Positions 1-32,000 of a stretch of 32,000 nt of DNA are shown here, in pieces. Origin of the DNA: Microcystis aeruginosa NIES-843 (GTDB taxonomy: Bacteria; Cyanobacteriota; Cyanobacteriia; Cyanobacteriales; Microcystaceae); assembly GCF_000010625.1 (NCBI RefSeq), contig NC_010296.1, positions 570,001-602,000 on the forward strand. The letters run 5' to 3'. Each line of letters opens with the position of its first letter. The stretch's first letter is position 1. Both the position numbers and the translations under genes were made by a program. The notes beneath the pieces were generated by a model, which was not told the origin of the DNA, did no database searches, and was given only the letters and a program-made list of their open reading frames with translations.

Positions 1-516
1 TATCTAGAAAATCTGGACGTTTCCACGCTGCCGGATGGGGATTTAGCCCAGATTCGCAATCGTAAAATCGGCTTTGTTTTCCAGCAATTCCATCTTTTAC
101 CCCAGATGAGTGCGCTGGAAAATGTCATGTTACCAATGATTTATGGTGGGGTTTCTCCCCAAGAAAGAAAGGAAAGAGCGATCGCTGCTTTAACGAAGGT
201 AAAATTAGATAATCGACTGCACAATAAACCCAATCAATTATCGGGGGGACAACAGCAGCGCGTTGCTATTGCTAGGGCAATTGTCAATCAACCCATATTA
301 TTACTTGCTGATGAACCGACGGGGGCCCTAGACTCGAAAACTACCCAAGAGGTGATGGCTATTTTCTCGGAATTGAATAACAGTGGCATTACTATCGTCA
401 TGGTAACTCACGAGGCTGATGTGGCGCGTCACTCTCAGCGCATTATCTGGTTTAAGGATGGTGAAGTGGTTTATCCTAATCTCGCACCGACGGATTTACA
501 CGAGGTGATTGGGTAG
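1..516 (+). CDS. ABC transporter ATP-binding subunit, C-terminal part (5' end outside window); MacB/LolD/DevA-like
   Basis: Frame 1 is open from base 1 (YLENLDVSTLPDGDLAQIRNRKIGFVFQQFHLLPQ...) and runs into the listed ORF. The Q-loop, ABC signature LSGGQQQRVAIARA, Walker B ILLLADEPT and H-loop VTHE are all present. Confidence 0.85.
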   Translation, partial: YLENLDVSTLPDGDLAQIRNRKIGFVFQQFHLLPQMSALENVMLPMIYGGVSPQERKERAIAALTKVKLDNRLHNKPNQLSGGQQQRVAIARAIVNQPILLLADEPTGALDSKTTQEVMAIFSELNNSGITIVMVTHEADVARHSQRIIWFKDGEVVYPNLAPTDLHEVIG

Positions 517-575
517 GGTAGGGATTTTTCAGTTATCAGTGAAAAGAAAACGGCAACTTCCTAATTAGATATCTG

Positions 576-854
576 TTAGGGATTGGGAAGAAAACCAAAA
601 AGTTTGGCTGCCCCTCCTAAAATGGCAACAACCAAAGCGATTAGAATCCCTCGATTGGTAAATTCCTGATTAGCGACTCTTGCAGTTAATCCTTTAATTT
701 CTGTGGTTAGTCGCTCATCTAGGGCTTTAATCTCCCCTTTTAACTCCGATTGTCCTATCTCTAGCTTGTTAACATCTCTTTGTAGAGAGTCTATTTTCCC
801 CTCGATCCTTGTCAGAACAGCTTCTAGGGAATAAGTCACGGTTTCGTTAGACAT
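576..854 (-). CDS. Small coiled-coil protein with C-terminal transmembrane helix, paralog A (92 aa)
   Basis: The N-terminal 25 aa (MSNETVTYSLEAVLTRIEGKIDSLQ) match those of the 2955..3317 protein, and the first 22 aa also match the 2584..2913 protein. A heptad/hendecad-like charged region is followed by a hydrophobic tail ILIALVVAILGGAAKLFGFL ending in NP. The 5' leader (AGGAG RBS) is the same as in the paralogs. Confidence 0.7.
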   Translation of the reverse strand: MSNETVTYSLEAVLTRIEGKIDSLQRDVNKLEIGQSELKGEIKALDERLTTEIKGLTARVANQEFTNRGILIALVVAILGGAAKLFGFLPNP

Positions 855-898
855 GAGCTAGACTCCTATATTTTGCTATGTTGCGGTCTCGCTATTTA

Positions 899-2580
899 GG
901 GTTTGCTGAAAAAGTCATTGAAAAGTACAGGTCTCTTAATCAATGATTTCACTTAGCTACAAGCATAAGCTTTAGTTGTTGATTAATTTTTAAATTATAA
1001 CTTATCCTAATCATTGACCGAGAAAAAGTGCTGTTTTTCCATTTCAGACATAAAAAAGCCCAAAAAACCTGCCTCAACAGGTTAGAAAGATTCATGACTA
1101 AAAAAGTAATAGCAATCGCTGAAAAGGAAGTATGAGGAAGTTTAGCCATCACTTTACCTAAGCTAAATCTTCTTTTCCCTTGTCCAAATTTGCCCTCTAT
1201 ACAATTCCGAATCCTCTCATCATCAGTAGCTTGTTTCTTTTGTTCTTTACTAACATTTTTGGCTGGTCTTCCTAATGGGGGACCACTGATTCTGATTCCC
1301 CTTTCTTTACACCAAGCTCGGTTTTCTCTGGTTCGATAAATTTTGTCCACATGAACTGATTCTGGATAGTATCCTGTATAGTCATAATAAGCTTCTATTT
1401 GTGCTTTTAAATCTCCCGATTCATTAAAGTTATCCCAACTAATCCGGTCTAAAAATATGTAACCATCTATACAGCTTGCTGAGAATTTGGCCCCAAATTC
1501 TACGGGTTTTCCAGCTTTTCCTCTGACTATCGGACGGATGTGGGGTTGAGTTAAGCTGACAATTCTGTCTTCAATACTCTGTTTGTTATTTTGGTACATC
1601 CAGAGTTGTTGGCGATAAACTTCTGTGACTACTAATAACAGTTTATAGTCTCTTTTTTTCAAGCTTTGTAGAGAGGCTCCTTCTGCTAAAAGTTGTTCAA
1701 TATGGTCGAGATTTCTTTTCAGATATTGCAGTTGTCTTTTTAGAGCTTTTCGTCTTTGTTTGACGGTAGGTTTTCTTTTTTTTGCTACTTCTAAATAACT
1801 TTTTCTGGCCAGGAGACGATAGGTTCTCGGTTTTTGAACAAGTTTTCCTTTTATAGTTTCCTAGAGAATATCAATAATTTTTTCGGTTTGTTTTCTTCCT
1901 TGATTTAACAGGTTTAAATCCGTAGGATAACTAATATCTGCGGGCGCACAACTGGCATCTAAAATTAATTTACCTCGATTTTCTGGTTGACTTTGGGTTT
2001 CGCTCTCTAACTTTTTTTCGGTGTTTTCTTCTTCTTTTATTTCTCTCGAATTTTTGACCATAAAGCGATTCACTTTATTAATTAGTTCCCGAGTGATTCT
2101 TTCTCGAAAGTGAACCAACATTGACGCTTCAAACTGGGGTTCATTGCTGTAGGCTGAAAACCCCAAGAAGTATTGTAAATAAGGATTTTCCTTGATTTGT
2201 TCTACCGTTTCTCTATCGCTTGTTCCTAATTTTTCTTTAATAATTAATGCTCCGAGTGCTGTCCTAAATGTTTTGGCGGGTGCGCCCATTTCTTCTGAAA
2301 AAAGTGATGCGTATTCCGCTTCAAATTCTGACCAGGGAATGAGGTTGGCCATAATTACCCAACGATTATCTTGGGATAATTTCCCCTCAAAGGGCAGCTC
2401 GAAGTTTTCTGGTGGGGTTGAGGGTAACTCGCTTTTACGGTACATTAGCACTAATTAGAGAAGATGCAAGGGTGATGCAAGGGTTTTAAGAGATTCTAGC
2501 AGATTTAAGTGCATTTGGGAAGCTCTCAATCAAGCTAAAAGCCCTTTCCTGTAAGGTTTTTAGATTTATTCAGCAAACCC
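899..2580 (-). mobile_element. IS element (IS5/IS1182-type, 1682 bp) with 12-bp perfect terminal inverted repeats GGGTTTGCTGAA and 6-bp target duplication TATTTA
   Basis: The left end is GGGTTTGCTGAAAAAGTC (899..). The reverse complement of the right end is GGGTTTGCTGAATAAATC (..2580). TATTTA occurs at 893..898 and 2581..2586. The uninterrupted paralogous junction at 2950..2965 (GCTATTTAGGGGTTGCC) shows the empty site. Confidence 0.75.
949..2451 (-). pseudogene. IS5/IS1182-family DDE transposase interrupted by one in-frame TAG (1861..1863)
   Basis: ORFs 1861..2451 and 949..1662 are in the same frame (2451-1662=789). My manual translation of 1663..1860 is open (ETIKGKLVQKPRTYRLLARKSYLEVAKKRKPTVKQRRKALKRQLQYLKRNLDHIEQLLAEGASLQSL). 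The N-terminal part resembles an InsH/DUF772-like domain. The C-terminal part carries DKIY and an R(3)E(6)K-type signature (RNCIEGKFGQGK). Confidence 0.75.
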
Positions 2581-2583
2581 TAT

Positions 2584-2913
2584 TTAGGGGTTGCCACCGA
2601 GTAGAGAAAATCTGATGCTGACGGTGATTATTGCCCCGATACCAGCACTAATTCCCCCAACAATCAGAGGTAAAATTAACCCCCGAAATCCCTGTAAGTC
2701 AGAAACAGACTTAACTAAAACAGATTGCTCGTTTTCTACTTTTTCTAATCTTTTATCGATGCCCTCAATCTTAAAGCCTAAGGCTTTAATCTCCCCTTTT
2801 AACTCCGATTGTCCTATTTCTACTTTGGTTAATCGTTCATCGATTTTGTCTATTTTTCCCTCAATCCTTGTCAGAACAGCTTCTAGGGAATAAGTCACGG
2901 TTTCGTTAGACAT
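2584..2913 (-). CDS. Small coiled-coil protein with C-terminal transmembrane helix, paralog B (109 aa)
   Basis: It is nearly identical at DNA level to 2955..3317 except for a 33-nt (11-codon) deletion and two substitutions I could see. The C-terminal hydrophobic segment is LILPLIVGGISAGIGAIITVSI, ending GGNP. Confidence 0.75.
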   Translation of the reverse strand: MSNETVTYSLEAVLTRIEGKIDKIDERLTKVEIGQSELKGEIKALGFKIEGIDKRLEKVENEQSVLVKSVSDLQGFRGLILPLIVGGISAGIGAIITVSIRFSLLGGNP

Positions 2914-2954
2914 GAGCTAAACTCCTATATTTTGCTATGTTGCGATTGCGCTAT

Positions 2955-3317
2955 TTAGGGGTTGCCACCGAGTAGAGAAAATCTGATGCTGACGGTGATT
3001 ATTGCCCCGATACCAGCACTAATTCCCCCAACAATCAGAGGTAAAATTAACCCCCGAAATCCCTGTAAGTCAGAAACAGACTTAACTAAAACAGATTGCT
3101 CGTTTTCTACTTTCTCTAATCTTTTATCGATGCCCTCAACCTTAAAGCCTAAGGCTTTAATCTCCCCTTTTAACTCCGATTGTCCTATTTCTACTTTGGT
3201 TAATCGTTCATCGATTTTGTCGAATTTTTGATTAACATCTTTTTGTAGAGAGTCTATTTTCCCCTCGATCCTTGTTAGAACAGCTTCTAGGGAATAAGTC
3301 ACGGTTTCGTTAGACAT
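2955..3317 (-). CDS. Small coiled-coil protein with C-terminal transmembrane helix, paralog C (120 aa)
   Basis: This is the longest member of the tandem family. It has the AGGAG RBS in the conserved leader CATAGCAAAATATAGGAGTTTAGCCC-ATG. The charged region has 11-residue periodicity and is followed by a TM tail. Confidence 0.75.
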   Translation of the reverse strand: MSNETVTYSLEAVLTRIEGKIDSLQKDVNQKFDKIDERLTKVEIGQSELKGEIKALGFKVEGIDKRLEKVENEQSVLVKSVSDLQGFRGLILPLIVGGISAGIGAIITVSIRFSLLGGNP

Positions 3318-3489
3318 GGGCTAAACTCCTATATTTTGCTATGTTGCGGTCTCGCGTAGCGAGCGCGTTGCGACCGCCTAATCTTCTTTGGGCGCGATTG
3401 CTCCAGTGGGGACTAATTCTGATAATTCTCCAGGCTGTACTCGTTAGCGATCGCATTAAAATAATGACACAATCAATTAAAAGTATAAT

Positions 3490-3548
3490 AATACTAAATC
3501 CGTTGAGTAACGCACAGAAAACGGGTTTCTCGGAGAAACCCGTTTTCT
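3490..3548. repeat. Dispersed repeat: AATACTAAATCCGTTGAGTA box plus 16-bp perfect inverted repeat AGAAAACGGGTTTCTC/GAGAAACCCGTTTTCT
   Basis: The 20-mer at 3490..3509 is identical to 26628..26647, and its first 12 nt occur inverted at 9090..9101. The hairpin arms are 3516..3531 and 3533..3548. A near-identical hairpin lies at 9118..9150. Confidence 0.7.
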
Positions 3549-3681
3549 ACTCATGCAAAAGGCAAAAGGGAGAATAAATAATCATTCTTTAATAACCGGA
3601 TCTAATATTAGTAAAAATTATCAATTGAATGTTAAGAAGTGCGGAAAGTGGGATTTAATACTGCTCACTTAAAACTCAAAT

Positions 3682-3725
3682 CTGATAACTGGTAACTGGT
3701 AACTGATAACTGATAACTGATAACT
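3682..3725. repeat. Heptamer array (CTGATAA/CTGGTAA)x6 abutting the ndhD stop codon
   Basis: Six in-phase 7-nt units read directly. The ndhD stop (3728..3730) lies 2 nt from the array. Confidence 0.9.
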
Positions 3726-3727
3726 CC

Positions 3728-5311
3728 TTAGATTTCGGGGGCTTTTAGGGAATAAAGGGAGAAACTGGGGGTTTTTGCCTTTGCCTGTTGCACTAAACTG
3801 GGGACAGAATTACGCACTAGGGCGGTTAATTTATTGGTAGTAGCATCGTAAATCGTCGTCGCCACTTTGGGATAGAGTCCAATGCCGATAATTGGCACTA
3901 ATAGAGAAGCGATGATAAAGACTTCCCGGGGTTCCGCATCCACTAGGGCATGGTGTTCTTCTAATTCCTTATTTTCCGGCCCGTAGAGAATTTCTCGCAA
4001 CATGGACAAGAGATAAATCGGGGTGAGAATGACACCGATAGCCGCTAAAAAGACGATGATGACGCGGAAAGTGGGACTATAGGCATCACTGGTGGCAAAA
4101 CCGATAAATACCATTAATTCCGCCACAAAACCGCTCATCCCGGGCAAAGCCAGGGAAGCGAGGGAACAGGTAGTCCACATGGCAAAAACTTTCTTCATTT
4201 TCTTGCCGACACCGCCCATCTCGTCTAACATCAGGGTATGGGTGCGATCGTAGGTACAACCGACCATAAAGAATAAACTCGCCCCAATCAGTCCGTGGGA
4301 AATCATCTGTAACATCGCCCCACTTGTGCCAATATCGGTAAAGGAAGCCATACCAATCAAGACAAATCCCATGTGAGAGATGGAAGAATAGGCAATTTTG
4401 CGCTTAAGATTGCGTTGGGCAAAGGAGGTTAAGGCGGCGTAGATAATATTAACTACCCCTAAAATCACCAAAACGGGGGCGAAAACGGCGTGAGCATCGG
4501 GTAACATCCCCATATTCATCCGTAAGAGCGCATAACCACCCATTTTAAGCAAAATTCCCGCTAGTAACATATGGGCGGGGGCAGTGGCTTCGCCGTGGGC
4601 ATCTGGTAGCCAAGTATGGAGGGGGAAAATCGGCAGTTTTACCCCGTAGGCAATCAGAAAACCAGCGTAGAGGAATAATTGCAGTTTCAGGGGGAAATCC
4701 TTGCCAGCAATAGTCACCATGTCAAAGGAGACGGTATCGCCATAAAAAGCCATCGTCAGCGCCGCTACAAGGATAAATAGAGAGCCTCCGGCGGTGTAAA
4801 GGATAAATTTGGTGGCCGCGTAGAGACGGCGTTTACCGCCCCAAATGGAGAGGATCAGATAGACGGGGACTAATTCTAATTCCCAGACGAGGAAGAACAG
4901 TAACAGATCCTGTACGGCAAACACCGCAATCTGTCCCCCGTACATCAACAGCATTAGGAAGTAGAATAGTTTCGGTTTAAAAGTCACCGGCCAAGCCGCT
5001 AAGATAGCCAGAGTGGTGATAAATCCCGTTAAGATAATCAGAGGCATGGAGAGGCCATCGGCTCCTAAGGACCATCTTAGGTCAATTTCGGGCAACCATT
5101 GGTAACTTTCCACTAATTGCAGATTGGGATTAGCGAAATCGTAACTGCTATAGAAAGCGTAGATAATTAGGGCAAAGTCGATTAATCCCACCGTCAGAGC
5201 AAACCATCTCACGGTTTTACCGTCTTTATCGGGAATTATGGGAACCAATAAAGCGGCGACGATGGGAAAAAGGATGATGGCAGTTAACCAAGGAAAGTTC
5301 GTTAGATTCAT
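3728..5311 (-). CDS. ndhD: NAD(P)H-quinone oxidoreductase (NDH-1) subunit 4, NdhD
   Basis: This 527-aa polytopic membrane protein has an N-terminus ([36 protein letters not shown]) and internal motifs ([26 protein letters not shown]) typical of cyanobacterial/plastid NdhD. Which paralog (D1/D2) cannot be decided. Confidence 0.9.
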
Positions 5312-5611
5312 CGGCTGTTTTAATATTTATTTAATCGTCAGAATCGAGAAATTAAGCTAAGGCTTTTTGACGGTTTTACCTAGCAAAACCACCTTTTTTC
5401 TCTTGTTCTCGCGGTTACAGTTAACTGTACCTAAATCAATCTAGCAATTATTTTCCTGTCCTTGTCTGTTAATATTGTTAAGTTTCAAGAGACTGCTGGC
5501 CTAATTAGGGTTTGAGAGTTCAAAAATGGGAAAAATACCGATGAGGTTGCAGAAAATCTCTAAATTAAGTGGGTAGGTGTTAAAAATTGTCGGCTCCCCC
5601 GCATACTAATG

Positions 5612-5735
5612 GTAGGGTTGATTCATGAATCAACCCTACGATGAATCAACCCTACGATGAATCAACCCTACGATGAATCAACCCTACGATGAATCAACCC
5701 TACGATGAATCAACCCTACGATGAATCAACCCTAG
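5612..5735. repeat. 28-bp perfect palindrome followed by about 7 tandem copies of a 16-bp unit GATGAATCAACCCTAC
   Basis: GTAGGGTTGATTCATGAATCAACCCTAC (5612..5639) is self-complementary. The units run 5624..5735 with no spacers, immediately 3' of the pcyA stop (5763). Confidence 0.9.
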
Positions 5736-5762
5736 GAGCAAGGGGGGAGGGGATAGTTCAGT

Positions 5763-6500
5763 TTAATCGGGTAAATCGAAGAGAACACCTGTCATATAAC
5801 GCTCTGCCCATTCCCAACCAAAGGCTTTTTCTAGTACACGCCGAGTTTTATCGTTTTTTTGCTGTTGACTACAATAATCCCGTTGTCCCTGTAAATAAAT
5901 GCGCGCTTCTTCCCCAGAAAGAGGCTGACTTTCCCTAGCACATTTGCAGTGAATTGTCAAGAAATCTGTAACTCTTTGTAAAAATTGTCGTTCCTCGGCG
6001 GCGGTTTCGGGACGAATAAACAGACAATATTGGGAGAAAATATGACCCCAAGGCGGTAAATCACGAGCTTGGGCGAAATCAGCCCCAGGTAGAGCCGCTA
6101 AAGCTTGATTATAGGCACTAGGGAGAGTTTTATCGCCACTGGTGGGAGAAAGATCCACAATAGCGGCACTGATTCCCGCTTTGCCGGAGACTATATCACA
6201 TCCGAACATCGGCAGCGGATATTCTGGACGGGGGAACATGACACAGTGGAGAATATCCAAACCATTGCCCAGTTTAGCCAATTCTAGGTGCATTTTGCGG
6301 AACTGGGGAGTTTGATAGCAGCGATTCTCGATAATTAATTTTTCCCCTTCTAAACGTCCCTCCACATAGCCTAAACCTTCCGGCAACTCAAAGGGCGACA
6401 AATCAAGATAATTTTCCCAGTGGGACAGAATTGCCGTGGCTAATTGTCCAATCAGGGGATGAAGTAACGGTAAAATTTCAGGCGTGGTAACGGCTATCAT
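5763..6500 (-). CDS. pcyA: Phycocyanobilin:ferredoxin oxidoreductase
   Basis: Long stretches match my memory of PcyA: [73 protein letters not shown]. Confidence 0.9.
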
Positions 6501-6504
6501 GGGT

Positions 6505-6553
6505 CAGTAATCAGTAATCAGTTATCAGTAATCAGTAATCAGTTATCAGTAAT
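6505..6553. repeat. Heptamer array (CAGTAAT/CAGTTAT)x7 directly upstream of the pcyA start codon
   Basis: Seven in-phase units end 4 nt from the pcyA ATG (6500, minus strand). A TCTCCTG x3 heptamer array follows at about 6607..6627. Confidence 0.9.
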
Positions 6554-6711
6554 CGGCTTTTTTCTCCTTATCTCCCCTGCTCACCTCTCCCTTCTCCCCT
6601 CTCCTGTCTCCTGTCTCCTGACATCTAAAATCCACTTTACCTCATGGAGCGATCGAGATTAGAACTGGGAAACATAAAATTAACTTTTTGATCCTTCTCC
6701 CAATTTACCCT

Positions 6712-9024
6712 ATGGTTAGCAGTGCCACTCGTCCAAGACCTTCCTTAAAAACCCTCTGGCAAAAGATAGAATCTTCTCCCTTGCCGGAAACCGAGGAATC
6801 GATTATTTTAAGAATTCTGGTGCAAGCTTTAGTAATCGTCGGTATTATCGCCACCGATGTGGCTACTGATAGTTATACCAGTATTTGGGCCGTTCCTCTC
6901 AGTATTATCGGCGGAATCTGGAGTTGGCGACGCAGGAAAAAGCGCAATATCGGGGCAAAATTTTGTATAGCGATCGGAATGTTGGTAGTGTTGGCGCTAT
7001 TCTTGGGTGATATAGTTGCGATGCAGGATAGTCGCATTGCCCTAACACAATTATTAATTCAACTGCAAATTCTCCATAGTTTTGACCTGCCCCGACGCAA
7101 AGATTTAGGTTATTCTATGGTAATCGGTTTAATTCTCTTGGGAGTCGCCGGGACAATCTCCCAAACCCTCGCTTTTGCGCCTTGGTTAATCCTCTTTCTG
7201 CTTTTATCCCTACCTACCCTAGTTTTAGACTACCGTTCTCGTTTAGGTTTAGATAATCTCAATCAGAGTCTCCCTTTCTTCTCAAGGAAATCCCCGCGTC
7301 TAGCCACAAAAAAATTAGTTTCCCCGCCAAATTCCCCCCTTTCTCCCAAACGTTTTGGGATTTTCTTTCTGACAATTCTCCTCTTGGGATTGACAATTTT
7401 TGCCCTGATGCCGCGTTTTCCGGGTTATCAAATTCAATCTTTTCCCGTCAATAGTCCAGGAGGTATGGAAAATCAGGATTTTGAACAGGGAGACAGACAA
7501 ATCGTTAACCCCGGCTATGTGCGCGAGGGTGAAACGGGGAATGGTGGCGTAAATGGCGGTAATAGTCCCACTACAGGGTCAGGACAGTTAGATTCCACCT
7601 TTTATTACGGTTTTAACCCCCAAATCAACCAAAATTTGCGGGGAAGTATGACTCCCCAGACAGTCATGCGGGTACGTTCCCAAGCCCCCGGATTCTGGCG
7701 GGCTATGGCCTTTGATCGCTATACTGGTCAAGGGTGGCAAATCTCGCGAGATCAAGAAGTGGAGGATTTAAATCGCAGTAGTTGGTCCTATCGCTTTTTT
7801 GTGCCGCTACCTGCAACCCAAGCCAAAACCCATCAGGTAGTCCAAACTTACAGCATTGTCTCCAGTTTACCGAATATTATCCCCGCTCTTACTTCGCCTC
7901 AGTTTCTCTTTTTTCCTACCCGACAGGTATCTTTAGACCGAGAAAATAGCTTAAGGTCGCCGGGGGGGTTAGCGGAAGGGCTAACTTATACTGTAATCTC
8001 ACAAGTGCCGGAACGCAATCGCAGCCAACTGCGATCGGCACCAGAAACCTACCCTAAGTCTATTCTCAAGCATTATTTACAAATTCCTGCCGAAATTGCC
8101 CCGAAAGTCCGCCGAAAAACCGAGGAATTGCTGGCAAAATCTCCCACACCGTTAACCTCTCCCTACGAGAAGGCCCTATATTTAGCCCAAGCATTGAAGC
8201 AAAACTACGAATTAAAAGCCGATTTGCCCTTTTTAGCCGAAAATGAGGATTTAGTCTCGGCCTTTTTGTTTCGTTTTCAGGGGGGTTACGCCGATCATTT
8301 TTCCACCGTGTTAACGATTATGTTACGCTCGATCGGTATTCCTGCCCGATTAGCCACCGGTTTTGCTCCTGGCCAGTTTAATCCTTTCACTGGCTTTTAT
8401 GTTGTCCAAAATACGGACGCTTACGCCATCACAGAGGTGTTTTTCCCCGGTTACGGTTGGTACAATTTCGATCCTATCCCGGGCCACGAATTAATTCCCC
8501 CATCCTTTGAGCAAGCGGAACCTTTTAGCGTCCTCAAGCAATTTTGGCAATGGGTAGCCGGATGGTTGCCCTCCCCAGTAACGGGTTTTCTCGGTCTGAT
8601 TTGGGAAAATGTTATCGTTACTATCGGTCAGTTATTGGCCTGGTTATGGCGCTTTATTTCCGGCAGTCTTTTAGGGGGAATTCTCGGCGGTTTAGTCGGG
8701 GTCGTCTTCGCTTACGCTGGTTGGTTAGGATGGGGACAGTTCCATCGTTGGCGTCGGGGTCGCCGGTTAGCAAAACTACCACCAATCGAGCGTTTATACC
8801 AGCAAATGTTAGGAATCTTAACAGAAGCCGGTTATGGCAAACATCCCGCTCAAACCCCTTTAGAATACGCCGCCGCCGCCCGCCGCGTCCAACCGCCGCC
8901 AGTGGCGAATATTATCGAGGAGATTGCTCGCGCCTACGTTGATTGGCGTTATGGCGGGAAATCGGCTAATATTGAGAGATTACGCCAACGTTTTCGAGAG
9001 TTGCCCAAGCTAGTGAAAAAGTGA
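6712..9024 (+). CDS. Polytopic membrane protein with transglutaminase-like core (TgpA-like architecture), catalytic Cys and His substituted
   Basis: N-terminal TM helices are followed by a core GGYADHFSTVLTIMLRSIGIPARLATGF...DAYAITEVFFPGYGWYNFDP, which aligns to GFCEHFAS...GIPAR...HAWxEV...DP of transglutaminase-like proteins, and then C-terminal TM helices. The first ATG is at 6712. The ORF track starts at an in-frame TTG at 6688, so the start is uncertain. Confidence 0.75.
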   Translation: MVSSATRPRPSLKTLWQKIESSPLPETEESIILRILVQALVIVGIIATDVATDSYTSIWAVPLSIIGGIWSWRRRKKRNIGAKFCIAIGMLVVLALFLGDIVAMQDSRIALTQLLIQLQILHSFDLPRRKDLGYSMVIGLILLGVAGTISQTLAFAPWLILFLLLSLPTLVLDYRSRLGLDNLNQSLPFFSRKSPRLATKKLVSPPNSPLSPKRFGIFFLTILLLGLTIFALMPRFPGYQIQSFPVNSPGGMENQDFEQGDRQIVNPGYVREGETGNGGVNGGNSPTTGSGQLDSTFYYGFNPQINQNLRGSMTPQTVMRVRSQAPGFWRAMAFDRYTGQGWQISRDQEVEDLNRSSWSYRFFVPLPATQAKTHQVVQTYSIVSSLPNIIPALTSPQFLFFPTRQVSLDRENSLRSPGGLAEGLTYTVISQVPERNRSQLRSAPETYPKSILKHYLQIPAEIAPKVRRKTEELLAKSPTPLTSPYEKALYLAQALKQNYELKADLPFLAENEDLVSAFLFRFQGGYADHFSTVLTIMLRSIGIPARLATGFAPGQFNPFTGFYVVQNTDAYAITEVFFPGYGWYNFDPIPGHELIPPSFEQAEPFSVLKQFWQWVAGWLPSPVTGFLGLIWENVIVTIGQLLAWLWRFISGSLLGGILGGLVGVVFAYAGWLGWGQFHRWRRGRRLAKLPPIERLYQQMLGILTEAGYGKHPAQTPLEYAAAARRVQPPPVANIIEEIARAYVDWRYGGKSANIERLRQRFRELPKLVKK

Positions 9025-9031
9025 GCTTGAG
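8967..9031 (+). repeat. Direct repeat copy 1 (65 bp; genuine 3' end and stop of the transglutaminase-like gene)
   Basis: 61/65 identical to 10223..10287 by manual alignment. Confidence 0.9.
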
Positions 9032-9041
9032 CCTATAGTTA

Positions 9042-9073
9042 GGGTTTGCGGCAAAAAGTTTTTCAGCAAATCC
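9042..9073. mobile_element. 32-bp mini-element made only of the two IS termini (GGGTTTGCGGCAAAAAGTTTTTCAGCAAATCC)
   Basis: The left half matches the IS/MITE end GGGTTTGCGGCAAAAAG. The right half, TTCAGCAAATCC, matches the other end, TTCAGCAAACCC. The flanks TAGTTA and TAAATA are not identical, so there is no clean TSD. Confidence 0.5.
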
Positions 9074-9117
9074 TAAATAATCAATAACTGGATTTAGTAT
9101 TACGGGTTAAGAAACCG

Positions 9118-9150
9118 AGAAAACGGGTTTCTTTAGGAAACCCGTTTTCT
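9118..9150. terminator. 14-bp perfect stem hairpin (AGAAAACGGGTTTC-TTTAG-GAAACCCGTTTTCT) between convergent genes; possible bidirectional terminator, member of a repeat family
   Basis: The arms are 9118..9131 and 9137..9150. The hairpin lies 94 nt after the plus-strand stop (9024) and 37 nt after the hicA stop (9187). There is no clear U-tract beyond the stem's own T run. Confidence 0.4.
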
Positions 9151-9186
9151 GGACCTCGGTGCTTAACCTAACGGTGCTGGGGATAT

Positions 9187-9408
9187 TTATAATAAGGTAA
9201 TAAACTGATCCACGCTCAACTCGGCGTCTCTAATAATTGAACGCAAAGTTCCCTTTGCCAGTTTGGGGTGATCTGGGACAACAACCTGAGAAAATGGGTT
9301 ATCTCGACGAAGAATAACGTGACTGCTTTCTCGTCGTTTTTGGTAAAAGCCGACTTTCTCCAGCACCTTAATACAGTCCTTGCCTGAAACACTCGGTAGC
9401 TTACTCAC
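9187..9408 (-). CDS. hicA: HicA-family toxin (mRNA interferase), type II TA
   Basis: This 73-aa protein has the YcfA/HicA-like pattern: SGKDCIKVLEKVGFYQKRRESSHVIL....VVVPDHPKLAKGTLRSIIRDA. It overlaps the upstream antitoxin gene by 4 bp. Confidence 0.75.
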   Translation of the reverse strand: MSKLPSVSGKDCIKVLEKVGFYQKRRESSHVILRRDNPFSQVVVPDHPKLAKGTLRSIIRDAELSVDQFITLL

Positions 9409-9611
9409 ACAACCGCCAGAAATGTTTCCAATGTATCCTCTGGAATCGGCAGTCCGTCTTCCGCTAAAGCCGCAATATAACCGGCAATCGCCTCTTTTAT
9501 ATTAATCAAGGCTTCTTCTTTCGTTTTTCCCTGACTAACACAGCCTTTGAGACTTGGACACTCCACAATCCAATAGCCGTCTTCGTCTCGATATACAATG
9601 ACTTGCCTCAT
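9405..9611 (-). CDS. hicB: HicB-family antitoxin (UPF0150-type, no appended DNA-binding domain)
   Basis: This 68-aa protein (YRDEDGYWIVECPSLKGCVSQGKTKEEALINIKEAIAGYIAA..EDGLPIP) is typical of the short HicB fold. It is translationally coupled to hicA. Confidence 0.75.
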   Translation of the reverse strand: MRQVIVYRDEDGYWIVECPSLKGCVSQGKTKEEALINIKEAIAGYIAALAEDGLPIPEDTLETFLAVV

Positions 9612-9816
9612 TTTTCCACTCGCTTTTTAAGAAGTGTTAATAATTACCCCTAATCATAGCAAACAACTCAGCCAAATTTATTTACCGTTCCTGCATTAGC
9701 CTTCCCCCCAACGTCATCTCTAGATTTAGTCAAGGCGCTGAAGAATACTTACACTAGCGGCGTTGGTTTTTCGCAACCAAAGTAAATTACATATCTTAAA
9801 TTGAGAGTAACTAAAC

Positions 9817-9846
9817 TTGACAATCAGTTTAACAATGCGCTAGAGT
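9817..9846 (+). promoter_or_regulatory. Candidate sigma70-type promoter TTGACA-18 nt-TAGAGT
   Basis: The hexamers were read at 9817..9822 and 9841..9846, about 95 nt upstream of the 9940 ATG. This is a sequence match only. Confidence 0.25.
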
Positions 9847-9939
9847 AAATGAAACTTCTAGACTGTAACGCTGGCGGAAGGGAGGCTATTAATTTCGACT
9901 GATTTTTTTTACTAATAACTAAACTAAGAAAATATAATT

Positions 9940-10188
9940 ATGACAAAATATCAAACAGAAACCCTAATCAAAGTTCCTTTAGATGTTGCTGAAACTTATT
10001 GGAATGCAACGGAAGAAGAGCGTCAAAAAATAGCAGAAAAAATCGCTTTTTATGTTCAATTTTCAAATTTATCTAGAAAAGAATCTCTGGAGAAATTATA
10101 TAAAACGATGGATACTATTGGACAAAAAGCACAAGAGAGAGGATTAACCACTGAAATTTTAGAATCTCTCTTAAATGAAGATAACTAA
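9940..10188 (+). CDS. Putative antitoxin (82 aa) of a decayed VapBC-like module
   Basis: A small acidic protein whose stop overlaps the ATG of a PIN-domain N-terminal stump (10175..10225), in the classic antitoxin-toxin arrangement. I did not recognise a family for the antitoxin. Confidence 0.5.
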   Translation: MTKYQTETLIKVPLDVAETYWNATEEERQKIAEKIAFYVQFSNLSRKESLEKLYKTMDTIGQKAQERGLTTEILESLLNEDN

Positions 10189-10225
10189 ACGCTTTGTTCT
10201 CGATACCAATGTTATTATCAGTTAA
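10175..10225 (+). pseudogene. Truncated PIN-domain (VapC-like) toxin, only 16 codons (MKITKRFVLDTNVIIS*)
   Basis: RFVLDTNVII is the canonical PIN N-terminal strand with the first catalytic Asp. The reading frame ends at a TAA that is the first 3 nt of direct repeat copy 2. Confidence 0.6.
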
Positions 10226-10287
10226 TATCGAGAGATTAAGCCAACGTTTTCGAGAGTTGCTCAAGCTAGTGAAAAAATGAGCTTGAG
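10223..10287 (+). repeat. Direct repeat copy 2 (orphan copy of the 3' end of the transglutaminase-like gene)
   Basis: It would encode NIERLSQRFRELLKLVKK*, versus NIERLRQRFRELPKLVKK* in the real gene end. There are four substitutions in 65 bp. Confidence 0.9.
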
Positions 10288-10514
10288 AGCAGTTATCTTA
10301 ATGGTGAGGTAGGAAGTTTTCGTTTTGGGGAGTCGGTCGCCGGTCGTCCATAGCAAATTAGGTTACACTTCATCTTGATGAGAAAGGCTATAAATAACAC
10401 TATGTTAAGAAATGTAACGAAGGACAAAACCCTTACTGTTGCCTTGTCTGCACAGTTAACTTTATTTTTGTCCGACTACCGATAATTCTCAGCCAGCAAT
10501 TTATAAGCAGATCA

Positions 10515-10979
10515 ATGTCATCTTGTCAAGTATTTGAACAATCAATTCAGATTAAAGCTAGTGCCACGACGGTGGAGCGTTGTATCACGGATTTAGAGTT
10601 AATGCGTCGTTGGTTGAATCCGGTGTTAGTTTGTGAACCTATCGGCGATTGGAAGACCGATATCGGTGGGAGAAGTCGTTTTTTGATTCAAATCCCCCTA
10701 ATTCAGCCAACGCTGAAAAGTACGGTGATTGAGAGGGAACCGGGGTTAATTGTCTGGCAATTTGAAGGCTTTTTTCGCGGTTGCGATCGCTGGGAATGTC
10801 AACCCAATGATGGCGGCACTTGTTTAATCAATCGTTTTGAGTTTGCGATTCCTAATCCGGTTGTGGGGTGGGGATTCCAGCAATTCGCCGCCAAATGGAC
10901 TAAAAAGGATATGGAAGCGCAATTAAGACGCTTAAAACGAGTAGCCGAGGAAATTTATCTACTTTCAGCAACAAGTTAA
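10515..10979 (+). CDS. SRPBCC (START/polyketide cyclase-like) superfamily protein
   Basis: The 154-aa size and the pattern (IQIKASATTVERCITDLELMRRWLNP...) are typical of SRPBCC proteins. The assignment is by resemblance only. Confidence 0.5.
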   Translation: MSSCQVFEQSIQIKASATTVERCITDLELMRRWLNPVLVCEPIGDWKTDIGGRSRFLIQIPLIQPTLKSTVIEREPGLIVWQFEGFFRGCDRWECQPNDGGTCLINRFEFAIPNPVVGWGFQQFAAKWTKKDMEAQLRRLKRVAEEIYLLSATS

Positions 10980-11052
10980 GCTGATGGGGTGGTAAGCGGG
11001 GGGTTTTGGGGATGGGAGAATACCCTCACCCCCAACAGCTAACCCCTGATCC

Positions 11053-11256
11053 CTAATCGATCGAGATCGACTGGGGACTGTTGCCGTTATCCTGATTATT
11101 GTCGTTAAAACTGACTAATCCCTGCTCTTCTAACCATTTTTTGAGGGGATCGTCCGAAAGTTTCAAGCGCAGTAATCCAGAGGCAAAACCACCGAAAAAA
11201 GCGATCGGTTGTTGAATCAGTTCTTTAACAACGGGTTGTAATTCATCGAGAAACAT
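11053..11256 (-). CDS. Hypothetical small protein (67 aa)
   Basis: The ORF has a plausible ATG. Its amphipathic N-terminal half carries GGFASG and its tail is acidic and Asn-rich. No family was recognised. Confidence 0.4.
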   Translation of the reverse strand: MFLDELQPVVKELIQQPIAFFGGFASGLLRLKLSDDPLKKWLEEQGLVSFNDNNQDNGNSPQSISID

Positions 11257-11326
11257 CTTATTCTATCTCCTGATATTGTCACACCTATCAATGTTAAGTT
11301 AATTGAAGTGATTCTGTAAGACTAGC

Positions 11327-11842
11327 ATGACTGAAACTCCCAACACGGTGAAAAAATCTTTCCGGCTAACCCCGTTTATTTTCCTAGGAATACTGCTCAT
11401 TTGGCTAGGAATTAGGTTAATCGCTCCCGATAGCGTCAGTTTATTCGCCGGTACTCGTCCCGATTATTTGGGAGTCAGGGAAGGTAAACTGGCTCCTTGT
11501 CCGGTCACTCCTAATTGTGTTAGTAGTCAGAGTCAGGATCAGGCTCATGCGATCGAACCCCTTAGTTATCAGGGTAGCGGTGAAAAAGCGATCGAGCAAT
11601 TAGCTAAAATTATCGCCTCCCAACCGAGAACTAAAATTATTAACCAAGATAGTAACTATCTCTACGCCGAATTTAGCAGTCAATGGATGGGATTTGTCGA
11701 TGATGTGGAATTTTCTCTTAATCCTAGCAAAAATGCGATCGATGTTCGCTCGGCCTCCCGGTTAGGAGAATCGGATTTAAATGTCAATCGAGAACGAGTG
11801 GAAACCCTGAGAAAACTCTTTTCAGTGATCAGTAATCAGTAA
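11327..11842 (+). CDS. DUF1499 family protein with N-terminal TM anchor
   Basis: LAPCPVTPNCVSSQ, YLYAEF.S..MGFVDDVEF and DVRSASRLGESDLNVNR match the DUF1499 pattern as I remember it. The last 7 codons and the stop lie inside a heptamer-repeat element. Confidence 0.65.
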   Translation: MTETPNTVKKSFRLTPFIFLGILLIWLGIRLIAPDSVSLFAGTRPDYLGVREGKLAPCPVTPNCVSSQSQDQAHAIEPLSYQGSGEKAIEQLAKIIASQPRTKIINQDSNYLYAEFSSQWMGFVDDVEFSLNPSKNAIDVRSASRLGESDLNVNRERVETLRKLFSVISNQ

Positions 11843-11879
11843 ACGGTGAACTGAATCAGAGAATACGATAAGAAAAATT

Positions 11880-12377
11880 ATGTTTCGTCCCCAACCGATA
11901 CCAGCAAAAGCAGGACAGGAATCCGTCTGGGATTATCCGCGTCCCCCGCGCCTAGAATTATCGCCTAAACACCTAAAAATCATCTTTAATGGGGTGATAA
12001 TTGCCGATACTAAAAGCAGTTATCGAGTTCTAGAAACCAGTCATCCCCCAGTTTATTATCTACCGCCCCAAGATATTAAAATGGAATACCTGCAAGCCAC
12101 AGCAGAAAAGTCTTTTTGTGAGTGGAAAGGTCTAGCGGGATATTACAATATCACTGTTGGCGACCAACAGGCAATTAACGCCGCTTGGTATTATCCGGAC
12201 CCGACACCAGAGTTTCAGGCAATTAAGAATTATCTGGCTTTTTATCCTGCCAAAATGACCGCTTGTTATGCCGACGGTGAATTAGTACAACCGCAACCGG
12301 GCAACTTTTACGGGGGATGGATAACCTCCGATGTGGTTGGTCCATTTAAAGGCGTTCCCAATAGTTGGGGCTGGTAA
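11880..12377 (+). CDS. DUF427 domain protein (long form)
   Basis: [33 protein letters not shown] and YLAFY are DUF427 hallmarks. A second, shorter DUF427 gene is at 28908..29192. Confidence 0.7.
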   Translation: MFRPQPIPAKAGQESVWDYPRPPRLELSPKHLKIIFNGVIIADTKSSYRVLETSHPPVYYLPPQDIKMEYLQATAEKSFCEWKGLAGYYNITVGDQQAINAAWYYPDPTPEFQAIKNYLAFYPAKMTACYADGELVQPQPGNFYGGWITSDVVGPFKGVPNSWGW

Positions 12378-12393
12378 TCCCGTTAAGTAAGTA

Positions 12394-12417
12394 GGGTTTG
12401 CTGAAAAAGTTTATTGG
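12394..12417. mobile_element. Solo copy of the IS left terminus (GGGTTTGCTGAAAAAGTTTATTGG) preceded by TAAGTA
   Basis: The first 17 nt are identical to IS positions 899..915. The flanking hexamer TAAGTA (12388..12393) is the same as the MITE's TSD. I found no partner end within 1 kb. Confidence 0.5.
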
Positions 12418-12471
12418 TGGAGTCAGGAGTCAGGAGCCGGTCGTCAGGAGATTATTTTTATTTATTCTTCC

Positions 12472-12492
12472 CACACCCTACACCCCACACCC
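12472..12492. repeat. Heptamer array CACACCC TACACCC CACACCC (3' exon side of the intron, minus strand)
   Basis: Read directly. It is in phase with the array at 13279..13334. Confidence 0.9.
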
Positions 12493-13278
12493 GTTACAGT
12501 AGAGCAGGAAGTCGCCTTCCCACCCCCTGCTTCAAAACCGGACTTACGACTTTCGCCGTATCCGGCTCCTGAGTAACTAGGCTACTGTCATTAGTAGAAT
12601 AATAATGGGAATTATTATTTCCTTGTCTATTCAACCCTCTTGGCTGTATCCCCACCAGACAAGATTGTTGGTTTTAGGGCGTATATGACCGTTGATTGTT
12701 GCTTAGACTTCCTAGTTACCCGTCCTTTGTCAGCATATCTTTGATATTACTCAAAGCCTTGGCTTTTAAGGACATCCTCTCCCTCTATTGACTTGCGGAT
12801 GGTTTCCTACTGCCCCGAACGGGCAGAGTCAATCAGGGTTACTTCGTTCCCTATAACCATTGGTTGAACCCTTAGGATGATACTGTCCACAACAGAGTAA
12901 CGGGAATGCCTTACTGATAGTGGTATGAGCTATCAGCCCCAACTCTGTTAACTTTTGTTTCGAGCCTGTCAGCCTTTTGGCTCGTGGGTGTTGACGATGG
13001 TTAATTCGTATCTTCGCCCCAGGGCTATCCATAGGTTCTGGCTCAACGGGTTTCTGATTTAGGCTATCAGATACCGCTTTTTTTTTCCTCGCTCACTACC
13101 TCAGATGTACCAAGTCTAAAGCAGCAGGAAATGCCGTCACTCTAGGCATCTAGAGGACAGGACTAAGGTTATTACTAACCCGCACCTGTAGGGTTATAAA
13201 GTTATCAAGGTACTACATTTACCAAGCGGCTAATCCTCTAAACGTCTTACTGTCTAGTTTCTAGCCAACGAATCGCAC
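12493..13278 (-). mobile_element. ORF-less group II intron (ribozyme only, 786 nt)
   Basis: On the minus strand the 5' end is GTGCG (13278..13274). Domain V, GAGCCGGATACGGCGAAAGTCGTAAGTCCGGTTT (12568..12535), has the AGC triad, a G.U wobble, a 2-nt AA bulge and a GAAA tetraloop. A DVI-like helix (AGCAGG/CCTGCT) has an unpaired A 8 nt from the 3' end. The 3' end is ...TGTAAC (AY). No RT ORF is present. Confidence 0.75.
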
Positions 13279-13336
13279 CACACCCCACACCCTACACCCT
13301 ACACCCTACACCCTACACCCCACACCCCACACCCCC
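13279..13336. repeat. Heptamer array (CACACCC)2(TACACCC)4(CACACCC)2 (5' exon side of the intron)
   Basis: Eight in-phase units were read directly, ending 34 nt upstream of the ubiA ATG. Confidence 0.9.
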
Positions 13337-13369
13337 TTAACTCCTAGTTTCTACTTTTTACGAGAAATT

Positions 13370-14251
13370 ATGACTATATCCCAACCCGATCTAGAACCCA
13401 CTTGGATGACGATTATTCGCCTCTTGCGCTGGGATAAACCCGCAGGTAGGTTAATTTTGATGATTCCCGCTTTATGGGCGGTATTTTTGGCGGCAGACGG
13501 TGTGCCACCGCTACCCTTGATCGGGGTGATCGTTTTGGGAACTTTGGCCACTAGCGCCGCCGGCTGTGTGGTTAACGATCTTTGGGATCGGGATATCGAT
13601 CCACAAGTCGATCGCACTCGTAACCGTCCTTTAGCGGCCAGAGCTTTATCGATCAAGGTTGGTTTGATTATCGCTCTGATTGCTTTCTTTTGCGCCGCAA
13701 TTTTAGCTTTATATCTGAATTTCCTGAGTTTTTGCCTATGTTTAGCCGCCGTTCCCCTGATTATCTGCTATCCTCTCGCCAAGCGTTTTTTTCCTGTACC
13801 CCAATTGGTTCTTTCTCTCGCTTGGGGTTTTGCGGTTTTAATCTGTTGGAGTGCCGTCACCGGGTCGTTAAATAGTAATACATTTATATTATGGGGAGCG
13901 GTGATTTTTTGGACATTGGCATTTGATACAATTTATGCTCTGTCCGATCGAGAGGATGATCTCAAGGTTGGTATTAACTCTAGTGCCATATTTTTCGGCA
14001 AATACGCCCCGGAAGCCGTGGGGGTCTTTTTTGCCCTAACAGTGGGTTTATTGGCTTGGGAGGGGCAAAAAATGCAGTTATCAGCCTTTTTTTGGCTAGG
14101 GTTGGGTCTATCGGTGATCGCTTGGTGGCGTCAATACCGGCTGTTACGTCAATCGGATTTACCCAAACCAGTTTATGGTCAAATGTTCGGTCAAAATGTT
14201 TGGGTCGGTTTTATTTTATTAGCGGCTATGATTGGGGGAAGTTTGTATTAA
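13370..14251 (+). CDS. ubiA: 4-hydroxybenzoate polyprenyl(solanesyl)transferase, UbiA family
   Basis: The protein has about 8-9 TM helices. It carries the first Asp-rich motif NDLWDRDIDPQVDRTRNRPLA and the second motif YALSDREDD. Confidence 0.85.
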   Translation: MTISQPDLEPTWMTIIRLLRWDKPAGRLILMIPALWAVFLAADGVPPLPLIGVIVLGTLATSAAGCVVNDLWDRDIDPQVDRTRNRPLAARALSIKVGLIIALIAFFCAAILALYLNFLSFCLCLAAVPLIICYPLAKRFFPVPQLVLSLAWGFAVLICWSAVTGSLNSNTFILWGAVIFWTLAFDTIYALSDREDDLKVGINSSAIFFGKYAPEAVGVFFALTVGLLAWEGQKMQLSAFFWLGLGLSVIAWWRQYRLLRQSDLPKPVYGQMFGQNVWVGFILLAAMIGGSLY

Positions 14252-14285
14252 AACTCCCCCAAGAATGTCCCTAGAGTCAGTTTGT

Positions 14286-14852
14286 CTATTCTGACTCTAA
14301 TAATCCCATTACCTTAGCTGATGCGGGTTCACCAGTCATGAAAGCTACCCGTCTTTGAAAATTTTTTTCCACAGCAATGCAGGTATTTAAGGGATTTAAA
14401 ATACCCTTTCTGATTTCCCTTTCCCAAGAATAATTTCTTTCTCGGTGTTTAAATCTTGATAATTGCTGGGTGAAAACAGTAACCACTTGATAAATGATTT
14501 TTAAATCGTAAAGAGAGTCAATTTGAGAAATTTTAACCGCTAAAGCCCGAAATTGACGGGATATTTCTTGAGCTTGCTCTTGACTACAGCCATGGTCACG
14601 ATGATAATAATTAACTACTTCTGCCATGTACTGAGCGTGTTTAGCGGCATTTTGAATGCTATGTTGAGCATTTTCCACGGGAGCAAGAAATCGATCTAAT
14701 AATAGCTGTTGGGCGTAGGCATCGCGAAGGGACGAATTAGAGATTACTTGTAATTCGGCCATTCTTTCTTCATGTTTACGGCGATTTTCGGCATAAATCT
14801 CCGTCAGAATAGTATCTAACAGCTTGGGAATCGGATAAAAGACATCAATCAT
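14286..14852 (-). CDS. Hypothetical protein (188 aa, helical)
   Basis: A long ORF with a clean ATG. No motif was recognised. Confidence 0.5.
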   Translation of the reverse strand: MIDVFYPIPKLLDTILTEIYAENRRKHEERMAELQVISNSSLRDAYAQQLLLDRFLAPVENAQHSIQNAAKHAQYMAEVVNYYHRDHGCSQEQAQEISRQFRALAVKISQIDSLYDLKIIYQVVTVFTQQLSRFKHRERNYSWEREIRKGILNPLNTCIAVEKNFQRRVAFMTGEPASAKVMGLLESE

Positions 14853-14978
14853 AGGAAAATTTAGCTTAGTTTGTCTAGAGATAAGAAACTCTATTGATAG
14901 AATTACCCAAAATTGTAGCAGTTATCTGAATAGTCAGGTACGATAAAATCAAGTTAGTAAATTACCGCCCCTTAACTA

Positions 14979-15218
14979 ATGTCCAACTCGAAATCTAGTA
15001 GCGTTTGGGACCACAAACCCCGTTGGTGTCAACCTTGGTCGATTCTGTTGACAGGAATTACCCTGATTGCTGGCTGTTGGTTTTTAACCCAGCGTATCTG
15101 GTTAACTCTACTCCTATCTATTCCCATACTCCTGTGGTGGTTTGTCTTCCTAATTCTTTATCCAAGGACGCTGCAGCAACAGTTAAACACAGAAAGAATC
15201 GGGGAAAGCATTGATTAA
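14979..15218 (+). CDS. Small two-TM membrane protein (79 aa)
   Basis: HKPRWCQPWSILLTG is followed by two hydrophobic helices. This resembles a conserved cyanobacterial small-protein family (name uncertain). Its 3' end overlaps the convergent helicase gene by 36 bp. Confidence 0.5.
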   Translation: MSNSKSSSVWDHKPRWCQPWSILLTGITLIAGCWFLTQRIWLTLLLSIPILLWWFVFLILYPRTLQQQLNTERIGESID

Positions 15219-17483
15219 AACAGGAAAGACAGGACAGGGATTTTTATCCTGTAATTGACTACTTTCATCTCCGCGAAAAGTGTTCCAACGGAAAGGAGCT
15301 TTTTTTTCACTCGACATCCATAAAAGTCTTTTTGCTCGCGTCATCGCTACATACAAAAGTCGGTATTCTTCAGCTTTTTTAAGTTGTCCAGCTTCTAACC
15401 AAGCGCTTAAAGGTGGGGGAATAATTGGTATGCTGTCGGGGTTTAAATAGCGTTGATGAACCGCTGCTCGAATTTGCGCCCGGGCCACTTCTGCGAGGGT
15501 AAAATCTGCCAAAAATTTCGCCCCATTGGGAACCCAAGGTTTGCCCGGGATAATATCTTCGTGAAGAAAGGGAATAAAAACATAATCCCAGTCTAAACCC
15601 TTGGCTTTGTGCATAGTAATAATCGTCAGTTGTCCGGGACGAGTATAACAATCGTCGTTATCTTCTTCCACTCCTTCAAAGCGCTCAGAGGCGATAATTT
15701 CATTAAGGGTATTAATTGTATTTTTGAGAGAACTATTACCAGCAGTTTCCTGATAAATACGGGCGGTTAATTTTTGCAAAGTTGCTAATTCTGACCCCGA
15801 ATATTGGAGAGTCATAGCGAAAAAAGACAGGAGTTGATAATGGGGTAATTCTAATCTAGCTTTTAGTAAACTGCAGCAATAACGACGGGCGATTTTTTCG
15901 TTAGATTTCAGTTCAGGATCGAGGGGAGTGGGATAAAGAAATTGTTCGGGATAGGTAACTAAAGGATTTAAATCTTGGGCAGTAATTAAACCCCTCAATT
16001 GTAGCACTTCTAAGGCCGCTTTGAGATAATCGGGAGAGTGGGGACGTTCGACAAAAGCTAATAGTTTCAGCATTTCGGCGGGAATTTGGGAAAAGCGATC
16101 GATCTCGTTAGCTTCAAAAATTCTGATTTGATAACTTTTATAAAAATGGGCAAATTTTTGAGCAAAAAAGTGTCCCTGTCGATTTTCTCTAACGAGGATA
16201 GCCGCATTATGTTGAGGGTTTTCTTGGAGTAATTTAACTAGACGTTTTTCAATTAACTCTACTGTTTGATAAATGTCATCGGGTTGATAAATTTCTAATC
16301 CTTTTCCCTCCTTAACTGGATTAGGTTGGGGATCTTCAGCGCTGACGGGAAGAATCGCTTGAACCCGAAAAGGAGCCTCGGTAACTTTATGATTATCTTT
16401 CCCCTGTTTCCAATCTCGATCGACCCATTGTAAAACTAAATTAGCAGCTTCAATAATTTTAGTATTGCTGCGACCTGCTTGGTTCATAGTGGATAAATTG
16501 CCTTCGCTTTGACAACTTTCACAAAACCAATTAAAGTAAACAGGATCGGCGGGGGTAAAGGTAGAATTAATGGCTTGATTGGGATCGCCGACGCGAATTA
16601 AATTAGGTATTTCTCCGTCATTATTTTTTGCTAAAATAGTAATTAGTTTTTCTTGAAGAGGACTAGAATCCTGTGCCTCATCTTCAAAGACTCCAAAGAC
16701 AGATTTTTGCCATTGTCGGCGAATTTTTTCTTCCTCTAATACTCGCAAGGCTCCTAAAATCATGTCATCATAATCTATATAGTTTTTCTGACGCATCAGG
16801 ATTTCATACTGTTGGTACAAACCACTAGCAATAGCGAGAATTTGATAATTATCGTCGGTGTAGTGGCTTAATTCCCAAACTTGCTGCGGTGATAATCCCG
16901 AACTTTTTAGCTCATGAATGGCCGTATAGGCAAGACTAGGTAAAATTTCGGTTCTCAGCACCGATTGACGGCGTAATCTTTCGGTTTCTTCCCCATCAAA
17001 TTCCACTCCTTCTAATAACTTTTGATAACGAATTGGATCAGTAATTAGCCATTTTTCCACCGAGTTTCTAATAATTCTGTGGCTAGGAGTCGGAATAACT
17101 AAGGTAGAAGATTCGAGGTCTAATCCCGATAATTCCGGGTAACGACGGGCCAATTGTAGGGCGAGTCCGTGCAGAGTTTGGACGCTGAAACCTTGGGCCG
17201 AAAGTTGTAAATCTTGCAAGCGTTGTTTAATTTTAGCTTTAATACTAGCGGCAGCCGAGCGCGTGTAGGTGACAATAATTAACTGTTTTTTAGCATGAAG
17301 TTGCTCACGAGCAATAACCATAGCGGCAGCTACGGCCAAACTGTGGGATTTTCCTGCCCCCGGCACCGCAGAAATGGCCATTTTTCCCCCTTGCCAATCG
17401 GCTAATTCCTGTTGTCCGGCTCGCAGTTGTTGCCGGAGATTGACCAGTAAACTTTCTCGATTAATTACTTTAGTTTCGCTCAT
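15183..17483 (-). CDS. UvrD/REP superfamily-1 DNA helicase (766 aa)
   Basis: It has Walker A AVPGAGKSHSL, motif II VFEDEAQDSSP, later SF1 motifs (TIITMHKAKGLDWDYVFIP, LLYVAMTRAKRLL) and N-terminal ELADWQGG. Confidence 0.8.
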   Translation of the reverse strand: MSETKVINRESLLVNLRQQLRAGQQELADWQGGKMAISAVPGAGKSHSLAVAAAMVIAREQLHAKKQLIIVTYTRSAAASIKAKIKQRLQDLQLSAQGFSVQTLHGLALQLARRYPELSGLDLESSTLVIPTPSHRIIRNSVEKWLITDPIRYQKLLEGVEFDGEETERLRRQSVLRTEILPSLAYTAIHELKSSGLSPQQVWELSHYTDDNYQILAIASGLYQQYEILMRQKNYIDYDDMILGALRVLEEEKIRRQWQKSVFGVFEDEAQDSSPLQEKLITILAKNNDGEIPNLIRVGDPNQAINSTFTPADPVYFNWFCESCQSEGNLSTMNQAGRSNTKIIEAANLVLQWVDRDWKQGKDNHKVTEAPFRVQAILPVSAEDPQPNPVKEGKGLEIYQPDDIYQTVELIEKRLVKLLQENPQHNAAILVRENRQGHFFAQKFAHFYKSYQIRIFEANEIDRFSQIPAEMLKLLAFVERPHSPDYLKAALEVLQLRGLITAQDLNPLVTYPEQFLYPTPLDPELKSNEKIARRYCCSLLKARLELPHYQLLSFFAMTLQYSGSELATLQKLTARIYQETAGNSSLKNTINTLNEIIASERFEGVEEDNDDCYTRPGQLTIITMHKAKGLDWDYVFIPFLHEDIIPGKPWVPNGAKFLADFTLAEVARAQIRAAVHQRYLNPDSIPIIPPPLSAWLEAGQLKKAEEYRLLYVAMTRAKRLLWMSSEKKAPFRWNTFRGDESSQLQDKNPCPVFPVLINAFPDSFCV

Positions 17484-17596
17484 TATGCCCCGCCAATTTT
17501 ATTTTTAGTTTAATTGTATTACTATTTTAGTTTCTCCTTAAACTAATTGCTGTAAAAGTTAGCTAGAGATAACTAGAATGGGGAGATGGGGTTTTT

Positions 17597-17624
17597 CAGT
17601 GAACAGTAAACAGTAAGCAGTAAG
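17597..17624. repeat. Heptamer array CAGTGAA CAGTAAA CAGTAAG CAGTAAG
   Basis: Read directly. The TTTTCAGTGAAC head is also found at 18841, 11818 and 27630. Confidence 0.85.
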
Positions 17625-17643
17625 TAGGGAGGCACAATTATTT

Positions 17644-17708
17644 GTAGGATGGGTTAGCGGTAGCGTAACATGAGCGGGTGTTGGGTTTCATGCTTCAACC
17701 CAACCTAC
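17644..17708. repeat. Nested palindromic element with two mutually exclusive pairings
   Basis: AACCCAACCTAC (17697..17708) is complementary to GTAGGATGGGTT (17644..17655, 11/12). Its first 8 nt are also complementary to GTTGGGTT (17680..17687). Confidence 0.6.
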
Positions 17709-17800
17709 GTTCATCTTATATTTAATTCCACCCACCCACTTAATCAGTGAAAAGAAAGTAGCGAAGTTTTCACCTAACACTGTCCACTTAAAACTGTAAT

Positions 17801-17842
17801 CTGATAACTGATAACTGATAACTGATCACTGATAACTGATAT
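17801..17842. repeat. Heptamer array (CTGATAA)3 CTGATCA CTGATAA CTGATAT spanning the tilS stop and last codons
   Basis: Six in-phase units. The tilS stop TGA (17826..17828) and the codons for I-S-Y-Q lie inside the array. Confidence 0.9.
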
Positions 17843-18800
17843 ATAGCCAATTTTGTTGTACTTCTACCCGAATTTTGCCGGTTAAGGAGGAAGTGGCATC
17901 GCGATTAACACCAGTAATGAGATTAACCACTGACTCAACTTCGGCAAAATTAGGGGATGAGGGTAAATATTGAGCCAAAAATAAACGAATCACTCGTCTT
18001 TGTATCGCTAGAGGTAGAATTTGTAAAGGGGAGCGATCGAGTCTTTGTTGATCTAGATCGATAACCTGGCGAAAAATATCCCGGGCAATACTATCTAAAT
18101 AATCGCTTTCTGCTTCCAAAATTTCGGCAGTTTGGGCGAGATGTTTTTCGATTTGGGGATTTAAATTAGTTTGCAGGTAGGGTAATAATTCCTGACGGAT
18201 GCGATTGCGAGCATAGCGTAAATTCTCATTAGCTCGATCATACCAGATCGGTAATTCTCGACTTTGACAAAAAGCGAAAGTTTCCCCGCGAGTGACATTT
18301 AAGAGGGGACGGACTAAAAAAATATCTGAGGTTAAACTTGTCAACCAAGTTAAGGCAGAAAGTCCATCACTACCGGCCCCGCGCGTGAGATTATAAAGAA
18401 AAGTTTCCGCTCGATCGCTCCTCGTGTGTGCCGTGAGAAGATAATTAAAACCCTGTTCTTGGGCGATTGTTTGTAAAGCTTGATAACGCCATTGTCGGGC
18501 CTTGGCTTCCGTTTCCGCCATGGGGGGTGCGGTGGTAATATAAACAGGTAATTGCCAAATTTCGGCGATTTTCCGCACATGAGTGACTAATCCTCGGTCG
18601 GAGGACCAACGGTGATCACAATGAGCGATCGCTAGTTGCCAACCCCAACGAGAGCGCAAATCCAGCAATAATTGCCCTAAACAGAGGGAATCCTGACCCG
18701 CCGACAATGCCACTAATAGAGACGCATTTTTAGGTAGTAATTGTCCCTTTTTCACCGTGGTTTCCAGACGAGTATGGAGAGGGGTCCAAAAATTAGCCAA
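17826..18800 (-). CDS. tilS: tRNA(Ile)-lysidine synthase
   Basis: It has a PP-loop variant, LSAGQDSLCL, near the N-terminus, the motif AHCDHRW, and a length and layout typical of TilS. Confidence 0.8.
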   Translation of the reverse strand: MANFWTPLHTRLETTVKKGQLLPKNASLLVALSAGQDSLCLGQLLLDLRSRWGWQLAIAHCDHRWSSDRGLVTHVRKIAEIWQLPVYITTAPPMAETEAKARQWRYQALQTIAQEQGFNYLLTAHTRSDRAETFLYNLTRGAGSDGLSALTWLTSLTSDIFLVRPLLNVTRGETFAFCQSRELPIWYDRANENLRYARNRIRQELLPYLQTNLNPQIEKHLAQTAEILEAESDYLDSIARDIFRQVIDLDQQRLDRSPLQILPLAIQRRVIRLFLAQYLPSSPNFAEVESVVNLITGVNRDATSSLTGKIRVEVQQNWLYISYQ

Positions 18801-18844
18801 AATTTTTAGATTTATTTACTTGACAAGGGTGTGGGAAGTATTTT

Positions 18845-18887
18845 CAGTGAACGGTAAACTGATAACTGATAACTGATAACTGATTTA
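18845..18887. repeat. Heptamer array CAGTGAA CGGTAAA (CTGATAA)3 CTGATTT filling most of the tilS-hemF spacer
   Basis: Read directly. The hemF stop (18885..18887) overlaps the last unit. Confidence 0.9.
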
Positions 18888-19913
18888 ACCTTGCCAATTA
18901 ACCCAATCTTGTGGTTTTAGGAAGACATCATAGAGTTTTGCTTCTGGGGTGTTTGGTGCAGGTTGATAACAGTATTCCCAACGAACTAAAGGAGGTAAAG
19001 ACATCAAAATCGACTCGGTACGACCGTTAGTTTGCAGCCCAAAAATTGTGCCACGATCATAAACTAAATTAAATTCTACATAACGACCGCGACGATAGAG
19101 TTGAAACTGACGTTCTCTGTCACCGTATTCCGTCGAGCGCCGTTTCTGGACAATGGGAACGTAAGCGGGTAGAAAAGCCCGGCCACAGTCATTAATGAAA
19201 CTAAAAATTTCTTCCCAGTTGCGGGGTTGTTGGGGAGATAATTTTTCTGAATAGATAGCGGCATCACTTTCGGCAAAAGGACCACGATAGAGAGGGTCTA
19301 AACCGTCTTGGTAATCAAAGAAAATCCCGCCGATGCCTCTGGCTTCCTGACGATGATTGAGATAAAAATATTCATCACACCAGCGTTTAAAAACGGGATA
19401 ATATTCGGGATGATGTTGGTCGCAAACCTGTTTAAAAGTGCGGTGAAAATGACTAGCATCTTCTTCAAAAGCATAGTAGGGAGTTAAATCAGCGCCACCG
19501 CCAAACCACCAAACCGGACCTGCTTCAAAATAGCGATAATTGAGGTGAACCGTGGGAATATAAGGATTGTGAGGATGCAAGACCATCGAGGTTCCCGTGG
19601 CATAAAATTGATGACCGGCAGCCTCGGGCCGTTGTTTGGCAATGCTAGGAGGTAATTCTTTCCCCCAAACTTCCGAAAAATTCACCCCTGCTTGTTCAAA
19701 AATTGCCCCTTCCCGCAAAACTCGCGAACGTCCGCCGCCACCTTCGGGCCGTTGCCAACTATCTTCGATAAATTTTGCTTGTCCATCCACTTCTTCTAAT
19801 CCCTGACAAATTTCATCCTGTAGGGATTTCATAAATTCACTGACGCGGCTACGGCTGTCACTGGCGGGCAAATTGGCAAGGGTGGGGGTTGTGGTGAATG
19901 CAGTCATACTCAA
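18885..19913 (-). CDS. hemF: Oxygen-dependent coproporphyrinogen III oxidase
   Basis: [33 protein letters not shown] and [12 protein letters not shown] are HemF signatures. Confidence 0.9.
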
Positions 19914-20001
19914 GGATCAAAGTTGATAACTCAGTGATTATATTACTACTGGGTGATGAAACGGCCGCTCTTCGATACTTAACTTAACATTTAGACGGAT
20001 T

Positions 20002-20082
20002 GGGGGTGGGGAAGTGGGGAAGTGGGGGAGTGGGGAAGCGGGGAGAATAAATAAAAATAATCTCCTGAGGACCGGCTCCTGA
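20002..20082 (+). repeat. Composite repeat: G-rich octamers (GGGGAAGT-like x4) + 28-nt core GGGAGAATAAATAAAAATAATCTCCTGA + GGACCGGCTCCTGA
   Basis: The core at 20041..20068 is identical to 26698..26725 and occurs with a 1-nt insertion, inverted, at 12444..12472. Confidence 0.85.
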
Positions 20083-20100
20083 ATTTCGCCAGAATTAGTC

Positions 20101-20889
20101 TCAATCAGGTTTTTTTAAGAGTTTTGCCCCACAGTTTTTACAAAAATTGGCATCTATATCGTGACGGGGTAAACCACAATCTGGACAAGGATAATCAATT
20201 TGAGTGCCAGATTTTAATAGTTGTTTAGTCAGAGTGCTAATTTGCAAGGGAATTAACAAAACTCCCGTTAAAATCATTAAAACTGTCACCATTTTGCCCC
20301 CATCAGAAAGGGGAGTTACATCCCCAAATCCCACGGTAGTCATAGTCACAACGGCGAAGTAAAAAGCATCAAAAAATGTCCGATAGACTTGAGGATTAAT
20401 CGGGTGTTCGATCTGATAAATTAAACCAGCATAGACAAAAATAATCGAGAATAGAGTTAGTAATATGCGAGTAAATACTATCTGATCGGAAGTTTTAATC
20501 CGAAAAATAGAGAGATCGGAACCAAAAAAACGAATCACTCGCAAAATTCTAAACCAGCGAAAAATTCTAAAGAACCTAATATCAAAAAAACCAAAAAATA
20601 GGGGCAGAATTGACAATAAATCTAGAATGGAAAAAATATTAAAAACAAAGCCTAGTTTTGATTCCGCACACCAAAACCGAATTAAATACTCTAGGGAAAA
20701 TAAGCTTAAAATTCCCCAATCAAGCTGACGTAACCACATTTGCCAAGTGGCGGATAAGGGATAGGTTTGAGCCACATAAATCCCCAAAGATAGTAAAATT
20801 AATGCCAAGATAAGCAGATTTACCGTCAGTCCGATCGCCGTGGTGACATCCTCTAAATAAAAAGCTATTTTGGTGCGAAAAGGGAGCAT
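20101..20889 (-). CDS. Six-TM voltage-sensor-type K+ channel with C-terminal zinc-ribbon
   Basis: It has an S4-like segment RFFRIFRWFRILRVIRFF and the selectivity filter TTVGFGD. The C-terminus is CPDCG...(14)...CKNCG. Confidence 0.8.
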   Translation of the reverse strand: MLPFRTKIAFYLEDVTTAIGLTVNLLILALILLSLGIYVAQTYPLSATWQMWLRQLDWGILSLFSLEYLIRFWCAESKLGFVFNIFSILDLLSILPLFFGFFDIRFFRIFRWFRILRVIRFFGSDLSIFRIKTSDQIVFTRILLTLFSIIFVYAGLIYQIEHPINPQVYRTFFDAFYFAVVTMTTVGFGDVTPLSDGGKMVTVLMILTGVLLIPLQISTLTKQLLKSGTQIDYPCPDCGLPRHDIDANFCKNCGAKLLKKPD

Positions 20890-20971
20890 AAATTCAGCTA
20901 TCAGTAAACAGTAACCAGTAATCAGTGAACTGAAAGCTCACATCTGATAACTGATCACTGATAACTGATTA
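20890..20971. repeat. Intergenic region made almost entirely of heptamers (CAGTAAA CAGTAAC CAGTAAT CAGTGAA ... CTGATAA CTGATCA CTGATAA CTGATTA)
   Basis: It spans from the channel start codon (20889) to the nadK stop (20969..20971), which forms the last 3 nt of the final unit. Confidence 0.9.
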
Positions 20972-21892
20972 AGGTAATTCCACCGAAGTTGGTTTAGCAA
21001 TATGAGGTAAACCCCAACCTAATTTTTCCCGGAGGATGCGGAAGAATTCCGTCGATTGCAGGCGAATAAAATGAACATTGTAGGGGGATTTCTGCACATT
21101 AATTCGATCTTCTGGCAAGATATAAGAACCGCCATTACCGTCCACTACCATCACCATCCGATTAGCAGTTGCTGGGAAAATATTCACAGTTTCCTTGTCA
21201 GAAAATACCAAGGACCTAGAAGCTAAAGAATGGGGACAAATGGGAGCTAATTGTAATACCGGCACATCGGGAGTTATTACCGGGCCACCGGCGCTGAGAG
21301 CATAGGCAGTAGAACCGGTAGGAGTGGAGAGAATCACCCCATCGGCAGCGATATCGACGGGCGCGTGTTCACCAATTTGAATCTCAAAATGACACATACT
21401 GGTGAGGGGTTCGCGGTGGACGACCACCTCATTGAGAGAAAGTGCCTCCCAGAGGAGGGTATCTTCGCGAAATAGTCGCACTGTGATCATCGAGCGATTT
21501 TCGATGGTGTAATTCCCCTCTAGAACCAGTTCTAAGGCGGGTTCAAGCTGATTTAGGTAAATTTCGGTCAAAAAGCCCATGTGTCCCGTATTGACCGTTA
21601 ACAGGGGCAAATTGAGGGTGGCCAACTGCCGGGCCGCCGATAGGACTGTACCATCGCCCCCCAACACGATCGCAAAACTTAAATCCTGATCGAAGTGGGG
21701 GGGGACTAACTGATCGATCGGGGTAAAACAAACCGGACGAGAGGGTTTAGAATGGCCTAGCAGGCCACCGCTGCCGGTAGCCATAAACACCTGCCAACCT
21801 CGGGAAAGTAGCTGATCTTGTATCTGATGGGCTGTTTTACAAGCGATAGGCTTAATATCGTTGTAAATAATGCCGATTTTGGGCATTGACAA
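20969..21892 (-). CDS. nadK: NAD+ kinase
   Basis: It has the GGDGT motif ([14 protein letters not shown]), NTGHMGFLT and [15 protein letters not shown]. Confidence 0.85.
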
Positions 21893-21909
21893 ATTTTCCT
21901 ACTGCTGAA

Positions 21910-22887
21910 TCACGCTTTCTTTTTGAAAGGAGTTTTCTTCTTCTTCTGAGCTTTTTGTTTCTCGAAGTCGATTTCCTTGAGCTTCTTGAGAATGCGGCTA
22001 AAGTATTCTTGTAAATAGGATTCTAAAGTAGTTGTTTGACTCGGATCAAGGCCAAATACTTGATAAACTTCTGCCATGGGGGCATCAAGAGCTTGACCAC
22101 TAGCGAGAACTTCCGCAAAAGCTAGTCGGTCGGATATATTATAAGTCCATTGGAAACAACGGCTTATTCCCCGCATAAAACGCAGTAATCCCATGGGTAA
22201 ACGCCAAATTTTCCCCTCTTTACCCGATAAGCGTTCGCAAACTTCGATAATTTCTTCAGCTTTCCAAGCTTTGCTGCCCACCACAGGATAGGATTGACCG
22301 ACGGTTTCGGGGACTTCTAGGGCGCGAACGGCGAATTTAGCGATATCTTGGGTGTCCATGTAGGCGATCGCCGTACTTTCCCCCGTGATCCAGACCGTTT
22401 GATTATCTAACATCGGGATGGCGTATTGACCGATTAACCCCTGCATAAAGCCACAGGGACGCAGAATTGTATATTTTAAACCCGATTCTGCTATAAATTT
22501 CTCGGTACAGCGTTTTATCTCCATCAAAGGCACGTTGGGATATTTTTCGGCATTGAGAATCGAAAAGAAAATAAAGCGATCTACCCCGGCGGTTTTGGCC
22601 GCTTGAATCAGATTAACTTTACCATCCCAATCCACCTGTTTAATGCTGGCCGAGTCCGTCGCCCGGGCAGTAGCGGCATCGATCACCGCATCCATTCCCT
22701 CTAAAGCGGCAATAATGGTACTCTTATCCCGTAGGGTTCCCCCGACTAATTCCGCGCCCCATTCCTTCAAAAAAGCCCCTTTTCTCTGACTGCGTACCAA
22801 ACAACGCACTTGATGTCCCTGATCGATGGCATGACGCACGATCTGTCGCCCTAGGGTTCCCGTCGCACCGACAACTAATACTTTCAT
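21910..22887 (-). CDS. ycf39: Ycf39-like NmrA/atypical SDR protein (photosystem II assembly factor homolog) with Lys-rich tail
   Basis: MKVLVVGATGTLGRQIVRHAIDQGHQVRCLVR is a Rossmann motif. There is extensive similarity to my memory of Synechocystis Slr0399. The C-terminus is KQKAQKKKKTPFKKKA. Confidence 0.8.
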   Translation of the reverse strand: MKVLVVGATGTLGRQIVRHAIDQGHQVRCLVRSQRKGAFLKEWGAELVGGTLRDKSTIIAALEGMDAVIDAATARATDSASIKQVDWDGKVNLIQAAKTAGVDRFIFFSILNAEKYPNVPLMEIKRCTEKFIAESGLKYTILRPCGFMQGLIGQYAIPMLDNQTVWITGESTAIAYMDTQDIAKFAVRALEVPETVGQSYPVVGSKAWKAEEIIEVCERLSGKEGKIWRLPMGLLRFMRGISRCFQWTYNISDRLAFAEVLASGQALDAPMAEVYQVFGLDPSQTTTLESYLQEYFSRILKKLKEIDFEKQKAQKKKKTPFKKKA

Positions 22888-22948
22888 CTATAATTAATTT
22901 TTTGTTACATTTGTTAACACTTCTCTAAGATACTATCAAAAAAGTGGA

Positions 22949-23839
22949 TCATTGGGGATAGAAAAATTCTAAGATTCCCCGATCCCCGTCCAGTTCTACC
23001 ATTGTTCCCACCGGTAAAGCGGCATTATCGCCATCATGACCGAAAGGTAACTCAGCAATAACCGCAATACCCAAATCGCCCAAACGCTCTTTTAACACTT
23101 CCTCTACGGTTTGACTATCACTACCGGAGGCCGCCAGACAACGGCTAAAACGACCGAGAGCAATGCCTTTAATTCGGGAGAAAATGCCCAGCATTCGCCA
23201 CTGAGTTAACATTCGATCGATCCGGTAGGGGGCCTCGGTTACGTCCTCTAGGGCTAAAATTACCCCCTCTAGGGTGGGTTGAACCGAGGTTCCGAGGAGA
23301 TGGGTGGCTACGGTTAAATTAGCTGGTAATAAGCGTCCCCGCACTTTGCCCCCACCCCAACCTTGACCGATAAGAGGGGCTAAAGGACGACCTTCTAGAA
23401 GAGAAAAGAGGCGATCGATTGATTGGGGACTTTCTTGGGCTAAGGTGGTTAAAACTGCCCCGTGAACGCTACAAATGCCCTGTTTCGCTAAACTCCATAA
23501 AATCCCCGTCACGTCGGAAAAACCGATTAACCATTTCGGGTTAGTTTTTGCCCATGTCCAATTTTCTAAGAGGCGAGCGCTACCGTAACCCCCCCTAGCG
23601 CAGAGAATTGCTTGACAATCGGGATCTTGCCATGCTTGGGCTAAAGCTTGACGACGTTGCTCGTCGCTACCAGCGAGATAACCGAGACGATTCGACCAAT
23701 TCTCGCTAAATTCCACTTGATAACCCCTCGATCGCCAGATTTCTACGCCTTTTTCTAGGGCGGCTAATTCCTTGACGGCTCCACTGGTGGCCACCAGAGA
23801 AACTTTAGCACCGGGTTGCAGAAATGATGGGATGATCAT
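22949..23839 (-). CDS. LD-carboxypeptidase (peptidase S66, muramoyl-tetrapeptide carboxypeptidase-like)
   Basis: The layout is typical of S66: ILCARGGYGS, GFSDVT (nucleophile Ser), a glutamate in LEDVTE, and FGH near the C-terminus. Confidence 0.8.
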   Translation of the reverse strand: MIIPSFLQPGAKVSLVATSGAVKELAALEKGVEIWRSRGYQVEFSENWSNRLGYLAGSDEQRRQALAQAWQDPDCQAILCARGGYGSARLLENWTWAKTNPKWLIGFSDVTGILWSLAKQGICSVHGAVLTTLAQESPQSIDRLFSLLEGRPLAPLIGQGWGGGKVRGRLLPANLTVATHLLGTSVQPTLEGVILALEDVTEAPYRIDRMLTQWRMLGIFSRIKGIALGRFSRCLAASGSDSQTVEEVLKERLGDLGIAVIAELPFGHDGDNAALPVGTMVELDGDRGILEFFYPQ

Positions 23840-23897
23840 AGGTTAATTCTCTTTTGTGGGCGGATTAAGCGGAAATTACAGGCAATTTTGTGGCAGC

Positions 23898-24758
23898 ATG
23901 AAAACTGACAGCATATTCTATCGAATGTTTCTCGATTTTCCCGATTCGTTCTTTGAATTAATCGCTCAACCCGATGCTATCGTGAGCAATTATCGATTTA
24001 CTTCCCAAGAAGTTAAACAACTAGCTTTTCGATTGGATGGTTTATTTTTGCCGCTCGATCATCTAGAAAATTCGCCCTTTTATCTGGTAGAAGTGCAGTT
24101 TCAAAAGGATGAAGACCTATATTATCGATTATTTTCGGAACTTTTCTTATATCTTAGACAGTATAAACCTTTGTCACCGTGGCAGATAGTTGTTATTTAT
24201 CCTAGCCGAGAAATTGAACGAGAACATCCCCAGCAATTTGAAGACTTGTTATCCTTGGCCAGGATTAAAAGAATCTATCTGGATGAATTGGCAAATGACG
24301 AGACTCCTTCTTTAGCGATCGCCCTGATCAAATTGGTCACGGAAAGTGAGAGTCAAGCTGTTAATTCTGCTAAGATTTTAATTAAACAGGCTCAAAGAGA
24401 AGTGAGCGATCGCTTAGTGCAGAAAAATGTCATTGATTTAATCGAAACGATCATCATTTATAAGTTACCCCAAAAAAGTCGAGAGGAAATTGAAGCTATG
24501 TTGGAACTACAAGACCTAAAACAAACTCGTTTCTATCAAGAAGCTTTTGGAGATGGAATTGAACAGGGAATTGAACAGGGAATTGAACAGGGAATTGAAC
24601 AGGGAATTGAACAGGGAATTGAACGGGGAATAAACTTGCAAAAATTGAAAACAATTCCTCTACTGCAAGACCTCGGTTTAACCCCGCAACAAATCTCGGA
24701 ACGCTTAGACTTGACTCTGGAAACAGTGCTTAACTATTTGGCACAACAGCAACAATGA
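23898..24758 (+). CDS. Rpn-family recombination-promoting nuclease / putative transposase (DUF2887-like, PD-(D/E)XK)
   Basis: The N-terminus, MKTDSIFYRMFLDFPDSFFELI, is characteristic of this cyanobacterial family. I place the start at the ATG at 23898, whereas the ORF track starts at an upstream GTG at 23856. It contains an in-frame (GIEQ)x6 repeat. Confidence 0.7.
   Translation: MKTDSIFYRMFLDFPDSFFELIAQPDAIVSNYRFTSQEVKQLAFRLDGLFLPLDHLENSPFYLVEVQFQKDEDLYYRLFSELFLYLRQYKPLSPWQIVVIYPSREIEREHPQQFEDLLSLARIKRIYLDELANDETPSLAIALIKLVTESESQAVNSAKILIKQAQREVSDRLVQKNVIDLIETIIIYKLPQKSREEIEAMLELQDLKQTRFYQEAFGDGIEQGIEQGIEQGIEQGIEQGIERGINLQKLKTIPLLQDLGLTPQQISERLDLTLETVLNYLAQQQQ
24555..24626 (+). repeat. In-frame 12-bp tandem repeat GGAATTGAACAG x6 (last unit GGAATTGAACGG)
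   Basis: Read directly. It encodes GIEQGIEQGIEQGIEQGIEQGIER. Confidence 0.95.
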
Positions 24759-24834
24759 TCAATCCTGTTTCAACAGTCTAGAAAAGCATCAATAGTAGTG
24801 AATCAGTGACCTTTAAGCTATCAGGGATAACTCG

Positions 24835-24945
24835 ATGAATAACGACTTATTGACTTTTCTCTTTTGTGTTGCCCTTCTTATTCTCTATCTATTTTTTTCA
24901 GCTTTAACCGAGATGGGAACAAAATGGCCTTGGACAAAAAAATAA
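24835..24945 (+). CDS. Possible 36-aa single-TM peptide (not in ORF track)
   Basis: ATG..TAA encodes MNNDLLTFLFCVALLILYLFFSALTEMGTKWPWTKK. It has a hydrophobic core and a basic tail. There is no other support. Confidence 0.2.
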   Translation: MNNDLLTFLFCVALLILYLFFSALTEMGTKWPWTKK

Positions 24946-25059
24946 GAGAAATACTTATAGATGTAAATAAACATAAAATCGGGTCAGGGACTCGGTCATT
25001 GGAAAAATTCTAGAGATTTGCTATCTAAACAATTAACTCGATCGCTCTACTGATAAAAT

Positions 25060-25260
25060 ATGAAACTAATTGGTGATATTTCCCCGAGCTTGGATTTATT
25101 CTTGTTGCTTTTTTTCTGGCATTGTCTCATCGGTGGCATTGCTACAGTCATCGCTATCAATAAAGGCTATCCAAGATTAAATTGGCTAATCTTCGGACTT
25201 CTGGGAGGGACTTTTACCTTTTTTATCGCTCTTTTCCTGAAAAAAAAGCCCAAAATTTAA
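25060..25260 (+). CDS. Small two-TM membrane protein (66 aa)
   Basis: It has two hydrophobic helices and a KKKPKI tail. No family was recognised. Confidence 0.4.
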   Translation: MKLIGDISPSLDLFLLLFFWHCLIGGIATVIAINKGYPRLNWLIFGLLGGTFTFFIALFLKKKPKI

Positions 25261-25277
25261 GGGATGGTATTGCTTGA

Positions 25278-25778
25278 TTATTCTTTAATAGTTCCCATCA
25301 ACACCTCTAAATCTTCTGCGTCTAACTCCTCTGGGATACCATTGCGAATTAATTCCGAAAAATCCTCATTAGGAACCATAAAACATAGTGCATAAAGTCT
25401 TCCGTCCCCCACATTTCTAATCTCGTGAATACCCGTGGGACGGACTAATAAACTATCCCCCGGCCCCAGGGGAATCGGTTTACCATCACAGATAGCCATT
25501 CCTTCCCCTTTGAGGATAAAAAACATTTCTACGGCAAAATGATGACGATGGGTAGGGGTGCGACCGTGGGGATCGAAAATTTCCACACAAACGGTCAAGG
25601 AATCCCCCGCTACGGTAGAATCGAAGACGATCGCTAAACGATTCGTATCCCCAGCACTAATGCGAAAAACTTGATAATCCCGGGGAGATCGAATCACGGG
25701 TAACATACAATGATCGCTAGTTAGTTGGCTATTCATCGCTGATTTCGATCGAAGTGTGGATGATTCTAAGACTAGCAA
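25278..25778 (-). CDS. Cupin domain protein
   Basis: The cupin motifs are GRTPTHRHHFAVEMFFILKGEG and GDSLLVRPTGIHEIRN. The start is uncertain, and the internal Met at 25736 is an alternative. Confidence 0.7.
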   Translation of the reverse strand: MLVLESSTLRSKSAMNSQLTSDHCMLPVIRSPRDYQVFRISAGDTNRLAIVFDSTVAGDSLTVCVEIFDPHGRTPTHRHHFAVEMFFILKGEGMAICDGKPIPLGPGDSLLVRPTGIHEIRNVGDGRLYALCFMVPNEDFSELIRNGIPEELDAEDLEVLMGTIKE

Positions 25779-25784
25779 AAATTT

Positions 25785-26627
25785 TCAACTTCGCTCGATT
25801 GCGTCCACCACTTTACTCACATCTACGATCGCAGCCACATCATGGACGCGCAGGATATCGGCCCCCTTAGCGATCGCTAAAGCACAGGCCGCCGCCGTTC
25901 CGAAAACTCGTTCTTTTGGGTCATCTTTGCCTGTAATCTCGCCGATAAAGCGTTTTCTCGACAATCCAATTAAAATAGGTAAATCTAAATCCCGAAATTG
26001 CCCTAATTCTCGCAATAACTCAAGATTTTGTGTCCCAGTTTTGGCGAAACCAATCCCCGGATCGATGATAATATTTTCCCTAGCAATGCCCCACTGTAAA
26101 GCTTCCTTAACGCGATTCTGTAAAAATTCTTTAATTTCCTTGACTAAATCATCATAATGTGTTATGGATTGCATCGTTTGCGGATTGCCCCGCAGGTGCA
26201 TGAGGATGATGGGAACGGCCAATTTAGCCACCGTGGGCAATAATAGGCGATCGAAGGTTCCCCCAGAAATATCATTGATCAAATCGGCCCCGGCGGCGAT
26301 ACCTTGGGCTGCCACGATCGCCCGGGTAGTATCGAGAGAGATAGGAATAGAACTTTGTTGTCGAATAGCGGTGATTACGGGGATAACTCGCGATAATTCT
26401 GCTTCTAGGCTAATTTCTTCGGCTCCCGGACGGCTGGATTGACCACCGATATCGATTATATCAGCCCCGGCCTCGATCATTTTCATCGCCTGTAGCAGGG
26501 CATTTTCAACATTGTCAAATTCTCCCCCATCACTAAAACTATCGGGAGTAACGTTTAAAACACCCATGATATAGGTGCGTTTTCCCCAAGCAAAAATATG
26601 TTCACGAATTGCCGTTAAACTAGACAT
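25785..26627 (-). CDS. folP: Dihydropteroate synthase
   Basis: GVLNVTPDSFSDGG, DIIDIGGQSSRPG, SLDT, INDISGG, DPGIGFAKT and LIGLSRKRF are all present. Confidence 0.9.
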   Translation of the reverse strand: MSSLTAIREHIFAWGKRTYIMGVLNVTPDSFSDGGEFDNVENALLQAMKMIEAGADIIDIGGQSSRPGAEEISLEAELSRVIPVITAIRQQSSIPISLDTTRAIVAAQGIAAGADLINDISGGTFDRLLLPTVAKLAVPIILMHLRGNPQTMQSITHYDDLVKEIKEFLQNRVKEALQWGIARENIIIDPGIGFAKTGTQNLELLRELGQFRDLDLPILIGLSRKRFIGEITGKDDPKERVFGTAAACALAIAKGADILRVHDVAAIVDVSKVVDAIERS

Positions 26628-26774
26628 AATACTAAATCCGTTGAGTATAGGCTACATATCAGGAGAGGCACTCATGCACTCATGCACTCATGCAAAAGGG
26701 AGAATAAATAAAAATAATCTCCTGACTCCTGAATACTGGCTCCTGACTCCTAACTCCTGAATACTGAATACTGA
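26628..26774 (+). repeat. Composite repeat filling the intergenic region: AATACTAAATCCGTTGAGTA box, ACTCATGC x3, 28-nt core, CTCCTGA/ATACTGA heptamers x7
   Basis: Read directly. Its components recur at 3490..3590, 12418..12472 and 20041..20082. Confidence 0.85.
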
Positions 26775-26783
26775 TGGTCATAG

Positions 26784-27581
26784 TTAATTTTTAGGTAGAG
26801 AAGAATCTTTTAATTCAAAATAAGCTTGTACTTCTTCTTTCCAGAGTTGATATTTTTCTTGAATTAGTTGATATTGACTGGCAAAATCGAGGGGCAAATC
26901 AACGAGATTGGTATCGATATCGGATTTCACTAATTCCCGTTCGATCAGGGTTTCTCGGATAAATTTTAAACATTCTTGTCTCAAAGTTTCCGCTTGATCA
27001 ATAATTAGCTGGACTTGATTAATTGCTCGATCGTACAATGGGGTTTGTGAATGAAAAATTTCGGAAGATGCGGCCAGATTTCGCAGTCTATGTAATTGAT
27101 TTTTCTTTTCTACTAAACTGGCAATTTTGGGGTTAATTTCAAAAAGTAAGGTTTTCACCAGAGGAGCCAAGCGGCGAGTGTTAGTATAATCGTAGTTATT
27201 AAGGTCTGATTTAATCAGGTGTACCTGTTGTAAATCGACGGTAATATCGTGGAATTGTATCTCGGTTTCGGTGATGGTGGGATGAATCGTTTTAACTTTC
27301 CAAGTAGTAATAGAAGTCAACTGCTGGCGATCACTATTAACCATTTGCCGCTCCATTTTCAGCACATCAAGGGGAATACTATAAAGTTTTTTATCGGGAA
27401 TATAGATGACATCACTACCGAGAATGCGATCAATTTTAGGACGACGATATAAATAATGATACAGGAATCGATAAAAGCTTTTACTGCCTTGAAATATCTG
27501 GACAAATAACCAAATTTTCCAGCTGAATAACCCGCTGACAAAGCGTCCGAATAGATGGGAATTCGAGGAGGGGTTATTCAT
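26784..27581 (-). CDS. Hypothetical protein (265 aa) with N-terminal hydrophobic segment and C-terminal helical region
   Basis: A long ORF with a clean ATG, bounded on both sides by repeat-filled spacers. No family was recognised. Confidence 0.5.
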   Translation of the reverse strand: MNNPSSNSHLFGRFVSGLFSWKIWLFVQIFQGSKSFYRFLYHYLYRRPKIDRILGSDVIYIPDKKLYSIPLDVLKMERQMVNSDRQQLTSITTWKVKTIHPTITETEIQFHDITVDLQQVHLIKSDLNNYDYTNTRRLAPLVKTLLFEINPKIASLVEKKNQLHRLRNLAASSEIFHSQTPLYDRAINQVQLIIDQAETLRQECLKFIRETLIERELVKSDIDTNLVDLPLDFASQYQLIQEKYQLWKEEVQAYFELKDSSLPKN

Positions 27582-27709
27582 GAAATTCCGTTATCAGTTA
27601 TCAGTGAGGGATTCGGGGTTTGGTTCTTTTCAGTGAGCGGTAAATAGTAAACAGTAATCAGGGATAAAGATGAAGATAACTAACTAACTAATTAACTTAA
27701 AACTTACAT

Positions 27710-27744
27710 CTGATAACTGATAACTGATCACTGATCACTGATTA
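27710..27744. repeat. Heptamer array (CTGATAA)2 (CTGATCA)2 CTGATTA ending in the stop codon of the upstream gene
   Basis: Five in-phase units. The stop TAA (27742..27744) is the last 3 nt of the array. A CAGTAAN-type half-array lies at about 27585..27662. Confidence 0.9.
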
Positions 27745-28401
27745 AGGACGTTCTCCGGGTAGATTTTTTGACGATGTTGGTTTCGATCTTACCTGTTGAC
27801 GACCGTTGCGAATAACTTGTAACATTTCCCCTAATTCTCGATCGAGATGTTCTAAAACCGCTTCGGCATAGTCGTCAGCGCCTTTTTGAATTTCATGACA
27901 TTCAGCTTGGGTTTTTTGTCGTAACTGTTGCACTTCCTGCAAGGTGCTGTGACGCATCTGTTCGATTTCATCGAGGGTTTGTTGTTGCAAGGATTCACAC
28001 TCCTGCTGAACCCGTTGACGAATTTGGGCCGCTTGCCGTTCTGCTTGTTGAATAATACCGGACTCATCGAGAATTTGGGCGGCTCTTTGTTGAGCGGAAC
28101 GAAGGACTTGTTGAGCGTATTCCTCCGCTTTAGTGATAATTTCCTGTTCTTCCTGCAAAATTGCCAAAGCTTTCTGTACTGCTGGTGGCACGGTTTCATA
28201 GATGAGATCGATCTGTTCGGATATCTGTCCCTCATCGATGATTGTCCAACGGGTGAGGGGGATATGGAAACTATCAAAAATCATCTCTTGCAGACGCGCC
28301 AAATCCTGATAGATATCGAAATCGACGGGTGGACTGGGAACCCCACTATTAGAAGTGTTAGGTACTGCTTTTCTGCGATCATTAGGTTCTCGGCGCGCCA
28401 T
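27742..28401 (-). CDS. DivIVA-like coiled-coil protein (Cdv3-like, tentative)
   Basis: LARLQEMIFDSFHIPLTRWTIIDEGQISEQIDLI is followed by a long Q/E/R-rich coiled coil. This resembles the cyanobacterial DivIVA-domain proteins I remember. The family call is tentative. Confidence 0.5.
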   Translation of the reverse strand: MARREPNDRRKAVPNTSNSGVPSPPVDFDIYQDLARLQEMIFDSFHIPLTRWTIIDEGQISEQIDLIYETVPPAVQKALAILQEEQEIITKAEEYAQQVLRSAQQRAAQILDESGIIQQAERQAAQIRQRVQQECESLQQQTLDEIEQMRHSTLQEVQQLRQKTQAECHEIQKGADDYAEAVLEHLDRELGEMLQVIRNGRQQVRSKPTSSKNLPGERP

Positions 28402-28437
28402 AGGTTCAGATCGTCCTCATTGCTGTATTCTAGTATG

Positions 28438-28911
28438 TTAACTGTAGTATGAGTAAATATCTCTAGAAACGTTTTCTGGGACTAGATGGGTGACGGAGCC
28501 ACCGAATTGAGCGATTTCTTTAACCACGCTACTACTTAAAAAACTATATTCTTTGGTGGTGGCTAAAAAAACCGTTTCGATCCCTTCCCAGAGGGTTTTA
28601 TTGGTATGTGCCATTTGCAGTTCTTTTTCAAAGTCTGAGAGGACCCGCAACCCCCGCAACAGCACCTTAGCGCCTTTCAATCTGGCATATTCAACCGTCA
28701 ATCCTGAAAAACTGTCTATCTCAACGTTTTTCAGGTGTTTTGTACAGTAACTGATCTGTTCTATGCGTTTTTCGACGGTAAATAAGGGGTTTTTATGGGG
28801 ATTGCAAAGAACTGCCACGATTACTCGCTCGAATAGTGGCACACTGCGTTCGATAATATCTAAATGACCGAGTGTAACTGGATCGAAGCTGCCGGGGTAG
28901 ATGGCGATCAT
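28438..28911 (-). CDS. coaD: Phosphopantetheine adenylyltransferase
   Basis: [23 protein letters not shown] (the T/HxGH motif) and ISSSVVKEI-type C-terminal motifs are present. Confidence 0.9.
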
Positions 28912-29192
28912 TTCTCAACCTGCACACCTCGCCAAAAAGCGATATATCCTTTGATATTTTGGGCTTTTGGTTTAGGATCGGGATAATACCAAGCGGCATC
29001 TTTATTGTCCTGTCCATTTACCCTGAGAGTATAATAACTAGCCTCTCCCTTCCAAGAACAAATGGTATGGGTGTTACTGGATTGAAAATATTCAGCTTTG
29101 ATGGTATCGGGGGGAAAATAGTAGTTTCCCTCGACAATTTCGCAGTTATCGCTTTCGGCTACCACTGCACCATTCCAAATCGCCTTTGCCAT
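28908..29192 (-). CDS. DUF427 domain protein (short form, 94 aa)
   Basis: [24 protein letters not shown] and YIAFW are present. It overlaps the coaD start by 4 bp (ATGA). Confidence 0.7.
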
Positions 29193-29225
29193 GGCACTAA
29201 CTCCTAGTTCTGGTTCAAAATTATC

Positions 29226-29543
29226 TTACAACAGAGTTTGTAAATGTTGAACCAGTTGGTTAACCTGCACCACTCCCTCGATTCGATCGATCGGTTGACC
29301 ATTTTTAAAGACTACTAAAGTCGGTAAAGCTTGAATACCGTACTTAGTGGCTAAATTAGGATATTTGTCTGTATCAATTTTGACAATTTGTAGGCGATTT
29401 TTGAAATACATTCCCGTTTGTTCTAGAATCGGAGCCATCATTTGACAAGGACCGCACCAAGTGGCATAGAAATCCACTAACACGGGGAGATTAGTGGATT
29501 GCAACAGTTCCTGAAAACTGGAAAACTCTTTTTTGACTGCCAT
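29226..29543 (-). CDS. Thioredoxin
   Basis: The WCGPC active site lies in VLVDFYATWCGPCQMMAPIL. The protein is 105 aa with a cis-Pro context (ALPTLVVF). Confidence 0.9.
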   Translation of the reverse strand: MAVKKEFSSFQELLQSTNLPVLVDFYATWCGPCQMMAPILEQTGMYFKNRLQIVKIDTDKYPNLATKYGIQALPTLVVFKNGQPIDRIEGVVQVNQLVQHLQTLL

Positions 29544-29675
29544 AAATTGTCACCTCGCCAGAAAAATAGCCTTTTTCCTACTATAGCTTTTCTAGATGTT
29601 CCTTGATTTCTCCAGAGTGGTCATCGATCACTGGGAAAATGCTAAGTTAGGTAAAGACTCGACAGCCAACTCTCC

Positions 29676-30521
29676 ATGAACATCCTAACCAAGCTGCTTT
29701 TTCCCGAAACTAAAACTCCAGAGCAAGTAGGTTCGCCGCGAGTACAGAAAAGCCGCCGGGGAATCGAGACTAAATCCGCCGCCGAAATCGTGATTATGCG
29801 ACAAGCGGGTAAAATTGCCGCCACAGTCCTTAAGGAAATTGCCGAGATCGCTCAACCCGGGATGACGACGGCGGATTTGGATGCCTATGCGGAACAACGT
29901 ATCCGCGAAATGGGTGCTACTCCCAGTTTTAAAGGTTATTATGGCTTTCCTGCCTCGATTTGTGCCTCCGTCGATAACGAAGTCGTTCACGGTATCCCTA
30001 GCCCGAAAAAACGCCTCAAAGCCGGTTCTGTGTTAAAGGTAGATACGGGGGCCTACTACCAAGGTTATCATGGGGATTCCTGTATCACGATCGCGATCGG
30101 TTCCGTCTCTCCAAAAACCGAAAAATTAATCTGCGTGGCGGAAGAAGCTTTATATAAAGGCATAAATCAGGTAAAAGCGGGCAATTATCTGCTCGATATT
30201 GCGGGAGCGATCGAAGATCACGTTCAAGCTAACGGTTTCCAGGTGGTAGAAGATTTTACTGGTCATGGAGTCGGCAGAAATCTCCACGAAGAACCCTCGG
30301 TATTTAATTTTCGCACTAATCAGTTACCCAATGTCAAACTCCGCACCGGGATGACTCTGGCAATTGAACCAATTGTCAACGCGGGATCTAAACATACCAG
30401 AACTTTGCGCGATCGTTGGACGGTGGTGACGATGGATAATGCTCTCTCCGCTCAGTTTGAGCATACTGTCTTAGTAACCGCCACGGGGTACGAAATCTTA
30501 ACCGAGCGCAATAACCTATAA
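29676..30521 (+). CDS. map: Type I methionine aminopeptidase
   Basis: VVHGIP, the metal ligands in [27 protein letters not shown] and FEHTV are all present. Confidence 0.9.
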
Positions 30522-30611
30522 AATTGTCTATCTAGGCATAATGGCAGAATCAAAGATTTTTTGCTCCGGAATCTTAATTGGAAGTTTGTTTAGCGGCAGG
30601 ATTTAGTCAAA

Positions 30612-31013
30612 ATGTTTAAAAATATCGTTGTTGCCTTAGATTGTGGGGAATTATCGGATCGAGTCCTTGATTCCTTGAATTCCCTTTCTCTAACGGCAAA
30701 TTCTTGCCTCATCCTCACCCATATCCTCGGCAAGGAGGGAGATGAATCGCCAGTTGATCGCCCTCACCCCTCCCGTGAGATCATTGAAGATCAATTGCGC
30801 TGCTATCAATCCCAGATTGCTGCCCCTAGTGAAATCGAGGTCATCTTTGGTGATCCAGCGGAGGAAATTATTCGTTTAGCTAATATCTATCATGCTGATC
30901 TGATCGTGATCGGCAGCCGGGGATTAACGGGAGTTCAACGGGTGATCGAAGATTCTGTTAGTAGTCTCGTGGTGGCAGAAGCTACCTGTTCAGTATTGGT
31001 GGTAAAAGCATAG
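30612..31013 (+). CDS. Universal stress protein family (UspA domain)
   Basis: IVVALD at the N-terminus, DLIVIGSRG..G......GSVS and VLVV at the C-terminus match the UspA layout. Confidence 0.7.
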   Translation: MFKNIVVALDCGELSDRVLDSLNSLSLTANSCLILTHILGKEGDESPVDRPHPSREIIEDQLRCYQSQIAAPSEIEVIFGDPAEEIIRLANIYHADLIVIGSRGLTGVQRVIEDSVSSLVVAEATCSVLVVKA

Positions 31014-31061
31014 CAGCCAGCATTCAGCTAGAAAAGGTACTCTGGCAAGAGTGCCTAAGTA

Positions 31062-31268
31062 GGGTTGGCTGAATAAATCTAAAAACCTTGTTAGATAAGG
31101 CTTTTAGACTTTTTTGACCTCAAAAAGTGCTGACCATTGGAGTGATCGGGGGTAAAATTCTGGGACTTTTTCCCTGAAAATTAGGTAACTTACTACCTCA
31201 AAATCGGTAAAACCCCACACCCCACACCCCACACCCTGCACCCACGAAAAACTTTTTGCCGCAAACCC
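31062..31268. mobile_element. 207-bp MITE, non-autonomous derivative of the IS at 899..2580, with 6-bp TSD TAAGTA
   Basis: The left end, GGGTTGGCTGAATAAATCTAAAAACCTT, matches the reverse complement of the IS right end (GGGTTTGCTGAATAAATCTAAAAACCTT). The reverse complement of the right end, GGGTTTGCGGCAAAAAG, matches the IS left end. TAAGTA occurs at 31056..31061 and 31269..31274. CCCCACA heptamers lie internally at 31213..31243. Confidence 0.75.
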
Positions 31269-31314
31269 TAAGTAGTCTTGAGCATCACTACGGATTAAAA
31301 TTTGCAAATCTTAT

Positions 31315-31400
31315 TTTTCCCCAATGTTTTCCCCCATACATTCCCCGGTATTTCCCCACTCACTCCCAAGTTTTCCACAGTTTACCCAGACTTTTCCACA
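31315..31400 (+). promoter_or_regulatory. Cluster of co-oriented DnaA-box-like 9-mers (2 perfect TTTTCCACA, 3 near matches)
   Basis: TTTTCCACA occurs at 31371..31379 and 31392..31400. TTTTCCCCA is at 31315, TTTTCCCCC at 31327 and ATTTCCCCA at 31350. Start-to-start spacings are 12, 23, 21 and 21 bp. Confidence 0.35.
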
Positions 31401-31664
31401 GGCAACAGCGATAGAATCGGCACTTGCTTCTAGAAAAAATTAATCTTGATTGTCAAAATTCCCATCGATAGATACTGAGTTATTGTTAAGTTGAGTAAAT
31501 AAAATCTAGCTCTAACCCTTATTCCCTCGTAAATATTAAGTTTTTCTAAAGCATTCCTTTACATCTGGTAATATTGCAACTCCCCCCAACTTGGCTCACA
31601 ATAGTCCTTACTGTCCACTGCACCAGTCAGGGATTTCCCCACTTCAGATTTAGAGGTAAACGAT

Positions 31665-31889
31665 ATGAATACATCAGTCAGTATCTTGGCAGAAATCCCC
31701 GAAATCCTCCACCAATCCCTACAACAATATCTAGAAACTCACCCCGGTTGGGATCAAGATGGTGTGTTTACGGCGGCTCTATCATTTTTTCTACTTAATT
31801 GTCAATCCTCCGAAAGGATGAATTTTGAGGAGCAAAATAGCTGTGCCAAGGTTTATCTAGAAACTTTGTTCCAGCGCTCGGAGTGCTAA
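31665..31889 (+). CDS. DUF2811-like small cyanobacterial protein (74 aa)
   Basis: SILAEIPEILHQSLQQYLETHPGWDQDGVFTAALSFFLL matches the pattern I remember for DUF2811. Confidence 0.55.
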   Translation: MNTSVSILAEIPEILHQSLQQYLETHPGWDQDGVFTAALSFFLLNCQSSERMNFEEQNSCAKVYLETLFQRSEC

Positions 31890-31938
31890 TTCGGGGATAA
31901 TAAGAGTCGGGTCATGGTTAAAAACCCGATTTTCCCCT

Positions 31939-32000
31939 ATGAATTCCGATAAAACCCCTAATTTAATCATTCCTCAGCTAATTATCGGTTTGGGTAATCC
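31939..32000 (+). CDS. pth: Peptidyl-tRNA hydrolase, N-terminal fragment (continues beyond window)
   Basis: The ATG at 31939 gives MNSDKTPNLIIPQLIIGLGN(P). L-I-x-G-L-G-N-P is the conserved Pth N-terminus. Only 20 codons are visible. Confidence 0.5.
   Translation, partial: MNSDKTPNLIIPQLIIGLGN

Follow-up and report, generated by a model that had tools for sequence, protein, structure and literature searches.

The stretch of DNA analysed here (the window) comprises 32,000 nt of Microcystis aeruginosa NIES-843 and corresponds to positions 570,001 to 602,000 of the forward strand of NC_010296.1. In the spacer between a DUF427 gene and a gene for a UbiA prenyltransferase (ubiA), an array of the heptamer GGGTGTR, as read on the minus strand, is interrupted by an element that starts with GTGCG at 13278 and ends with GTAAC at 12493. 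The features of the locus, together with a second heptamer site further downstream in the window, are as follows.

11880..12377, plus strand: DUF427 gene (Pfam)
12469..12492, minus strand: 3' exon, three GGGTGTR units followed by GGG, adjoining the 3' end of the intron
12493..13278, minus strand: complete ORF-less group II intron of 786 nt, as judged from the RF00029 match, the alignment of domains I-III from nt 1, copies with the same ends and the MFE z-score
12829..13032, minus strand: 67-aa ORF within domain I, most likely spurious
13279..13334, minus strand: 5' exon, eight GGGTGTR units adjoining the 5' end of the intron
13370..14251, plus strand: ubiA, UbiA prenyltransferase gene (Pfam)
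roughly 31055..31270: dispersed MITE-like repeat of ~215 bp with inverted ends
31216..31236, minus strand: unoccupied target-like site, (GGGTGTG)3 followed by GGG, within the MITE-like repeat

The two heptamer blocks are in the same phase, and the array without the intron reads as 11 whole units. In the window the 14-nt double unit was counted 11 times, each time within one of three arrays; 100 shuffled versions contained none. An earlier, sequence-only reading of this stretch had described an intron with a 5' GTGCG at 13278, a domain V at 12568..12535 and a 3' GTAAC at 12493, flanked by 8 and 3 heptamers in phase and antisense to both neighbours. All of these points hold: the heptamers can be read directly from the sequence, domain V and the 3' end lie inside the covariance-model match described below, and the Pfam assignments verify the DUF427 and UbiA genes, to both of which the intron strand is antisense. 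Likewise, the heptamers noticed inside a MITE near 31213..31243 belong to the dispersed MITE-like repeat listed above.

Judged by its covariance-model match and its fold, the element is a real group II intron, as had been claimed. The Rfam model of domains V-VI (RF00029) matched 12570..12493 on the minus strand over its whole length (model positions 1-77), scoring 55 bits (E 2e-8), above its gathering score of 40. The Rfam models of domains I-IV gave a weak, sub-threshold match (RF01999, 24.5 bits against a cut-off of 36), and the element was therefore aligned directly to homologs that carry a reverse transcriptase (RT). A BLAST search of plasmid DNA returned matches of 75-84% identity over the 5' 86-96 nt, beginning exactly at nt 1 of the element; the match on the Fremyella plasmid AP018240 (L003) belongs to an intron of 2.4 kb that has its own RF00029 match and whose annotated product is an RNA-directed DNA polymerase of 608 aa. 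Furthermore, one genome per species was scanned for a domain V pattern, which yielded 90 stretches, among them related introns with protein genes from Symploca (L083 and L039), Pelatocladus (L040) and Richelia (L063). The element and these five RT-bearing cyanobacterial introns were aligned from their first base. Domains I-III showed a mean column identity of 67%, and the RNAalifold consensus of the six introns contained 122 pairs, 74 of them with compensatory changes, recovering the closing helix and sub-branches of domain I as well as domains II and III. The single-sequence MFE fold (z-score -5.8) has domains II-VI as expected. Thus domains I-IV do fold, and for domains I-III the fold is backed by covariation with the five homologs. 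On the minus strand the domains are placed as follows.

12843..13278: domain I, 436 nt, closing helix UUCGUU/AACGAA (alignment and RNAalifold consensus)
12780..12838: domain II (RNAalifold consensus and MFE fold)
12722..12773: domain III (RNAalifold consensus and MFE fold)
12573..12719: domain IV, a stem-loop of ~147 nt closed by GUAACUAGG/CCUAGUUAC, no ORF (MFE fold)
12535..12568: domain V, 34 nt, with AGC triad, AA bulge and GAAA loop (RF00029 alignment)
12496..12532: domain VI, a long helix with GCGA loop and bulged branch-point A (RF00029 alignment and MFE fold)

The Microcystis element keeps 103 of the 122 consensus pairs, compared with 112-116 in its relatives; some of the mispairs are alignment offsets of well-formed hairpins, while others are real, e.g. 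two U-U mismatches in a small domain I hairpin. The AA bulge of domain V is also found in the RT-bearing introns L083, L040, L039 and L063. Concerning domain VI, the unpaired A 8 nt from the 3' end that had been pointed out earlier is retained as the predicted bulged branch point at 12500, whereas the helix then drawn (AGCAGG/CCUGCU with a single-stranded tail) is better replaced by a long helix with the basal pairs GCAG/CUGU. The structure appears to be of the IIB type, with the candidate EBS3 in a domain I internal loop apart from EBS1. It is not a class C (IIC) intron, since an EBS2 is present and pairs, domain I measures 436 nt and the target is a linear tandem repeat. As regards the chloroplast-like lineage, with a domain V of the plastid ndhA/ndhB type, RF04356 scored 41.7 bits against a cut-off of 61 for the element, and the relatives L002 and L003 pass RF04357. 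Equally, the intron does not qualify as a MITE, its ends being GUGCG.../...GUAAC and its flanking units being in phase.

As stated by the sequence-only reading, the element lacks a reverse transcriptase/maturase ORF: tblastn with the protein encoded by the Fremyella L003 intron revealed no RT remnant, the only match being 22 residues overlapping domain V, which reflects RNA conservation because the ORF of the relatives runs into domain V. The 67-aa ORF, already noted to be free of RT motifs, has no Pfam match and overlaps conserved RNA helices, so it was rejected as a gene. A 53-aa ORF over domain V was rejected as well; it has no family match and resembles the C-terminus of related intron proteins only because their ORFs run into domain V. 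On its 5' side, domain IV keeps UAGGAAGU-UCUAA-GCAA-CAAUCAA, which, judged by eye, is similar to the Fremyella L003 protein gene around its ribosome-binding site and start, as would be expected of a deletion derivative.

The intron is absent from all 11 orthologous loci recovered, i.e. L001 and ten loci of Microcystis genomes obtained through a look-up of the DUF427 protein; their flanks are 97-98% or 100% identical to the window. L001, a short contig encoding an identical UbiA protein, is 98.4% identical to the window over ubiA and has an intron-free spacer with two heptamer units. In L108 and L111 the spacer flanks are identical to the window and enclose a continuous array of 10 units, the last bases of which read GGGAAAGGAG; after removal of the intron, those of the array in the window read GGAAAAGG^GAG, and the two empty alleles have one unit fewer and one A/G difference. 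An uninterrupted array, as reconstructed earlier by removing the element, thus exists in other Microcystis genomes. Since these two genomes keep the same DUF427-ubiA spacer with an unbroken heptamer array, the intron boundaries at 13278 and 12493 are exact. The 3' boundary is fixed independently by the γ-γ' pairing with the last intron base (see below), and homologous copies elsewhere share ends that match 13278 and 12493. An alternative 5' end, the GTGCG at 13185, was rejected, as it aligns within a helix of domain I in the homologs and every copy and BLAST match begins at 13278. In other strains the spot of the heptamer array is occupied by different arrays (G-rich, AATTATG or CCTTTTG), and two strains carry an IS element there. 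The spacer upstream of ubiA is shown by these alleles to be a hot spot for insertions.

The window intron belongs to a family in Microcystis that has multiple, nearly identical copies. Further copies were sought by scanning metagenomes with the first 36 nt and by looking up small ORFs. Full copies were found at three other loci, namely L095/L096 (flanked by a GST-like gene and a response regulator), L099 and L103 (strain PCC 9443); they are 98.5-99.6% identical, 784-787 nt long and have the same ends. In addition, the domain V scan detected nine contigs of one M. aeruginosa MAG, each ending in a stretch of 100-117 nt with 100% identity to the intron's 3' end, which amounts to at least 9 junctions in this MAG. 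Several copies are broken, either by IS elements (L097, L098) or by internal deletions (L104). Searches of phage and viral DNA collections found no intron copies, and a search of plasmid DNA likewise found none, just distant 5'-end or domain-level matches in other cyanobacteria.

The family consistently appears at the same point of (GGGTGTR)n repeats, so the junctions point to a simple-sequence repeat as its landing site. All eight distinct 5' junctions read GGGTGTR-GGGTGTR| with GGGTGT invariant at -14..-9 and -7..-2; the base at -1 is G in seven of the eight (A in one), that at -8 is G in six, and that at -15 is A in every case. Among 14 distinct 3' junctions, nine of which come from one genome, all 14 begin with GG, 12 with GGG and 9 with GGGTGT. 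The idea of a simple repeat acting as a multi-copy landing site is borne out by these multiple independent insertions, as all of these junctions are located within GGGTGTR arrays or at their ends. From copy to copy, the number of heptamer units varies (2-13 on the 5' side, 0-3 on the 3' side), as does the A/G pattern. Roughly half the 3' junctions, as well as the 5' junctions of both L099 and L103, are located inside the MITE-like repeat, which flanks the intron copies L030, L061, L069, L087, L092, L099 and L103, and at least six junctions lie in non-MITE contexts, in unrelated spacers. Across ~166 kb of Microcystis DNA we counted 31 arrays with two or more units, and the majority of these are unoccupied. 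The position -15 has no RNA partner although its A is invariant (n = 8); this invariance may stem from protein contacts, which we offer as a conjecture.

The choice of this site is accounted for by complementarity of the intron RNA to its exons. The contacts, all on the minus strand, are as follows.

12922..12927: EBS1, CAUACC, in the loop of hairpin CUGAUAG/CUAUCAG, pairing with IBS1 at 6/6 positions
13284..13279: IBS1, GGUGUG, exon positions -6..-1, pairing with EBS1
12986..12991: EBS2, ACACCC, in the single-stranded junction on the 5' side of hairpin CGAGCC/GGCUCG, pairing with IBS2 at 6/6 positions
13292..13287: IBS2, GGGUGU, exon positions -14..-9, pairing with EBS2
12885: candidate EBS3, C, in the domain I internal loop GGACAG (alignment column 415)
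12492: IBS3, G, exon position +1, pairing with the EBS3 C
12777: γ nucleotide, G, in the linker between domains II and III, paired with C at 12493, the final base of the intron

The EBS1 position falls in a hairpin loop in all six introns and is unpaired in the MFE fold of the Microcystis element. In the five homologs, 5-6 of its 6 positions pair with the intron's own, unrelated 5' exon. This match lies at the same offset in the loop in four of the five; the Richelia intron L063 gives 4/6 at that offset, fits the scheme poorly and was left out as support for the EBS/IBS assignments. EBS2 pairs over -9..-14 with the respective exons of L003 (5/6), L040 (6/6), L039 (5/6) and L083 (4/6). Column 415 pairs with the first base of the 3' exon in five of the six introns (C:G, C:G, G:C, A:U and G:C), a behaviour that fits the EBS3 of IIB introns. 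Column 556, i.e. the γ position, shows covariation with the final intron base across all six introns, with four G:C and two A:U pairs. Thus sequences complementary to the flanks are present at homologous positions, and those of EBS1, EBS2 and EBS3 all covary with the exons in the relatives. The flank-complementary candidate noted earlier at about 12986..12993 does bind the flank (ACACCC, 12991..12986), but as EBS2 and not as EBS1, the latter being CAUACC at 12927..12922. By virtue of this complementarity the intron RNA would read two successive repeat units and the following G.

No helper protein was found in the following searches. Protein searches with the 53-aa ORF returned just two small Microcystis ORFs, and no Microcystis protein was among the best 120 homologs of the protein encoded by the Fremyella intron. 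With the same query, tblastn on ~166 kb of Microcystis loci gave nothing, and on plasmids (at least 5000 records) no Microcystis appeared among the matches listed or the 10 commonest genera. M. aeruginosa NIES-843 has been reported to encode seven group II RTs (PMC8934634), which lends plausibility to a helper.

Two alternatives concern the nature of the element and of its site. That no group II intron exists here and a domain V-like hairpin arose by chance in repeat-rich intergenic DNA would be in line with the sub-threshold scores of the Rfam domain I-IV models; this explanation is for practical purposes refuted by the RF00029 match above the gathering score, the extensive covariation of domains I-III with RT-bearing introns, the covarying γ-γ' and EBS/IBS pairings and the low folding energy. 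Alternatively, the heptamers might not be the target at all, either being terminal repeats of the element itself or having accompanied it while it spread passively in the MITE or by recombination between arrays. With so many junctions lying within the same MITE-like repeat, a MITE-plus-intron composite moved by a transposase is conceivable. We nevertheless regard this alternative as very unlikely, given that the empty alleles already hold the array and most arrays are unoccupied, that unit number and A/G pattern on each side differ from copy to copy, that junctions outside the MITE recur, and that EBS1, EBS2 and EBS3, at positions that covary with the exons in the relatives, explain the junction sequence.

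A different alternative accepts homing but places it in the past: the family once homed into heptamer arrays, all present copies are inactive and the window copy is a silent relic. The failure to find a helper in the Microcystis DNA and protein searches agrees with such a fossil family, as do the somewhat higher number of mispairs than in the autonomous relatives and the interruption or deletion of L097, L098 and L104. Moreover, the window copy is antisense to both neighbours, and a promoter scan upstream of it on its own strand gave nothing above shuffled expectation. Owing to these two features, this particular copy may be silent even if the family is active; the null result of the scan itself says nothing on whether the copy is transcribed. 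Set against a family of fossils, the near identity of full copies at different loci, the absence of the insertion from 11 orthologous loci with closely matching flanks and the identical intron termini at the junctions of a single MAG indicate very recent movement, and inactivity of the whole family appears improbable, if somewhat less so than a passive role of the heptamers.

The data are best explained jointly by a non-autonomous intron family that is directed by its EBSs into a heptamer microsatellite and uses an RT supplied in trans, a reading to which we assign a probability of roughly 0.82. The missing helper, the lower number of consensus pairs together with the copies broken by IS elements and deletions, and the antisense, seemingly promoterless position of the window copy weigh against it. 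According to this joint reading, the intron RNA is presumably transcribed and spliced, and the excised RNA would reverse-splice into DNA at GGGTGTR-GGGTGTG^GGG, with EBS2 (ACACCC) on GGGUGU at -14..-9, EBS1 (CAUACC) on GGUGUG at -6..-1 and the EBS3 C on the G at +1. A reverse transcriptase made elsewhere, probably the protein of an autonomous intron in the same cell, would then copy the inserted RNA, which makes retrohoming of a non-autonomous intron the simplest reading. Because EBS1 and EBS2 are complementary to two consecutive units, any array of two or more units would be a potential home. The arrays are non-coding, numerous and partly carried by MITEs, so insertions would be cheap for the host and copies could accumulate. 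A further-reaching version, in which a currently active, MITE-like intron reads successive units with both exon-binding sites, slippage renews its targets and the helper reads the phase at the A at -15, is put forward tentatively, at slightly less than even odds.

A close known counterpart is found in another cyanobacterium, Thermosynechococcus elongatus, where the TeI3 introns without an ORF are mobilised in trans by 'driver' proteins of ORF-containing relatives (Mohr et al. 2010, PMC2882425). Like the Microcystis family, they are near-identical multi-copy IIB introns with a domain IV that lacks an ORF, they match their sites well through EBS/IBS pairing and they lie mostly in intergenic regions or within other mobile DNA (PMC2882425). 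However, TeI3 introns insert at unique sites between genes, at a site within an IS200-family element or in the ORF of other introns, whereas the Microcystis family targets two units of a heptamer microsatellite. Furthermore, the ORF-containing parents reside in the same T. elongatus genome and have been tested experimentally, while the parent or helper of the Microcystis family is putative.

Other group II introns also exploit recurrent sites. Class C introns insert after terminator hairpins and at the attC sites of integrons; RmInt1 resides in ISRm2011-2. As in Microcystis, the sequence used recurs many times per genome, outside essential coding regions, so that copies come at low cost. Class C introns lack an EBS2 and recognise a DNA hairpin together with a short IBS1; the Microcystis intron, in contrast, has EBS1, EBS2 and EBS3, a full-size domain I of the IIB type and, as its target, a linear tandem repeat. 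RmInt1, for its part, is an autonomous intron that targets one unique site in an IS element. The RT-bearing relatives L003, L083, L039 and L040 share a homologous ribozyme and the positions of the EBS and γ contacts with the Microcystis intron, but these introns of Nostocales and Oscillatoriales are 2.4 kb long, encode a protein of ~600 aa with RT, maturase and HNH domains, and have exon-binding sites that match unrelated, non-repetitive exons. With MITEs the intron has in common that it is short and non-autonomous, has many near-identical copies with presence or absence among strains and depends on an enzyme encoded elsewhere; eukaryotic 'introner' elements share such MITE-like traits, being likewise short, non-autonomous and present in many near-identical copies. 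Unlike MITEs, it would be an RNA-catalytic retroelement without terminal inverted repeats or target-site duplication, whose site is set by RNA base pairing.

ORF-less families, their mobilisation in trans and recurrent or mobile DNA as home sites are already known (PMC8919778, PMC2882425). A microsatellite as the home site of an ORF-less intron family appears to be new. In the open-access literature we found no report of a group II intron with a microsatellite home site, in agreement with the earlier remark that no heptamer-targeting case had been described, and no report of the Microcystis family; the Microcystis genome papers checked do not mention a group II intron.

In bacteria, group II introns are usually present in few copies, because an insertion may harm the host and the homing sites open to each intron are limited to one or a few. 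The best bacterial model for a possible spread of introns in early eukaryotes is provided by ORF-less families mobilised in trans, of which few cases are known. A homing site that is a scattered short tandem repeat, itself carried by MITEs, offers many harmless targets and ties the spread of the intron to microsatellite dynamics. If this holds true, slippage would keep making and destroying homing sites and thereby maintain a self-renewing, low-cost pool of targets, an undescribed mode of proliferation for group II introns and a tractable bacterial model of intron multiplication in non-coding DNA. The family might serve as a simple test system, with arrays of 1, 2, 3 or more units as targets, and, moreover, as a practical strain-level marker in bloom-forming Microcystis.

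Among Microcystis strains, the spacer between the DUF427 gene and ubiA (window 12378..13369), which holds the intron, was found to be hypervariable in comparison with the ten orthologous loci that lack it (L105-L114, locus coordinates 3499 to the ubiA start). Its microsatellites (GGGTGTR, GGGGAAGT, AATTATG and CCTTTTG) differ by strain and vary in unit number, and in two strains an ISAZ013-type transposase insertion occupies the same spot of the spacer. At the insertion point, the window array carries one extra G unit compared with the closest empty alleles.

A GGGTGTG array also lies within a dispersed repeat of the window:

31055..31270, minus strand: MITE-like dispersed repeat, ~215 bp; contains a (GGGTGTG)3 array between inverted ends

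The inverted ends read TAGGGTTTGC.G... and ...CAGCCAACCCTA. This repeat is shared by many Microcystis loci, in several of which the intron sits in its array. A match to its end, AAGTAGGGTTTGCTGAAAAAG, was also observed at ~12390..12415, within the window's DUF427-ubiA spacer.

All eight independent 5' junctions (those of the window and of the intron copies at L096, L097, L098, L099, L100, L102 and L103) carry A at -15, while G predominates at -8 and -1, the corresponding positions of the repeat. The intron has no base placed for pairing with -15 of the 5' exon, and the invariant A could stem from contact with a protein or from sampling.

Three intron copies at other Microcystis loci are damaged:

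L097, 12610..13870: copy broken by an IS element at intron nt 140
L098, 3411..4555: copy broken by an IS element at intron nt 115
L104, 1..289: copy with domains III and V deleted

The L104 copy has a variant EBS1, UAUACC, that would pair with a GGGTGTA unit.

A further heptamer, TAACTGA, forms many intergenic arrays in the window (3682..3725, 6504..6554, 17792..17841, 18857..18884, 20944..20969, 27675..27742 and others), in phases including CTGATAA, TCAGTAA and AACTGAT. This repeat is reported to be abundant in Beggiatoaceae and cyanobacteria, M. aeruginosa NIES-843 included (PMC4679880). Two longer tandem repeats, perfect or near-perfect, are also present:

5625..5734: 16-nt unit x 6.9, ATGAATCAACCCTACG, 100% matches
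24555..24631: 12-nt unit x 6.4, GGAATTGAACAG, within ORF 23856..24758

GGGTGTR arrays of at least four units (window 13279..13334 and other such arrays) match the G3N4G3N4G3N4G3 pattern of G-quadruplex-forming repeats. In this pattern they resemble the G-quadruplex-forming heptamers of GGGNATC type that were investigated in Xanthomonas and Nostoc (PMC4692102).
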